Source: Acidobacteriota bacterium
GTDB lineage: Bacteria; Acidobacteriota; UBA890; WLXD01
Length of the DNA stretch: 64,000 nucleotides
Assembly: GCA_036012155.1 (NCBI GenBank)
Contig: DASCOT010000033.1
Span: 106-64,105, forward strand
Direction: 5' to 3'
The notes under the pieces are model-generated. The model worked only from the letters and a program-made list of their open reading frames with translations. It did no database searches and had not been told where the DNA came from. How positions within the stretch are numbered: the first letter of the stretch is position 1; the number at the start of each line of letters is the position of its first letter. A program made the position numbers and the translations under genes. Positions 1 to 64,000 of the stretch are shown here, piece after piece.

Positions 1-9325: not shown

Positions 9326-9889
9326 TTGGGCATTCCGGCCACACAGATCAAGAGGGGCATGGTTCTGGACCTGGACGGTGAGCTTCTGCGTGTGCAGGAG
9401 TTCACCCATGTAACGCCGGGCAAAGGTCAGGCGGTCATGCAGACGAAGCTGCGCAACATGCGCACCGGCACGCTAATCGACAAGCGCTTCCGCTCCGCCG
9501 AGACATTGGAGCCGGCACACGTCGACCGCCGCACAATGCAGTACCTCTATCTGGACGGTGACCTCTACACGTTCATGGACCTGGAAACCTACGAGCAGTC
9601 GGGCATGACCGCCGAGAAGCTCGCGGCGGAGCTCCCGTACTTGCTGTCGAACACCGAGGTCAAGGTGACCTTCGTAGGTGCGGAGGCCCTCGGTGTCGAG
9701 CTTCCCGGCACCGTCGAGATGGAGGTCACACAGACCGATCCTGCAATCAAGGGCGCCACCGCCGCGGCACAGACGAAGCCGGCAACGCTGGAGACTGGAC
9801 TCGTCGTCCAGGTTCCACCGTTCATCAGCCAGGGCGACCGCGTCCGGGTTGATACGGGCACCGGTCAGTACTTGACTCGGGCGACTTGA
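9326..9889 (+). CDS. efp: Translation elongation factor P
   Basis: HVTPGKGQAVMQTK loop, TKPATLETG, VPPFI..GD.VRVDT. TTG start with AGGAG RBS at 9313. Confidence 0.95.
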   Translation: MGIPATQIKRGMVLDLDGELLRVQEFTHVTPGKGQAVMQTKLRNMRTGTLIDKRFRSAETLEPAHVDRRTMQYLYLDGDLYTFMDLETYEQSGMTAEKLAAELPYLLSNTEVKVTFVGAEALGVELPGTVEMEVTQTDPAIKGATAAAQTKPATLETGLVVQVPPFISQGDRVRVDTGTGQYLTRAT

Positions 9890-9935
9890 GCCACGCGGCC
9901 GGATCCGACTGCGACCCACCAAAGGCCACCGACGG

Positions 9936-11111
9936 ATGACGACCGTGTCGTCGCCAACGCGAGAATCGCCCGATGCGCCGGGCATCGGTCGACGCCTGAG
10001 CGCTGACTTGATGGCGGCCACCATCGGCACGATGTTGGCGTACGTGCTGCTGTTGTATCTGCACGGCACCCGGCATCCCGGCTGGATCTGGGCGCTCGTC
10101 TGCGGCGGCCTGGGCGGCGTCGGGACGCGACGACTCGTACGTCCGAGCTACACGACGTTCCCACCCTATCTACGACGACCATTGAGCCTCGGAGTCATCA
10201 CACTCGGGACCGTCTTTGCCACCTGGGCCACGCTCGCTCGCGAGCCGGCATCGTATTGGCTGCTGCGCTGGCGCGAAGCGATCACGCTGCCGGTCCTGGG
10301 CGTGAGCATCGGGCTCGGCTTGGCGTCGCTCATCTATACGTACCGGCGTCTGGAACGAGAGATCGAGGCCAAGCAACGACTGGAGGACGACCTCCAGGTC
10401 GCCAGTCGGATTCAGCAGAGCTTGCTGCGCGGACGAGTACCGAATCGGTCGTGGGTGGAGACACACGCGGTCAACATTGCCTCGCGGCAGGTAGGTGGCG
10501 ACTACTACGAGATTCTCGACCGCGGCGAGCACGGCATCTGCTTCGCCGTGGGTGACGTTTCCGGCAAGGGGGTGCCCGCCGCGTTGCTCATGTCGTCGCT
10601 GCAATCGGCGTTCCTGGCGGCCCACTCGATACACAACGACCTCGCCGAGATCTGCCGGCTAGTAAACCGATTCCTGGTCGAGCGCACCACCCCCGAACGA
10701 TACGCGACATTCTTCGTCGGGCATCTGACACAGCGCGGACACTTGCGTTACGTAAACGCCGGCCACAATCCACCGCTGATCATCGGCTCGGACGTGGCAC
10801 ATCGCCTGTTCGGCGGTGGGCGACCGCTAGGCCTGTTCACCACCAGCGAGTATGAGCTACAAGAACGCAACATGGAGCGCGACGAGGTGCTGCTCGTCTA
10901 TACCGACGGCGTCACCGAGGCGACGGCCGGCCACGCCGAAGAGTTCGGTGAGGCACGCCTCGAGCAGGCGACGCGAGCTCAGCACCACGGTAGCGCGGCA
11001 GACATCAGCGCTGCCGTGCTGGAGGCGCTGCATGGCCATACCGGACCCGACACCGAACAGGCAGACGACATCACGCTGCTCGTCCTGCGACCGCGCGAGC
11101 TCACCGCATGA
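9936..11111 (+). CDS. Membrane-anchored PP2C/SpoIIE-family Ser/Thr phosphatase
   Basis: VGGDYY, GDVSGKGVPAALLM, NAGHNPP, YTDGVTEA, DDITLLV, preceded by a multi-TM N-terminal domain. Confidence 0.9.
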   Translation: MTTVSSPTRESPDAPGIGRRLSADLMAATIGTMLAYVLLLYLHGTRHPGWIWALVCGGLGGVGTRRLVRPSYTTFPPYLRRPLSLGVITLGTVFATWATLAREPASYWLLRWREAITLPVLGVSIGLGLASLIYTYRRLEREIEAKQRLEDDLQVASRIQQSLLRGRVPNRSWVETHAVNIASRQVGGDYYEILDRGEHGICFAVGDVSGKGVPAALLMSSLQSAFLAAHSIHNDLAEICRLVNRFLVERTTPERYATFFVGHLTQRGHLRYVNAGHNPPLIIGSDVAHRLFGGGRPLGLFTTSEYELQERNMERDEVLLVYTDGVTEATAGHAEEFGEARLEQATRAQHHGSAADISAAVLEALHGHTGPDTEQADDITLLVLRPRELTA

Positions 11112-12202
11112 GCGGCGTAATGACGCCGCGGCCACCGCACCGTCGTGGTCTCCGCGGTGTGGTCTCCGACCTCGCCGCAGCTCTCGGCGGAGCGCTGGTG
11201 TCGCTCCTGCTGCTGTGGTACCTGCACGGCGCCTGGGAGCCTGTATGGGCTCTTCTGTGCGGCGGCCTCAGCGGCATTCTCTTTCGTCGTCTCGTCGAGC
11301 CGAGCTACGCGAGCTTTCCCGCCTACCTCCGCAACCCGCTCGACAAGGCGCTCATCCTGCTGGGGACCATCGTCACCAGCTGGGCGACTCTGGTACGCGA
11401 GCCGCCCTCGTACTGGCTGTTGCGCTGGCAGGAAGCGGTTACCTTGCCGGCACTGGCCGCTGTGCTGGGCCTAGGGTTGGCAGGCGTCATCTACTCGCAC
11501 GCCCGTATGCGAAGAGAGATCGAGGCAGCCCGTTCGCGCGAAGCAGCGATGCGAGAAGCGGCTCTGCACGCTCGGCTCAGAGCGCTGCAGGCACAGATCA
11601 ACCCGCATTTTCTCTTCAACGCCTTCAACGCGCTCGCAGAGTTGACTCACGATGACCCCGCCGTTGCCGAACAGCTGGTGGGCGACCTGGCTCACCTGCT
11701 GCGCTATACGCTGCGCTCGTCCGCCGAGGGCACCGTGCCGCTGTTTAGCGAGCTCAAGGCGGTCGGCCACTACATCCGGGTCGAGAAGGCGCGCCTCCGA
11801 GAACGCTTGCGATTCGAGCAAGACGTCGATCCGGAGGCGCTGCCGCGCAGCATTCCGGGATTGGTACTGCAGCCGCTCGTGGAGAACGCCGTGCAACACG
11901 CGGTGGCCACCCGCGCCGAGGGCGGTACCGTGCGTATTATCGTGACGTGCTCCGACGATACGCTGGTGGTGCGCGTCGAGGACGACGGGCCCGGGCTACC
12001 CGATGAGCTCCAACGTCGTCTGGCAGCCGGCACCACCGATTCGTCGCTGGCGACCATCGATCTGACCCCCGGGACGGGTGGCGCGGGAGGCGGTCTGGCC
12101 AACGTCCTGCAACGGCTGGCGCTGCGTTATCGCGGTGCTGCCACGCTAGTGACCGTACCGCTTGATCCCGGCACACGCATCGAGATGAGGATTCCAACAT
12201 GA
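11108..12202 (+). CDS. LytS/YehU-type sensor histidine kinase
   Basis: LQAQINPHFLFN, LQPLVENAV.H, VEDDGPG, GGGLANV..RL. ATGA overlap with the phosphatase gene. Confidence 0.92.
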   Translation: MSGVMTPRPPHRRGLRGVVSDLAAALGGALVSLLLLWYLHGAWEPVWALLCGGLSGILFRRLVEPSYASFPAYLRNPLDKALILLGTIVTSWATLVREPPSYWLLRWQEAVTLPALAAVLGLGLAGVIYSHARMRREIEAARSREAAMREAALHARLRALQAQINPHFLFNAFNALAELTHDDPAVAEQLVGDLAHLLRYTLRSSAEGTVPLFSELKAVGHYIRVEKARLRERLRFEQDVDPEALPRSIPGLVLQPLVENAVQHAVATRAEGGTVRIIVTCSDDTLVVRVEDDGPGLPDELQRRLAAGTTDSSLATIDLTPGTGGAGGGLANVLQRLALRYRGAATLVTVPLDPGTRIEMRIPT

Positions 12203-12972
12203 CTATCCGCGCCGTAACGGTCGACGATGAGCCGCTCGCTCGCCGACGCCTGCGGCGGCTGCTGGCGGAGCATAGCGACGTCGAGCTCGTCGGCGTGGCC
12301 GCAAGCGGCAGCGAGGCAATCAAGGTGGTGCTCGAGGAGCGCCCTGACGTAGTGTTTCTCGACGTGCGCATGCCCGACAAGGACGGTCTGGAGACTCTAC
12401 GCGCGCTGCATGAGCATCTCCCCGAGACTGTACGCCCGCTGGCCGTCTTCACGACCGCGTACGAAGAGCACGCCGTCGAAGCGTTCGCCCTCGAGGGCAC
12501 CGACTACCTGGTCAAGCCGATTGATCGCGAGCAGCTCTCACGAGCACTGCGACGCGTACGGCAGGGCCTATGGCAGCGGCGGCTACCGCAAGATGAGCCC
12601 GACGCACCACCCGCGACGCCGGAAGACCGCCAGCGCATCAGCGGTCACCTGGCGGGCCATCAAGCCGGCAAGATCGTCAACCTGCAGCTCGAGGACATCG
12701 CGTGCGTGAGCGTCGAAGACACCATCACCTGGGCCTACACGCCACAAGGACGCTACCGGCTCAAGCAGGCGCTTCACGAGATCGAGGAGCGATTGCCCTC
12801 GCCGCCCTTCGTTCGTGTCTCGCGCGCCTCGATCATCAACCTGGAGTGGATCGATCACCTGGCGCCGATGTTCTCGGGTACCTATACGGCCGTGCTGCGA
12901 CCGGCCGTCGGCACTCAGGTTCACGTTTCGCGCCGCCGGGCGCGCCGGCTGCGCGAGCTGCTCGGATGGTAG
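12199..12972 (+). CDS. LytTR-family response regulator
   Basis: Receiver VDDE / FLDVRMP / FTTAY / DYLVKP, plus LytTR domain FVRVSRASIIN and VSRRR. Confidence 0.93.
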   Translation: MTIRAVTVDDEPLARRRLRRLLAEHSDVELVGVAASGSEAIKVVLEERPDVVFLDVRMPDKDGLETLRALHEHLPETVRPLAVFTTAYEEHAVEAFALEGTDYLVKPIDREQLSRALRRVRQGLWQRRLPQDEPDAPPATPEDRQRISGHLAGHQAGKIVNLQLEDIACVSVEDTITWAYTPQGRYRLKQALHEIEERLPSPPFVRVSRASIINLEWIDHLAPMFSGTYTAVLRPAVGTQVHVSRRRARRLRELLGW

Positions 12973-13135
12973 CCACGGCAATGGTAGCGGCCGACCGGGT
13001 AGCCACTCGGAACCGGCTATCGACCGATGGCACCGCGACGCGGCCATTCCGCTTGATTGTGTGGGCGCGCCCGAGCAGGGCTGCGATACTGCGAGCTACC
13101 GAGCCGACTCACTTGCGGAGCCTCGGGAACCACGT

Positions 13136-14395
13136 ATGAGAATTGCCCCTCAGCTGAAGATCCCCAAGGCCGCCTCGACAACGATGTGCGTCTTGTGCGT
13201 CGGCGCCTTCCTGTCGCTGGCACCGACCGGGGCAAGAACGAATGCAGCGGCCGCCGCTACTGTCGCTCCATCGCCAGCACAGGACCCCACGGAGCCGGCG
13301 CCCGCCTCGCAGCAAGCACCTGCGGCAGCGATCTCCGCGCCTCCGGAACGACCGCGGTTCATCAACGTGCTGAACGAGCGCGTCCGCGACGTCGGTGGCG
13401 ACATCTTTCTGTCGGGCCAAGATGTCAGCCTGGCCGGGCGCGTCGGGCACAACGCCTTCTTGTTCGCACAAACTAGCACTGTCGCCGGACACGTTGAGGG
13501 CGACGTCTTCGCCTGGGTAGCGGGCATCACGGTGTCTGGGGAAATCGACGGCGACCTCTACGTGGGGACTGCCGGTGCCACGATCCTCGAGGGCGCCGTC
13601 ATCCACGGTAATATCATCTGTCTCTGCGGTTCCCTCAACGTGGATGGCACGGTGGGGGGAGCGGTCCTCGGCAGTGCCGGCGGTGCCAGCATCGGCGGAA
13701 CCGTACACACCATTGATATGGAAACCGGCCAGTTGGAGTTGGCGGATACCGCCGTCATCCACGGCGACGTGACCTACGAGTCCAACGAAGAGGCGCGGAT
13801 CGCCAATAGCGCTCAGATCGGAGGGTCGCTGAGTTGGAACCGTGAGTCCGGCGATGAAAACGAAGACGACACGACGCAGGGCCTCAGCTTCTGGAGCATC
13901 GCCTGGAAGGTGTGGGTGTATCTCAGTAACCTGATCGTCGGCGCCGTCTTCCTGCTGCTCGGCGGCGCTGCGGCACGCGCGCCAGCGGCAAGCCTGCGGA
14001 ATAGTCCAGCGCCGGGGCTCGGCTTCGGGTTCGTGGTTGCCGTGGTCTTCCCGGTCGCCTGCCTCGTCGCCGTCGCGTTGATCGTGACCCTACCGCTGGG
14101 CGTCGTCGGGCTGCTGCTCTTCGGACTGGGCGCGTTCCTGGCGCGCCTGGTAACCGCGCAGTTCGTCGGCGACTGGTTGTTGAGGCGCCTTGGGCTCGGC
14201 GATTCGTCAGAGTACCTGTCGCTCGCCGTCGGGTTGCTGTTGCTCTTCCTCGTAGCGGCGATTCCCTATGTAGGCTTCTTGGTCCGCTTGGTGACGATCA
14301 TCCTCGGAATCGGCGGCATCTACCTGGCCCTCAGAGCCGGTGGCTTCCCGACAGCCCCGGCGCCCCCACCAGCCCCGAGCGCCACGGCAGGCTGA
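13136..14395 (+). CDS. Exported bactofilin-like beta-helix protein with C-terminal multi-TM domain
   Basis: Signal-like N-terminus, Pro/Ala linker, repeated G-D/N-hydrophobic beta strands (GDIFLSG, GDVFAW, GDLYVG, GNIICL), four C-terminal TM helices. Confidence 0.7.
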   Translation: MRIAPQLKIPKAASTTMCVLCVGAFLSLAPTGARTNAAAAATVAPSPAQDPTEPAPASQQAPAAAISAPPERPRFINVLNERVRDVGGDIFLSGQDVSLAGRVGHNAFLFAQTSTVAGHVEGDVFAWVAGITVSGEIDGDLYVGTAGATILEGAVIHGNIICLCGSLNVDGTVGGAVLGSAGGASIGGTVHTIDMETGQLELADTAVIHGDVTYESNEEARIANSAQIGGSLSWNRESGDENEDDTTQGLSFWSIAWKVWVYLSNLIVGAVFLLLGGAAARAPAASLRNSPAPGLGFGFVVAVVFPVACLVAVALIVTLPLGVVGLLLFGLGAFLARLVTAQFVGDWLLRRLGLGDSSEYLSLAVGLLLLFLVAAIPYVGFLVRLVTIILGIGGIYLALRAGGFPTAPAPPPAPSATAG

Positions 14396-14402
14396 GACGG
14401 GC

Positions 14403-15338
14403 ATGGTGATCCGGGTAGCAGGGCTGCGAAAGGAATACGGCTCGACCGTGGCACTCCGTGGAGTCGATCTCGACATCGAGGACGGCGGGGTGGTGGGGAT
14501 CCTCGGCCCGAACGGGGCCGGGAAGACGACGCTTATGGAGATACTCGAGGGGCTTCGACAGCCCACATCCGGTAGCGTCTCGGTGCTCGGGCTCGATCCC
14601 AAGACACACAGTCGCAAGCTGAAGGAGCGCCTCGGCATACAGCTACAAACGACGTCCCTTCCCACTGAGCTCACGGTGCGTGAGCTACTTCAGCTGTTCG
14701 CATCGTTCTATGAGTCGGCACAAACCGCGGAGGCGATCCTCGAGAAGGTGGATCTCGAGAGCCAGTCCGGCCAGAAGGCCGATACCCTGTCGGGTGGTCA
14801 GAAGCAGCGGCTGGTAGTCGGTATCGCGCTCATTCATGACCCCGAGCTGGTGATGCTCGACGAGCCCACGACGGGTCTGGATCCGAAGGCGCGTCGAGAC
14901 TTGCACCAGGTCGTTCGGGACCTGCGCGATCAGGGGCGCACCACCTTGATGACCACCCACTACATCGAGGAAGCCGAGCTGCTGTGCGATCGGGTCATCA
15001 TCCTGCGACAGGGCGAGATCGTGGCAGATGATAGTCCCTTCGATCTGGTTGGCCAGTCAAGTGAGTCCTCTACCATCTGGATCCACGTAGATGGCGCCAT
15101 GGATCCAGCTCCGATGCTGGCCGCTGGCGCCGAGTCGCTCGGCGAGCAAGGCGTGCATCACAAGTTCTCCACTGCCGACCCCACTGCTACCATTCTTGCG
15201 CTCGGGGACATGCTGCGATCGCAGCGGCTGCAATTGATCGACCTCCGGCTCAAGCGCCCAACGCTCGAGGACGTCTACCTGGAGCTGATGGGAGCCGAGA
15301 TCACCGCAGAGGGGACCGATACGGTGGGCTCACCGTGA
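14403..15338 (+). CDS. ABC-2 exporter ATP-binding protein
   Basis: GPNGAGKTT, LSGGQKQR, MLDEPTTGLDP, TTHYIEEAE. Confidence 0.92.
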   Translation: MVIRVAGLRKEYGSTVALRGVDLDIEDGGVVGILGPNGAGKTTLMEILEGLRQPTSGSVSVLGLDPKTHSRKLKERLGIQLQTTSLPTELTVRELLQLFASFYESAQTAEAILEKVDLESQSGQKADTLSGGQKQRLVVGIALIHDPELVMLDEPTTGLDPKARRDLHQVVRDLRDQGRTTLMTTHYIEEAELLCDRVIILRQGEIVADDSPFDLVGQSSESSTIWIHVDGAMDPAPMLAAGAESLGEQGVHHKFSTADPTATILALGDMLRSQRLQLIDLRLKRPTLEDVYLELMGAEITAEGTDTVGSP

Positions 15339-16189
15339 GCCGGCTGCGCGGGTTGGGCCCGTTGACGCGCGCCGGGCTGCTGCAGGCCTTCCGCTCGCCG
15401 ACCTCGCTGTTCTGGAACCTCGTGTTTCCACTCATATTGCTCTTCCTCTATGGGTTCATATTCTTCCGTAGCGCCGACGGCAAGGTGTTGATGATGCCGG
15501 GGCTTTTCACCATCACCGTCATGTCAGGAGCGTTCTTCGGCGTCTCGTATCTGATGGTGAACGAGCGCGAGTCCGGCATCCTCCGGCGCTATCGCGCCAC
15601 GCCCGTATCGCCCACCACAATCGTATTGGCGAACGGTATCCGTGCCGTCGTTACCATGTCCCTGGCAATCACCACGCAGGCAACCGTCGGCTGGCTGGTG
15701 TTCCGGTATCAGGTCGACGGCTCACTGTTGCTCACTGTGCTGGTGCTGTTGATCGGTGCGGCCGCCTTCGTCCCGCTGGGATTATTCGTCGGCAGCGTGG
15801 CCCAGGACATGCGCAGCGCTCCCGCGATCACCAACCTGCTGTTCTTCCCACTGGTGTTCGGATCGGGTGCGGCACTGCCCGCGTTCATGCTTCCTGGGTG
15901 GGCACAGACCGCATCACGGTTGATCCCTTCGAGCTATCTCGTCGAGTCACTCAGTGGGGTGATGGTCAGAGGATATGGATTGGCCGAGCTGGCTGGCCCG
16001 ATCGCCGTGTTGTTCGCGACCATGGGCGTCGGCATCTGGGCCAATAGCCGGATGTTCCGCTGGGAGAGCAGCGAGCCCATCGACCGCAGCAGCCTATTGG
16101 TAACCGTGGCAGTGATCGCGACCGTCTACGTCGTGGCGTCCTTGGTAGCTCCGGCATTCGGCGTGGCCCACTCGCCCCCGGGTAGTTAG
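15335..16189 (+). CDS. ABC-2 exporter permease
   Basis: FWNLVFPLI, ERESGILRRYRATP, six TM segments; GTG start overlapping the ATPase stop. Confidence 0.88.
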   Translation: MSRLRGLGPLTRAGLLQAFRSPTSLFWNLVFPLILLFLYGFIFFRSADGKVLMMPGLFTITVMSGAFFGVSYLMVNERESGILRRYRATPVSPTTIVLANGIRAVVTMSLAITTQATVGWLVFRYQVDGSLLLTVLVLLIGAAAFVPLGLFVGSVAQDMRSAPAITNLLFFPLVFGSGAALPAFMLPGWAQTASRLIPSSYLVESLSGVMVRGYGLAELAGPIAVLFATMGVGIWANSRMFRWESSEPIDRSSLLVTVAVIATVYVVASLVAPAFGVAHSPPGS

Positions 16190-16329
16190 CCGCGTTCCAT
16201 GGGGCCGCTCTCGACGCGGCTGTCCGGGCGACCGGTCGCGCGACTAAGGGCTTCGGCCCGTGGGTTGACCCGGGCTATCCTCTGTCGAGTCGCCTTCTTG
16301 AGCGTTCTCGTTTCCCGCCGGGGTTAGCA

Positions 16330-18068
16330 ATGCTGAAGCTCAGCCGCTCCGATCTCGTGTTGGCCATCCTGGGTGTGACCGGCCTGGCGGTCGTCGTTGC
16401 CCTGTATCAATCGGCCTTCCCACTGGCACTGGTGGAGATGGAGGTCACCCGCGAGGAAGCAGTGGCGAGCGCCACCGACTTCGTCGAGGAATTGGGAGCC
16501 GAGCTGGGCGATTTCCGGCACGCGGCGATCTTCTCTGGCGACAGCGAGGCTCTCACCTTCCTGCAACGCACGGTTGGTGACGATGAGGCGGGACGCTGGG
16601 CGCGGGAGGAAGTTCCCGTCTGGCGCTGGGATATTCGCTGGTTCAGGCCCCTCGACGCCGAAGAGTGGCTCGCCGAGGTCGGCGTCGACGGTGCAGTCGT
16701 GGCCTTCCGGCACATCGTCGAAGAGGCGGCGGCCGGGGCCGACCTCGATGAGTCTGCGGCACGCGCCCGAGCCGAGGACTTTCTCCGCACCCAGGGATGG
16801 GACCTGTCGCAACTCGACTCGGTGTCCGCGTCGGCTGACCGGAAGGACAACCGGACAGACCATCTGTTCATATGGAAGGTTCGCGGTACCGACATCGCGT
16901 GGCGCCCGAGGAATTCTCACGCGAGCTCCAGGGCGTGCTCAGCGTCGGTAACCTGCTCGCGGTGGGTAGCATCGTATTGACGGTGTTGCTTGCGCTCGCC
17001 GGAATGGGGATCGCGATTGTCCGCTACCGCACCGGCAACATCGAATGGCGCGTCGCGATTACCTGCGGTGTGATCGTCGGCACCATGTTCGCCGTATACA
17101 CCGCGACGAGTTGGCCGAACGTACTGTTCTCGTATCAGACGCAAATCGCGTGGCCGGTATTCGTCGGGCTGTCGGTTCTCGCGCTGACCCTCGGAGCCGT
17201 GTTCTACACGGTATTCGTCATGTTCCCCACGGCTGCCGGCGAGTCCATGGCACGCGACCACTTTCCCGCCAGCATCCTTGGGTTCGCCGACGCCGTCCGC
17301 GGCAAGATCTTCAACCACCAGTTCGGAGCCGCGGCGTTGCGTGGCTATGCGCTGGCCGCCGCCCTGCTCGGATTCCTGACCGGCTTCTACTGGTTCGCAC
17401 AGCGCTACATGGGGGCCTGGTTACCGGCCGAGGGTCCGCACTCGGAGATTTTCAACAACCTGTTCCCGTTCCTCACCCCGCTGACCATCTCTCTCGTCGC
17501 GGCGATCTCCGAGGAGACCATCTACCGCCTTTTTGGTATCTCGCTGTTCAAGAAGCTGTCAGGCTCGACGGCGGTGGCGTTGATCGTACCGGCGGCAATC
17601 TGGGCGTTTGGCCACTCGAACTACCCGGTATTTCCCGTATACATCCGAGGTATCGAGCTGACCATCGCGGGCGTCCTCTTCGGGCTTGCGTTTCTGCACT
17701 ACGGCCTGGTGGCGTGCATCGTGGCGCACTATGTGTTCGACGCGGTGGCGCTCGGCATGCCGTTGGTCACCAGCGGCAACTCGACCTACTTGATCAGTGG
17801 TTTGGTCATCATGGGGTTGGCACTGGTGCCGGGAGTGGCCGGCTTCTTCGCCGGCCGACGCGCCCCCGGCCCCACAGTCTGCCGAGCAGACCCAGACTCC
17901 ATCCAGCTGACGACGCGGCGCTGGAAGGAGCCCGACGGCACACGGCGCGCTCACCAATCGGCCGCCGCAGGGGGCCTGCACGGTAGCATGGTGGGCTCGT
18001 GTTTTCCCGATCGAGCCCGGAGCAGCCCATGTTACGAGCCCCACGCCGCATCCGTAACGTCGCACTGA
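16330..18068 (+). pseudogene. CPBP (Abi/CAAX) intramembrane glutamic endopeptidase, split by a frameshift near 16900-16910
   Basis: ORF 16330-16980 holds a TM anchor plus extracytoplasmic domain ending ..DIAWRP. ORF 16872-18068 continues ..PEEFSRELQ with the CPBP motifs AAISEETIYR, WAFGH and AHYVFD. The second ORF has no convincing start of its own. Confidence 0.7.
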
Positions 18069-18919
18069 TTGCCGCTACATCAGCAGCCTTGTACGTACCG
18101 GCGTTTGCGACCGGCCAGCAAGGCCCCGAGCGCGGCGCCCTGGTGATCGTCGGCGGCGCCATGCGCGACCCCCAGATCCTCGACCGCTTCATACAACTCG
18201 CCGGCGGCCACGACGCTCCGATCGTGGTGATCCCCACCGCTGGCGGCGCTCCCCACTATGATCCGAGCTGGGAGGGCATGGCCGCGTTTCGCCAGGCCGG
18301 GGCGTCGCGGCTGACGCTTCTGCACACCTATGACCCCGATGTCGCCGACCGCGACGGCTTCGCGGAGCCTATCCGGCAGGCGGGCGGTGTCTGGTTCACC
18401 GGTGGTAGGCAATGGCGCATTGCCGACGCATACCTGGGAACCCGGGTCGAAGTCGAGCTGCGCGCCTTGCTCGATCGCGGCGGCGTGATCGGCGGCTCGT
18501 CGGCCGGAGCGACGATCCAGGGCGAGTACCTGGCGCGCGGTGACAGCAGCACCAACACCATCATGATGGGCGATCATGAAGAGGGTTTCGCCTTTGTCAC
18601 CGGAGTCGCCATCGATCAGCACCTGCTGCAACGCAACCGCCAGTTCGATCTACTCGAGATCATCACGGCACGGCCCGACCTACTCGGGATCGGGATTGAC
18701 GAGGACACCGCCATCGTGGTGCATGGCAATCGCTTCGAGGTGATCGGCCGCAGCTACGTAGCAATCTACGATTCGCAACGCCGCATCGACAGCGGCGGCG
18801 ACTTCTATCTCCTCGCTCCCGGGGACCGTTACGATCTTTCGGCGCGAGAGGCCTTTCGACCGCAAACCACCCTGCAGCCGCTCGAGCGAGTCATCAGGCG
18901 CGAGGCCGCACAGGAGTAA
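18029..18919 (+). CDS. Secreted cyanophycinase-like peptidase (S51)
   Basis: LVIVGG, VVIPTA, GVWFTGGRQ, GGSSAGA, IDQH..QRNR, GIDEDTA, plus an N-terminal signal peptide. Confidence 0.85.
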   Translation: MLRAPRRIRNVALIAATSAALYVPAFATGQQGPERGALVIVGGAMRDPQILDRFIQLAGGHDAPIVVIPTAGGAPHYDPSWEGMAAFRQAGASRLTLLHTYDPDVADRDGFAEPIRQAGGVWFTGGRQWRIADAYLGTRVEVELRALLDRGGVIGGSSAGATIQGEYLARGDSSTNTIMMGDHEEGFAFVTGVAIDQHLLQRNRQFDLLEIITARPDLLGIGIDEDTAIVVHGNRFEVIGRSYVAIYDSQRRIDSGGDFYLLAPGDRYDLSAREAFRPQTTLQPLERVIRREAAQE

Positions 18920-19108
18920 AGGAGCGTCCCCAGGGACGTCTAACAGTGGCGAGACGGCCAGCGAAGCCCCGCACGGACCAGCCTGGCTCCGCCGCGCGCT
19001 GAGTCTGGATGGCCAAGGCAGGACAAGAACAGCCGCGGGCGATTTTTGTCTTCTGATTGCGCTGTCCAAGCGTCAATACTCATCGGTACTGATACCGAAG
19101 AGGGCTCG

Positions 19109-20005
19109 ATGGCGAAAGATAACCGACGGCGACTACGCAACTACCTGCTCCGACCGCGGCAACAATTCCGTTACGCGCTGGCGCTCTTCTTCCTCACCTC
19201 GATCGGGGCGGGGCTCGTTCAGTTAGCCTCCTACCTGGCCGTCCGCCAGGTCATCGGGCGCGTCCTCAGAGAGGCGGGCGAGAGCGCCGTGGCGCTCGAG
19301 AGCGCGATCGACGGCGCCGTCCGCACCGAGCTCTTGCGCACCATCTGGACGCTGCCGGTGCTCGGCATTGCCACTCTGGTGTTTACAGCGGTTGTTCTGC
19401 ACCGCTTTATCGGACCGCTGGTACCGATCAGCCGGCACCTCGGCAAGCTCATCGAAGGTGACTATGAGGCGCACTCGAGGCTGCGTGCCAAGGACGAGCT
19501 GGTCGATGTCGCGGACCGCCTCAACGAGCTGTCGACGACTCTGAAAGCTCGCCATGGAGCCGAGGCAGAGAAAGCACCGCTCAAGTCGACCGGCACCGAC
19601 AGATTCTCACTCATCGAGCTACTCGTCATTCTGGCGGTCGTAATGGTCATCGGAATGCTCGGCGTGGCGCAGTTCATCACCGCCTTTGACCGCGCCCGCC
19701 AGCGCGGCACGTTGGCGGACATGCGCACCATCGCCGCCGCCAACGGCACGCACGCGGTCGACACCGGTGACTACGCCGACAGCTTCGCCGACCTGACGCC
19801 GTACTACCTGGGCACGGTGCCTCCCATCGACCGCTGGGGTTATGCCTGGAGCTATGAGCACACCGACACGTCCTACACGCTGTCTTCGCAGGGGTCTGAC
19901 GGGCTGTCGGGACCGGCGGCGCCGACCGGATGGGACGGCGACCCTTTCGAATGTGACTTGGTGGTTATGAACGGTACGTTTACACAGGCCCCGGCGACGG
20001 ACTGA
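19109..20005 (+). CDS. HAMP-domain membrane protein fused to a GspG/pilin-like domain
   Basis: N-part has two TM helices and a HAMP (HRFIGPL..LRAKDEL.DVADRLN). C-part has FSLIELLVILAVV, ARQRGTLADMRTI and DRWGYAWSY..SQGSDG. Confidence 0.7.
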   Translation: MAKDNRRRLRNYLLRPRQQFRYALALFFLTSIGAGLVQLASYLAVRQVIGRVLREAGESAVALESAIDGAVRTELLRTIWTLPVLGIATLVFTAVVLHRFIGPLVPISRHLGKLIEGDYEAHSRLRAKDELVDVADRLNELSTTLKARHGAEAEKAPLKSTGTDRFSLIELLVILAVVMVIGMLGVAQFITAFDRARQRGTLADMRTIAAANGTHAVDTGDYADSFADLTPYYLGTVPPIDRWGYAWSYEHTDTSYTLSSQGSDGLSGPAAPTGWDGDPFECDLVVMNGTFTQAPATD

Positions 20006-20049
20006 CATCGCCGAAGGTACCCGTCACGGCCAGCCAATCACAGCAGCAA

Positions 20050-20397
20050 TCAGGGCTCCACGGCGGTCGGCATCTCGACCTGTCTCAGCGGCGTATCGAA
20101 AACCACGGCAACCTCGTGACCCGAGCCGTTGAGCTCAGACCGGCTCACCGTGCCGTAGATCATCGTGCGACCGATCTTGCCGGCCCCGTGTGGGAAATGT
20201 GTCAGACAGCGGACCCCCGGCACCACCGCCCGATCGAGCTGTGCCATGAGCCCACCACAGCCCAGGTTGACGGTCTCGCCGCTAGCGCGAAAAGGCTTTT
20301 CGGTACCGTCGTAGCCGTGCAACTCGACGTCCAGAACGATCGGCAGCGCCAGCGGCCGCCGATCATGCGACCTTCGATCGTCCTGTGCTCGACCCAC
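20050..20397 (-). CDS. Stand-alone PilZ-domain protein
   Basis: RRSHDRR (RxxxR) and NLGCGG ([D/N]xxxxG) in a short beta-rich protein. Confidence 0.7.
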   Translation of the reverse strand: MGRAQDDRRSHDRRPLALPIVLDVELHGYDGTEKPFRASGETVNLGCGGLMAQLDRAVVPGVRCLTHFPHGAGKIGRTMIYGTVSRSELNGSGHEVAVVFDTPLRQVEMPTAVEP

Positions 20398-21301
20398 GTG
20401 TAACCCCCTTGTGCGCCCCCAACAGCACCAGATTCGCGCCCAATATCAAGGTGCCGCCAAGCCATATCGACTCGCCGACCGCCTCGCCGAACACGAGATA
20501 CGCAGCCCACGCAGCAGCCACCGGCTCAACCAAGAGCAACAGACCCGCCGCTGTCATGTCGATGCGGCGCACGCCCCAATTCACCAGAATCATCGGTACC
20601 AGATTGGCGAACAAAGTGTACAAGGCAACCAGTTGCCAATGCACCAGGAACGGCTCCGGCGAGAGTCTCGACCACTCGGCCACGCCGGAGCCCAGGCGCA
20701 GGAACGGCCAGGCGACGAGCAGTATGGTCGACGACGAAGCCGTGTAAGCGAATGCGGTGGTGATCGGCGCATTGCCACGCAGGCCGCTGAGACGTGCCAG
20801 GATCAGCCAAAGCGAGATCATGACGCCGGCGATCAGCGCGCTCAGCATACCTACCCAGGAGTGGTCGAGGCTTGAAGCTCCGGGCTGAAACAGCACCAGC
20901 GTGCCGGCCGCCGCCAACCCGAGCGCGCCCAATTTGCGGCCCGTCACCGGCTCGGCCAACAGGATGCGACCGAACACGAGCGTCCAGATCGGCTGCGTGT
21001 AGAGCAACAGACCGATCAGAGCAATCGGAACTCCCAGCACGATGCTGCCAAACTGGCTCAACTGCAGCACCGCACCGACAGCGCCGTAGGCCAAGAACAA
21101 GCCCCAATCGCGACGACGAGGACGCAGATCGGCTCGCATGGCGAGCAGGCCTCCGAAGGCCAGCGCCGTGACGAGACCCCCCATCAGCGAGATCTCGTAG
21201 AGCGAAAAGCCGCGCTGCGACAACGCACGGCTGCCGACGATGAGCCCCGAGAACAGCGTCGCGCCGCCAGCCACCGCGAGGTATGCGAGAGGCCCGCCCA
21301 T
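20363..21301 (-). CDS. DMT/EamA-family transporter
   Basis: About 10 TM segments in two repeats; LLYTQPIW, EPV, LLLVEPVAA. Confidence 0.85.
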   Translation of the reverse strand: MGGPLAYLAVAGGATLFSGLIVGSRALSQRGFSLYEISLMGGLVTALAFGGLLAMRADLRPRRRDWGLFLAYGAVGAVLQLSQFGSIVLGVPIALIGLLLYTQPIWTLVFGRILLAEPVTGRKLGALGLAAAGTLVLFQPGASSLDHSWVGMLSALIAGVMISLWLILARLSGLRGNAPITTAFAYTASSSTILLVAWPFLRLGSGVAEWSRLSPEPFLVHWQLVALYTLFANLVPMILVNWGVRRIDMTAAGLLLLVEPVAAAWAAYLVFGEAVGESIWLGGTLILGANLVLLGAHKGVTRGSSTGRSKVA

Positions 21302-21315
21302 TGTGTCTTCGGGGT

Positions 21316-22281
21316 TCAGTCGCTGAACCATGCACCGAGCCGCGACGGATCGACGTTGCCTCCACTGAGCACGACCCCGACGCGAAGGCCATGCACTTCG
21401 ACGACCTGCTCGAGGACGGCCGCGGCAGCAAGCGCGCCGGTGGGCTCGACAACGATCTTCAGACGTTCGAGCAGGAAGCGCATGGTTCGTATCAGGGCCT
21501 CATCCGTAACCGTCGCCATGTCGGCCACCTTGGATAGCACGATCGGGAACGTAATGTCACCGAGCGCCAGGGTTCGGGCACCGTCGGCGATGGTGTCGGG
21601 GTACTCGACGCGCTGAAGCGTGCCGCTGCGAAACGATCGATTGGCGTCGTCCCCGGCCTCTGGCTCAACCCCGATCACCCGGCAGCCGGGTGCCATGGCA
21701 TCGGCGGCGATGGCGCATCCCGACAGCAGCCCGGCGCCACCGCACGGCGTCAACAACATGTCGAGTCGTCCTGCTTCTCGAAGCAGCTCGCGCGCAGCTG
21801 TTCCCTGCCCCGCGACGATGTCGGGATGGTCGAAGGGTGGCACCAGCACCAAGCCACGCTCGTCGGCGAGCGCCGCCCCAATCTCCTCGCGCTGCTCGGT
21901 GTGCGGATCGTAGGTGATCACCTCGGCACCGTAGCCGAGCGTCGCCGCGACCTTCACTTGTGGTGCGTCGACGGGCATGACAATCGTCGTTGGGATTTCG
22001 AGAAGCTTGCCGGCAAGCGCAATGGCTTGGGCGTGGTTGCCGCTCGAGTACGCAACCACCCCGCGCGTGGCCTCGTCCGGGGAGAGCTTCGAAAGCGCGT
22101 TGTAGGCGCCGCGGAACTTGAAGGCTCCGCTACGCTGCAAGCTCTCACACTTGAAGAACACCTTGCCGCCACACTGTGCGTCGAAGCTGCGTGAGGACAA
22201 CACCGGCGTCCGATGTGCGACGCCGCGTAGACGCCAGGCAGCAGCCACCACATCGTCATAGCTGACGGCGAGCTCGCTCAT
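21316..22281 (-). CDS. PLP-dependent Ser/Thr dehydratase / serine racemase / threo-3-hydroxyaspartate lyase family
   Basis: FKCESLQRSGAFKFRGA, SSGNHAQ, PPFDHP..VAGQGT, PCGGAGL, VEPTGA, SGGN. Confidence 0.9.
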   Translation of the reverse strand: MSELAVSYDDVVAAAWRLRGVAHRTPVLSSRSFDAQCGGKVFFKCESLQRSGAFKFRGAYNALSKLSPDEATRGVVAYSSGNHAQAIALAGKLLEIPTTIVMPVDAPQVKVAATLGYGAEVITYDPHTEQREEIGAALADERGLVLVPPFDHPDIVAGQGTAARELLREAGRLDMLLTPCGGAGLLSGCAIAADAMAPGCRVIGVEPEAGDDANRSFRSGTLQRVEYPDTIADGARTLALGDITFPIVLSKVADMATVTDEALIRTMRFLLERLKIVVEPTGALAAAAVLEQVVEVHGLRVGVVLSGGNVDPSRLGAWFSD

Positions 22282-23258
22282 TTGTCGTCGCCGCCGCGGC
22301 TCGCGGGATCTCTCGCATACAACGGTCGCTGCGACCGTTCGTCGACGCTCAAGCGGAACACGTCGTTGCGGCCGTAGTGTCCCACCGGATCGAAGTCGTA
22401 TTTGCTGCGGGCTATCTCACGCATGTCGAGCTCGACTACCAGCTTCCCTTCGGCACCGTAGAGCGGTCCGGCAAGCAGCTCTCCATGCGGCGAGTACACG
22501 ACGCTGCCGCCGCGGCACACCTCCTCCGGAAGCTCCTCGATCTCGGAGCTAGCACGCAGATCGCCCGGGTACATGGAACGCGTAACGAACTGATTGCAAC
22601 CGAGCACGAAACAGCGCCCCTCCACTGCCACGTGTCGCATTGTCGCCTGCCACGTGTCGCGGCAGTCAGCCGTCGGGGCAACGTAGATCTCGACACCCTT
22701 GGCGTACATCGTCGCCCGGGCGAGCGGCATGTAGTTTTCCCAGCAGATAAGACCGCCGAGAGTGCCCCACTCGGTACGCACGGTGCTCAGCGTGCTGCCG
22801 TCGCCTTCGCCCCAGATCAGGCGCTCCGACCCGGTCGGCTTCAGCTTCCGATGCTTGGCACACAGCGTACCGTCGGGGCCGAAGTAGGCGAGCGTGCAAT
22901 AGAGCGTGCCGGCGCCGAACCGAGGGTCCCTCTCGATCACCCCGACCGCCAGGTAGACGTGGTTGCCGGCAGCAATGTCGGCGATTCGCTGCCCTTCCGG
23001 GCCAGCGAGATCGACAGAGTTGGCCCAGTAGCGAGCCCACAGGTCGCGCCCCTGCTCGCTGCGGCTACCGACGACAGCCCCAAACGAAAGGCCGCGAGGA
23101 TATGCCGGAATGAACGCCTCCGGCAACACTACCAGACGCGCTCCTGCGGAGGCGGCGTCGGCAACCAGATCGGCGAGCTTGTCGATGGTCGCATCACGCT
23201 CGAACAACACTGGCGCTGCCTGCACGACGGCCGCACGAACGATGGGGAACTTGTTCAT
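22278..23258 (-). CDS. Nitrilase (carbon-nitrogen hydrolase)
   Basis: Glu-Lys-Cys triad: LPEAFIPAYP, KHRKLKPT..ER, GLICWENYMP; also FDPVGHY. Confidence 0.92.
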   Translation of the reverse strand: MNKFPIVRAAVVQAAPVLFERDATIDKLADLVADAASAGARLVVLPEAFIPAYPRGLSFGAVVGSRSEQGRDLWARYWANSVDLAGPEGQRIADIAAGNHVYLAVGVIERDPRFGAGTLYCTLAYFGPDGTLCAKHRKLKPTGSERLIWGEGDGSTLSTVRTEWGTLGGLICWENYMPLARATMYAKGVEIYVAPTADCRDTWQATMRHVAVEGRCFVLGCNQFVTRSMYPGDLRASSEIEELPEEVCRGGSVVYSPHGELLAGPLYGAEGKLVVELDMREIARSKYDFDPVGHYGRNDVFRLSVDERSQRPLYARDPASRGGDDK

Positions 23259-24190
23259 CTGCGCTCGAAGAACTCCTGCAAGACATCGATGACCTCGAGG
23301 GGCTGCTCCTCGTGCGGATAGTGCCCTGCCCCGTCGATCACCGCCACACGCTCGAGGCCGGGAGCGCGGACCTGCAACTCGAGGTATTCCTCGAGCGGCA
23401 CCATCAGATCGCCGCCACCAGCCACCACGAGAACGGGAAAGCTCATGCGCGACCAGTCGGCCCGCGATCGGGCGCCGAGTCGCCACCCCTCTTCAAGTTC
23501 CAGGTCGCGAAAGTACCGCGCCGTCGCGGCGCGGACGTCGCCTCGACCGAAGGAATCGACATGGCGCTGCACACGCTGCGCCGAGAGCGCGTCAATGCCG
23601 CCAGCCACGGTAAGGCCGAGCATCCGCTGCACGAACAGCTCAGCGTTCAACATCAGTGCAGTCGCGGACTCGGGATCATCGTGCAAGTCGCGTAAGTCAG
23701 GCATGCGGCTCAGGTCGTAGCGTTCGACGGGCGCGCTGACATGCGCGTAGGCGATGATCCGTTGCGGATGTTCGCCAGCCAACCGCGCGCCGACCATCCC
23801 GCCCCAGTCGTGGCCCACCAGGTAGAAGCGGTCGACGTCGATTTGCTCGAGCAACGCGGCGAGCTCGTCTGCCACAGCCGCGACACTGTAGTCGCCGTCA
23901 CTTGTGCTCGAGAGCCCTGCACCTTTGAGATCGACCGCCAACACACGAAAGTCGAACGCCATCGTCTCGATGAGCTCGCTCCAGGCGTACCAGCTCTCCG
24001 GAAAGCCGTGCAGGGCCACGAGCGGCGGGCCCGATCCAGCCTCCACCCAGTGCCAGCGCTCCCCGTCGACGGTCGCGAAGCGATGCACGGCGCCAGGGAC
24101 GAGCGGCTCCGCGTCGCCATCGGCTGGGCCACAGGCGACAGTTGCCCACACCAACATCGCCACCCAGCATAGGCTTCGATCTCCACTCAT
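23255..24190 (-). CDS. Alpha/beta hydrolase, epoxide-hydrolase-like, with lipoprotein signal
   Basis: LHGFPESW, GHDWGG (Asp nucleophile), GAGHYPHEE, N-terminal ..WATVACG. Confidence 0.8.
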   Translation of the reverse strand: MSGDRSLCWVAMLVWATVACGPADGDAEPLVPGAVHRFATVDGERWHWVEAGSGPPLVALHGFPESWYAWSELIETMAFDFRVLAVDLKGAGLSSTSDGDYSVAAVADELAALLEQIDVDRFYLVGHDWGGMVGARLAGEHPQRIIAYAHVSAPVERYDLSRMPDLRDLHDDPESATALMLNAELFVQRMLGLTVAGGIDALSAQRVQRHVDSFGRGDVRAATARYFRDLELEEGWRLGARSRADWSRMSFPVLVVAGGGDLMVPLEEYLELQVRAPGLERVAVIDGAGHYPHEEQPLEVIDVLQEFFERR

Positions 24191-24207
24191 CGACGATACT
24201 GCCAACC

Positions 24208-24636
24208 TCAGTACACTGCCCACAAGCCGGGGGTGACCAGCTCGACAAGATGGCCGTCGGGATCGCGGAAGAACACGCTCTCGCCCCCGGGCGACCAGCG
24301 CATCCGGCTTTCGACCTCGATTCCGTCCACCGCCAGACGCTGCTCCCAAGCATCGAGCTCGCCTGCCGGCACGGCAAACGCGACGTGCAACTGTCCGGCA
24401 CCGTCGTGGGGCGGGATCTTGCCCTCCGGCGTTTCCTTCCCATCCGATGAGCCACCGCGGCGAAACAACAAAAGCACCTGCCCTTCGCAGATCGCCAGCA
24501 CCCGCAGGCGCTCGTCACCGACGAGTCGCTCGAAGCCGAACAGGTCTCGGTAGAAGGACTCGGCGCACTCCAGGTCCGACACGTAGAGCGAAGTCTCTAC
24601 GATGCCGCCGACACGGAGCTCCGGCGCGGCGGTCAC
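24208..24636 (-). CDS. VOC/glyoxalase-family protein
   Basis: VETSLYVSDL, LHVAFAV, FFRDPDGHLVEL. Confidence 0.88.
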   Translation of the reverse strand: MTAAPELRVGGIVETSLYVSDLECAESFYRDLFGFERLVGDERLRVLAICEGQVLLLFRRGGSSDGKETPEGKIPPHDGAGQLHVAFAVPAGELDAWEQRLAVDGIEVESRMRWSPGGESVFFRDPDGHLVELVTPGLWAVY

Positions 24637-25199
24637 AGCCCGCCTGCCGATGGCAGCGAGTCACCGTCGCCAAAATAGACCGCCTGATTCAGGAACGGTA
24701 CGAGCGTGACCACGAGCCCCGCCACATACAGGGCACGGCGGTCCATCACGCCGCGCGTAAGAAACCCGATCGCTCCCCCCTTGTGCTTGCTGTTGTGCTG
24801 ACCGGTCAGCTCGTCCATCACAATGCCCAGCTCGCGTCCGGCCAGCACCTGGCGAGCAACCTCGGGCGGCAGCTCGAAGTGGGGCGAGCTTCCCAGAGCT
24901 TCGCGGCCGTGCCGGTCGGTGACGCACATGCCACCGAAGGCAAACACTCGCCCTGCCTGTTCGACGATTCCACCCTCGATACCGACAAAGTAGTCGACAT
25001 CGGGGACATCGCGCACGGAGCGCAGCGCCGTGGCCCGATTGCGTGCACCGATCAGCGTCTCGTCATTCACCGGCTGATCAGGCACGCCCGAAGGAACCGC
25101 TCGGCCCTGTACCTCGAGCTCGTCGAAGAAAAGGCCGAACGCCTCTTCTACCGAAGCTCGCTTTACCGGGTTCGCGGAGCCGATGAGCACTCTCATCAT
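24633..25199 (-). CDS. yjjX: Non-canonical purine NTP phosphatase (inosine/xanthosine triphosphatase)
   Basis: GSANPVK, VPSGVPDQP, GARNRA, VGIEGG, ELG.VMD, GAIGFLT. Confidence 0.85.
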   Translation of the reverse strand: MMRVLIGSANPVKRASVEEAFGLFFDELEVQGRAVPSGVPDQPVNDETLIGARNRATALRSVRDVPDVDYFVGIEGGIVEQAGRVFAFGGMCVTDRHGREALGSSPHFELPPEVARQVLAGRELGIVMDELTGQHNSKHKGGAIGFLTRGVMDRRALYVAGLVVTLVPFLNQAVYFGDGDSLPSAGGL

Positions 25200-25684
25200 T
25201 GCGTGCTCCCCGACTTCGCGCGTTCGAAGTGCAGGCGGTTGCCGGTCGGGAACCACAGCGTCAGGGCCTCCCCTACTACCGCCGCACGCGCTGCCTCGGG
25301 CACCGACTGCTCCGGCCGTCGGGCGATCATCCGAAGCGGCGCCTCGGGCAGGCCCGAGACCGCCTCGCCTGCCGAAAGATTGAGCTCATGCTGGAACGTC
25401 AGCTGGTCGCCGACGAGCTCGTATGTCCCGCCCTCGCCTGAGCCCCGCTGAGGATTGCCCGACGCATCCATGACAAAGAACAAGACCTGCCAGTGCCCAT
25501 CCTGAAAAAAGATGCGGCCACGCACCGGATGGCGGCTGCCGCCGGCAAGCCGGTAGGTTCGAGCGTCCCACACCCCCTCGATGCCCTCCCGCGGCGCCGC
25601 CACCGAGGCTCTCGACAAACCCATGTAGCCGAGCGCGACGAGTAAGATCGGCAGAAGCACCCATCGCATCATCGATCGTTCCAT
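25196..25684 (-). CDS. Hypothetical exported protein (possibly lipocalin-like beta barrel)
   Basis: Signal peptide, then EGVW and alternating beta strands. Coupled to the downstream gene. Confidence 0.55.
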   Translation of the reverse strand: MERSMMRWVLLPILLVALGYMGLSRASVAAPREGIEGVWDARTYRLAGGSRHPVRGRIFFQDGHWQVLFFVMDASGNPQRGSGEGGTYELVGDQLTFQHELNLSAGEAVSGLPEAPLRMIARRPEQSVPEAARAAVVGEALTLWFPTGNRLHFERAKSGSTQ

Positions 25685-25735
25685 CCGCCACCTCCGAGCC
25701 TCTACAATGGCCACTCCCTGTCAAGCGGTGCCCTG

Positions 25736-26059
25736 ATGCAATTGCAGACTCGAATCGAAAGCAAGCTACAAGACGCTCTCCACCCCGATCGCCTCGAGGT
25801 GGTGAACGAGAGCGGGATGCACAATGTGGCGCCGGGATCGGAAACCCACTTTCGCGTGTTCGTGGTATCGGCCGCCTTCACCGGTGAGACCCTGGTGCGG
25901 CGCCACCAGCGAATTTACCAGTTGCTTGACGCCGAGAGGCGGGACGGGATCCATGCGCTGGGGATCCAGACGCTAACGCCCGAAGAGTTCGCCGACGCGG
26001 AAGCGGCACGCATCGAGTCACCGCCATGCCTGGGTGGCGACGGCAAGGCCCAAGCCTGA
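25736..26059 (+). CDS. bolA: BolA-family protein
   Basis: LEVVNESGMH, SETHF, RHQRIY, IHALGI. TACAAT about 30 bp upstream. Confidence 0.9.
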   Translation: MQLQTRIESKLQDALHPDRLEVVNESGMHNVAPGSETHFRVFVVSAAFTGETLVRRHQRIYQLLDAERRDGIHALGIQTLTPEEFADAEAARIESPPCLGGDGKAQA

Positions 26060-26121
26060 CGCGAATCGATACGGAACGCCCCGATGGCCCCCGGCACTCG
26101 CCAATCAGAGCGGTGTCGATC

Positions 26122-26706
26122 TCAGCGCTTGCCGAACAGCCCTCCGAGCACGCTGGCGCCCATTCGCAGGACGTCGTCGGTAGCGTCGCCGTCGCCGTCG
26201 GCATCGAGCAACTGCCCCAGCATCCCGGGTGCCCTACGCTCGACACGATCCTGCTCCCCAGAGAGCATACCCGCCAGCCCGCCGGCGTCGAGGCCCTGCT
26301 GACGTTGCTGCTTGCCGAGCATGCCCATCACGATGGGCGCCAGCAACGGCAACAACTTTGCCATCGTGCCGGCGTCCAGACCGCTGGAGCGGCTGAGGCT
26401 CTGCTCCATCGGCGCACGCCGACTTCCCAGGACATGCCCGAGGATTCCATCGCCATCGCCCGAGCCACCGCTGATCAAGCTACTCAGATCGTCGAGCACG
26501 CTCCCATCGTGGTCGCGCTGTAGAGCATTCGAGAGGGACTCGGCACCGCCCGGTGAGGCAGCATTTCGCGCCAATGCGCCGACCAACGCCGGCAACGCCG
26601 CGCTCACGGCGTGTCCGGTGGCCTCCTCGTCGGAGCCAAGTTGGCGGGCAAGATCAGCGACAAGGCTTCCGCCCGCCTGTTGGGCGAGCATTTCGAGCAA
26701 GGACAT
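26122..26706 (-). CDS. DUF937-family protein
   Basis: ALPALVGAL..NA, HDGSVLD, GILGHVLG, LAPIVMG.LG, LDADGDG. Confidence 0.8.
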   Translation of the reverse strand: MSLLEMLAQQAGGSLVADLARQLGSDEEATGHAVSAALPALVGALARNAASPGGAESLSNALQRDHDGSVLDDLSSLISGGSGDGDGILGHVLGSRRAPMEQSLSRSSGLDAGTMAKLLPLLAPIVMGMLGKQQRQQGLDAGGLAGMLSGEQDRVERRAPGMLGQLLDADGDGDATDDVLRMGASVLGGLFGKR

Positions 26707-26857
26707 CGGCTTCCTCTCTAGGGACCGCTAAACGCGCGGGGTGCGGGGTGGGTGTGGCGCTTCAGGAAAGCGTATCGACGCCCGATGCACAAGGCACGGT
26801 ATTGTCTGCCCTGGAGCTGTCGGATGGTCGACAGCTCCTCATACCCGGAGGAGGGCT

Positions 26858-27760
26858 GTGCGAATCGCTACCGTGAGCTTGATCGTCCCGCTGGCCTGTG
26901 CCGCAACCCTGTGCGCCTCCCTTCTCCCGGCAACGCAGGCGACACCCGGGACCGACATTTTTCTCGCCGATCTGGATCTTTCGTCGAGCCCGCCGGCCCT
27001 GAATGCGACACGCAACCTCACCAACCGGCCGGGCTACGACAACCAACCCCATTTCGAGCCCGAGGGTGGCGGGTTGCTATACACCTCGCAGCGGGGCGAC
27101 CAGACAGACGTCTTCCGGGTGGATCTGTCCTCGGGAGAACACACGCAAATCACCGATACACCGGAATCGGAATACTCGCCCAATGTAGTGTGGCCCGACA
27201 ACGAGGGCATTTCGGTCGTGCGAGTCGAGATCGACGGCACGCAGCGATTGTGGACCTTCAGGCGCGACGGCACCCAGCCGAGACTCCTGCTTCCCGACCT
27301 CTCTCCGGTCGGCTATCACGCATGGAACCGCTACGGCTCGTTGATCCTGTTCGTCCTCGGCGAACCGTCGACACTGCAGCTTGCCGACCTTTACGCAGGT
27401 TCCACCAGGACGGTGGCGCAGGACGTCGGTCGTTCGCTACAGGCGCGCCACGACCCAGACTTCTTCAGCTTCCTGCAGCGCCAAGACGACCACTGGGCGA
27501 TCCGGTTGGTAAACCCCGGCACCGCAGCGGTGTTCGAGCTCGTCGACGCGCTGGCCGGCAGCCAAGACCTGGCCTGGACTCCGGACGGCCGCATGCTGAT
27601 GGCCACGGGATCACAGGTTTTCGTGCGCGACCCGTTCCAGGACGATAGCTGGATACCGGCGGCGGACCTGTCGGCGGCGGGTCTGAACGCGATCACGCGC
27701 CTGGCAGTAAGCCCGAAGGGCGATCAGATTGCGCTGGTATCGGACGACCTCGAGGACTGA
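26858..27760 (+). CDS. Exported TolB-like (PD40) beta-propeller protein
   Basis: GYDNQPHF, ESEYSP, VGYHAW, AVSPKGD; GTG start after a GGAGGAGG RBS; signal peptide. Confidence 0.75.
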   Translation: MRIATVSLIVPLACAATLCASLLPATQATPGTDIFLADLDLSSSPPALNATRNLTNRPGYDNQPHFEPEGGGLLYTSQRGDQTDVFRVDLSSGEHTQITDTPESEYSPNVVWPDNEGISVVRVEIDGTQRLWTFRRDGTQPRLLLPDLSPVGYHAWNRYGSLILFVLGEPSTLQLADLYAGSTRTVAQDVGRSLQARHDPDFFSFLQRQDDHWAIRLVNPGTAAVFELVDALAGSQDLAWTPDGRMLMATGSQVFVRDPFQDDSWIPAADLSAAGLNAITRLAVSPKGDQIALVSDDLED

Positions 27761-27769
27761 GACCGCGGG

Positions 27770-28525
27770 TTAGCTGGCGTGGGCGCGCGCCAGCTCCGAG
27801 AAACCGGCCACACCGAGACGTTCCAGCACGGCCTCGAGAGTGCGGATGACGTCGCAATCCGTGGGTGTGTTGCCAGCGTAGCGATCGGTGCGATCAAGCA
27901 GAATGGCCCTCATTCCGATGCTGCGCGCGCCTTCCCAGTCCTTTCGCAGGCTGTCGCCGACGTGCACGGCTTGATCCGCCCTTACATCCAGCTCTGCCAG
28001 GGCTCGCTGGAAGATCCCCGCACCCGGCTTGGCAACTCCGGCGCGCGAGGAAAACACCACTGAATCGAACCAGATGCTCATGTTGAGCGCCAACAGCACG
28101 TCCTCGATCCGCGAGTCGAAGTTGGACACAACGCCGAGCCGATAGCCGGCGGAGCGCAACAGGCACAGTACCGATGCCGCCTCGCGATATGGCTTCCACC
28201 CCTCGGCACCGCGATACAGCGAGTACAGCTCGGCGAAGAATTCGTCAAAGTCGTCGACCCGCTGATCGGCCGACTCCACCACACGCTCCACCAGCGTCCG
28301 CCACCATTGGCGCTCGCGCTGGCGTAGCTGGTCATCGTGCATCGGGGGAAACGCCAATGGCGGCATGTCGGGAAAGACCGCGAAGAACGCCCCTTCGATC
28401 GCCGCGGTCGAGAGTTCGGCGCCGTGTCGCTTGGCGACCGCCGCGTATGTCTCGCCGACCGGGAATCGCACCTTCAAGAGCGTGCCACGGGCATCGAACG
28501 TGACCACTCTGATGTCGCGACTCAT
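27770..28525 (-). CDS. HAD-IA family hydrolase (REG-2/HDHD3-like)
   Basis: FDARGTL, VSNFD, KPGAGIF, HVGDS..D. Confidence 0.85.
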   Translation of the reverse strand: MSRDIRVVTFDARGTLLKVRFPVGETYAAVAKRHGAELSTAAIEGAFFAVFPDMPPLAFPPMHDDQLRQRERQWWRTLVERVVESADQRVDDFDEFFAELYSLYRGAEGWKPYREAASVLCLLRSAGYRLGVVSNFDSRIEDVLLALNMSIWFDSVVFSSRAGVAKPGAGIFQRALAELDVRADQAVHVGDSLRKDWEGARSIGMRAILLDRTDRYAGNTPTDCDVIRTLEAVLERLGVAGFSELARAHAS

Positions 28526-28623
28526 CTCTGTACCCTCAGCTGAGATCCTGGAGTTAGCGTTCCGAGATCAATCGCTCGGCTCGGGGGCCGAACCCTCGTA
28601 TCGTAGCTGCTTGACGATCCGGT

Positions 28624-29670
28624 TCAACCCGCTTCGCCGTTCAGATTGGTACGCATGATCGCCGCGTGCGGGCCCCCGAAGTCGCGCTCGAGCGAGAACA
28701 CATCTCCGCCCGGTCCCGGTTGCCTCGCCAGCACTCCGTCGATCCGAGCACAATCATCCGCGTCGAGCGTCAGCTCGAAGGTCCTCGTCAACTCAGCCAG
28801 ATGGTCGGCGTTGCGCGCCCCGACGATCGCTGCCGCGACTCCCGGTCGCCCCAGAACCCACCGCGTTGCTACGTTGGCAATCGTCGCCGCGTGGCGCTCG
28901 CCCACACTCGCAAGCACCTGCAGGAGCTTCTGAAAGGCTTCCCAGCCGCCAAACTCGTCGATGATGAGCCGGTATTTCTCCAGCGAGCGATTGGTCCACG
29001 GAGCGCCCGGCTCCGGCACTCCCAGCCAACGGTTCGACAGGAACCCCCCCGCAACGGTTCCATAACAGAGAAGGTGCGCGTGGGCTGTGGCGCAATAGTC
29101 GACCAGAGCATGTTCCGGGCGTCGGTCGAGCACCGAATACTGCACTTGATTGCTGACCAGCTGTACACCGGCGGCCGCAAGCTCGAGCAGACGGTCCACG
29201 CCGAGGTTGGTGGCTGCAAGCAAGCGGATCTTTCCGGCGCGCTGCAGGTCGCACAACCACCCAGCCGTATCGAGATAACCAGGGATGTCGGCATCCCACC
29301 AGTAGAACTGCACGAGATCAAGCCGTTCTACGCCGAGCCGGCGCAGTGAGCGATGGATGATGCGCTCCACGTAGCCACGATCGATGGCCGCCAACGCATC
29401 GCGATCTGGCACGAACTTCGTGTGGACTCGTATCTGGGCGCCGCTCGATAGGCTTCTACGAAGGTCCCCCAGCAGCTCTTCCACGCCCGTGTAGATGTCG
29501 GCGCAATCGAACGTGCACAGCCCGGCTTCGACGAAGCGCTCCAGGTCGGCGAGCACTCGCGAGCGATCCCCTGCGCCGGCGCGAGCGTGACCTTCGGAGA
29601 GCTGCCAAAGCCCGATGATGATCGGTGGTACCGAATACCCGGGGGCGAGCTCGGTGTGTGGTCCCGTCAC
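28624..29670 (-). CDS. Aldo/keto reductase
   Basis: FDCADIY.G.E, VHTKF, SL.RLGVERLDLVQF, NQVQYSVLDRR. Confidence 0.88.
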   Translation of the reverse strand: MTGPHTELAPGYSVPPIIIGLWQLSEGHARAGAGDRSRVLADLERFVEAGLCTFDCADIYTGVEELLGDLRRSLSSGAQIRVHTKFVPDRDALAAIDRGYVERIIHRSLRRLGVERLDLVQFYWWDADIPGYLDTAGWLCDLQRAGKIRLLAATNLGVDRLLELAAAGVQLVSNQVQYSVLDRRPEHALVDYCATAHAHLLCYGTVAGGFLSNRWLGVPEPGAPWTNRSLEKYRLIIDEFGGWEAFQKLLQVLASVGERHAATIANVATRWVLGRPGVAAAIVGARNADHLAELTRTFELTLDADDCARIDGVLARQPGPGGDVFSLERDFGGPHAAIMRTNLNGEAG

Positions 29671-29677
29671 TCCGGCG

Positions 29678-30022
29678 TCACTCCTTGGGCAAGGGCACTG
29701 CCGTCACCTCCTGATGACGGAATGTGGTGCGGCCCTGCCGGCTGATGCGGAAGCGGCCGCCGCACAAAGGGTCAGGACAGGCGACCTCCATGTCCGTGGT
29801 CATCCAGTCATGGGGGTGGGTATCGCGCTGCTTAGCCGGTAGCAACGGTAGCAGGGCGGCTAGAGGATAGATCGGGAATGTTTGACCGGCTGGAAACGAC
29901 AGGCTTTCTCCGCACAACTCGAAGTAGTCGCCCTCCCGATGGTCGCAAACCATCGATCGGTCGCCGGCGATCACCTCGACTCGCAGGTCGTACAGGGTGA
30001 ACTCGTCGCCATGTTCGTTCAT
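29678..30022 (-). CDS. Small Cys/His protein, TIGR04076-like family
   Basis: LYDLRVEV..C.H..GDYF..LPAKQR..DWM..ACPDP.C. Family assignment from recalled motif. Confidence 0.65.
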   Translation of the reverse strand: MNEHGDEFTLYDLRVEVIAGDRSMVCDHREGDYFELCGESLSFPAGQTFPIYPLAALLPLLPAKQRDTHPHDWMTTDMEVACPDPLCGGRFRISRQGRTTFRHQEVTAVPLPKE

Positions 30023-30107
30023 GCTGACTCTCCCTCATCCGGTAAGGTTGGTCTCTGGCGGGCAACGGGGAAGTCTGATGGGTCTGGTTACGCTGCCTGG
30101 AGCGCAG

Positions 30108-31475
30108 ATGCAAGAACCCCAACCCCTCGGGTTCTTCGGGGGTAGCGTCGGGGCACTGGCCCCGTTCGGGGTCTTCATCACCGGCGTCGCCTGGCTGGGG
30201 CTCTCGGGAGCACCCGATGAGCGTGGTCTGTGGCCCGTGCTGATCGCCGCCATCGCGATCGCATTGCTGCTCACGCGCGACCGCAGACGCTATTGTGACA
30301 CCCTGCTGGCCGGCATGAGCCAGCCGATCGTCATGCTCATGTTGATGGCGTGGATGCTCGCCGGAGTTCTCAGCGCGGTACTCACGGCCGGCGGATTGGT
30401 GGATGCGCTGGCGGCGGCGGCGCGAGCGAGCGGCCTGCAAGGCGGCGCCTACGCTGCGGCGGCGTTCCTGGTTTGCTGCTTGTTCTCCGCCGCGACGGGC
30501 ACGAGTCTGGGTACGCTGATCCTGTGCCTGCCAGTGCTCTACCCAGCAGGGGCGCCGCTCGGGGCTGATCCTGCGATCCTTGCGGGTGCGATCATCGGCG
30601 GTGCCACCTTCGGGGACAATGTCTCTCCGGTTTCTGATACGACGATCGCTTCGGCCACGACGCAGGGAGCGGCCATCGGCGAGGTGGTTCGATCCCGCTT
30701 ACGCTACGCCCTTCCCGCCGCAGGCGTCGCGCTGCTCGGAGCCATGGTGCTCGGCGGCAATGGCGACGGTTTGCCAGCCGAACAGCTGGCCAAAGGCAAC
30801 GGCGCGCCGCTGGTGTTGCTCGTGGCCCCGGCGATCGTGTTCGTGCTGCTGCTTCGCCGACGTCATCTGGTGGAGGGCTTACTCTCCGGGATCGTCGTGG
30901 CGCTGGCGGTAGGTTGGATAGGAGGACTACTCCAACCAAGCGACCTGCTCCGCATCGAGCCCGACGCCTTCGCGGCTCGCGGACTGGTGGTAGACGGTAT
31001 TGAGCGTGCCCTCGGCATCTCGGTGTTCACGCTCTTGTTGATGGGATTGGTGGCCGGTATCGAGGCCAACGGGTTACTCGACCGTCTGGTGCAAGCCGCC
31101 ACCCGATCGGCTCGATCCGAGCGCGGCGCCGAGGCTTGGATCTTCGGTGCGGTGTCAGCTGCCGTCATGCTCACAGCGCACTCCGTGGTCGCGATCCTCG
31201 CGGTGGGAGCGTTCGCCCGACAGACTGGCGAGCGACTCGGTATCGGGCCGGCACGCAGAGCCAACCTGCTAGACACAACGGTGTGCACTTATCCCTTTCT
31301 TTTCCCCTGGTTCGTTCCTACGATCCTCGCCGCCTCGCTTACCGCTTCCGGAGCAGCGACGGGAATGCCCCGACTCGACGCCCTGCAGGTCGGCATGGCC
31401 AACCTGCACTCGTGGCTACTCCTGTCGATTGTGCTGATGGCCGTCTTCGGCGGCTACGGCCGACGAAGCCATTGA
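30108..31475 (+). CDS. Na+/H+ antiporter NhaC/MleN-family transporter
   Basis: ATGTSLGT, GATFGDNVSPVSDTTIASA, multi-TM. Start approximate. Confidence 0.85.
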   Translation: MQEPQPLGFFGGSVGALAPFGVFITGVAWLGLSGAPDERGLWPVLIAAIAIALLLTRDRRRYCDTLLAGMSQPIVMLMLMAWMLAGVLSAVLTAGGLVDALAAAARASGLQGGAYAAAAFLVCCLFSAATGTSLGTLILCLPVLYPAGAPLGADPAILAGAIIGGATFGDNVSPVSDTTIASATTQGAAIGEVVRSRLRYALPAAGVALLGAMVLGGNGDGLPAEQLAKGNGAPLVLLVAPAIVFVLLLRRRHLVEGLLSGIVVALAVGWIGGLLQPSDLLRIEPDAFAARGLVVDGIERALGISVFTLLLMGLVAGIEANGLLDRLVQAATRSARSERGAEAWIFGAVSAAVMLTAHSVVAILAVGAFARQTGERLGIGPARRANLLDTTVCTYPFLFPWFVPTILAASLTASGAATGMPRLDALQVGMANLHSWLLLSIVLMAVFGGYGRRSH

Positions 31476-31494
31476 AAGCTCGACCACGGAGGCT

Positions 31495-31920
31495 GTGATG
31501 CCGGCGCAGAGCATTCTCTACCGGCTGTTCGGAATTGGCGGCGTGCCGGCAACTGCCATGGCAGCGCTGCGCCAGGAGGGGCTGGTATTGGTGGAGGAGG
31601 GTGTCCGCGGTTGGATCACCTACCGGAACTTCCGTGCGCCCGGCAAGCGGTCCTCCTATCGGGTTAGCTGGTTCGTAGGCTCGCTGGTCATCACGCAGGC
31701 ACGTTTCGCTGCGTTCACGTTCTCCAAGCCGATCGTCAACATCGCGCTCGAGGCTGAGTGGCTGGAGAAGCTTCGCTGTGAGCTCGAGGGCGACTCGAGG
31801 CTGCTCGTGACCTTCGAGGCAGCAACGTTCGACACGGCTGCATCCGGCACGATCGAATGCAGGTTCACTACGCCCAAGGCCCATCTATTCATCGATCAGA
31901 TCCGCGCTCGAGCATCCTGA
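31495..31920 (+). CDS. Hypothetical protein
   Basis: Compact ORF with GGAGG RBS following nhaC and protein-like composition. No family recognised. Confidence 0.6.
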   Translation: MMPAQSILYRLFGIGGVPATAMAALRQEGLVLVEEGVRGWITYRNFRAPGKRSSYRVSWFVGSLVITQARFAAFTFSKPIVNIALEAEWLEKLRCELEGDSRLLVTFEAATFDTAASGTIECRFTTPKAHLFIDQIRARAS

Positions 31921-31951
31921 GCGGCGCTCCGGCGAATAGCGAGAGCGCCGC
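31921..31951 (+). terminator. Possible terminator hairpin
   Basis: GCGGCGCTC ... GAGCGCCGC inverted repeat right after the stop at 31920; weak U tail. Confidence 0.35.
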
Positions 31952-32090
31952 GGCTATTTCCGCGCCCACGTCACAACCACGCAACTTCGGTCGGCGTCCA
32001 ACCGTACATAGGAGCATGACGACACGCCCGGCCAAGTTTCGAAGACTTCGAGTTTGTACCGGGCAATCCCCCCGCAAGGAGCACCGACCC

Positions 32091-32885
32091 GTGATGAGCA
32101 CTCGCCTTCGACTCGCTCTGGTGGCCGGCCTGGCCGCTGTTCTATGGCCCGGCAGCAGTCCGACCGCAGCGCAAGACAATGACGAGTTCAGCTGGTCGGG
32201 CAGCGTGGCCGTGGGCAAGACGCTGCAGATCAAGAACGCCCACGGCCCGCTAGTGGCCGAGTACACCGAGGGCAACAGCATCGAGGTGAGAGCCGTCAAG
32301 GAAGGCCCTGCCGCTGACCGAGAGGCGGTGACTTTCGAGGTCGTCGAGCACGATGATGGCATCACGATCTGCGCGATCTACCCTGGGCGACTATGGTCGA
32401 GCAACGATTGCGAGCCCGACTCGGGTCACATGAGCAGCAATAGGAACAAGACCAAGGTGACCTTCAACGTGCGTGTCCCGGCGGGAGTCCGGTTCGTCGG
32501 CGAGACGATGAACGGCCGCATCGGCGCCGACAACCTGCGCAGCGATGTCGAGCTGCTGACGATGAACGGTGCCATCGAGGTATGGACAACGGGCTGGGCA
32601 AGCGCTTCGACCATGAACGGCAAGGTCTGGGCACGCATTGGCTCGACCGACTGGTCCGCAGAGCTCGAGCTCGAGTCGATGAACGGAGCCATCGAAGTAG
32701 TGCTACCGGTGGGTGCAAGCACCGACGTGCGCGCATCGACGATGAACGGCAGGGTCCAATCCGATTGGCCCCTGGAGAAAACCGGCTGGATCCGCAACAA
32801 GGCGAGCGGTACCATCGGATCCGGCGGCCGTACGATCTCGTTGTCGACGATGAACGGCAACATCAGCCTGCGCCGGGCCTCCTGA
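32091..32885 (+). CDS. DUF4097 beta-strand-repeat exported protein
   Basis: Signal peptide and repeated TMNG/SMNG motifs; AAGGAG RBS. Confidence 0.8.
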   Translation: MMSTRLRLALVAGLAAVLWPGSSPTAAQDNDEFSWSGSVAVGKTLQIKNAHGPLVAEYTEGNSIEVRAVKEGPAADREAVTFEVVEHDDGITICAIYPGRLWSSNDCEPDSGHMSSNRNKTKVTFNVRVPAGVRFVGETMNGRIGADNLRSDVELLTMNGAIEVWTTGWASASTMNGKVWARIGSTDWSAELELESMNGAIEVVLPVGASTDVRASTMNGRVQSDWPLEKTGWIRNKASGTIGSGGRTISLSTMNGNISLRRAS

Positions 32886-32908
32886 GCCGGGCTGTAGCGA
32901 CACCGGGA

Positions 32909-32930
32909 AGCCGGGTGGCCACCCTCGGCT
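32909..32930. terminator. GC-rich palindrome between convergent genes
   Basis: AGCCGGGTGG-CCACCCTCGGCT, a near-perfect inverted repeat. Confidence 0.3.
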
Positions 32931-32970
32931 CGGTCCCGCGGTCCCGGCTGCACACGCCACACCGGGCACT

Positions 32971-34092
32971 CTATTGCAGGAAGAGATCGACGACCTCCTG
33001 AGTCGGGAACCGCGGCGCGCCACTCATGTTGCTGATGACGGCGATCACCAGATCATCATCCGGCAGCAACATGAGCCCGGTGGTACCGCCTACCGAGCCG
33101 CCACCGTGGCCAACCGTACGACGGCCTGAGGCGTCCGTGCCGACCGTCCATCCGATCCCGTAGCCGGTCTCGGCGCCATCGCTGGTTCGCTGCGAAGTCT
33201 GCCACTCGCTCAGCGTCGCAGCCTGCAAGAACCCTGGCCCGACGTGCGCCATGCCGAAACGCACGAGATCCGTCGCCGTAGAGAGAAACCCTCCGCCGGC
33301 CCATTTGTAGCTGTTGTCGACCCAGGGCGCGTTGTACAAGAGCCCGTCATCGCGGCGCTCGTAAGGTCGAACGCGCTCCGGAACAATGAGGTGATTCTGA
33401 TCGGCAGTCGTGTCGAGCATTCCGAGTGGCTCGAAAACGCGGCTTTGCATTTGTGCCAAGAAATCCGCGCCGCTCGCCCCCTCGATGATGGCACTGATCA
33501 GATTCCATCCATAGCTCGAATACAGGTACTCGGAACCCGGCTCGAACATCAGCGGGTCGGCAGCGAAGATCTCCAACCCGGCCGTTACGGTGTCGTAATG
33601 AACGGCGCTGAGGAACTCATTGCCTCGGTAGTCACGGATGCCTGCCAGATGGCCGGCAACCTGGCGCGTCGAGATCGCGTGGCTCTTGGCCGGAAATACC
33701 GGTACATACTCCTGCACTGGTGCGTCGAGATCGATCTTGCCTTCCTCGTAGAGCAAACCGAGAAGCGACGCGGTCATCGGCTTGGCGACGCTGCCCACAC
33801 GGAACCGAGAGGTCGGTCGTACGGGCACCCGCTGCTCGATATCGGCCCATCCGAATCCCTCTGCCCAGACGATCTCGTCGTTGATCGCAACTGCGATCGA
33901 TAGGCCGGGGTACTCTGGCAGGCGCTCCTGCACGACGGAGCGCGCCGCCGCGATGGCGGCACCGTGCCCGGAGTGTTGCGGTTGCGCGTACTGCGCCCCT
34001 ACCGGAGCGGCGACGCTTGGCGGGCCGCACGCAAGGGCGACCAGCAGCAACAAGGCAAGCCACCCGTGGAACCGAACTCGGCGCGTCTTCAT
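32971..34092 (-). CDS. Serine hydrolase, beta-lactamase class C / PBP family, lipoprotein
   Basis: GSVAK (SxxK), YSSYGW (YxS), GHGG, lipobox VALAC. Confidence 0.87.
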   Translation of the reverse strand: MKTRRVRFHGWLALLLLVALACGPPSVAAPVGAQYAQPQHSGHGAAIAAARSVVQERLPEYPGLSIAVAINDEIVWAEGFGWADIEQRVPVRPTSRFRVGSVAKPMTASLLGLLYEEGKIDLDAPVQEYVPVFPAKSHAISTRQVAGHLAGIRDYRGNEFLSAVHYDTVTAGLEIFAADPLMFEPGSEYLYSSYGWNLISAIIEGASGADFLAQMQSRVFEPLGMLDTTADQNHLIVPERVRPYERRDDGLLYNAPWVDNSYKWAGGGFLSTATDLVRFGMAHVGPGFLQAATLSEWQTSQRTSDGAETGYGIGWTVGTDASGRRTVGHGGGSVGGTTGLMLLPDDDLVIAVISNMSGAPRFPTQEVVDLFLQ

Positions 34093-34165
34093 GGCGATCG
34101 CTCCCGTCTTCCGTGTGCAACCAAGCTGAGCCGTGTGGCCGGCTCCCGTACATCGACCCCGTACG

Positions 34166-35125
34166 CTAGGCGAGAAAATCGACCTCCAGACCGACTCCCG
34201 CCTTGCGTGCTTGCTCATATACGAGGCGTGCCAACGCAACGTCCTGCACAGCGAGGCCGGTGGAATCGAAGACCGTGATCTCTTGATCGGTCTCGCGGCC
34301 GGGCGACAACCCGGCGACGATCTCCCCGAGAGCGGCGTGGATGCCATCTCGAGTCAGCGAGCCATCGTGCAAGGGCACGTTCACCTCGCCGCTCTCGCAG
34401 GCCTGCTGCCAATCGTCGATCACCACCTTGGCGACCGCCAGCAGGCCGGACTCGAGCTCCTGCTTGCCGTGCGCATCAGCACCCATGGCGTTGATGTGCG
34501 CACCCGGTCTCACCCACTCACGTCGCACAATCGGGGTACGCGAAGGCGTTGCAGTGCACACGATGTCGCAGGCTGATGCGGCGGCCACATCGCCGACAGA
34601 TCCTCCGATCTCGGCCGCGAAGGTGGCGGCCGCGGCAGCGCTCTGATCGGCCGCCACCACCTGCAGGCCATCGAACACGACGCGCAACGCGTCGAGCATC
34701 GTGCGTGCCTGCACGCCGCAACCGACAAAGCCGACGCTGCTGGCGTCGGGCCGCGCCAGAACCTTGGCGGCGACGGCCGCGGCGGCACCGGTGCGCAGCG
34801 CCGTCAACAGCGTTGCATCCATGACCGCCAGCGGCACCGCGGTGACGGGGTCGCTGAGGATGTACATGCCAAGAACTGACGGCAAACCATGGCTGTCGGG
34901 GTTGCGAGGGTGCGAGTTGACCCACTTCACCCCCGCCGATCCCTCCATGTACGCCGGCATGGCGCGAAAATCCCCATGGAACTCCGGTAGCTCGAGATAG
35001 ACCTTCACCGGCATCTGAGTCCTACCGCGCCCGTGCGCCTCGAACGCCGCCTCGATCGCCGGCACCACGGCGCTCATCTTCACCACGGAGTGGATATCGG
35101 ACTGGGTCAGGATTATCGACTTCAC
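34166..35125 (-). CDS. Ornithine cyclodeaminase/mu-crystallin family, archaeal-type alanine dehydrogenase-like
   Basis: MPVKVYL..GDFRAMPA..GVKWVNSHP.NP, LRTGAA, GAD..GKQEL, FDSTGLAVQD. Confidence 0.82.
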   Translation of the reverse strand: MKSIILTQSDIHSVVKMSAVVPAIEAAFEAHGRGRTQMPVKVYLELPEFHGDFRAMPAYMEGSAGVKWVNSHPRNPDSHGLPSVLGMYILSDPVTAVPLAVMDATLLTALRTGAAAAVAAKVLARPDASSVGFVGCGVQARTMLDALRVVFDGLQVVAADQSAAAAATFAAEIGGSVGDVAAASACDIVCTATPSRTPIVRREWVRPGAHINAMGADAHGKQELESGLLAVAKVVIDDWQQACESGEVNVPLHDGSLTRDGIHAALGEIVAGLSPGRETDQEITVFDSTGLAVQDVALARLVYEQARKAGVGLEVDFLA

Positions 35126-35262
35126 GGCATGCTCGCAGGAGTGAGAGGAGCTGGTCAGGTAAACGCGATGCTACAGGCGCTTGTCCACACGGCATAGGGT
35201 CTGCGTAGGGGGCGCTCGGCACCCGCCAGTCGCCGCCGGCGGCATTCGGTAGACTGCCGCGC

Positions 35263-37956
35263 ATGATACGTCTTGCGCTCGGGCGCGCCGAATCGTTGGT
35301 GCTGGACCGTCCACGGACTGTGCTTACGATCGCCCTCGCACTGTGCGTGGTCTCGCTCTGGTTGGGGACGGGAATCGAGCTGCTGACGTCTCGACAAGAG
35401 CTGGTGCCACATGGTGACCCGGACCAAGAGCGCTGGAACGCGCTGCGCTCTCGATTCGCCAGCGCCGAGCCGCTCATCGTCGCGCTGGAGGCCACCGAAG
35501 ACGGCAACTCGGTCGAGGACCTAGAGACCACCGCGCGTGCGGTGGCGGAGCGCTTGCGAACCGATCCACAGGTACGCAGCGTCTTCTACCGCATCGACGT
35601 CGATTGGCTTGCCGACCACGCGCTCGCCCTGGCGCCCGCAGACATGGTCGAGCAAGCGTTTGAGACGTTGCAGGAGTTGTTCGCCGTCGATGGCACACTG
35701 ACCCTGACCGGCTGGGCCACGCTGAACGTAGGCATCGCCGCGCGCATCGAGGATTCGCTCCAATCCAGGAGCGCCCTGTCGTCGGATGATGCGGCCGTTG
35801 GCGCCGCCCGGATACTGCAGCTCGTCGAAGCCGAGTTCGACTTCCTGACCGACCCTCTTGGGTTTGTCGATCGGCTGACGAAGGCGCCGCTAATTCTCAT
35901 GGGCGGCGGCCAGCGCGGATCATTGACCGGCGATGGCTACCTTTCGACCATCGATGAGCGCGTCGTATTCGTGCTGGTCAGCCCGGCGAGCGCCGATAGC
36001 AGCTTGGAGGCACAGCGGGCGCTGGTCGATAGCGTCCGCGGGGCCCTGGCGGACGTACTGTCGGAGCATCCCGGTCTGGGTTACGGCCTCACCGGGCCGG
36101 CCGCCATGGCCGTAGAAGAGATGAACGGTATCGGACGAGATACCCGCCGCACGTCGTTAATCGCCATCGTCGGTGTATTCGGAATCGCGTTGCTGGTGTT
36201 CCGCCGACGGCGCCACGCTCTCCTTGGCCTGGCGACGCTGGCCGCCGGAGTGCTGTGGGCGATCGGCGCAGTACGGCTCGAGATCGGCTCGCTCAACGTC
36301 ATCACCACGGCGCTGATCCCCATTCTCGTCGGCTTGGGCATCGATTACGCGGTGCACCCGCTCTCGCAATACGAGCTCGAGCGCCAGCACAAGGGTCGAA
36401 GGGAAGCGGTGCGCGCGACACTTCGAAAGACCAGCGCCGCCGTCGTCGCCTCGGCGCTCACCACCGCAGTGGCTTTCGCCTGTCTGCTGCTCATGGACTT
36501 TCGCGGTTTCTCCCAGCTGGGTCTGGTAACCAGCGTCGGAGTGCTGCTCTGCCTGCTTGCCGCCCTGCTGGTGCTACCGGCGCTGCTGCTCTTGCGTGGC
36601 GCGCCCGAGCACGACGGTGCGACAGCACGCGCCGCCGTCGATCAGATCTGGGATGATCGGGTGGCCAGCTGGGTGTGCGCGTCACCGCGCCTGGTGGTCG
36701 CGCTGGCGATCGGTCTGACCACGGTGGCAGGGCTCGCTGCGAGCCATGTCGAGTTGAAGTCGAGCTTACTGGAGTTGCTCCCGGCAGGCTCCGATTCACT
36801 CCGCTACCTGGAGATCATCAACGAAGAGTCGGCGCTCAGCCACGACTTCAACCTGGTGGTCGCTGAAGATCTGGAGCAGCTTAGCGCCCTACGCCGGCGC
36901 GCCGAGCGCGAGGCCAGCGTCCGTCGATTCGATTCGATACTCACGTTCCTGCCCGAGCAGCCGGCCGCATCGGAGGCTGCCGCCGCTGGCGCCCGCAGGA
37001 CATTGGAGGCCATCGAGGTTGCCGAGGTCGCCTTCGACGGCGCACGGCTGAGCGACTCGCTATCGCGACTGGAATCCGCCTTGACCAGCGCCGCCGATGA
37101 CGCCTTCGTCGCCGGACTGGGGGAGGTATCCGGGGCTTTGGAAAGAGCCCGCGAGGTAACCGCATCCGCGCTGTCGCTGAGCGTAGAGGCGGGACCGGAG
37201 CAACTCGCCGACTGGGCGACGGCGCACGAGATGCTTCGCAGTGAGGCGCGCAGGCTGTTGCACGAGCTGCGCAACGCCGCCGCCGAGCCTCTCCCGACCC
37301 GGGCTTCCCTGCCGCCGGACATCGTCGATCGGTTTCTTACCGAGGACGACCGTTACGTAGGCTACTTGTTCCCGGCGGGCGATATCTACGACACCGGCTT
37401 TCTCGAGAGGTTCAACGGGGCGTCGCGTCGCGTCAGCAGCAACGCCATCGGCTTTCCGGTGCTCTTCGAGAGCCACTCTGCCTTGATCACCTCGGGGTTC
37501 ACGGTAGCGTTCGCCAGCGCCGCACTGCTCGTGTTCTTGGTGTTGCTGCTCGATCTACGCAACACGCGGCACACGATCTTGGCGCTGATACCGGTGTTCG
37601 TAGGGACGATATGGATGCTCGGGCTCATGCGAGCATTCGGCCTGTCGTTCAATTTCGCTAACCTGGTGGCGGTGCCGATCGTCCTGGGAGTCGGCATCGA
37701 CGCCGGGGTGCACGTCGTTCACCGGCTGCGCCTCGAGGGTGGCGACGGCATCATGACGGCCGTTTCACACACCGGCCGAGCGATTCTCATCGCTTCGCTC
37801 ACGACCATGGTGGGGTTCGGAAGTCTCGTTTTCGCTTCCCACCGTGGCATGGCGAGCTTGGGAGCCCTCCTGCTGCTAGGTGTCGCAGCGTGTGCGATCG
37901 CAGCTTTGATCGTCTTGCCAAACCTGGTGATCGTGAGCGGTATCGCGCGCCGCTGA
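35263..37956 (+). CDS. MMPL/RND lipid transporter (HpnN/BstA-like)
   Basis: 897 aa with two TM bundles: ILVGLGIDYAVH and IVLGVGIDAGVH; SALTTAVAF and ASLTTMVGFGSL. Confidence 0.88.
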   Translation: MIRLALGRAESLVLDRPRTVLTIALALCVVSLWLGTGIELLTSRQELVPHGDPDQERWNALRSRFASAEPLIVALEATEDGNSVEDLETTARAVAERLRTDPQVRSVFYRIDVDWLADHALALAPADMVEQAFETLQELFAVDGTLTLTGWATLNVGIAARIEDSLQSRSALSSDDAAVGAARILQLVEAEFDFLTDPLGFVDRLTKAPLILMGGGQRGSLTGDGYLSTIDERVVFVLVSPASADSSLEAQRALVDSVRGALADVLSEHPGLGYGLTGPAAMAVEEMNGIGRDTRRTSLIAIVGVFGIALLVFRRRRHALLGLATLAAGVLWAIGAVRLEIGSLNVITTALIPILVGLGIDYAVHPLSQYELERQHKGRREAVRATLRKTSAAVVASALTTAVAFACLLLMDFRGFSQLGLVTSVGVLLCLLAALLVLPALLLLRGAPEHDGATARAAVDQIWDDRVASWVCASPRLVVALAIGLTTVAGLAASHVELKSSLLELLPAGSDSLRYLEIINEESALSHDFNLVVAEDLEQLSALRRRAEREASVRRFDSILTFLPEQPAASEAAAAGARRTLEAIEVAEVAFDGARLSDSLSRLESALTSAADDAFVAGLGEVSGALERAREVTASALSLSVEAGPEQLADWATAHEMLRSEARRLLHELRNAAAEPLPTRASLPPDIVDRFLTEDDRYVGYLFPAGDIYDTGFLERFNGASRRVSSNAIGFPVLFESHSALITSGFTVAFASAALLVFLVLLLDLRNTRHTILALIPVFVGTIWMLGLMRAFGLSFNFANLVAVPIVLGVGIDAGVHVVHRLRLEGGDGIMTAVSHTGRAILIASLTTMVGFGSLVFASHRGMASLGALLLLGVAACAIAALIVLPNLVIVSGIARR

Positions 37957-38022
37957 CGGGTCGCGGGTATTCTTGCTGACAACATCGGCAACCCTCGCAA
38001 CGACAACCGGATTGCACCGACG

Positions 38023-38892
38023 ATGAACAACCCTCTGCGCTTGCCGGCGGCATTGTGCGCCACAGCGGCTACGCTCGTTGCAGGCAGCGCCGGTGTGGGC
38101 GCATCCGGTAACCAGGAAACTCTCCGGCTGGTAGCTTGCGCGCCGGGGTATCCGAGCAATACAGAGCAGGCGCAGCCCACCATGGACGACTTCGCAGCGA
38201 TGCTCGCCGCTGCTGCAGGGTGGCCGGTGGGGACATTGGCGGCCGAATACCATCCGGGCGAGGAAGTCGGGGTGAGTCGCCTGCGCGACCACGCCACGTC
38301 GATGGCGCTGGTTCCCCTGCCCTTGTATCTGAAGTACGAGCAGGAGCTCGACCTCACGCCGGTGGCGCAGGCGGTAAAGGCCTCCGGCAGCGCCACCGAG
38401 CGCTGGAGCCTGGTGGCCCCGGCCGGAGCGATCAGCGGGCCCGAATCACTCTCGGGTTGGGAGCTGTTGGGGCTTCCGGCCTACGCACCCCGCTTCGTGC
38501 GCGGGCCAGCGCTGTCGATTTGGGGGCAGCTGCCGGCAACGCTCTCCGTCGGCTTCACTCGACGGGTCCTCGCCGGGCTGCGCCGCGCCACGGCTGGCGA
38601 GCAGGTCGCCGTGCTTCTCGATGGCCCACAGACGGCTGCGTTGGCTTCGTTGCCTGGAGCCGAGTCACTCGAAGTAGTCACGACGTCGCCGCCTCTCTTG
38701 GCTTGGCTCGTCGTCTTGGTGGGTGACCGCGTCGACGCGCCGCTACGCCAACAGCTGATCAGCGGGCTCCTCGGCGCACACCACGCGGCGAGGTTCTCAG
38801 ACGTGCTCGAAACGATGCAGCTGGAACGCTTCGAGGCCCTGGATGCCGAGGCGCTGAGCCATGCCCGGGCGACGTACTCGGCGACTCGATGA
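38023..38892 (+). CDS. Periplasmic PhnD/SsuA-like substrate-binding protein (BstB-like)
   Basis: Signal peptide and alpha/beta pattern (LVACAPGYP, ALVPLPLY, VAVLLDG). No ABC ATPase or permease adjacent. Family assignment by recalled similarity. Confidence 0.6.
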   Translation: MNNPLRLPAALCATAATLVAGSAGVGASGNQETLRLVACAPGYPSNTEQAQPTMDDFAAMLAAAAGWPVGTLAAEYHPGEEVGVSRLRDHATSMALVPLPLYLKYEQELDLTPVAQAVKASGSATERWSLVAPAGAISGPESLSGWELLGLPAYAPRFVRGPALSIWGQLPATLSVGFTRRVLAGLRRATAGEQVAVLLDGPQTAALASLPGAESLEVVTTSPPLLAWLVVLVGDRVDAPLRQQLISGLLGAHHAARFSDVLETMQLERFEALDAEALSHARATYSATR

Positions 38893-39701
38893 GCCCTCCT
38901 CGTTCCGCCGCCCTGCTGGCCGGCGCGGCCCTCGTCTCGTTCGCTTGTGCCTCGGCGGTGCAGCCGCTCGACACGACTTCGGAGCTCGGCCGCGTCGACC
39001 CGGAGAGCATCGACGTGGAGGCGGCTGCGAGCCTCGCGGCCGACGCAGCGCGAGAGTTCGACCGACGACCCGATGCCGACGCGGTGCATCGAGCCGAGGA
39101 TCTTTGGATCCGATCGGCTATCGCCGATCCGTATAGCGCGCTGGCGATCATCGGCGCCGTACAAGCACAGACCTGGCTCGGGGAAAACCTCGACGATGAG
39201 CAGGCCCGCAAGGACAAGGCCACCGAGGCTGTGCAAACGGCCCAGTGGTGCCGCACACGGGAGCCGACAAACCCGGACTGTCACTATTGGCTGGCGATCG
39301 CCGTCGGCGTACAGGCCAATCAGAGACTGGCCACCGCTTCGGACGGACTGCGTGTCATGGAGCGGGAGCTCCGCGCCGCGATCGCCGGGAACGAAGACCT
39401 CGACTATGCGGGGCCCCGCCGCGTGCTATCGCAGATGTTGGTGCGGGCACCGGGCTGGCCCACCGGGCCGGGTGACGATGAGGAAGGCCTCGAACACGCA
39501 CGACGGGCGGTCGAGCTGCACCCTGAGTTCCCCCCCAATCTCCTGGCGCTGGCTGAGGCCTACGCCGCGCTCGACGACGTTCCGGCGAGCCGAGCGACGT
39601 ATCAAAGAGCCATCGACCTGGCCGGCGAGTGGCAGCAACGCGGCCACCCGGATGCAGACGCTTGGATAAAAGCCGGACGCGGCCTCTCAGGCCGAGACTA
39701 G
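38889..39701 (+). CDS. Helical-repeat (TatT/TPR-like) lipoprotein (BstC-like)
   Basis: Lipobox VSFAC, CHYWLAIAVG, DYAGPRRVL...APGWP..GD, AVEL.P.FPPN.LALAEA. ATGA overlap with the previous gene. Confidence 0.65.
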   Translation: MSPPRSAALLAGAALVSFACASAVQPLDTTSELGRVDPESIDVEAAASLAADAAREFDRRPDADAVHRAEDLWIRSAIADPYSALAIIGAVQAQTWLGENLDDEQARKDKATEAVQTAQWCRTREPTNPDCHYWLAIAVGVQANQRLATASDGLRVMERELRAAIAGNEDLDYAGPRRVLSQMLVRAPGWPTGPGDDEEGLEHARRAVELHPEFPPNLLALAEAYAALDDVPASRATYQRAIDLAGEWQQRGHPDADAWIKAGRGLSGRD

Positions 39702-39779
39702 CTGCTCTCGACGCCGCTCCGAGGCGCGGCGCGGCCAGCCATCATGCCGGGCACAGCTCGCAGAGCGCTCTCGACATCA

Positions 39780-40700
39780 TCATGTCGATCGTGCGGTGGT
39801 CGGAACCTCTACTGCGGGAGCGCCGGCGTCGAGGTCCAGGTTCATGGCCTCGACTATCTCGGAAACATCCTCGCGTGAGATCTTCGCGCCGGGGCCACAT
39901 CGCTCGACGAGGGCGAGGGCGACGACCGCGAGCCGTGTCGGTAATGCGCAGAAGGCAACGATGCCGCGAGGCGCATTGGCCGCCTGCAGCGCGTTGGTGT
40001 AGTGAGCGGCAACGATGAGATCTTTGCGCGCCAGGAGGAAGATCTCCCTGCGCTTCAGCGCAGTTGGCAGGTAGCGCCGCCCCTCACGCCGATCGGAGGC
40101 TGCATCCTTCAAAATGTTCACCAGCTGTAGCGCCTCGCCGAACCGCGCCGCTCGCTGGCGTAGGAACTCGACCGACGACGCCAGCTGCGGGCGCCCGAGA
40201 ACGAACAAGTCGGTGCTGAGCTCACCAACGATACCGGCGACCACGTAGCAATACTCACGCAGGTCATCGAGGGAGTCGAGCTTGAGGACGCCATCAACAG
40301 AGCGATTGACGAATCCGGACATACCGGCCGCCGTCCGCAGAGTGTGCTCTCGGATGATCGCCCGTGCTGCCGGTCGCAGACGTTGGTACTCGCGAATCAC
40401 GGCGGCGGATTCGCCGAGTAGCTCCAGGTAGCCGGGGTGATCGATCGGCACAGAAGCTTCCCATCGGTGTCCCAACTCGCCGGCACGCTGCTCGTCGGGC
40501 TCTCGAACAAGGCTCATGAACTCTTCGAGGGCATCGATCCGCTGCTGTCGGTCCCACTCCGACGCATCCTCGAAGGTATCGGCGATACGGAACAGGAGAT
40601 AAGCGATCCCGAGCTCGCGGCGGGTCGGCTCGGGCAGCATCGGAATCGACAGCGCGAACGTGCGGCTGGTTTTCTCGAGAAGGTCTTCGATGCGATCCAT
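39780..40700 (-). CDS. Squalene synthase (single-enzyme, eukaryote-like type) / phytoene synthase family
   Basis: Flap SRTF, RIADTFED, YCYVVAGIVG, LQLVNILKD, D..EGR.YLP. Confidence 0.82.
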   Translation of the reverse strand: MDRIEDLLEKTSRTFALSIPMLPEPTRRELGIAYLLFRIADTFEDASEWDRQQRIDALEEFMSLVREPDEQRAGELGHRWEASVPIDHPGYLELLGESAAVIREYQRLRPAARAIIREHTLRTAAGMSGFVNRSVDGVLKLDSLDDLREYCYVVAGIVGELSTDLFVLGRPQLASSVEFLRQRAARFGEALQLVNILKDAASDRREGRRYLPTALKRREIFLLARKDLIVAAHYTNALQAANAPRGIVAFCALPTRLAVVALALVERCGPGAKISREDVSEIVEAMNLDLDAGAPAVEVPTTARST

Positions 40701-40779
40701 TCGTGCGCCTGGCTTGGGCTGCCCGAGACCCATTATCCACCCTCGCGCTGGCGCGGCCCAGGCGACGGGGTACCGTTGC

Positions 40780-41580
40780 TCAACGCTCTACAATCGTCCC
40801 CGGCACCGGCTCGCCCCGCAGCGCCCGTCGCAAGATACCGGGTCGGCGGCCATCGAGCAGACGGGATCGCACGCCAATGCGGGCCAACGACAGTGCGGTC
40901 TCGAGACGATGTCGCATGCCACCCGTCACGTCGGTTGCTGCCGCACCACCCACCAAACTACGGGCATGCCTGGCGTCGCGCAGACGCACTCGAGCAACGC
41001 TCGCCCCGGCCTCATCGAGAATGCCGTCCGTGTCACCGAGCCACAGCGCTTCGGAAATCTGCCAATCCGACGATCGCAGTGAACGAGCGAACGTCAGCAA
41101 GGCGGTCTCGGTGGAGCAGATCGAGCAGCCACGTTGTCGGTCCATGACAATGTCGCCATACGTGACCGGCAACATCCCGCTATCGAGCGCTCGCTGAAGC
41201 GGCTCCAGGTAGACGCGCGGCCGAAGACCGGGGCCACGACCGACAATGGCGCTCGAAGGAGCCACCGAATAGCCGGCCACGCCCGCATCACGTAGGGCCG
41301 CCATCACAATCCCGTGGAGCTCGGAAGCGGCAGCCTGGGTTTGCGAAACGCCAGTCAGCGCCCGCCGTCCGACCATTCCGTCCTGAATGCCCGATGCGGC
41401 TGCAGCAACGTGCCCGAACGACCCACTGCCATGTCCTAGCAACATCGCGGATGGAGAGCGGCGGGTGAGCGTCGCGATCTCGCGGGCGATTCGTGAAAGC
41501 TCGCTGCGCCTGACCGTCCGACGGCGGCGCTTTTGGGTGATCAGGCTTCCTCCGAGCTTGATCATCACGAGATCGCTCAA
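40780..41580 (-). CDS. ipk: Isopentenyl phosphate kinase (amino-acid-kinase fold)
   Basis: IKLGGSLIT, GHGSGSFGH (IPK His signature), PVTYGD, DVTGGM. TTG start overlapping the mvaD stop. Confidence 0.85.
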   Translation of the reverse strand: MSDLVMIKLGGSLITQKRRRRTVRRSELSRIAREIATLTRRSPSAMLLGHGSGSFGHVAAAASGIQDGMVGRRALTGVSQTQAAASELHGIVMAALRDAGVAGYSVAPSSAIVGRGPGLRPRVYLEPLQRALDSGMLPVTYGDIVMDRQRGCSICSTETALLTFARSLRSSDWQISEALWLGDTDGILDEAGASVARVRLRDARHARSLVGGAAATDVTGGMRHRLETALSLARIGVRSRLLDGRRPGILRRALRGEPVPGTIVER

Positions 41581-42602
41581 GACCGCAGCCCATCGACCGC
41601 GTCGAGGAGGGATGTCGGTAGGCGCCGTGGGCCCGGGCCCACACCGTCGCGGATCACTGCCTGAACACCGTCGATCGCTGCCAGGCGGGCTGCCACTTCT
41701 GCCTCGTCGTCGGCAGAACAGATGACGTGCACGTTGGCTCCGGCGTCCATCGTTGCCCACGCCGAGGTTCCGTCGCTCCGCAAGGTACGCACGTGGTCCA
41801 GCACGCGAAGCGTCGCCGGTAGCCAGTAGAAGATCGGAGGCTGCGAAGACATGGCGACCAGGTGCAACTCGATTGCGTCTTCCTCGATCACCGGGCCGAG
41901 CCGATTCAAGTCGCGCGCCTCGATGGCGTCACGTACCCGCTCCAGGCGCGCCGGGATCAGCTCCTGCCGGCGCGCGAAGTGTGGACTACCGACAGCGCCG
42001 GCGTGTCCGTCGAGTGATGACACCGCCTTCGGGCCAGTCTGTACGATCACGATCACATCGCGTAAGTCCCAGTGTGAGGCCGTCGCCAGCGGCGCAGCAC
42101 GCCACGGGTCCGTCTCGCCGCCATCCGGCCACTGCACATAGCCACCGAAGACCGATCGCGCCGCGGACCCAGAGCCCGACAGCCGCGCCAGATTCGACAG
42201 CTCATCGGCCGCCGGCTCGCGCCCGAGGGCTCCCAGCACCGCCAGGGTGAGGGCGGCGAATCCAGAAGCCGACGAGGCGATGCCCGCGGCGGCGGGGAAG
42301 CTATTCCGCGTCGCGACCCGGAAGCCCACATCGACGTCGGCCCAGAGTCGCAACCTACGCAGATGCTCGACGATACGTCGCTGGAAGGTGCCTTGGGCCC
42401 GATGCCACCGGTCATCGGTGCACATCCAGACCACGTCCGTGGCTCCCGTCGCGATCGTCTCGACGCTCGTCCGTGTAACGCACTCGCGCAACGACATCGA
42501 GATCGAGGCGTTGAGTGGGATGGCTTTTTCCAGGTCAGCCGCCCCCCAGTACTTCACGAAGGCAATGTTGGAGGGTGCCTCGATAGTAGCGCGGCCACTC
42601 AT
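41577..42602 (-). CDS. mvaD: Mevalonate (di)phosphate decarboxylase, probably phosphomevalonate decarboxylase
   Basis: SNIAFVKYWG, NSFP.AAGIASSASGFAA, ARLSGSGSAARS, TMDAGANVH. Confidence 0.9.
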   Translation of the reverse strand: MSGRATIEAPSNIAFVKYWGAADLEKAIPLNASISMSLRECVTRTSVETIATGATDVVWMCTDDRWHRAQGTFQRRIVEHLRRLRLWADVDVGFRVATRNSFPAAAGIASSASGFAALTLAVLGALGREPAADELSNLARLSGSGSAARSVFGGYVQWPDGGETDPWRAAPLATASHWDLRDVIVIVQTGPKAVSSLDGHAGAVGSPHFARRQELIPARLERVRDAIEARDLNRLGPVIEEDAIELHLVAMSSQPPIFYWLPATLRVLDHVRTLRSDGTSAWATMDAGANVHVICSADDEAEVAARLAAIDGVQAVIRDGVGPGPRRLPTSLLDAVDGLRS

Positions 42603-43717
42603 GCCACGGCCTCGACGCGGACGCCCTCGACACCTAGTGACAGATCATGCTCCGGAAGCGCGGCGAGCGGCTCAGGAAGAGACTCGATGTCCTCCGGCAG
42701 AAGCACCATCAAACACCCGGCACCTGGACCCGCGAGCGACCCCGAACCGGAGATCTTGGCCCCGCCGCCCACTGCCTCGATGGCGCGAACAACCTCGCAG
42801 ACCGGCGTTGGCACCACCCCGAGCGACTCGAGGTAGCGCTGGGCATCGCGGATCGCCAGAATCGCATCGATCGTCTCCGATGATCCAGTAACGGCGTCCT
42901 GGAACGCCAGGACCGCGAATTCGGCGTCGTTCAGCGACTCCTCGAAGTGATTCGGGCTGCGGTCGCGCTGGGCTCGAACTGCTGCGACCACCGTGCCAGT
43001 GGGCTCTGCGGAGCGACCCGTGTCGAAGACACGCAACCGCCGCAGCGTGTCGGGGTGCGCCGCCAGCGGCTCGATCGACAGATCTTCTCCGGCCCGACGA
43101 GCACGTAAAACGCCGCCGTGGAACACGGTCGCGCCATCCACACCCGACGGTGCGCCGTGCTGGCGGCGCTCTACCTCACGCGCGATCGGACCGATCAGCG
43201 ACCAGCGCTCCGCCCTGCCAGAGGCGGCACAGATCGCCGCCACCACCGCCACAGCGGCAGCAGCCGAGCTCCCGAAGCCGGTACCCACGGGCACTGCCGA
43301 GCTCACTTGAAGGCGTAGCGCGCCCAACGGATGGTCCTGCGTGTCGGGCACCTCGCCGAGTGCGCTGACAGCCTCCGCCAGCGCGATCAGTACCAATCGG
43401 TCAGCGCGGTCGTCCTGAAGACGAGCGAACGCCTCAGGTGTAGGGGAGGTGTCGTAACGCTCCCACCGATGCCGCATGCGGCTCGCATAATCCATGATCT
43501 CCGGCCAGGAGACATGACCGCAGTGCCCCAGCTCCGGCAGATCCACTTCCACCCCCGCTTCGCATCCACGATACAGATCGACGCGCAACCGCCGGCTCGT
43601 GGCCGCCGCCAGCGCTGGGCGACCGTAAACAACAGCATGCTCGCCCATGAGGATGAGCTTCCCGGGGGCCGATACGCGCGTCAACAGGAGCCGTTCGGGC
43701 GGCGGCGTTGTACTCAT
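42599..43717 (-). CDS. mvk: Mevalonate kinase
   Basis: APGKLILMGEHAVVYG, PVGTGFGSSAA, E..QHG.PSGVD, KISGSG. Confidence 0.9.
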   Translation of the reverse strand: MSTTPPPERLLLTRVSAPGKLILMGEHAVVYGRPALAAATSRRLRVDLYRGCEAGVEVDLPELGHCGHVSWPEIMDYASRMRHRWERYDTSPTPEAFARLQDDRADRLVLIALAEAVSALGEVPDTQDHPLGALRLQVSSAVPVGTGFGSSAAAAVAVVAAICAASGRAERWSLIGPIAREVERRQHGAPSGVDGATVFHGGVLRARRAGEDLSIEPLAAHPDTLRRLRVFDTGRSAEPTGTVVAAVRAQRDRSPNHFEESLNDAEFAVLAFQDAVTGSSETIDAILAIRDAQRYLESLGVVPTPVCEVVRAIEAVGGGAKISGSGSLAGPGAGCLMVLLPEDIESLPEPLAALPEHDLSLGVEGVRVEAVA

Positions 43718-43728
43718 CCGGCGAGTGC

Positions 43729-44982
43729 CTAGCTACCGGCCCGGGCGCGCCGTCCCAGTCGCTCATGGGCACCGGCGAGATCCTGGGAGGTAAATGCGGC
43801 CAGCAGCGACAACTCGCCGGCAAGAACGGCAGCGCCGAGGATCTCGGCCAACCGCAGCACTGCGACGCCAGGTCGATCGGGTTCCGGCTCTACGCCGAGC
43901 AAAGCCAGCGCCTCGCGTTGCGTGTCGAGCGCGGTGCCACCGCCGATGGCGGCCAGTGGGACGGCGGGCAAGTACATTGAAGCCACCACGCTGCCTTCTT
44001 CACCCGCTTCGATGGAGGTGACTCCCATCGATCCTTCCACCACGTGCGCCGGATCCTGTCCGGTGGCAAGGAACACCGCCGCAAGGACGTTCGCCACGTG
44101 GGCATTGAAACCGATAGAACCGGCGGCGATCGAGCCCAGCAGGTTCTTACGGTACTGCACCTCGAGCAGCTCGGGCGCACTGGTCTTCAGGCGCTCCAAG
44201 ACCTCGGCACTGAGCGTGACCTGGGCGTGTATGCGCTTGCCGCGGCCTTCCTGGAAGTTGACTGCGGCGGGCTTCTTGTCCGTACAGTAGTTGCCGGACA
44301 GAGCCACGCAGCGCACGCCAGTGGCGGGCTCGATCAGCTCGCGTACCAGCTGATCACAGGCGATCGTAGCCATGTTCATGCCCATGGCGTCGCCCGATCG
44401 AAACCTGAAGCGCAGGAAGATCGTGGTCCCGAAGGCATATGGGCGGATATCCACGAGCTGCAGGAAACGGCTCGTGCCTTCAGCCACCGTGCGAATCTCT
44501 TCCTCGCTGTCGCTCACCCACCGGAGAAAATCGCGCGTCTGCCGGAGGCCACTAGAGCGAAACACGGGCGCGCGGGTCATGCCGACATCCTCCACATACA
44601 CCGTGGCACCGCCAGCAGCCCGGATCGCTGAGCAGCCTCGGTTGATACTGGCGACGAGCGCGCCCTCCGTTGTAGCAAGGGGAACATAGACCTCCTCGTC
44701 TACATGGTCGCCGCGCACGAGGAGTGGCCCAGCCACTCCGATCGGCACCTGGGCCACACCGATCATGTTCTCGCAGTGGCTGTCGGCGACGCGCGACGCG
44801 TCAAACGAGTACTTCCCGATGTTTGTCAACGCGGCACCGGTAAGACGCTCGAGCGCCTGTCGCCGAACGGCGGCGGCATCGTCGGCGTTGAGATCGGGCG
44901 GCAGCTGATGAAAGCGCCTCGTGCCCTGGACAATCTCTAGTACCAGCGAATCCAAGTCGAGTAGTCCGTCCTTGCGAGTCAT
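43729..44982 (-). CDS. hmgA: Class I (NADPH) HMG-CoA reductase
   Basis: CENMIG, PLATTEGALVAS, GDAMGMNM, SGNYCTDKK, GGGT, GELSLLAA..H. Confidence 0.93.
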   Translation of the reverse strand: MTRKDGLLDLDSLVLEIVQGTRRFHQLPPDLNADDAAAVRRQALERLTGAALTNIGKYSFDASRVADSHCENMIGVAQVPIGVAGPLLVRGDHVDEEVYVPLATTEGALVASINRGCSAIRAAGGATVYVEDVGMTRAPVFRSSGLRQTRDFLRWVSDSEEEIRTVAEGTSRFLQLVDIRPYAFGTTIFLRFRFRSGDAMGMNMATIACDQLVRELIEPATGVRCVALSGNYCTDKKPAAVNFQEGRGKRIHAQVTLSAEVLERLKTSAPELLEVQYRKNLLGSIAAGSIGFNAHVANVLAAVFLATGQDPAHVVEGSMGVTSIEAGEEGSVVASMYLPAVPLAAIGGGTALDTQREALALLGVEPEPDRPGVAVLRLAEILGAAVLAGELSLLAAFTSQDLAGAHERLGRRARAGS

Positions 44983-46025
44983 GGGCGGCCTGCTCGATCG
45001 ATCAGAGTTACCTCGCGCAGATCGGCCAGCGTCCGAGTCCCGGCACAGAACATCGACACCCTGAGCTCAGTCAAGGCACGCTCGATCCGTGCCACCACCG
45101 CATCCGCGGACTCCATCGCCGCCCCGAGAAAGGGATGCGCCAGGCCCACCATGTGAGCTCCGAGCGCCACGGCCTTGGCCACGTCGATGCCAGTACGGAT
45201 CCCGCCGCTACCGATGACGGTAACGCCCGGCACTTTAGCGACGGCCCGTATGCTGTCGGGTGTGGAAATGCCCCAGTCGGCGAACGTCGCACCGAGCTCG
45301 AGGTCGGCGGCACGCTGCGCTTCGATGCGCGCCCAGTTGGTGCCCCCATGCCCCGCGGTGTCGATAATGCGGACACCGGCCTCCGCCAGCCGCTCGGCCA
45401 CCGCCAGCGATATGCCCATACCGATCTCCTTGACGATCACCGGCACCTCGAGCTTGCCGACAATCGCCTCGATCTTGGGCAGCAGGTTGGCAAAGTTGAC
45501 ATCACCCTCAGGCTGAATGGCCTCCTGAAGAGGGTTCAGGTGCAGCACCAGCGCGTCGGCGTCGATCATGCGAACCGCCGCCTGGCACTCGGCAAGACCG
45601 TAGCCGCAGTTCAGTTGAACTGCTCCTAGATTAGCCAGCAGCGGCACCGTGGGGGCGTAGTCGCGAACCTGGAAGGTCGCCTGCAGCGACTCGTCCTCCA
45701 ACGCCTTTCTTTGCGAACCTACGCCGACGGCAACGCCGGCACGCTCGGCGGCAATTGCCAGGTTGCGGTTGATTCGCGCCGCGTCGGCAGTGCCGCCGGT
45801 CATGCAAGAAATCAGCAGCGGAGCCATCAACGGCTTGCCGAGAAACTCAGTGCTGAGATCGATTTCGGCCAAGTCCAGCTCGGGAAGCGCACAGTGTTCC
45901 AACTGCCAGCTGTCGAAGCCGCGGCCGTCCTGCTGCATGCGGTCGTCGAGGGCTAGCTGGATGTGCTCGGCTTTGCGGTCGCGCTCGGCCGGCGACTTCG
46001 CAGCCGGTGAGTCTGTACTGCTCAT
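44979..46025 (-). CDS. fni: Type 2 isopentenyl-diphosphate delta-isomerase
   Basis: RKAEHI, MTGG, GSQR, NLGAVQL, HLNPLQE..QPEGD, VKE.G.G, GGTNW, SGGIRTG.D. Confidence 0.93.
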   Translation of the reverse strand: MSSTDSPAAKSPAERDRKAEHIQLALDDRMQQDGRGFDSWQLEHCALPELDLAEIDLSTEFLGKPLMAPLLISCMTGGTADAARINRNLAIAAERAGVAVGVGSQRKALEDESLQATFQVRDYAPTVPLLANLGAVQLNCGYGLAECQAAVRMIDADALVLHLNPLQEAIQPEGDVNFANLLPKIEAIVGKLEVPVIVKEIGMGISLAVAERLAEAGVRIIDTAGHGGTNWARIEAQRAADLELGATFADWGISTPDSIRAVAKVPGVTVIGSGGIRTGIDVAKAVALGAHMVGLAHPFLGAAMESADAVVARIERALTELRVSMFCAGTRTLADLREVTLIDRAGRP

Positions 46026-46040
46026 GCGTACTCGCAACGC

Positions 46041-46067
46041 GGCATCGGCATCGGCATCGGCATCGGC
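46041..46067. repeat. (GGCATC)x4.5 hexamer microsatellite
   Basis: ggcatcggcatcggcatcggcatcggc, 16 bp upstream of the fni ATG at 46025. Confidence 0.9.
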
Positions 46068-46193
46068 GACGCACGAGAGGCGGGCGCGCGGCATTCTAGA
46101 CCAGCACAGCGCGCCGAGGGCGTGAGGATCCGAGTGTCGTTGACACCTTGGGGCATGTCAATGCCGCGTGCTGACACCGGGCGGCGATCACAA

Positions 46194-46946
46194 CTACGCC
46201 AACGTGGCAACCAATCCCTCGGCAAAATCAGCCAGCGTGCCGGCGCACTTGCGCATGCGCGACCGTAGCCGGACGATGCTGCCCCACGAGCGTGGTCGCC
46301 AGACCGTCTTCCAGAACACCTGGCGCTTGTCGATGCTGCCGTCTTGCGCACGGCAATCCTCCAAGTAGTCAGGCAGCACCTCATCGGCGGCATCGCTGAT
46401 GGCCCGCGCGATCAGGTACGGAAGATTGTAGGCCACCGCCACCCTGGCGAAACACGCCGACTCCATGTCAGCGGCGGCGGGCTGATCGCGCCATGTGCGC
46501 CCCCACCACTCCGACTTGCTCGAGGGCGTCGCCAAGATCTCGTCGACCGTAACCAACCGTCCGAGGTCGTAGTCCAAATGAAGAGTTGCTTCCTCCAACC
46601 ATTGCAGGTCTGGACAGGCGAGCGTTTGTTCTCCCTCCATGACCTCGCTTGATACCACCAAGTCACCAACCGCAAGATCGACCGACAGCGCGCCTCCCAG
46701 ACCGACGGCAAGGACGCGTGTCGGAGCACATGTCTGGATTAGCCGTCGAATTCCGAGGTCGGCGTTGCGCTTACCGTCACCGGTAACCGCAAGCACTACC
46801 TGAACCCCGCGCAGCTTGCCGACCACGTAGTTACGGGGGCCGTCCTTGATCTCCTCGGACACCAACACGCGCTCGCGCAATGGTGCGAGCTCATCCTCCC
46901 GCGCCGCGACGATTGCCACGAGCTCTTCGCGATCTTCTGCCATCAT
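46194..46946 (-). CDS. Nucleoside phosphorylase/nucleosidase family, HpnG-like
   Basis: TGDG..NA, VG.GGAL..L.VGD.V, DMES, RAISD, and C-terminal helix VWRP..W..IVRL. Confidence 0.75.
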   Translation of the reverse strand: MMAEDREELVAIVAAREDELAPLRERVLVSEEIKDGPRNYVVGKLRGVQVVLAVTGDGKRNADLGIRRLIQTCAPTRVLAVGLGGALSVDLAVGDLVVSSEVMEGEQTLACPDLQWLEEATLHLDYDLGRLVTVDEILATPSSKSEWWGRTWRDQPAAADMESACFARVAVAYNLPYLIARAISDAADEVLPDYLEDCRAQDGSIDKRQVFWKTVWRPRSWGSIVRLRSRMRKCAGTLADFAEGLVATLA

Positions 46947-47029
46947 GAGAGTCTATCCGTAGGAGGCTGCGTGCAGCGGTCACCCCCCCTACCGCGCAAG
47001 GGATGGGTCACAAGACAGGGAGCCAACGG

Positions 47030-47761
47030 ATGGTGATGCGGTACGCGGTCTACCTCCCGTGCGTAACGGTCGGGGTGATGATCGGCGCGGTAGCGGCGAT
47101 TCATGTCGGCGCCATCGGCCCGTTGGGCGGCTTCAGCCTCTTCGTTCTGTCCTGGGCCCTGGGCGGAGTGCTCAGCGGCTTGCTGGGCCTGCTCACATGG
47201 CGACGGGCCCGTCGAGATTCGCGATCCCCGGCAGCAGGCCAACGGGGACTCGCCGGCGGCGCACTATTGGTGCTCGCGCTCATCATCACGGTATTGCGGA
47301 TCGACGCACCCGCGATCCACGACATCACCACGTCACCCGACGATGCGCCCTCATACCGCGCTGCCCTGGACCACGAGGACAACGCGGGCCGTGACCTAAC
47401 CTACCCACACGGCGGCGATGATGTCAGCGTCCAGCAAAGACGTGCCTACCCGGATCTGCGAACCATCGTGCTCGACCTCGACGCCGGCGCGGCGCATTCG
47501 GCCTCGCTCCAGGCGGCGGAGGCAATCGGCTTGACCATCGCCTTCAGCAGCCGCATGGATGGCCACATCGAGGCCTATGCCGTATCGAGTATCTTTGCCT
47601 TCGTCGACGATGTCGTGGTGCGCATTCGTCCTTCGGCGTCGGGATCTGCGGTTGACGTACGCTCCACGTCGCGCCTCGGCCGAAGTGATCTGGGGGCCAA
47701 CGCAGCGCGCATTCGGGCGTTCGCGTTGGCACTGGGAGCGCCGTTCGATTCCGGTAGCTAG
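47030..47761 (+). CDS. DUF1499-domain membrane protein
   Basis: Three TM helices, IHDITT, QRRAYPDL, FAFVDDVVVR, VDVRSTSRLGRSDLGANAARI. Confidence 0.85.
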   Translation: MVMRYAVYLPCVTVGVMIGAVAAIHVGAIGPLGGFSLFVLSWALGGVLSGLLGLLTWRRARRDSRSPAAGQRGLAGGALLVLALIITVLRIDAPAIHDITTSPDDAPSYRAALDHEDNAGRDLTYPHGGDDVSVQQRRAYPDLRTIVLDLDAGAAHSASLQAAEAIGLTIAFSSRMDGHIEAYAVSSIFAFVDDVVVRIRPSASGSAVDVRSTSRLGRSDLGANAARIRAFALALGAPFDSGS

Positions 47762-47834
47762 CTGACGGCTACAGCCCGCGCCATGGCCTCGACAGGCCGA
47801 ACGAGCCTCTGCGGGTCGCATTGCGCCACGGCTG

Positions 47835-48611
47835 CTAACGAGATGGTCGCGCTACGCGCGGCGAAGGCTCGAAGACGATGGTGCTGCCGGCGGGAAGCAA
47901 CGTCTCCAGCCCAACCCGCCACTGGTGGGCCCCGAGCCGCACAACTCCGGAGCGTCCCTGCAGCCACGGCTCGATGGAACCCAGGTCGTCAGGCGAATCC
48001 GGGTCCGGCTCCAGCTCCGGCAGCCGATAATGCATCGGCACCAAGTGCCTCGGCTGCACCGCCGTGACCAGCGCGGCGACTTCGTCGCGCGCCAGGATGT
48101 GAAACTGGGCGTCGATGGGCACCATGAGGATATCGACGGCGCCGAGATCGCGCAGGTTGTCGCACGTCAGCGGACCGTTGTCGCCGAGATGCGCGATCCG
48201 CAACCCCGCCGTCTCGACCACCCAGATGGTGTTGCGTTGACCGAACTCTTCGCCGTAGGGATCGGCGTGTCTGCCGCGCAGCCCGATCAAGCGAACGTCG
48301 TCGACCATGAACTCGCCGGGGGCATCGAAGACGCGTGCCTCGGGCCACGGGAACGGTGTACCGCGAAACCTTCCGGCATCGTGGTCATAGTGCGGATGGG
48401 TGATGACGACCGCGTCGGGATGCAGACCCTCGGGGAAGTCATAGCCGATCCACACTCCGCTGGCGAAGGGATCCAAGAGGATCCGCGCACCACCCGGCGA
48501 CTCGACCAAGAAGCTGGCGTGCGCGATGTACTCGATCGTAAGCGTCGTCTGTGGCGCGCTGGCGCCGCTGCACAGAGCTGCGAGGAGGGCGCAGATCGTC
48601 GGCCGGCTCAC
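47835..48611 (-). CDS. MBL-fold metallo-hydrolase, exported
   Basis: YIAHASF, THPHYDH, HLGD, PMHY. Confidence 0.85.
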   Translation of the reverse strand: MSRPTICALLAALCSGASAPQTTLTIEYIAHASFLVESPGGARILLDPFASGVWIGYDFPEGLHPDAVVITHPHYDHDAGRFRGTPFPWPEARVFDAPGEFMVDDVRLIGLRGRHADPYGEEFGQRNTIWVVETAGLRIAHLGDNGPLTCDNLRDLGAVDILMVPIDAQFHILARDEVAALVTAVQPRHLVPMHYRLPELEPDPDSPDDLGSIEPWLQGRSGVVRLGAHQWRVGLETLLPAGSTIVFEPSPRVARPSR

Positions 48612-48613
48612 CC

Positions 48614-49798
48614 TCAGCCTTGCCGCCGCCGGAACAGGGCGATCGAGCTAGTGTAGCCATGTACGAAGGTGCGGCGGTCTACCGGTCCTATCTCGCCGTT
48701 GCAAAAGAAACCGCCGATCGGCATCTCGCCCAGGCGCGTGTTGATCATGCGACTATCGTGATCCGGCTCACCATAGAGGGTTTCGCCGCGGCCCAGGCAG
48801 GAGAACAAGAGGGCTCCGTCAGGCGTCGCGCCATTGTTGCTCTTGTATTCGCGCAGCAGGGCATCGAGATCCTCGGCCGACGTATCGGCATCGCGCAGGT
48901 GAAACTGAACGACCTGGCCCGGCTCCACGAGCTCACCCACCGTTATGACGCCGGTCTCCGGTTCGACTCCCACGAGGTTGCGTACCAGGAAATCGCCGCG
49001 CGAGTAGGCCGAGCGACCCTCCGCCATCACGACGCCGAGGAACAGCGAGTGTCGAAATAGCTTCCGATCCGCAACCGACAGCTCGTCGTACAACTCGCCG
49101 AGCAGCTCCGTGGGTCGCCTCCCATCAAGCTCGAGAATCCGATTGCGCACCGCGCTGGTGATAAACAGCGGCGGCCCGATGGGTCGGCAACCCTGCGCAA
49201 CGATCGTGTCCATCGCGATATCGCCGTTTAGCAGTAGTCCCGCAACTCCCTCAGTGCGCACATCGTCGTCGATGAACAGCGCGTTGTCTCCGGGTCGGCT
49301 CGCACCGCTGGCAAGTCCACCCACCTTCTGGCTCTCCGGATAAACCGAGTCGAGCGATGTGAGCAACCCGCGCGCATCACAGCTGAAAGGGTCCGCCAGA
49401 AGCACGAAATGCGCCGGCTTCGACATGTCGGCGTCGAGGCGCGAGGGCCACTGGCCAGGCCGCTCGATCAACTGTTCGCTCTCGATCGAGTCGAGGTGAA
49501 ACAGGTCGATGTGGACGTCTGGCAGCAGAGCTGCGGTCATTGACAGCGCCGGAGCATGCTCGATCTCGCGACCACCACCGACTACACCACCACCGGAGCA
49601 CCCAAAGAAGCGCGTTGACGGAAAGTAGCGGCGCACCTCTTGAGGCACCGTTGGATAATCATCCATGTGGTGCTCGGAGGCGAACAACAGCAGCAAGTCA
49701 GGTCGACGTCCACCCAACGCCCGCTCGATCTCGCCGGCCGACTGCTTTACGGCGACGTCGAGACAGGCTTCCTCCGACAAGAACGAGGCCCATTTCAT
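48614..49798 (-). CDS. FIST N/C-domain protein
   Basis: GCSGGG, VGGLASG, VAQGCRPIG, FLVRNLVG, FHLRDA, FSCLGRG, GFFCNGEIGP, HGYT. Confidence 0.9.
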   Translation of the reverse strand: MKWASFLSEEACLDVAVKQSAGEIERALGGRRPDLLLLFASEHHMDDYPTVPQEVRRYFPSTRFFGCSGGGVVGGGREIEHAPALSMTAALLPDVHIDLFHLDSIESEQLIERPGQWPSRLDADMSKPAHFVLLADPFSCDARGLLTSLDSVYPESQKVGGLASGASRPGDNALFIDDDVRTEGVAGLLLNGDIAMDTIVAQGCRPIGPPLFITSAVRNRILELDGRRPTELLGELYDELSVADRKLFRHSLFLGVVMAEGRSAYSRGDFLVRNLVGVEPETGVITVGELVEPGQVVQFHLRDADTSAEDLDALLREYKSNNGATPDGALLFSCLGRGETLYGEPDHDSRMINTRLGEMPIGGFFCNGEIGPVDRRTFVHGYTSSIALFRRRQG

Positions 49799-49891
49799 GG
49801 GCCGCAGTGTACACGCAATCGATTCGGCTCCGAATGTCCGCGGTGACCTCGCACAACGACGGTGGCGGCGCAACGATCAGGCTCGGTGCCT

Positions 49892-49900
49892 TGCTACAAT
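49892..49900 (+). promoter_or_regulatory. Putative extended -10 (TG-C-TACAAT) for the sulfotransferase gene
   Basis: Motif 38 bp upstream of GTG 49938. Confidence 0.4.
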
Positions 49901-49937
49901 GGCGGGTCATCTTCTCATCGTCCACCGAGAGAACCGC

Positions 49938-50576
49938 GTGCTGAGATCGCTCAAGAGGGCCCTTCGTCGTCGCAAATACGGCGACGAAGTGATCATCGTC
50001 TCGGGGTTACCGCGCTCGGGGACTTCCATGATGATGCGCATGCTCGACGCCGCCGGTCTGCCCATCCTGACCGACAACGAGCGCGTTGCCGACGCCGACA
50101 ACCCGAAGGGTTACTACGAGCATGAGAGGGTCAAAGACCTCGAGAACGAGACCGACAAGTCATGGCTCGGCGCCGCACGCGGCAAGGTCCTGAAGGTCAT
50201 CTCGCACTTGCTCAAGGACTTACCCGCCGAACATTTCTACAAGGTGATCTTCATGCGCCGCGACCTCGACGAGGTCGTCGCCTCACAGAACAAGATGCTC
50301 GAGCGACGCGCCGAAAATAACCCGCTCGACGACGAGCAGACGAAACAGTTCTACCTGCGTCATCTGGTGCAAGTGCAATTCCTGGTCCGCGATCGCCCCA
50401 ACTTCCAAATGATCGAGCTGCACTACAAGGACGCCCTCGATAACCCCGCCGGGTTCGTTAGCACGATCGACGAGTTCCTCGAACGGAGTCTCGACGCCGG
50501 AGCGATGGCCACGGTCGTAGACCAGCAGCTCTATCGAAACCGTAAGGCAGTCCTCAAGAAGCAGCCGCCAGGCTGA
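49938..50576 (+). CDS. Sulfotransferase family protein
   Basis: VSGLPRSGTSMMM (PAPS 5'-loop), DNPKGYYE, FMRRDL.EV.ASQ. Confidence 0.85.
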   Translation: MLRSLKRALRRRKYGDEVIIVSGLPRSGTSMMMRMLDAAGLPILTDNERVADADNPKGYYEHERVKDLENETDKSWLGAARGKVLKVISHLLKDLPAEHFYKVIFMRRDLDEVVASQNKMLERRAENNPLDDEQTKQFYLRHLVQVQFLVRDRPNFQMIELHYKDALDNPAGFVSTIDEFLERSLDAGAMATVVDQQLYRNRKAVLKKQPPG

Positions 50577-50578
50577 CG

Positions 50579-51391
50579 CTAGCCGCGGGCGATGAGATCC
50601 GTCACCGAATCGACGACCACATCAGCGGTGTAGGGATCACCACCATCTGACTCGCTCGCGTCCACTGCTCCCTCTCGATACTTGCCGGTACGTACGAGCA
50701 CCGTACGCATCCCGAGCGCCGAGGCTGCAGCCGCATCGGTGATCGGATCGTCGCCGATCATGGCGACCGACTCCGCCTTCATGCCCATCGTGCCGAGCAC
50801 GGTCTCGAAGATGGCGCGCTCGGGCTTGCCGAAGATCATCGCCGTACGACCGGTGGCATACTCCAGCGCCACCACAAACGGACCCGCGTCGAGGCGCGTA
50901 CCGTCGGCTGATAGCCAGTATCGGCTACGCACCAATCCGATGAGGCGAGCACCGCGCTCGCGCACCAGAACGAAGGCACGGTTCAGTAGCTCGAACGTCC
51001 AACCATCGCCGAGGTCGCCGACGACCACATAATCGGGATTGTCAGGGTCGAGACGCACGCCATCGAAGTCCGCTAGCGCCGCCGGGGCCACGAGTAGCCA
51101 CGCGCTGGCATCGTTGTCGCGCAGGAAGCGGCCGGCGGCCGTGGGAGCACAGAACACCTCGTCGGCGCCTACCTCGAACCCCAATCGCTCCAGCTTGGAG
51201 GTCAGCGCGTCGTGTGCCTGCGTGGTGGTGTTGGTGAGGAAGCGCATTGGAATGCCGGAGGAACGAAGCGCCGCGATCGACGCGGCTGCCCCGTCGATCG
51301 GACGGTCTCCCACGTAGAGGGTCCCTTCGAGATCGAACACCAGTCCGGTCACGCCCTCCAGTTCCGGAATCAGAACTGCTTCGTCGCTCAT
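50579..51391 (-). CDS. HAD-IIA hydrolase (LHPP/NagD-like)
   Basis: FDLEGTLY, FLTNTT, GKPE, IGDD..TD, VRTGKYR. Confidence 0.85.
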   Translation of the reverse strand: MSDEAVLIPELEGVTGLVFDLEGTLYVGDRPIDGAAASIAALRSSGIPMRFLTNTTTQAHDALTSKLERLGFEVGADEVFCAPTAAGRFLRDNDASAWLLVAPAALADFDGVRLDPDNPDYVVVGDLGDGWTFELLNRAFVLVRERGARLIGLVRSRYWLSADGTRLDAGPFVVALEYATGRTAMIFGKPERAIFETVLGTMGMKAESVAMIGDDPITDAAAASALGMRTVLVRTGKYREGAVDASESDGGDPYTADVVVDSVTDLIARG

Positions 51392-51437
51392 GCCGTCAGT
51401 CTAAGCCGATCAGCAGCTGGACAACGACACTGTCTCG

Positions 51438-52028
51438 CTAGCGGGATGATGTGTCCGTATCCGAACGGCCCCAGCGTCGCCACAGCCACGCTGTCAGCGC
51501 CAACATCAGCATGCCGACAGCAACCCACGACCAGATGCCCAGACGCGGCACGGGATCGCCGCGAAGCAGCGTGCCAAGGCCGGTCCCGGTCAGCGTGAAG
51601 GCAACGGCGCCAGGGAGGATACCCAGTGCAGTGGTCCACACGAAGGTCCGGCGCGGAACCATGGTGAGCCCGGCGGCCCAGTTGACCGCTGTGAAGGCCA
51701 CGGTCGGAAGGAAGCGCAGGGTCAGCAGCACCGGCCAGCCCGCAGACTGCACGGCGTGGTCGGCACGTTGTAGGACACCCGCTGGGACGAGGCGCGAGCC
51801 TAGCGGACGCCCGAAGCGGCGGGCCAGCTCGAAGCTGATCTGTGCCCCCGCGAGGGCGAAGAGCCAGGTAACGACTGTCCCCCAGACGGGACCGAACACC
51901 ATACCGTTGAGCAGCGCCGGGATCTCGGCCGGGATGGGCAAGATCGCCACGGCCAGGGTAAGTAGGGGCGCCAATATGTACACCAGACCCCCCGATCCCT
52001 CGATCCAATGTGCGAGCGATTCGAGCAT
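51438..52028 (-). CDS. TVP38/TMEM64 (VTT/DedA) membrane protein
   Basis: PIPAE...NGMVFG, LARRFGRP, LRFLP...NWAAG, TALGILPG. Confidence 0.85.
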   Translation of the reverse strand: MLESLAHWIEGSGGLVYILAPLLTLAVAILPIPAEIPALLNGMVFGPVWGTVVTWLFALAGAQISFELARRFGRPLGSRLVPAGVLQRADHAVQSAGWPVLLTLRFLPTVAFTAVNWAAGLTMVPRRTFVWTTALGILPGAVAFTLTGTGLGTLLRGDPVPRLGIWSWVAVGMLMLALTAWLWRRWGRSDTDTSSR

Positions 52029-52103
52029 GGCTTCCTCGTACGAATGGTATGGCCCTGGTGCGCACCGGGTCATTAGACCGACGCGGCCAACCCTACGTTC
52101 GCA

Positions 52104-52200
52104 ATACTCGGCGCGCAAAGCCTCGGCAGGCGCCACCGCCAAGCCGCGTCATCGGATCATTGGCGCGGATGCCGTACAGCAATCCATCTAGCCATCGGCG
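52104..52200 (-). pseudogene. Relic of the C-terminus of an ADOP/MacB-type permease
   Basis: RRWLDGLLYGIRANDPMT in one frame, then AVAPAEALRAE in the next frame. Matches LLYGVAPGDPLT...VDPVEALKAQ of the ADOP gene in this window. Confidence 0.5.
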
Positions 52201-52450
52201 ATGGTCGCCGAAGTATCGCGCAATTACCCAACGCCGAAGGCTCGGCGGTAGCAAGAGCTTCAGCCAGGCGGCCCACCACGCCGGCATCATCGGCCCTCGG
52301 CCTCGGAACCGATTTGGACGCCGTCCCAGACACGCTCGAGCTGCTGCCTCGATCGCCGCAGAGCCTCCCGGCCGGCGACCTCGATCCGAAAACACTTGGT
52401 CAGCAATACACACCAGTCAAGCGCCTAGGGCAATCTGCTAGGCTCACCGG

Positions 52451-53179
52451 ATGCGTGAGGTACGAGCGGTGATCTGGGACTTCGACGGCACATTGGTGGA
52501 CACCCGTCAGAAGAACCTCAACGTCACGCGGACGCTCGTCCAGCTCATCAAGGGAGAGTCTCCCGACGGCCACGACGCGCTGCGCTCCCTGCGGCACTAC
52601 GAGCACGCCCTCCAACGGCACCGCCACTGGAAGGACTTCTATCGACAAGAGCTGGGAATGACCGGCGATCAGATCCAACTGGCCGAGGCAAGCTGGCTTG
52701 ATCAGCAGCTAGCCGACGAGACCATAGCGGCTTCCTACGACGGCATCCTAGAAGTTCTGGAGGGCCTGGCTCACCTGCCTCACGGCATCGTGTCGCTCAA
52801 CGCCACTCGCAACATCTTGCGCTTCCTCGAGCGCTTGCAGCTCGAGACGCATTTCGACGAGGTGATGGGGGTCGATGCCGTCGATCCCGGTCGACAGAAA
52901 CCTCTGCCGGACGCACTGCTGGCGTGCATCGAGCGTCTGACGGGAACACGGCCCGGCCGGATCATCTACGTCGGTGATCACGAGTCGGACATCGAGTGTG
53001 TTCACAACGCCAACATCCACTACGTGGAGCAGGAGATCGCAATCGAGATCATCGGCATCAGCGCGGTTTATGGGCCGCTGTCCGACGATTCCCATTGGTC
53101 GGTCGAGCCCCATTACCGTGCCGAGCACCCACGCCAGATTCTGAAGTTCGTCGACGAGCTACTCGCCGCTGCCAGCTGA
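52451..53179 (+). CDS. HAD-IA hydrolase (phosphoglycolate-phosphatase-like)
   Basis: WDFDGTLVDT, KPLPD, YVGDHESD. Confidence 0.85.
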   Translation: MREVRAVIWDFDGTLVDTRQKNLNVTRTLVQLIKGESPDGHDALRSLRHYEHALQRHRHWKDFYRQELGMTGDQIQLAEASWLDQQLADETIAASYDGILEVLEGLAHLPHGIVSLNATRNILRFLERLQLETHFDEVMGVDAVDPGRQKPLPDALLACIERLTGTRPGRIIYVGDHESDIECVHNANIHYVEQEIAIEIIGISAVYGPLSDDSHWSVEPHYRAEHPRQILKFVDELLAAAS

Positions 53180-53860
53180 GTCCAACGAGCGATCTGACCC
53201 GGGTTCCCCGTCACCGTCCGACGGCACATCCGCGTCCGCTCGCGACGCGGAGCCAGATGCCGACCCGTCGTCAACTTGCCGCCTGGAGCCGGATGTCGGC
53301 TCGTCGTCAACTTGCGGCGTGGAGCCGGATGTCGGCTCGTCGTCAACTCGCGACGTGGAGCCGGATGTCAGCTCGTCGTCAACCGCGGGTGTGAGCGCTG
53401 CCGAGGCCGAGGCGGACGCCGTGGGCCCTGCCGCCGGCTCGGCGGGCGCTTCCGGCTGGCGCGCTTCTCCGACGATCTCAGAGGATCGTCCTATCTCGGC
53501 TCCAGACCAGAAGAACAATACCGCCAGCGCGGCCTCGAACAGACCGGCGAATAGCGTGTGTGCCGCCAACCCGTCCATACCGAGGCTAACGACACGACCA
53601 GCGAGCAACCCGCTGTAGATAACCCCGACCGCGTAGAGCCACTGTCGTCCGAACCGTCCGCCGATCGCGCCCCTCAATACTGCAGCACCAAGGGCGACCA
53701 CCAGGCCGCCGGCCAGAGCGCGGAGCTCGCCGCGGGCGCCAGTATTGAGAAGATCGAACCCCAAGAGACGCGCCACCGCGTCGACCTCGTAGAGAAAGTA
53801 GAGCCCGAGCACGACGTGCCCGATCCCGGCAGCAAACAACAGCGGCTTGAGCCACTTCAT
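53159..53860 (-). CDS. DUF4345-like four-TM protein with acidic repetitive tail
   Basis: AGGAGG RBS, ELRALAGG, GRVVSLGMDG, then a low-complexity tail. Confidence 0.7.
   Translation of the reverse strand: MKWLKPLLFAAGIGHVVLGLYFLYEVDAVARLLGFDLLNTGARGELRALAGGLVVALGAAVLRGAIGGRFGRQWLYAVGVIYSGLLAGRVVSLGMDGLAAHTLFAGLFEAALAVLFFWSGAEIGRSSEIVGEARQPEAPAEPAAGPTASASASAALTPAVDDELTSGSTSRVDDEPTSGSTPQVDDEPTSGSRRQVDDGSASGSASRADADVPSDGDGEPGSDRSLDSAGSGE
53241..53384. repeat. 4 x 36-bp coding tandem repeat
   Basis: Units start at 53241, 53277, 53313 and 53349 and share GGAGCC(G/A)GATG..(T/C)CGTCGTCAAC. Encode VDDE(P/L)TSGS(T/R)xx on the minus strand. Confidence 0.92.
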
Positions 53861-53927
53861 GTCCCCTCCTTGCGCCATCCGAGATTTCCCCATCAGGCTG
53901 CGCTGAAAGTGTACCGGGTCACCAGCC

Positions 53928-54638
53928 TCACGCGCAGATGTGACGAGATAACTCTGAAGCCTGGCGCCTGCGGACCCGGCGCGCCGGGCCATCCCAACAC
54001 AGCGCAGCAGCGTAGCCACCGCGCACCTCGGGGGTGGCGAAGTGCCACAGCGCGGGCTCGTCGCCCGGGTAGCCCGTCTCCATCAGGCGCGGTGGATCAC
54101 ACGCCAGCTCCATGGCGAAGTGACGCGAAGAAAAAGCCAGTCCCGTACCGATCGCTTTCAGATACGACTCTTTCAATGTCCAAGCCCGATAGAAGCCAGC
54201 GGCGCGGTCGGCCGCCTGCAGCCCGTGCAGCCAGCGGTCCTCGGCCTCGGCGAAGAAACGTCGCGATAGTCTACGGAAGGGGCGCCGCGGGCGCCGCTGT
54301 TCGACGTCCACACCCACCCGCCCGCCTGCTGCCACAGCTACGAGGGCCCGATCGCCGGAGTGCGAGAGGTTGAAGGTCAGCTCGTCGCCCGGCAGCCGTG
54401 GCTTGCCGTGCGCCCCGTATTCGATCAGCACCTCCGCCGGACTGACGTCGAGCACGTCTCCGAGGACGGTACGTAGCATCGATCGCCCGACGAGAAACTC
54501 GAGTCGCTTCGACGGCGACCGCATCCGCCGGAGTCGAGCGCGCTCGACGCCGTCGAGCACCTCGGGTGCCGCCAGAGCGCCGTCGAGGACAAACGACCAG
54601 ACGTCGATCGTCCGTGAACCCCCTAGCGCGGGCAACAT
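53928..54638 (-). CDS. Sfp-type 4'-phosphopantetheinyl transferase
   Basis: HGKPRL, FNLSHSG, VGVDVE, WTLKESYLKA.GTG. Start uncertain. Confidence 0.88.
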   Translation of the reverse strand: MLPALGGSRTIDVWSFVLDGALAAPEVLDGVERARLRRMRSPSKRLEFLVGRSMLRTVLGDVLDVSPAEVLIEYGAHGKPRLPGDELTFNLSHSGDRALVAVAAGGRVGVDVEQRRPRRPFRRLSRRFFAEAEDRWLHGLQAADRAAGFYRAWTLKESYLKAIGTGLAFSSRHFAMELACDPPRLMETGYPGDEPALWHFATPEVRGGYAAALCWDGPARRVRRRQASELSRHICA

Positions 54639-55252
54639 GGACAGTTGCGACCGCGGAACGCATCCCATCCTTCGCGGACGATGATCGGCGCCATCACGAG
54701 CGCGGCCAGTGGATCTGCCCACCACCAGCCGAACAGGGCATTGAGCAGCAGCCCACCGAGAAGAATGGCCGACAGATACGTGCACAGCATGGTCTGGTTG
54801 GCCTCGAGGTGCAGGGCGCTACTGGACATCGCCAGCGCTACCTTGCGCTTGGCGCGCGCCAACACCGGCATCACCAACACCGAGCCAGCGGCCACAGCGA
54901 TCCCCAGCAAGCTCGCGTCCGGCGCACGGCCTGACGACAGCATGAGCAGCGCCTCGAACGTCACGTAGGCGGCCAGCACCAGAAAGCTCCCACCGATGAG
55001 CCGCAGTGAGACCCTCTCGGCTTGGGCTCGCCGGAGGGGATCGGCGTCGGCGTGTAGACGCCACAGGGCAACCGCGGCCGCCGAGAGCTCGATGGTGCTG
55101 TCCGCGCCGAAGCCCACGAGAGCTACCGACCCGGCGATGGCCGCCGCCACGAGCGCCAGCACCGCCTCGACACCGTTGTATGCCAGCGTGGCCCAGGTCA
55201 ATGCGAGCCCGCGCCGTACCAGCGCGCTACGTTCCAAAACCAGCTCGGTCAT
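54623..55252 (-). CDS. CDF/cation-efflux transmembrane-domain protein (TMEM163-like)
   Basis: YNGVEA, SVALVGFGADS.IE, WWWADPLAAL. Confidence 0.82.
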   Translation of the reverse strand: MTELVLERSALVRRGLALTWATLAYNGVEAVLALVAAAIAGSVALVGFGADSTIELSAAAVALWRLHADADPLRRAQAERVSLRLIGGSFLVLAAYVTFEALLMLSSGRAPDASLLGIAVAAGSVLVMPVLARAKRKVALAMSSSALHLEANQTMLCTYLSAILLGGLLLNALFGWWWADPLAALVMAPIIVREGWDAFRGRNCPCCPR

Positions 55253-55350
55253 GACTGGATCCCCGGCCTCAGCACTCTGCGCATCGAGTCAACATCGATT
55301 CAACCGACTCCGTGAGCCCCGCTCCGGAACAGCCGTCGGCGCCCGCACTG

Positions 55351-55690
55351 CTACTCGATCACGCCGAGAATCAGATGAGACGGGTGCTCAGGGGTTCGAA
55401 AAACCGCCTGTGTAGCGACCTGATAGTCGTTCGCACGGGCGTGATAGATATCCACGAAGGTCTGCGGGTTCCGGTCGTAGGCCGGGAACCACGAGCTTTG
55501 TACCTGAACCATGATCCGATGCCCGGCCTTGAACGTATGGTATCGATCGCGCAGGTCGATGGCGATCGGGTGTCGCTGTCGGGCGCGCCGCCCGGGTAGA
55601 CATCGATGAGCTTCACTACCCAGTCGGAATCGGTGCCCGCAGTCGACACGAAACGGGAATACGCAACGCCCACCGGGCCACGCATACGCC
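55351..55690 (-). pseudogene. 3' fragment of a CocE/NonD (PepX_C) hydrolase with internal deletion and frameshift
   Basis: FVSTAGTDSDWVVKLIDVYP in one frame, then HTFKAGHRIMVQVQSSWFPAYDRNPQ in another. No catalytic N-terminal domain. Confidence 0.8.
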
Positions 55691-55828
55691 CATCGTGGCA
55701 CGCACAGGCACCGACCGAACAGCTATCGCTGTGCTATCCTTCCGTCTCTCGCCATTCGGGTGACGCTCCTTGTCTGTGAGCGCCCGGAGGGTTGCCGACA
55801 CATTCGAACGATTTCAGAGATCAGAGTC

Positions 55829-56068
55829 ATGGCCAGAAGGTGCGCGATCACCGGGAAGGGTCCCCGCTCGGGAAACAATGTTTCGCACGCGAACAACCGC
55901 ACCAAGCGGTGGTTCCGTCCGAACCTGGCGAGCAAGAAAGTGTGGATCCCCGAGCTCGGAAGGTCGGTCCGTCTCAAGCTGTCGACCACGGCGCTCAAGA
56001 GCATCGACCGCGACGGTCTGTTGCGCTATCTGAAGAAGAAGGGCCTCACGTTGAAGGACGTGACCTGA
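55829..56068 (+). CDS. rpmB: 50S ribosomal protein L28
   Basis: MARRCAITGK...GNNVSHANNRTKRWFRPNL. Confidence 0.95.
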   Translation: MARRCAITGKGPRSGNNVSHANNRTKRWFRPNLASKKVWIPELGRSVRLKLSTTALKSIDRDGLLRYLKKKGLTLKDVT

Positions 56069-56351
56069 GGCTGACGGCGTCCGCGGCGAGCCCCCTGAGC
56101 TCGCGCCATGCCCTGTAGGGATGTCACCGGCGCGATCTGTCTCGAAGCCGCGTCCGTTCCTGACCGCCGATGTCTCGGCTTCCAGGCCACTGCTATTGAA
56201 CGGTTGGCTGCCAGTGTTGCAGCTTTCAGGTTAGAACTCCCCGAATCAGTCCCAGCACGACCCACATGGCGGCGGCCCGACTCGACGCGAGCCATGTGGA
56301 CAGACCATGGTGGCCCGGACTAACTGACCTGGAGCACCGGATCGATCTCCA

Positions 56352-56900
56352 ATGCGCAATTCACGCGCTGGCCGCTCCCACGTCGCCTCCGGTGTTGCGA
56401 TCGCGATCGTTGTCCTCACCGTGGCGACGGCACACGGTGCCGCTCAGCACAGGATCGATCGGGCGCAGGTTGTGCGCGCGCTTATCAACCTCGAAGCCCA
56501 GGCACTGGACGGCGGCAACTGGACTTACGACCGTATCCAGGGGCGCATCACTCTGGTCGACTTCTGGGCGACCTGGTGCGCTCCCTGCTTGCGCGAGCTG
56601 CCATACCTGAAGCGGGCTCGCGCCAAGTATGGCGACGACTTCCGTGTGCTCGGAATCAGCCTCGACCGCATGAGTCGCCGCGACCTCACGAACTGGCTGC
56701 GCCGCCATAGCGTCGGGTGGCCACAGATTCACGCCAACGACGGCTATTCGGACGCCATCGCAGTGGACTTCGGTATCGACCGGTTGCCGACGAACCTGCT
56801 GCTCGATCGTCACGGTCGGGTGCGTGCGCTGGACGTTCGTGGCGACGACCTGTTTGCCGAGGTCGACGCGCTTATCGCTGAAAGTCTGGTTTCCGAGTAG
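56352..56900 (+). CDS. TlpA/ResA-like exported thioredoxin
   Basis: LVDFWATWCAPC..ELP, GISLD, LPTN.LLDR.G. Confidence 0.88.
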   Translation: MRNSRAGRSHVASGVAIAIVVLTVATAHGAAQHRIDRAQVVRALINLEAQALDGGNWTYDRIQGRITLVDFWATWCAPCLRELPYLKRARAKYGDDFRVLGISLDRMSRRDLTNWLRRHSVGWPQIHANDGYSDAIAVDFGIDRLPTNLLLDRHGRVRALDVRGDDLFAEVDALIAESLVSE

Positions 56901-56939
56901 GCCTACGGGCACATCACGGCGGGCGTGCAAAGTCTACCT

Positions 56940-56975
56940 ATGTCGATATAGACTTATATCGTATAAGTACGACAT
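56940..56975. promoter_or_regulatory. AT-rich nested inverted repeat, putative PadR operator/promoter
   Basis: ATGTCG(56940-45)...CGACAT(56970-75) enclosing ACTTATA-tcg-TATAAGT (56952-68), about 45 bp upstream of padR. Confidence 0.55.
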
Positions 56976-57019
56976 GGTGCCCACGGGATAGTGCCCGACA
57001 TACGCCCACGGAGAACGCG

Positions 57020-57322
57020 ATGCGCATGACGTACGCAACAGCCATGGTGCTGCAAGCACTCGATGCCGGTTATCGGTACGGCTTCGAGATCATCGAGGTC
57101 GTGGGGGTGCGCAGCGGGACCGTGTATCCACTGTTACGTCGACTCGAGGAAGCAGGCGTGCTGCGCTCGCGATGGGAGCAGGTTCGTGTGACCCGCTCCA
57201 GCAATCGACCGGCTCGCAAGTACTACGAGCTCACTCGACGGGCTGCGCCGCTGATTGCCCAGGCCCGGGACCGCTACCCTGCCCCGGACCTCGCTACGGC
57301 CAGCGAACAGCAGCATGTCTAG
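57020..57322 (+). CDS. PadR-family transcriptional regulator
   Basis: [24 protein letters not shown]. Confidence 0.9.
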
Positions 57323-60013
57323 GCGAACCGTGGGATCGTTCACGCTCCGGCTCCTCCGGCGGCTCGTACCGAGTGCGCGGCGCCGCGACTGGCATGCCGA
57401 GTGGGCGGGCGAGCTGGCCCAGGCCCAGGCCCAGGGACATGGACGTTGTTTCCGAGCTCGACGCCTCCTGGACGCTGCTGAGGACGCCATCCGTCTAGCA
57501 ATGCGGCGTGGCATTCGGCGGCCCGTGGCGGGTGTCGTGGACGGAACCGTCCAGGACCTGCGCTACGCGGTGCGAGCACTTCGGCGCCGACCGTCCTACG
57601 TGGTGGGCGCCGTCGTTGCCCTGGCCCTCGGCATCGGCGCAAACACAGCCATCTTCAGCATCGTCAACGGGGTCCTGTTCCATCCCCTGCCGTACGCGGA
57701 GTCCGACCGTCTGATGCTGCTGTGGGGCGACGGTGGGCGCCGCGGATTGTCTGCCCTCGCCGGAGCCCCCCGGCGGACTTCCTCGAATGGCGCGAGCGCG
57801 CGTCGTCGTTCACCGCCATGGCAGCAATGTCGAACAACAGTGTCGCCTTCACTGAGCTCGATGAGCCGGTGGTGCCCTTGACGCATATGGTGACCGAAAA
57901 CTACTTCGACGTGCTGGGGGTGGAGCCACATCTTGGACGTACGTTCGAGGCGGGCGACGCCACCGGCAACGGCGTGGTCGTCGTCAGCCACGGTATTTGG
58001 CAGCGCGTGCTGGGCGGGGATCCAACGCTCATCGGTAAGACGGTGGTGCTCGATGACGAGCCCTTCGTGGTGATCGGCATCCTGCGCTCTGACTTCTACT
58101 CGACACATCAGCTACCCGTTCAGCCCGATCTGTGGCTGCCTACCGCGTTCGTGGGCCGCGAGCAGGATCGCACGGCCCGCAACAACGCCGTGTTCGCGCG
58201 GCTCAGGCCCGGGGTGACGGTAGCTCAGGCACAGCAGGAGATATCGGCGATCGCCGCCGAGGCCGAGGCCGAGTTCCCGGAGTCCAACAACGGCTGGGGC
58301 GTCAGGGTCACTCCGGTTCGCGATAACGTGGTCGGCGTCTACCGACGAACATTCAGCTTCTTGCTCATGGCGGTCGGACTGGTCCTACTGATCGCCTGTG
58401 CCAACGTCGCCAACCTCGGCCTGGCGCACGCCATCGAGCGATCACGCGAGGTGGCGCTGCGCAGTGCCCTGGGTGCCGGCCGCGCTAGGCTGCTCCGACA
58501 GATGATCAGCGAGGGGCTGGTACTCGCAGCGCTTGGCGGCGCCACTGGGGTGCTGCTGACATTCGCGGCCCTACCGGTCCTGCTGCGGCTGATTCCCGGG
58601 ACCGGAGCCGGGGGGGGGTCGACGACCATCGGAGGGCTCGCCGAGATGCCGTTCCTCGAGCACGTAGCAGTCGACGGCACCGTGCTGCTGTTCGCTGCCG
58701 TGTTGTGCGTTGCGGCGGGGATCCTCGCAGCGCTGGCGCCGGCGCGTGTCGCCGGGCATCAAACGCTATCTTCAGCACTCCAGGAGGGAGCCCGGGGGAG
58801 CTCCGCCGGAGCCCGCACGGGAAGATTGCGCGACCTGCTGGTGATCACTGAGACGGCGGTCGCGGTAGTGCTCCTGGTAGGAGCCGGCCTGCTACTTCAG
58901 AGTTTCCGCAACTTGCAGAACGTAGAGCTCGGCTACGATGCTCACCAGCTCATCACACTACGAAACTCCTTGCGGATCGGACCCGACCCTGCGGCCTGGA
59001 TAGCTCACTTCGAGCAGGCCGCGGCCGCCTTGGAGGAGCTGCCGGGCATCGAGTCGGCCTCCGCCGTGAGCTTCGTACCGCCCGAGTTCGCCAATTCCCG
59101 GATTCGCTTCTACCGGCCGGGCGAGGCGCCCGACGCGGCGCGCAACCCCACCGTCGTGATGCGCGTCGTGATGGGTGGCTACTTCGAGACCATGGGAATC
59201 CGCCTGCTGCGCGGTCGCGCGATCGGCCAATACGACACCGCCGAGACGGCTCCCGCGCTGGTGATCAATGCGGAGTTCGCGCGACGTTATTTCGACGACC
59301 GGGAGCCTGTCGGCGAACGAATCATCCCCGACCTCGCCGGCAGCGGAGCCACGCTACGCCGCATCCCCGACACGGAATGGGAGGTTGTCGGCGTGGTCGC
59401 GAACGTCCGCGGTGCCGGAATCGATCCCGCACCGCATCCGATCGCCTATGTCTCGGCAGCGCACTTGCCAATGCCGATCATGAACCTCGTCGCGCGCACT
59501 CGCGAGGCACCGGCAGGCATGCTGAAGGCGGCCGAGCAGGCGATCTGGTCGCTCGGTAGACGCATGAACGTCTACAGCATCGAAACACTGCAACAGCGGC
59601 TCGGCAACTTGATGTGGCAGTCACGATTCGCCATGCAACTGCTGGCGATCTTCGCCGGCCTGGCACTGCTCCTCGGTGCCGCGGGCCTATATGCCGTGTT
59701 GACGTACACGGTGTCGCGGCGCACGCAGGAGATGGGCGTGCGATTGGCCCTCGGCGCCGATCGCGCGGCCGTGCTCTCGCTAGTGATCGGCGGCGGGCTA
59801 CGCCTGACAGCACTCGGGGTCGCACTGGGCACGGCAGCCAGCCTGGCGGTGTCGAGACTGCTCGCGGGCCTACTCTACGGCGTCGCTCCGGGCGATCCGC
59901 TAACAGCTCTTCTGGTCGCCGTCACGCTGCTCGCCGTGGCGTTCGTCGCTTGCCTTTCTCCCGCACTGCGCGCCACGCGGGTCGATCCAGTGGAGGCCTT
60001 GAAGGCCCAATAG
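57315..60013 (+). pseudogene. ADOP (duplicated MacB/FtsX) permease with a -1 frameshift at the C6 run 57766-57771
   Basis: First frame: [31 protein letters not shown]. Second frame: [43 protein letters not shown]. One extra C would join the two. Confidence 0.85.
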
Positions 60014-60048
60014 ACGCGGCTAGTTGCTCGACACCGGTTGCGCCGTCG

Positions 60049-60651
60049 TCAAGCGTCGATCGGCACGTGACCGGACTGTGCCGCAACCCGGGCGAGCCAC
60101 GAAGCAACGTTGGGGTGCTCGTGCAGGTCAATGCCCGCCTCATCGGCCACATGGGTGTACGCGTATAGGGCAATGTCGGCAACCGTATAGGTGTCCGACG
60201 CGAGAAACTCCGATTCGTCCAGGCGACGATCCATAGCCCGTAGCGCCTTGCGTCCAAGCTCTTGCTTCTGGGCGACGATGTCGGCATGGCGCGCCGGATT
60301 ATCGCTGTAATGCAAGAGGAACCGCGCCACCGCGATACTGGGCTCGTGGTCGTACTGCTCGAAGAACATCCACTGCAGCACCTGGGCGCGCTCGTAGCGA
60401 TCGTCGGGCAGGTAGGAGGTGCCCTCGGCGAGGTACCAGATTATGGCGTTGGATTCGGCCAGGAAGCGGCCATCGTCCAGCCGTAGGACGGGGATCCGGA
60501 GCGCTGGATTCTTGCCAGCGAAGAGACCCTCGCGATTGCTGCGATCCGTAACGCTGACCGGGATCCGCTCATAGGCCATCTCCAGATGCGCCAGCATCAG
60601 ACGAACTTTGTAAGCGTTCCCCGAGACGGCGTTGTCATACAACTGCAGCAC
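60049..60651 (-). CDS. Glutathione S-transferase family protein
   Basis: SGNAYKVR, NP..RIPVL, LAESNAI, WMFFEQY.HEP, ADIALYAYTH. Confidence 0.9.
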   Translation of the reverse strand: MLQLYDNAVSGNAYKVRLMLAHLEMAYERIPVSVTDRSNREGLFAGKNPALRIPVLRLDDGRFLAESNAIIWYLAEGTSYLPDDRYERAQVLQWMFFEQYDHEPSIAVARFLLHYSDNPARHADIVAQKQELGRKALRAMDRRLDESEFLASDTYTVADIALYAYTHVADEAGIDLHEHPNVASWLARVAAQSGHVPIDA

Positions 60652-60700
60652 TTGCGGCTCTCCTGTCCAGCACAGTGGCCCCGCCGCGCCCGAAGCGGAT

Positions 60701-61729
60701 CTACGCTGACTCCTCACCGAAGAGCGCCTCGAGTCGCCCACCCATCGCCTCGGCGATCGGTGCGGTGTGCTCGAGGCGAGCCAGGAAGATCTTGATTACC
60801 GCTGCCATCGGAGCTGCGAGGAACATTCCGACGATGCCCCAGAGCGTTCCCCAGAGAACCAGCGACATCAGCGTCACGACGGGGTGAAGATCCAACGATT
60901 CCCCGTAGATCTTGGGCTCGATGAAGTTGCCCATGGTGATCTGGATGGCCCCCGGAAGAGCAATCGCCAGAACCGCCGCCGCACCCGAGATCTCCGGCTG
61001 CACCAGAACGACCGGCAGCGGCAACAGGGTGGCGATCACCGAGCCGATGCTGGGAATGAAATTGAGCAGGAAGACCAGCAACCCGAACATCAGGGCAAAC
61101 GGGATCCCGAGTAGCTGCAGAACGGTACCGACCGAGAACGCTGTTGCCAGCGAGATCAGGAACTTGACGCCGACATAGCGTTTGACGCGCTCTTCGACCT
61201 CTGCCAACAAGGCGCTGGTGGGTGCCTGGCCACTACGGCCGATCAATAGAAAGATCACGAAGACGACGACCAGGAACCCATTGGAGAGAATATCGATCAA
61301 TGCGTTGCCGGTACCCAGGAGCGCCGCGCCGACCTGGCTGGGCATCTGCCCGAGCAGATAGGACTCGTCGATTCCGAGCTGTTCGAGCGGGAGTCGATCC
61401 AAGGCGTTGGAAATCAACACGCCGATCTGCTGCTGATAGAGACCAACATTGCCGACGAGACGCGTTACCGACACCGAGGCAATGATTCCGACCAACATGA
61501 GCAGCAACACGGTGAAGATCACCGAGCTAGCCACGGCGAGCGGTAGGGGGACGCGCAACGATCTCGTTTGCAGGTCAATAAGCGGCATCATCGCGACGGT
61601 CACGAACACTGCCAGTACGAACGGGACCAGCACCGGGCGCAGCCAGTAGAGCACTACTCCGATGGCAAACGCCGTCAAAACGATCAGACAGATCGTGCGG
61701 ATCTGGCTCTCTCGATCCTGTGGAGTCAT
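60701..61729 (-). CDS. AI-2E (PerM) family transporter
   Basis: PFVLAVF, LNFIPSIG, GNFIEPKIYG..L.LHP, WG..GMFLAAP. Confidence 0.9.
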   Translation of the reverse strand: MTPQDRESQIRTICLIVLTAFAIGVVLYWLRPVLVPFVLAVFVTVAMMPLIDLQTRSLRVPLPLAVASSVIFTVLLLMLVGIIASVSVTRLVGNVGLYQQQIGVLISNALDRLPLEQLGIDESYLLGQMPSQVGAALLGTGNALIDILSNGFLVVVFVIFLLIGRSGQAPTSALLAEVEERVKRYVGVKFLISLATAFSVGTVLQLLGIPFALMFGLLVFLLNFIPSIGSVIATLLPLPVVLVQPEISGAAAVLAIALPGAIQITMGNFIEPKIYGESLDLHPVVTLMSLVLWGTLWGIVGMFLAAPMAAVIKIFLARLEHTAPIAEAMGGRLEALFGEESA

Positions 61730-63468
61730 CGACTGCCGCTGGAGGTTGGAGGCGCCGCAACGGCGGGTGGCAGGCCATCGAGGATCGGATACCGCTGATG
61801 AAAGTCCGTTGCCTGCTGGTAGGCATGCGCCACCGTCAACGCCTCGGCGTCGCGGTACAGATTCCCGATGAACGAGATGCTCACCGGCGTGCCATCCTCC
61901 TCGAAGCCATTCGGCACCACGACACACGGATGCCCGGTCAGATTCGTGGCCCCGACCACGCCATTGCGGAACGACGGCGCGACCACGACATCGAAGCCGC
62001 GCCACGCTTCGGCGAGCTGCGACATGTACAGCGTCCGTGCGCGGTTCGCTTGGATGTACTCGACCGCCGGGATCAGCCGCGCAGTACGGAACGAATTCGG
62101 CCACGAGCGACGCGTTTGCCTGGTGAGCTCGTCGTCCCGCCCGCTGCGTGTGAGGGAATCGAATGCCGCCGCCGCCTCGGCCATGAGTACGAACCCCATC
62201 GCTTCCACCGGGAAGTCAGGCATCTGTACGGGCTCCAAGTGCATCCCGAGATCCTCTCGAAGGACTCGCAACGTCTGCAAGTCGAACTCGCGGTTGGTGT
62301 ACTCCTCGTCCTCCTCGAAGGCAGCCTCCAGGTACCCCACCCTGACGCCGCGCACGTCGCTGTAGGCATCCCAGGAAAACGGAATACTGCGGGCGCTGGG
62401 GTCAATACCGTCTGCCCCGTGGATCGCCGCGAACACCAGGGCACAGTCCTCGGCGCTGCGGCACATCGGTCCGATCTTGTCCATGCTCCACGACAACGCC
62501 ATGGCCCCGGCGCGGCTCACGCGACCAAACGTAGGCCGGAAGCCCGACACGCCATTTCGGGTGCTCGGCGACACGATGCTGCCGCGCGTCTCGGTGCCGA
62601 TTCCGAATCCCACGCAGCCGGCGGCCGTGGCCGAGCCCGAGCCTGCCGAGGATCCACTGGAGCCCTCCTCCGAGTTCCACGGGTTTCGAGTGCGACCGCC
62701 AAACCAATAGTCACCCATCGCCAGCGCCCCCATGGTCAGCTTGGCGACCAGCACGGCGCCTGCCTCATCTAGCCGACGAACGACGGTGGCATCATCCGAG
62801 ATCATCTGCTCGCGGTACGGCGCCGCTCCCCACGTCGTCGGATACCCCTGCACCGCCAGCAGGTCTTTGGCGCCCCACGGGATGCCGTGCAACGGCCCTC
62901 GGTGGTTGCCCGCGGCGATCTCTCGATCGGCCACCCGAGCCTGGCGCTGAGCACGCTCGACGGTCAGGCTGACTGCAAACAACAACGCCGGGTCATAACG
63001 CTGCAAGCGCTGCAAGTAGACGTCGGTCAGCTCGGACGAGCTCACTTTCCGGCTGCGCAGCAAGCGCGCCAGCCGGGTCACAGGCATGAACGCCAGATCA
63101 TCGTTGTCGACGGGCCGCGCCAACCTTCGCCAGCGGGTCGGGCGGACGTGATCCGGCCCCACGGGCGGTGTTGCGTCCACACCCGGCATGTCCGGCTCGA
63201 AGCCGAGAGCCGGCGGCACCTGGTTGGGTATCTCGATGCCACGCAACGCCCGATACGACTCCAGGTAGCGACCCAAGCCAGAGCGCATCATCTCGCGCTC
63301 ATCCGGCGTCATCTCCAAGCCCGCCACCTGCTCGGCTCCCTCGATCATCGTGGCAGTGATCGGCGACTCGGGCTCGTCCTGCACCGCCTCCCATAGCGCC
63401 TCGGGCAGCCGCGTGCCGGAGAACGCGGTGCCTGCGAACAAGCCCACGAAGTGCCTGCGATCGAACAT
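61726..63468 (-). CDS. Amidase-signature family enzyme with twin-arginine signal
   Basis: RRHFVG Tat motif, GPLHGIPWGAKDL, SSGSSAGS, GTETRGSIVSP. Confidence 0.88.
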   Translation of the reverse strand: MFDRRHFVGLFAGTAFSGTRLPEALWEAVQDEPESPITATMIEGAEQVAGLEMTPDEREMMRSGLGRYLESYRALRGIEIPNQVPPALGFEPDMPGVDATPPVGPDHVRPTRWRRLARPVDNDDLAFMPVTRLARLLRSRKVSSSELTDVYLQRLQRYDPALLFAVSLTVERAQRQARVADREIAAGNHRGPLHGIPWGAKDLLAVQGYPTTWGAAPYREQMISDDATVVRRLDEAGAVLVAKLTMGALAMGDYWFGGRTRNPWNSEEGSSGSSAGSGSATAAGCVGFGIGTETRGSIVSPSTRNGVSGFRPTFGRVSRAGAMALSWSMDKIGPMCRSAEDCALVFAAIHGADGIDPSARSIPFSWDAYSDVRGVRVGYLEAAFEEDEEYTNREFDLQTLRVLREDLGMHLEPVQMPDFPVEAMGFVLMAEAAAAFDSLTRSGRDDELTRQTRRSWPNSFRTARLIPAVEYIQANRARTLYMSQLAEAWRGFDVVVAPSFRNGVVGATNLTGHPCVVVPNGFEEDGTPVSISFIGNLYRDAEALTVAHAYQQATDFHQRYPILDGLPPAVAAPPTSSGSR

Positions 63469-63481
63469 CCGGTTTTCCCCT

Positions 63482-63513
63482 CTTCAGATGGCCACTACTT
63501 CAGATGGCCACTA
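63482..63513. repeat. Perfect 16-bp tandem duplication
   Basis: CTTCAGATGGCCACTA at 63482-63497 and at 63498-63513. Confidence 0.9.
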
Positions 63514-64000
63514 TCGGCCGGCGGTCGGATGTTAGCCATCCGGAGACCGCGAACGCCACGGCGGATGCTAGCAGCCCGACGAGGTTAGGGTTCCATAGCC
63601 CGGTGGTCGGAATGTAGACGAGATACCGCGTCACGACGAAGACTCCGACACCCGCCACGATCGCAGCAATCGCATCGCGGCTGCCGGCACGTGCCCAATA
63701 CACCCCCCCGACAACGGGAACGAACAGGCTCATGGACAGCAGCGAGTAGAAAATAGTGATGGACTCGATCACCGAGCCCAGTGCGATCGCCAGCAACGTG
63801 GCGAGGGCACCGCCGGCAATGGCGCCGAGACGTGCCATCTTCAAGACCTGTCGCTCACCGGCATTCGGGGCCAAGAACCTGCGGTAGAGATCCTCGGACA
63901 ACGAGGTGGAGAGCATGAAGAGGACAGCGTCGGCCGAACTCACCTCGGCGGAAAATACCGCCGCCAGCCCGAGGGTGCCAATGGCCAGCGGCAACCCCAC
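63500..64000 (-). CDS. Sodium:solute symporter family protein, C-terminal part (runs in from beyond the window)
   Basis: AAVFSAEVSSADA.L..STS..DLY.R, FVPVVGG.YW. Confidence 0.85.
   Translation of the reverse strand: MGLPLAIGTLGLAAVFSAEVSSADAVLFMLSTSLSEDLYRRFLAPNAGERQVLKMARLGAIAGGALATLLAIALGSVIESITIFYSLLSMSLFVPVVGGVYWARAGSRDAIAAIVAGVGVFVVTRYLVYIPTTGLWNPNLVGLLASAVAFAVSGWLTSDRRPIVAI

What the first reader, a model, noticed from the sequence alone, without database searches (positions are those of the whole stretch)
9936..12972. One duplicated membrane sensor wired to both a PP2C phosphatase and a LytS kinase
Seen: the N-terminal ~120 aa of the two adjacent proteins (about 10000-10370 and 11165-11530) are clear paralogues. 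Shared motifs: DLxAA, YLHG, WALxCGGLxG, RRLVxPSYxxFPxYLRxPL, LGT, WATLxREPxSYWLLRWxEAxTLP, GLGLA, REIEA. I do not recognise this TM domain as a named sensor family. The genes are translationally coupled to a LytTR regulator. Inference: one signal feeds both a His-Asp pathway and a Ser/Thr dephosphorylation (partner-switching) pathway, or the two proteins pair through matching membrane domains. This is a candidate undescribed branched signalling module.
Basis: partly seen in the sequence, partly recalled or inferred. Interest (0 to 1): 0.72.

Follow-up and report, generated by a model that had tools for sequence, protein, structure and literature searches.

The report
Kinase and phosphatase sharing one sensor
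In a marine Acidobacteriota lineage, a histidine kinase and a neighbouring Ser/Thr phosphatase carry duplicated copies of one rare, unnamed four-helix membrane domain, in a conserved seven-gene envelope-signalling locus; it is a natural case of one input module wired to two signalling chemistries, though what it senses and what the phosphatase acts on are unknown.

Summary
The first ~140 residues of the PP2C/SpoIIE phosphatase (9936-11111) and of the His_kinase-type histidine kinase (11108-12202) are 53% identical (E 8e-42). ATGA overlaps couple both genes to a LytTR response regulator (12199-12972).

The shared part is a predicted 4-TM bundle with tiny outside loops, and TM4 runs straight into the signalling helix. 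It matches no Pfam or NCBIfam family and no PDB fold. It is rare: about 27 clusters among 1.84 billion proteins. It occurs only on these two outputs.

The pair is conserved in all seven genome loci recovered, all Acidobacteriota, always as efp | PP2C-HK-RR | DUF8173 beta-helix membrane protein-ABC-ABC2-CPBP. More distant relatives have HK-RR-DUF8173 without the phosphatase. The domain tree shows one ancient copy from kinase to phosphatase. Both catalytic cores are intact.

Conserved AlgR/BtsR-like repeats lie upstream of the DUF8173 gene, which suggests the regulator drives that operon. No STAS or anti-sigma partner lies in the window, so the partner-switching branch is untested.

Verdict: a real, undescribed variant of a known principle (exchangeable inputs on kinases and PPM phosphatases). 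Interest is moderate.

The parts
9329..9889 (+). efp (elongation factor P), the conserved upstream neighbour; only 46 bp separate it from the phosphatase gene
   Evidence: Pfam EFP_N/EFP/Elong-fact-P_C. efp precedes the PP2C gene in all related loci, including the distant L009.
9936..11111 (+). Membrane PP2C/SpoIIE-type Ser/Thr phosphatase (391 aa): 4-TM input domain, helical linker, PPM domain
   Evidence: ORF. PF07228 E 1.9e-44, aa 198-385. Metal-binding Asp motifs GGD189, GD207VSGKG, TD324G and D377D378 are invariant in 24 orthologues. Nearest solved relatives are Rv1364c, Pseudomonas RssB, SiaA and SpoIIE.
9978..10370 (+). Copy 1 of the unnamed 4-TM input domain (phosphatase residues 15-145)
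   Evidence: 53% identical to copy 2, E 8e-42. No Pfam hit at E<=10.
11108..12202 (+). Histidine kinase with LytS/YesM-type catalytic core (364 aa): 4-TM input domain, signalling helix, His_kinase (H167 in NPHFLFN), HATPase_c
   Evidence: PF06580 E 2.5e-22 (aa 155-234) and PF02518 E 1.3e-13 (aa 253-363). PDB 6swj E 3.6e-27. N and G boxes are conserved in 22 relatives. ATGA overlap with the phosphatase stop codon.
11141..11533 (+). Copy 2 of the 4-TM input domain (kinase residues 12-142)
   Evidence: AlphaFold2 on an 18-sequence alignment gave mean pLDDT 85. Helices are 15-40, 45-67, 72-97, 100-105 and 107-156, so TM4 is continuous with the cytoplasmic signalling helix. Foldseek against PDB found nothing (best E 2.2).
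12199..12972 (+). LytTR-family response regulator (257 aa; D9/D10, D55 and K106 read directly from the printed sequence)
   Evidence: PF00072 E 7.5e-23 and PF04397 E 1.2e-21. Best NCBIfam matches are BtsR and LytR, both below cut-off. ATGA overlap with the kinase stop codon.
13002..13050 (+). Candidate regulator-binding region with three conserved blocks about two helical turns apart: GCCACTCG (13002-13009), CGACCGATG (13021-13029), GCCATTCC (13043-13050)
   Evidence: Invariant columns cluster in these blocks across 7 loci. A CCRYTC pair at 20-22 or 41-43 bp spacing occurs only twice in the 64-kb window on both strands. The motif resembles the AlgR site CCGTTCGTC (PMC4064291) and the ACCGCTCA-type repeats in the YehT/BtsR site oligonucleotide (PMC4847170). 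Function is inferred.
13085..13090 (+). GATACT, a -10-like hexamer conserved in the relatives, 45 nt upstream of the DUF8173 start codon
   Evidence: Alignment A2 and sequence. The consensus sigma-70 scan did not call it, which would fit an activator-dependent promoter. Inference.
13136..14395 (+). DUF8173/bactofilin-like membrane protein (419 aa): N-terminal signal or anchor helix, disordered linker, beta-helix (aa 74-236), C-terminal multi-helix membrane domain
   Evidence: Weak Bactofilin hit. Orthologues carry PF26514 DUF8173. AlphaFold2 gave pLDDT >90 for the beta-helix. Foldseek found only generic beta-helices, bactofilin included. The gene follows HK-RR in every locus, including outgroups L010, L011 and L015.
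14403..15338 (+). ABC transporter ATPase
   Evidence: PF00005 E 5.8e-31. It lies 8 bp after the DUF8173 gene and is conserved in the core clade.
15335..16189 (+). ABC-2-type permease
   Evidence: PF01061 E 4.5e-27. It overlaps the ATPase gene by 4 bp.
16330..18068 (+). CPBP (Rce1-like) intramembrane protease gene, split here into two overlapping frames (16330-16980 and 16872-18068)
   Evidence: PF02517 E 4.6e-12 in the second part. It is a single 554-555 aa ORF in L001 and L005. The window sequence is identical in contigs from three independent metagenome studies.

Best explanation
The locus is a conserved seven-gene envelope-signalling unit of marine Acidobacteriota. It has a signalling operon (membrane PP2C phosphatase, membrane histidine kinase, LytTR regulator). 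A second operon follows: a DUF8173 beta-helix membrane protein, an ABC-2 exporter and a CPBP protease.

Shown here:
- The kinase and the phosphatase carry paralogous copies of a rare, unnamed 4-TM input domain. Its outside loops are only about 4 and about 9 residues long in the model (residues 41-44 and 98-106). Its fourth helix continues without a break into the helical linker that leads to the catalytic domain.
- The domain was ancestral on the kinase, within an older HK-RR-DUF8173 triad. It was copied once onto an RsbU/SpoIIE-type PPM phosphatase.
- Both copies have since kept nearly the same 40 conserved positions, and both catalytic cores are intact.

Inferred:
- Both proteins read the same membrane-level cue. 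That cue is either a small ligand bound at the conserved periplasm-facing rim (H40, W47, C51, W92, T94, R97, SYWLLRWxEA), as pyruvate is bound in BtsS, or a contact with the DUF8173 or ABC membrane proteins. The cue passes down TM4 and the linker to a dimeric output, as proposed for the exchangeable coiled-coil toolkit of kinases and PPM phosphatases.
- The kinase phosphorylates the LytTR regulator. The regulator activates the DUF8173-ABC-CPBP operon through three conserved AlgR/BtsR-like boxes.
- In parallel, the phosphatase dephosphorylates an unlinked pSer/pThr protein, most probably a STAS- or SiaC-type switch protein. This gives a second, post-translational branch.
For: Paralogy: 53% identity, E 8e-42.

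Rarity and restriction:
- An exhaustive profile search of 1.84 billion representatives gave 30 clusters. Three of them are tandem-repeat artefacts.
- Every full-length member has either a PP2C or a His_kinase output.

Conservation of the cassette: efp-PP2C-HK-RR-DUF8173-ABC-ABC2(-CPBP) is kept in L001-L008 and L016.

Order of events:
- Outgroups L010, L011/L012, L014 and L015 have HK-RR without a phosphatase gene upstream, and L010, L011 and L015 also keep DUF8173 downstream; L012 and L014 end within the RR gene.
- In the domain tree, 23 of 24 PP2C copies form one group nested among kinase copies. Paralogues from the same genome do not cluster together.

Structure: mean pLDDT 85, four TM helices, TM4 continuous to residue 156.

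Shared constraint: 40 positions are conserved in both classes, and only one is class-specific.

Intact catalysis: four Asp motifs are invariant in 24 phosphatases, and the N and G boxes are conserved in 22 kinases; the H-box NPHFLFN is present in the window kinase, but its conservation across relatives was not tallied.

Regulator boxes: conserved blocks upstream of the DUF8173 gene resemble the AlgR and YehT sites.

Precedents: ligand binding inside a LytS-type TM domain (PMC10653868), and shared N-terminal domains with a coiled-coil linker among PPM phosphatases, kinases and GGDEF proteins (PMC12143880).
Against: - No stimulus, no substrate and no interaction has been tested.
- No STAS, RsbW or SiaC-like gene is in the window or the related loci.
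- The regulator boxes are an inference from conservation. The loose motif is common (160 single hits in the window).
- Near-identical conservation of the two copies would also be expected if they bind each other or a common protein rather than a ligand.
- No RNA data could be found to confirm the operon structure.
Confidence: 0.5

Rival explanations
1. Co-sensor model. The 4-TM domain does not bind a ligand. It docks onto the DUF8173 membrane protein, the ABC-2 transporter, or both. One of these is the real envelope sensor, and it controls both the kinase and the phosphatase. This would resemble LiaF-LiaS or BceAB-BceS with intramembrane-sensing kinases. It overlaps with the best explanation and differs only in where the signal is read.
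For: - The outside loops are only about 4 and about 9 residues long in the model.
- The HK-RR-DUF8173 triad is conserved even where the phosphatase and ABC genes are absent.
- The same beta-helix plus DUF8173 module is fused to zf-HC2 anti-sigma domains directly after an ECF sigma gene (L017). There it must be the input part of a signalling protein.
Against: - The DUF8173 gene sits behind its own conserved promoter-like region with regulator boxes, which suits a target gene.
- Stand-alone DUF8173 genes exist without any signalling neighbour (L018, L019).
- The sensor 4-TM domain and the DUF8173 membrane part show no detectable homology (hhalign probability 0.4%).
- No interaction was tested.
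Confidence: 0.3
2. Heteromeric receptor. The phosphatase and the kinase pair through their matching 4-TM domains and juxtamembrane helices. The phosphatase paralogue then modulates the kinase, or the reverse, rather than acting as an independent branch.
For: - ATGA translational coupling favours co-production.
- 40 of 41 strongly conserved positions are shared. The single class-specific position is a charge reversal in the helix just after TM4: Glu140 in 96% of phosphatases and Arg135 in 100% of core kinases.
- The pair never separates in the core clade.
Against: - Kinases with the same domain work without any phosphatase partner in the outgroups.
- A kinase DHp bundle needs two kinase chains (established knowledge).
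- By my heptad reading, the Glu/Arg position falls at an e position, not a core position, so it need not touch its counterpart (inference).
- No multimer prediction tool was available.
Confidence: 0.15
3. The phosphatase acts within the two-component pathway itself. It would remove Ser/Thr phosphates from the kinase, the regulator, or the ABC or DUF8173 proteins, which would make it a feedback element and not a partner-switching input.
For: No partner-switching substrate is encoded nearby. The gene linkage and coupling to the kinase and regulator are tight.
Against: - The nearest characterised relatives all act on STAS- or SiaC-type switch proteins or serve as adaptors.
- No Ser/Thr kinase is encoded in the cassette to write such marks.
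Confidence: 0.08
4. The shared domain is only a membrane anchor kept after a tandem gene duplication and has no sensing role.
For: It has no extracytoplasmic domain. No known ligand-binding fold was matched.
Against: An anchor would not keep 40 positions fixed in both paralogue classes down to about 45% overall identity. Those positions include polar and aromatic residues in the loops and helix ends (RPSYxxFPxYLRxP, SWATLxREPxSYWLLRWREA).
Confidence: 0.04

Closest known systems
AlgZ(FimS)/AlgR of Pseudomonas aeruginosa
   Same: A small kinase whose first ~150 residues are predicted to form four TM helices with no known ligand, followed directly by a His_kinase-type core, and paired with a LytTR regulator (PMC4064291). 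The AlgR box CCGTTCGTC resembles the conserved box here: L004 has CCGTTCGCC at the aligned position.
   Different: Homology of the two 4-TM domains was not tested because no AlgZ sequence was on hand. AlgZR has no phosphatase paralogue and no DUF8173/ABC-2 neighbours.
BtsS/BtsR (YehU/YehT) and other LytS/LytTR systems
   Same: The same catalytic core type (P-H-F H-box, PF06580) and the same LytTR partner. The regulator's best NCBIfam match is BtsR. The signal is read inside the membrane domain (pyruvate in BtsS; PMC10653868). The direct-repeat operator has similar half-sites.
   Different: LytS-type kinases are defined by the 5TMR-LYT domain, and BtsS also has a GAF domain. Neither is present here. 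There is no phosphatase paralogue.
RsbU / RsbP / SpoIIE / SiaA / RssB-type PPM phosphatases and the 'exchangeable toolkit' of Baral et al. 2025 (PMC12143880)
   Same: The same PPM subfamily. An N-terminal regulatory domain joins the phosphatase through a helical linker. The paper's principle is that the same regulatory domains serve phosphatases, kinases and GGDEF cyclases.
   Different: The published examples use soluble domains (RsbU-N, PAS, REC, GAF, HAMP). Here the shared module is an unnamed, purely membrane-embedded domain, and the two outputs sit side by side in one operon. The substrate is unknown.
RsbK-RsbY of Bacillus cereus (from my own knowledge)
   Same: A histidine kinase pathway and a PP2C phosphatase are combined in one stress-signalling module.
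   Different: That wiring is serial: the kinase phosphorylates a REC domain fused to the PP2C. Here there is no REC on the phosphatase, and the wiring looks parallel, through duplicated input domains.
LiaFSR and BceRS-AB three-component systems; NatK-NatR/natAB of B. subtilis (Ogura 2007, cited in PMC3498285; that NatR is a LytTR regulator is from memory)
   Same: Kinases with almost no extracellular part work together with an accessory membrane protein or transporter encoded alongside. In the Nat case, a two-component system controls an adjacent ABC-2 exporter.
   Different: The kinase classes and accessory proteins differ. The DUF8173 protein gives no LiaF-family hit, and the transporter is ABC-2, not BceAB/FtsX type. 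None of these systems has a paralogous phosphatase.

Membership tests
LytS-type histidine kinases (LytS/YehU/BtsS family) | 5TMR-LYT input domain (PF07694), stated to be characteristic of all members (PMC10653868) | tested here: not met
   No PF07694 hit for the whole protein at E<=0.1 or for the N-terminus alone at E<=10. The model has 4 TM helices, not 5 to 7.
LytS-type histidine kinases (LytS/YehU/BtsS family) | His_kinase (PF06580) phosphoacceptor region with Pro before and Phe after the His, plus HATPase_c | tested here: met
   PF06580 E 2.5e-22 and PF02518 E 1.3e-13. The H-box is NPH167FLFN. N and G boxes are conserved. PDB 6swj E 3.6e-27.
LytS-type histidine kinases (LytS/YehU/BtsS family) | Cognate LytTR response regulator encoded adjacently | tested here: met
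   Response_reg plus LytTR, with an ATGA overlap. Conserved in all loci.
AlgZ/FimS-type kinases | Four TM helices within the first ~150 residues, followed directly by the kinase core, with a LytTR partner | tested here: met
   AlphaFold2 model and Pfam, compared with the description in PMC4064291.
AlgZ/FimS-type kinases | Sequence homology of the TM domain to AlgZ | not tested
RsbU/SpoIIE-type PPM (PP2C) phosphatases, PF07228 | PF07228 domain with the metal-binding Asp residues | tested here: met
   E 1.9e-44, above the gathering score. D189, D207, D324 and D377/D378 are invariant in 24 orthologues and align to the same motifs in Rv1364c.
Partner-switching module (PPM phosphatase + STAS anti-anti-sigma + RsbW/SpoIIAB-type kinase) | STAS-domain substrate and anti-sigma kinase encoded with the phosphatase | tested here: not met
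   None among the cassette genes or the ten ORFs scanned (eight of ~95-141 aa plus two larger) of the window, and none in the related loci. The rest of the genome could not be searched.
SiaA (NF038263) | Score above the NCBIfam equivalog cut-off of 700 bits | tested here: not met
   56.8 bits, covering the phosphatase domain only.
Intramembrane-sensing kinases with accessory protein (LiaFSR / Bce type) | Minimal extracytoplasmic loops in the input domain | tested here: met
   Loops of about 4 and about 9 residues (41-44 and 98-106) in the model and alignment. There are four helices, however, not the two of the original definition (my own knowledge).
Intramembrane-sensing kinases with accessory protein (LiaFSR / Bce type) | LiaF-family or BceAB (FtsX-type) partner | tested here: not met
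   The DUF8173 protein gives only a weak Bactofilin hit. The permease is ABC2_membrane.
Anti-phage defence systems (PADLOC) | Any cassette protein matching a defence-system model | tested here: not met
   Only generic ABC-ATPase similarity was found.

The most novel reading that the evidence does not exclude
The kinase, the phosphatase and the DUF8173 beta-helix membrane protein form one heteromeric envelope receptor. In this reading, the periplasmic beta-helix reads the state of the envelope. The paralogous 4-TM domains are interchangeable docking modules, sorted by the fixed Glu(phosphatase)/Arg(kinase) position after TM4. One conformational event would then switch on transcription through His-Asp transfer and, at the same moment, release a Ser/Thr-phosphorylated switch protein. 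That would be a three-component receptor with two chemically different outputs, a type not yet described.
Probability: 0.12. Interest if true: 0.75.

Novelty: new variant of a known kind. Interest (0 to 1): 0.5.

Why it matters
Why bacteria reuse the same input domains on kinases, phosphatases and cyclases, and whether such domains drive different outputs by one mechanism, is an active question (PMC12143880). The published cases compare proteins from different organisms or use soluble domains. This locus offers a natural matched pair. It has one purely membrane-embedded input domain on two outputs in one operon, and 40 positions are held fixed in both copies. It also comes with a likely transcriptional read-out, the DUF8173 promoter. 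That makes domain-swap and signal-transmission experiments directly comparable. The work also defines an unnamed 4-TM domain family. It links the uncharacterised DUF8173 beta-helix membrane proteins to two kinds of envelope signalling, LytTR two-component systems and ECF anti-sigma factors. The limits are real: the lineage is uncultured, the stimulus and the phosphatase substrate are unknown, and the general principle is not new.

Tried and rejected
- Named family for the 4-TM domain: none in Pfam at E<=10 or in NCBIfam.
- Solved fold for the 4-TM domain: Foldseek against PDB gave a best E of 2.2, all generic helical bundles.
- Possible relationship between the sensor 4-TM domain and the membrane part of the DUF8173 protein: hhalign probability 0.4%, rejected.
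- Gene conversion between the two copies: rejected. Paralogues from one genome do not cluster in the tree, and cross-paralogue identity stays at 52-59% in each genome.
- A fixed Glu/Asn pair in TM2, reported for a similar cassette in an earlier scan note: not present in this family.
- Autoregulatory boxes upstream of the phosphatase gene: no paired motif there.
- Consensus promoter and terminator scan: no more hits than in shuffled sequence.
- Defence-system models: nothing specific.
- RNA-seq runs holding the locus: none listed.
- Three long multi-hit proteins in the exhaustive search (P0050, P0068, P0072): tandem-repeat artefacts, not family members.
- Literature searches for the arrangement and for DUF8173: no description found.


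Full report
**What is there**

The finding covers three co-directional ORFs on the + strand:
- 9936-11111, 391 aa
- 11108-12202, 364 aa
- 12199-12972, 257 aa

Both junctions are ATGA start/stop overlaps. Pfam assigns domains as follows:
- First protein: SpoIIE/PP2C (PF07228, E 1.9e-44, aa 198-385).
- Second protein: His_kinase (PF06580, aa 155-234) plus HATPase_c.
- Third protein: Response_reg plus LytTR.

BLASTP of the first two proteins gives 74/139 identities (53%) and E 8e-42, confined to the N-termini.

**The shared domain**

Neither Pfam (down to E 10) nor NCBIfam recognises it. AlphaFold2 on an 18-sequence alignment built from the window and related loci gave mean pLDDT 85. The model has:
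- helices at 15-40, 45-67 and 72-97;
- a short helix at 100-105, which is the invariant SYWLLR;
- one long helix at 107-156.

This is a four-helix membrane bundle whose last TM helix continues straight into the cytoplasmic signalling helix. The outside loops are only about 4 and about 9 residues in the model. Foldseek against PDB found nothing (best E 2.2).

I searched 1.84 billion cluster representatives exhaustively with a profile of the two copies. This returned only 30 clusters at E<=1e-3. Three of these are tandem-repeat artefacts. A word-indexed search of 5.8 billion proteins returned 41 proteins, 27 with PF07228 and 14 with PF06580 plus PF02518. I classified every retrieved sequence against the window's own domains. 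Each full-length member carries either the phosphatase or the kinase output and nothing else. The domain is therefore not a generic anchor on many outputs.

**Conservation of the pairing**

All seven loci recovered from species-representative genomes are Acidobacteriota MAGs. Every locus with enough flanking DNA has the same order: efp, PP2C, HK, LytTR regulator, a DUF8173/bactofilin-like membrane protein, an ABC ATPase, an ABC-2 permease and (in six of the eight) a CPBP protease; L006/L016 lack the CPBP. This holds down to 60-65% identity. A 45%-identical phosphatase on a short contig is also preceded by efp. Near-identical DNA occurs in marine, seawater and hydrothermal-vent metagenomes from many studies.

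**Order of events**

More distant kinases with the same 4-TM domain have unrelated genes, or none on the contig, upstream in place of a phosphatase (P0057/L010, P0071/L011-L012, P0064/L014, P0075/L015). They keep the LytTR regulator. Where the contig continues, they also keep the DUF8173 gene directly downstream.

In a maximum-likelihood tree of the domain alone, 23 of 24 phosphatase copies form one group nested among kinase copies. Copies from the same genome never pair. The domain therefore belonged to an older HK-RR-DUF8173 triad and was copied once onto a PPM phosphatase. There has been no later gene conversion.

**Are both outputs alive, and are the two copies under the same constraint?**

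- The four Asp motifs of PPM phosphatases (GGD189, GD207VSGKG, TD324G, D377D378) are invariant in 24 orthologues. They align with the same motifs in Rv1364c.
- The kinase has the H-box NPH167FLFN, and the N and G boxes are conserved across 22 relatives.
- The regulator has D9/D10, D55 and K106 (read directly from the sequence).
- Within the 4-TM domain, 40 positions are conserved at 85% or more in both classes with the same residue.
- Only one position is class-specific. It is Glu140 in the phosphatases and Arg135 in the kinases, in the helix just after TM4.
- The conserved residues lie mostly at the periplasm-facing helix ends (YLHG, WALxCGG, SWATLxREPxSYWLLRWREA) and around the cytoplasmic TM2-TM3 turn (RRxVRPSYxxFPxYLRxP).

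**The downstream operon**

The 160-bp gap between the regulator and the DUF8173 gene holds three conserved blocks about two helical turns apart: GCCACTCG at 13002, CGACCGATG at 13021 and GCCATTCC at 13043. A conserved GATACT follows, 45 nt before the start codon.

- The invariant alignment columns cluster in these blocks.
- A CCRYTC pair at this spacing occurs only twice in the whole window on both strands.
- The half-site resembles the AlgR box CCGTTCGTC (PMC4064291). L004 reads CCGTTCGCC at the aligned position.
- It also resembles the ACCGCTCA-type repeats of the YehT/BtsR operator (oligonucleotide in PMC4847170).
- That paper states that LytTR sites are typically two 9-11-nt repeats separated by 11-13 nt.

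I infer that the regulator activates the DUF8173-ABC-ABC2(-CPBP) operon. This is not shown.

The DUF8173 protein is predicted to have an N-terminal signal or anchor helix, a disordered linker, a confident beta-helix (aa 74-236) and a C-terminal multi-helix membrane domain. Its structural matches are only generic beta-helices, bactofilin among them.

Its family is broader than the sensor domain, with 150 hits. It includes versions fused to zf-HC2 anti-sigma domains. One such gene directly follows an ECF sigma factor gene (L017). Stand-alone copies without signalling neighbours also exist (L018, L019). The membrane part of the DUF8173 protein is unrelated to the 4-TM sensor (hhalign probability 0.4%).

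**What the phosphatase acts on**

Its nearest characterised relatives are Rv1364c, Pseudomonas RssB, SiaA and SpoIIE. These act on STAS- or SiaC-type switch proteins or serve as adaptors. No such gene lies in the cassette, among the ten ORFs scanned (eight of ~95-141 aa plus two larger) of the 64-kb window, or in the related loci. The substrate remains open.

**Mechanism**

The best-supported reading has four steps.
1. One membrane-level cue is read by two paralogous input domains.
2. Each domain passes the cue through TM4 and a helical linker to a dimeric output.
3. The kinase branch switches on the neighbouring envelope operon through the LytTR regulator.
4. The phosphatase branch acts on an unlinked phosphoprotein.

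Two precedents make this plausible. BtsS binds pyruvate in a small cavity inside its membrane domain (PMC10653868). Baral et al. argue that PPM phosphatases, kinases and GGDEF cyclases share regulatory domains through a common crossing-helix linker (PMC12143880).

Two rivals remain open.
- **Co-sensor model.** The 4-TM domains may dock onto the DUF8173 or ABC membrane proteins, which would do the sensing. The minimal loops, the older HK-RR-DUF8173 triad and the anti-sigma fusions favour this.
- **Heteromer model.** The two paralogues may pair with each other. The single Glu/Arg class-specific position and the translational coupling hint at this. Against it, kinases with the same domain function without a phosphatase in the outgroups.

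**Comparison with known systems**

The kinase has a LytS-type catalytic core and a LytTR partner. It lacks the 5TMR-LYT domain that defines LytS-type kinases, so I do not file it as a LytS family member.

In architecture it is closest to AlgZ/FimS-AlgR: four TM helices in the first 150 residues, an unknown signal and a LytTR partner. Homology of the membrane domains could not be tested.

The phosphatase is a regular member of the RsbU/SpoIIE PPM family. I found no paper describing this arrangement or DUF8173.

Two earlier notes of this scan describe the same kind of cassette in other genomes. They share no detectable word-level similarity with this kinase. I treat them as leads only. Their idea that the regulator targets the DUF8173 gene is consistent with the conserved boxes I found here. 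The TM2 Glu/Asn pair reported in one of them does not exist in this family.

**Verdict**

This is a real and conserved cassette that has not been described. It is a new variant of a known principle, not a new kind of system. Interest is moderate. It is a clean natural test case for input-domain exchange between kinases and phosphatases and a first functional context for DUF8173. The lineage is uncultured, and both the stimulus and the phosphatase substrate are unknown.

Noticed in passing
window 16330-18068 (frame change near 16872-16980): The CPBP/Rce1-like gene is one 554-555 aa ORF in relatives (L001, L005). In the window it is split into two overlapping frames, and about 26 residues of the relatives' sequence are lost at the junction. 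Contigs from three independent marine metagenome studies are identical to the window here, so this is a real feature of the population and not an assembly error.
   Followed up: yes
L017:3393-5611: An ECF sigma factor gene is followed directly by a 536-aa protein that combines a zf-HC2 anti-sigma domain with the beta-helix plus DUF8173 module. Several such fusions exist (P0157-P0170, P0188). This suggests DUF8173 proteins act as envelope sensors in a second signalling system.
   Followed up: partly
window 12968-13006: Three direct repeats with a 15-bp period (GGTAGCCAC, GGTAGCGGC, GGTAGCCAC) start at the regulator's stop codon. The last one overlaps the first candidate regulator box. They are only partly conserved in L002 and L005.
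   Followed up: no
L005:5767-6935: In this relative (a MAG contig) the N-terminal part of the phosphatase gene is frameshifted, which gives the truncated 313-aa protein P0040. This could be gene decay or a long-read assembly indel.
   Followed up: no
L016:11404-13479: In one relative the ABC-2 permease is called as a 691-aa fusion with an amidohydrolase domain (Amidohydro_1/3), and glycosyltransferases replace the CPBP gene downstream.
   Followed up: no
window 20050-20397 (- strand): A small ORF with a weak PilZ-domain hit (E 0.0045, below cut-off) lies next to the HAMP-pseudopilin gene that another first-stage note flagged.
   Followed up: no

What the first reader, a model, noticed from the sequence alone, without database searches (positions are those of the whole stretch)
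40780..46025. Alternative mevalonate operon (MVK -> PMD -> IPK) without phosphomevalonate kinase in a bacterium
Seen: a tightly coupled operon fni-hmgR(class I)-mvk-mvaD-ipk with 4-bp overlaps and no PMK gene. The decarboxylase reads KYWGA where canonical diphosphomevalonate decarboxylases have KYWGK, and KAVSSLDGH where they have KxxSSR. Known: that Lys and Arg contact the beta-phosphate of mevalonate-5-PP, and the PMD + IPK route is characterised in haloarchaea and Chloroflexi (Roseiflexus). Inference: the organism makes IPP through isopentenyl phosphate. A compact operon of this route outside Chloroflexi would be notable. HMG-CoA synthase and thiolase are not in the window.
Basis: partly seen in the sequence, partly recalled or inferred. 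Interest (0 to 1): 0.78.

Follow-up and report, generated by a model that had tools for sequence, protein, structure and literature searches.

The report
Acidobacterial mevalonate operon, PMD-IPK type
An uncultured marine acidobacterium carries a tight operon that most likely makes the isoprenoid building block IPP by the "decarboxylate first, phosphorylate second" mevalonate route. That route is known from haloarchaea and Chloroflexi; here it sits in a bacterial group where the papers I could search do not report it and where databases mislabel the key enzyme.

Summary
On the minus strand lie fni (type 2 IDI), hmgR (class I), mvk, mvaD and ipk, followed by a squalene-synthase-like gene. Three of the four junctions are 4-bp overlaps. 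The 48 window ORFs scanned (39) or covered by precomputed Pfam (9 more) hold no PMK, HMG-CoA synthase, thiolase or MEP gene.

The decarboxylase keeps all catalytic residues but has Ala where diphosphomevalonate decarboxylases have Lys21. Its only GHMP-kinase partner carries the mevalonate-kinase motif GEHAVVYG. The downstream kinase passes the NCBIfam IPK cut-off.

The order IDI2-HMGR-MVK-MvaD-IPK is kept in 80 species-level genomes: 73 Acidobacteriota, plus Rhodothermota, Gemmatimonadota and Schekmanbacteria. IPK lies directly after MvaD in 70 of 74 loci with room. None has a second GHMP kinase within 10 kb.

Lys-bearing homologues act as a natural control. They sit in similar operons with two GHMP kinases (PMK and MVK) and usually no IPK (Fisher p about 1e-6).

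So the PMD+IPK reading is well supported (about 0.78) but not proven. The SSR-to-SSL motif and the best PDB hit do not discriminate. Verdict: a new member of a known pathway type, widespread and mis-annotated, of moderate interest.

The parts
44979..46094 (-). fni, type 2 (FMN-dependent) isopentenyl-diphosphate isomerase. An alternative start is the ATG at 46025, and the family match begins at residue 40.
   Evidence: TIGR02151 395.2 bits against a cut-off of 281.3, and PF01070. The stop overlaps the hmgR start as ATGA.
43729..44982 (-). hmgR, class I (NADPH) HMG-CoA reductase
   Evidence: PF00368 389.7 bits. TIGR00533 442.7 against a cut-off of 441.8. The class II model TIGR00532 gives only 32 bits.
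42599..43717 (-). mvk, mevalonate kinase, the only GHMP kinase of the operon
   Evidence: TIGR00549 137.4 bits (E 6.5e-40), below the cut-off of 163. All PDB matches are mevalonate kinases, with a PMK only at E 0.0099. The N-terminal motif is PGKLILMGEHAVVYG, as in the MVKs of the control operons and unlike their PMKs, which read GEY.
41577..42602 (-). mvaD, a GHMP-family ATP-dependent decarboxylase, predicted phosphomevalonate decarboxylase (Ala at the Lys21 position)
   Evidence: PF22700 plus PF18376, and TIGR01240 215.6 bits. Catalytic Ser107, Arg144, Lys188, Ser192 and Asp283 are kept, and position 21 is Ala. It is 41.6% identical to the A. thermophila PMD 6N0X. KYWGA occurs in 118 of the 120 closest homologues.
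40780..41580 (-). ipk, isopentenyl phosphate kinase. The likely start is the TTG at 41580, which overlaps the mvaD stop. Gene callers on this sequence used the ATG at 41565.
   Evidence: NF040647 150 bits against a cut-off of 120, and PF00696. The seven best PDB matches are IPKs, with FomA far behind. The conserved K, GG, K, G, H (GSGSFGH) and DVTGG residues of Dellas Table 2 are present. Relatives start at a GTGA or ATGA overlap and are 266 aa long.
39780..40733 (-). Squalene/phytoene-synthase-family gene (squalene-synthase-like), 46 nt downstream of ipk, the likely last gene of the unit
   Evidence: PF00494 120.7 bits. TIGR01559 95.7 bits, below its cut-off. A homologue is found in the same locus, mostly directly after IPK, in most of the related loci (cluster 3 in 62 of 80 loci).
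46194..46946 (-). PNP/MTAN-fold (HpnG-like) gene, co-oriented and about 100 nt upstream of fni. It is context; membership of the unit is uncertain.
   Evidence: PF01048. TIGR03468 (HpnG) 89 bits and NF004079 96 bits, both below their cut-offs. It holds the same position in the three closest relatives at 92-95% identity.

Best explanation
The operon encodes the lower half of the haloarchaea/Chloroflexi-type ('alternative') mevalonate pathway plus HMG-CoA reductase and isomerase.

**Proposed steps.**
1. HMG-CoA is reduced to mevalonate by the class I HmgR.
2. MVK makes mevalonate 5-phosphate.
3. MvaD, acting as a phosphomevalonate decarboxylase, uses ATP to phosphorylate the 3-OH and eliminates phosphate and CO2, giving isopentenyl phosphate.
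4. IPK phosphorylates isopentenyl phosphate to IPP.
5. The type 2 IDI equilibrates IPP with DMAPP.
6. The squalene-synthase-like gene downstream suggests that much of the flux goes to squalene or triterpenoids.

**Shown here.** Gene identities, the conserved gene order, the intact catalytic residues, the Lys21-to-Ala change, and its statistical link with IPK rather than PMK neighbours.

**Inferred.** The substrate preference of MvaD, the activity of IPK, the absence of a PMK elsewhere in the genome, and the supply of HMG-CoA by genes outside the window.
For: **Gene set and coupling.**

**The kinases.**
- MVK carries the MVK motif and matches only MVK structures.
- IPK passes its curated cut-off, keeps the conserved His, and matches only IPK structures ahead of FomA.

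**The decarboxylase.**
- MvaD keeps Ser107, Arg144, Lys188, Ser192 and Asp283 but has Ala at Lys21.
- Lys21 is one of the diphosphate contacts listed for MDDs and is replaced in PMDs (PMC3857490, Table 4).
- It is also one of the two positions changed in the engineered A. thermophila enzyme 6N0Z relative to 6N0X.
- PMC11052028 names the same Lys/His pair as the key residues.

**Synteny.**
- IPK lies directly downstream of MvaD in 70 of 74 related genome loci with room, and elsewhere in the locus in 2 more.
- No second GHMP kinase lies within 10 kb in any of the 80 loci.

**Natural control.**
- Four Lys-bearing homologues lie in IDI2-HMGR-GHMP-MvaD-GHMP operons without IPK. In the three I examined, the upstream kinase carries the PMK motif and the downstream one is MVK.
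- In an independent sample of 80 metagenomic MvaD loci, a non-basic residue at position 21 went with IPK 11 times and with two GHMP kinases 0 times.
- In the same sample, K/R21 went with two GHMP kinases 21 times (one of those also with IPK) and with IPK alone 2 times. Fisher p is about 1e-6.

**Window and transcription.**
- No PMK among the 48 window ORFs covered: 39 scanned with Pfam here and 9 more with precomputed Pfam.
- Two metatranscriptome contigs at 99-100% identity span the mvk/mvaD junction. This is weak, because DNA carry-over is possible.
Against: - There is no biochemical evidence.
- The whole genome could not be searched, so a PMK elsewhere remains possible, whether GHMP-type or the P-loop PF04275 type.
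- Overall similarity does not discriminate. MvaD is 41.6% identical to the A. thermophila PMD but 42.6% and 41.6% identical to Lys-bearing, PMK-linked homologues.
- The curated PMD model NF040704 is missed by far (150 against 475), while the MDD model TIGR01240 is passed.
- Position 27 is Ala, not the Arg of Chloroflexi and haloarchaeal PMDs.
- His196 also occurs in PMK-linked enzymes.
- The Lys rule has exceptions: two Lys-bearing MvaDs sit next to an IPK with no GHMP kinase nearby (L144 and L146).
- PMC11052028 describes Chloroflexota enzymes with this residue pattern as having dual specificity.
Confidence: 0.78

Rival explanations
1. Classical route with a PMK encoded elsewhere. MvaD would be a true diphosphomevalonate decarboxylase despite Ala21. 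IPK would only salvage or regulate isopentenyl phosphate, as proposed for plants and for CPR bacteria that carry IPK beside a full classical set.
For: - TIGR01240 is passed and public pipelines name the relatives 'diphosphomevalonate decarboxylase'.
- The genome could not be searched.
- One metagenomic locus (L107) has IPK together with two GHMP kinases, and Hoshino & Gaucher describe IPK beside classical genes in CPR.
Against: - No second GHMP kinase lies within 10 kb in any of 80 related genomes, whereas Lys-bearing homologues keep PMK inside the operon.
- Loss of the diphosphate-contact Lys is fixed in 118 of 120 close homologues.
- IPK is translationally coupled to MvaD.
Confidence: 0.1
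2. A dual-specificity decarboxylase. MvaD would accept both mevalonate 5-phosphate and 5-diphosphate. The organism would then run mainly the IPK branch but could use MVA-5-PP if it were made.
For: - Apart from Lys21, the residue pattern is MDD-like: Ser139, Ser141 and Ser192 are kept and there is no Arg27.
- PMC11052028 states that Chloroflexota enzymes lacking the Lys but keeping the His show additional or dual activity.
- The clade branches between PMK-linked and PMD-type clades without resolved order.
Against: Without a PMK there is no source of MVA-5-PP, so a second activity would have no physiological role. No kinetic data exist for this clade.
Confidence: 0.09
3. The cluster is a horizontally acquired, silent or decaying accessory module, and IPP comes from the MEP pathway only.
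For: Most Acidobacteriota are thought to use MEP (my background knowledge). Earlier scan notes on related genomes mention a co-existing MEP pathway; I did not check this.
Against: - All six ORFs are intact with conserved catalytic residues.
- GC content (0.64-0.68) equals that of the surroundings.
- The order is conserved over 80 species at 52-82% MvaD identity, which argues for purifying selection.
- There is a weak transcript signal.
Confidence: 0.03

Closest known systems
Chloroflexi alternative mevalonate pathway: Roseiflexus castenholzii MPD + IPK (Dellas et al. 2013, PMC3857490) and the Anaerolinea thermophila MPD structures 6N0X/6N0Y (Thomas et al. 2019)
   Same: - One MVK, an MDD-like decarboxylase that lacks the Lys21 diphosphate contact, an IPK, and no PMK.
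- His at the position that is Met in Firmicutes-type MDDs.
- The decarboxylase is annotated as MDD by automatic pipelines.
- It is 41.6% identical to 6N0X, the best PDB hit.
   Different: - It forms a separate, well-supported clade (96-97 support) that is not nested in the Anaerolineae clade.
- It has Ala21 rather than Asn or Leu, no Arg27, and one extra residue in the ARLSGSGS phosphate loop.
- The genes form a tight conserved operon, whereas Chloroflexi MVA genes are mostly scattered (PMC6107057; the N21 loci are mostly solitary).
- The hosts are Acidobacteriota, Rhodothermota and Gemmatimonadota.
Haloarchaeal PMD + IPK (Haloferax volcanii; VanNice et al. 2014; NCBIfam NF040704)
   Same: The predicted reaction order is the same (MVK, then PMD, then IPK), and the partner is an IPK of the same family (NF040647 passed).
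   Different: It scores only 150 bits against the 475-bit cut-off of NF040704. The HMGR is class I but the host is bacterial. No haloarchaeal sequence was available for a tree.
Classical bacterial mevalonate operons with PMK and Lys21 MDD (Enterococcus and Staphylococcus structures 5V2L and 3QT5; uncultured IDI2-HMGR-PMK-MvaD-MVK operons L088-L091 and L095)
   Same: - The operon frame is the same: IDI2-HMGR-kinase-MvaD-kinase.
- The catalytic residues are the same.
- Identity is 39-43% to the uncultured Lys-bearing homologues and 32-36% to the Firmicutes enzymes.
   Different: Those operons have Lys21 and two GHMP kinases (PMK with GEY, MVK with GEHAVVYG) and no IPK. The window has Ala21, one GHMP kinase and an IPK.

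Membership tests
Phosphomevalonate decarboxylase (PMD/MPD, EC 4.1.1.99) | [quoted passage not shown] | tested here: met
   PF22700 plus PF18376. Ser107, Arg144, Lys188, Ser192 and Asp283 are all conserved.
Phosphomevalonate decarboxylase (PMD/MPD, EC 4.1.1.99) | Loss of the conserved MDD lysine (S. epidermidis Lys21) that contacts the terminal phosphate | tested here: met
   The window reads KYWGA. Ala occurs in 118 of the 120 closest homologues. The residue list comes from PMC3857490 Table 4.
Phosphomevalonate decarboxylase (PMD/MPD, EC 4.1.1.99) | Conserved His of PMDs (Met in Firmicutes-type MDDs) | tested here: met
   The window reads SSLDGH. The His is also present in 44 Lys-bearing homologues, including PMK-linked ones, so it does not discriminate.
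Phosphomevalonate decarboxylase (PMD/MPD, EC 4.1.1.99) | Arg at position 27 (R. castenholzii Arg83), placed to bind the single phosphate | tested here: not met
   Position 27 is Ala. A Lys or Arg sits at position 26 in most clade members.
Phosphomevalonate decarboxylase (PMD/MPD, EC 4.1.1.99) | Curated model NF040704 (IPP_alt_MvaD) above its cut-off | tested here: not met
   150.1 bits against a cut-off of 475. My guess is that the model reflects haloarchaeal sequences.
Phosphomevalonate decarboxylase (PMD/MPD, EC 4.1.1.99) | Genomic partner is IPK, and no PMK is in the genome | tested here: inconclusive
   IPK is coupled downstream. No PMK lies in the 64-kb window or within 10 kb in 80 relatives. 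The whole genome was not searchable.
Phosphomevalonate decarboxylase (PMD/MPD, EC 4.1.1.99) | Preference for mevalonate 5-phosphate over the 5-diphosphate | not testable with these tools
   This needs an enzyme assay.
Diphosphomevalonate decarboxylase (MDD, TIGR01240) | Curated model above its cut-off | tested here: met
   215.6 bits against a cut-off of 171.35. This explains the public name 'diphosphomevalonate decarboxylase'.
Diphosphomevalonate decarboxylase (MDD, TIGR01240) | Lys21 diphosphate contact, and a PMK partner that supplies MVA-5-PP | tested here: not met
   Position 21 is Ala. No PMK lies in the operon or the window. The genome-wide test was not possible.
Isopentenyl phosphate kinase (NF040647, AAK fold) | Curated model above its cut-off, and the conserved residues of Dellas Table 2 (K6, G8, G9, K15, G54, H60, D213, T215, G216) | tested here: met
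   150 bits against a cut-off of 120. The motifs MIKLGGSLITQK, GHGSGSFGH and DVTGG are present. K221 is Arg. The seven best PDB matches are IPKs.
Mevalonate kinase (TIGR00549) | Curated model above its cut-off | tested here: not met
   137.4 bits against a cut-off of 163.05. It is still the best family by far, at E 6.5e-40.
Mevalonate kinase (TIGR00549) | MVK-type N-terminal motif (GEHAVVYG) rather than the PMK type (GEY), and similarity to solved MVKs | tested here: met
   The window reads PGKLILMGEHAVVYG. The control operons read GEHAVVYG in MVK and GEYS/A in PMK. Eleven PDB matches are MVKs, with a PMK only at E 0.0099.
Class I HMG-CoA reductase (TIGR00533) | Curated model above its cut-off, and the class II model low | tested here: met
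   442.7 bits against a cut-off of 441.8. TIGR00532 gives 32 bits.
Type 2 IPP isomerase (TIGR02151) | Curated model above its cut-off | tested here: met
   395.2 bits against a cut-off of 281.3.

The most novel reading that the evidence does not exclude
The Ala21 decarboxylases of Acidobacteriota, Rhodothermota and Gemmatimonadota would be a lineage of phosphomevalonate decarboxylases separate from the Chloroflexi and haloarchaeal ones. They would have arisen, or been kept, by an operon-level swap between 'PMK + Lys21' and 'IPK + non-Lys21' inside the same IDI2-HMGR-kinase-MvaD-kinase frame. The 'alternative' route would then be a common bacterial way to feed squalene and triterpenoid synthesis, not a curiosity of two groups. 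A single Lys/Ala position, perhaps with the one-residue loop insertion, would largely set which pathway a genome runs.
Probability: 0.3. Interest if true: 0.62.

Novelty: new member of a known kind. Interest (0 to 1): 0.47.

Why it matters
- Reviews and phylogenomic papers up to 2022-2024 state that the PMD+IPK mevalonate route occurs in bacteria only in (some) Chloroflexi (PMC6107057, PMC9254496).
- The same gene logic is fixed in a large, mostly uncultured set of Acidobacteriota and also occurs in Rhodothermota, which has cultured relatives such as Salinibacter, and in Gemmatimonadota.
- Annotation pipelines call the decarboxylase 'diphosphomevalonate decarboxylase' and so yield an apparently broken pathway. 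Metabolic reconstructions of these abundant soil and marine bacteria would be corrected by the re-reading.
- The paired Lys21/PMK and Ala21/IPK operons give a natural experiment on what sets substrate specificity in this enzyme family.
- They also bear on how the classical and alternative routes interconvert. The enzymes are further candidates for ATP-saving isoprenoid pathway engineering.

Tried and rejected
- **Promoter and terminator scan** of 39500-47300: no promoter-like site, and two terminator-like sites inside coding sequence, fewer than in shuffles. Uninformative.
- **Best PDB hit as an argument.** The best hit is the A. thermophila PMD, but I rejected this as decisive because Lys-bearing PMK-linked homologues are just as similar.
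- **The 'SSR to SSL' motif.** Rejected as a discriminator.
- **His196.** Rejected as a discriminator, since 44 Lys-bearing homologues carry it.
- **Independent origin of the clade from Chloroflexi PMDs.**
  - The FastTree run placed it weakly (support 90) beside a Lys-bearing clade.
  - The IQ-TREE run left the deep order open.
  - An AU test could not reject uniting it with the A. thermophila clade (p 0.336).
  - So this is not shown.
- **Is the operon's 'mvk' the orthologue of the PMK-like kinase at the same position in the control operons?** Rejected by motif and by full-length similarity to their MVK.
- **Literature.** Searches for Thermoanaerobaculia, Acidobacteria, Salinibacter or Gemmatimonadetes together with mevalonate, IPK or PMD found no report of this route. 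Thomas et al. 2019 is not held in the library.
- **Metatranscriptome.** Only two short contigs lie on mvk/mvaD. The strong depth at 46040-46071 is a hexanucleotide repeat artefact.

Full report
**1. What is there**

The window is uniformly GC-rich, 0.62-0.68. Six co-oriented ORFs lie on the minus strand between 39780 and 46094. Family searches identify them as follows.

| Gene | Coordinates | Evidence |
|---|---|---|
| Type 2 IPP isomerase (fni) | 44979-46094 | TIGR02151 395 bits, cut-off 281 |
| Class I HMG-CoA reductase (hmgR) | 43729-44982 | TIGR00533 442.7, cut-off 441.8; class II model 32 bits |
| GHMP kinase, closest to mevalonate kinase (mvk) | 42599-43717 | TIGR00549 137 bits, E 6.5e-40, below the 163 cut-off |
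| MVD-family decarboxylase (mvaD) | 41577-42602 | PF22700 + PF18376; TIGR01240 215.6, cut-off 171; haloarchaeal PMD model NF040704 150, cut-off 475 |
| Isopentenyl phosphate kinase (ipk) | 40780-41580 | NF040647 150, cut-off 120 |
| Squalene-synthase-like gene | 39780-40733 | PF00494 |

The junctions are:
- fni/hmgR: ATGA overlap.
- mvk/mvaD: ATGA overlap.
- hmgR to mvk: 11-nt spacer.
- mvaD to ipk: either TTGA, with a TTG start at 41580, or an ATG 11 nt after the stop.

The closest relatives have GTGA or ATGA at exactly the overlapping position, lack the internal ATG, and their products are 266 aa. The overlapping start is therefore the likelier one.

A PNP/MTAN-fold, HpnG-like gene lies about 100 nt upstream (46194-46946).

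Thirty-nine window ORFs were scanned with Pfam and nine more had precomputed Pfam. None of these 48 is a second GHMP kinase, an HMG-CoA synthase, a thiolase or a MEP enzyme.

**2. Whose genome**

The identical decarboxylase is found on 22 contigs from marine and hydrothermal-plume metagenomes. The nearest named genomes are 'Acidobacteriota bacterium' MAGs at 79-82% MvaD identity. The organism is an uncultured marine acidobacterium.

**3. The three lower-pathway enzymes**

*IPK.* Its best seven solved relatives are all IPKs, with FomA far behind. It has the conserved residues listed by Dellas et al., including the His of GSGSFGH.

*MVK.* It matches eleven solved mevalonate kinases and a PMK only at E 0.0099. 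It carries PGKLILMGEHAVVYG.

*MvaD.* Aligned with S. epidermidis and E. faecalis MDD and with the A. thermophila PMD, it keeps Ser107, Arg144, Lys188, Ser192 and Asp283. It should therefore be an active ATP-dependent decarboxylase. It has Ala at Lys21.
- Lys21 is one of the diphosphate contacts that Dellas et al. list as conserved in MDDs and replaced in PMDs (PMC3857490, Table 4).
- It is one of the only two positions that differ between the wild-type A. thermophila enzyme (6N0X: KYWGN, GH) and the engineered one (6N0Z: KYWGK, GM).
- PMC11052028 names the same Lys/His pair as the key residues.
- KYWGA is present in 118 of the 120 closest database homologues, and the His in all of them.

**4. 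What does not discriminate**

- The residue after SS is Leu, Ile or Arg within the clade, and Ser or Thr in Lys-bearing homologues.
- His196 also occurs in 44 Lys-bearing representatives.
- Position 27 is Ala, not the Arg of Chloroflexi and haloarchaeal PMDs.
- The protein is 41.6% identical to the A. thermophila PMD but 42.6% and 41.6% identical to two Lys-bearing homologues. 'Best PDB hit is a PMD' is therefore weak evidence.

**5. Comparative genomics, the main evidence**

A scan of one genome per species found 525 relatives. The best 80 loci are 73 Acidobacteriota (36 Thermoanaerobaculia, 5 Holophagales, 32 not classified below the phylum (31) or with only a provisional order name (1)), 4 Rhodothermales, 2 Gemmatimonadota and 1 Schekmanbacteria.

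- Across them the order IDI2-HMGR-MVK-MvaD-IPK is kept, mostly followed by the squalene-synthase-like gene.
- IPK lies directly after MvaD in 70 of 74 loci with enough sequence. It lies elsewhere in the locus in two more.
- No locus has a second GHMP kinase within 10 kb.
- In 66 of 80 loci a polyprenyl synthetase precedes IDI2. HMG-CoA synthase and thiolase are never in the flanks.

**6. A natural control**

Among 145 representatives of the wider family, three residue classes appear: Lys+Met (46, including the Firmicutes structures), Lys+His (44) and non-Lys+His (54).

*Lys-bearing members.* Four were looked up. All lie in IDI2-HMGR-GHMP-MvaD-GHMP operons without an amino-acid-kinase gene. I characterised the two kinases in three of these operons (L088, L090, L091). 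The upstream kinase reads PGKxMLAGEY, the PMK type, and scores poorly as MVK. The downstream one reads GEHAVVYG and passes the MVK cut-off. The window's kinase resembles their MVK over its full length, not their PMK.

*Non-Lys members outside the clade.* Two lie next to an IPK with a single GHMP kinase. A third is solitary.

*Independent metagenome sample.* Eighty MvaD loci from metagenomes gave this table:

| Residue at position 21 | With IPK only | With two GHMP kinases |
|---|---|---|
| Non-basic | 11 | 0 |
| Lys or Arg | 2 (L144, L146) | 21 (one of these also has IPK) |

Fisher's exact test gives p about 1e-6. Asn21 (Chloroflexi-like) loci are mostly solitary. This fits the scattered MVA genes reported for Chloroflexi (PMC6107057). 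The rule is strong but not absolute.

**7. Phylogeny**

The Ala21 clade is well supported: 97 in FastTree and 96 in IQ-TREE. It is not nested in the clade that contains the A. thermophila PMD. The order of the deep branches is unresolved. An AU test does not reject uniting the two non-Lys clades (p 0.336). A separate origin of PMD function is possible but not shown. No Roseiflexus or haloarchaeal sequence could be obtained for the tree.

**8. Mechanism proposed**

HmgR makes mevalonate. MVK makes mevalonate 5-phosphate. MvaD phosphorylates the 3-OH and eliminates phosphate and CO2 to give isopentenyl phosphate. IPK gives IPP, and IDI2 gives DMAPP. The squalene-synthase-like gene consumes the farnesyl diphosphate made downstream.

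The gene identities, residues, coupling, conservation and association statistics are shown. The substrate preference, the absence of a PMK elsewhere and the source of HMG-CoA are inferred.

Two metatranscriptome contigs at 99-100% identity span the mvk/mvaD junction (42420-42714). This is weak evidence for co-transcription.

**9. What is known**

- Aoki et al. (2022) still list 'halophilic archaea and some Chloroflexi bacteria'.
- My searches of the held library found no paper that links this route to Acidobacteriota, Thermoanaerobaculia, Gemmatimonadetes or Salinibacter.
- Public pipelines already name the kinase 'isopentenyl phosphate kinase [Thermoanaerobaculia bacterium]' but the decarboxylase 'diphosphomevalonate decarboxylase'. 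This is the same inconsistency that Dellas et al. described for Chloroflexi.
- Earlier agents of this scan reached the same reading for other acidobacterial genomes. I treat this as agreement, not as evidence.

**10. Limits**

The decisive genome-wide search for PMK, HMGS and MEP genes could not be run.
- Thomas et al. 2019 is not held in the library. Its content is known to me only through the PDB sequences and two citing papers.

**11. Verdict**

This is a new member of a known pathway type. Its main value is that it shows the route to be widespread and mis-annotated outside Chloroflexi, and that it offers a clean natural contrast for specificity studies. Interest is moderate.

Noticed in passing
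window 46194-46946 (-): The HpnG-like PNP/MTAN-fold gene upstream of fni is 92-95% identical in the three closest relatives. The mevalonate genes next to it are only 65-89% identical. In most other relatives this position is held by a polyprenyl synthetase instead.
   Followed up: partly
window 35263-39701 (+): An MMPL transporter, a PhnD-like binding protein and a TPR lipoprotein converge on the squalene-synthase-like gene. The TPR and PhnD-like genes are conserved in the four closest relatives (L007-L010). The MMPL gene is conserved in L007-L009; L010 is too short to show it. The triad is absent from the other 76 loci, although L027 has a 28% MMPL match. It may be a triterpenoid transport module.
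   Followed up: partly
window 46040-46071 and 46140-46161: A (GCCGAT)x4 hexanucleotide repeat (read as DADADADA) lies in the 5' extension of the fni ORF and attracts spurious short metatranscriptome contigs. Just upstream is a 22-nt palindrome, TTGACATGCCCCAAGGTGTCAA, a possible operator. The true fni start may be the ATG at 46025.
   Followed up: no
L144:5044-6969 and L146:1030-2953 (metagenome loci): Two Lys21-bearing MvaD genes (KYWGK, GH) lie directly after an IPK gene, with no GHMP kinase within the fetched flanks (up to 6 kb each side). They are exceptions to the Lys/PMK rule and may be PMDs that kept the Lys, or dual-specificity enzymes.
   Followed up: partly
L088, L090, L091, L095 (metagenome and genome loci): Uncultured bacteria carry IDI2-HMGR-PMK-MvaD-MVK operons. 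In three of them, the divergent PMK (GEY motif, 55-69 bits on the MVK model and 19-42 on the PMK model) would be hard to name automatically. Two of them continue into futalosine-pathway genes.
   Followed up: partly
window 41577-42602, loop ARLSGSGS (residues about 135-142): The Ala21 clade has a one-residue insertion just before the Ser139/Ser141 phosphate-binding loop. The insertion is shared with another IPK-linked non-Lys homologue (P0140) but is absent from Lys-bearing homologues and from the A. thermophila PMD.
   Followed up: no
L092:2097-8824: A non-Lys (Asn21) MvaD sits in a cluster of HMGR, HMGS, thiolase, a small ORF, MVK, MvaD and IPK next to conjugation/T4SS genes. This is a complete pathway that may lie on a mobile element.
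   Followed up: no
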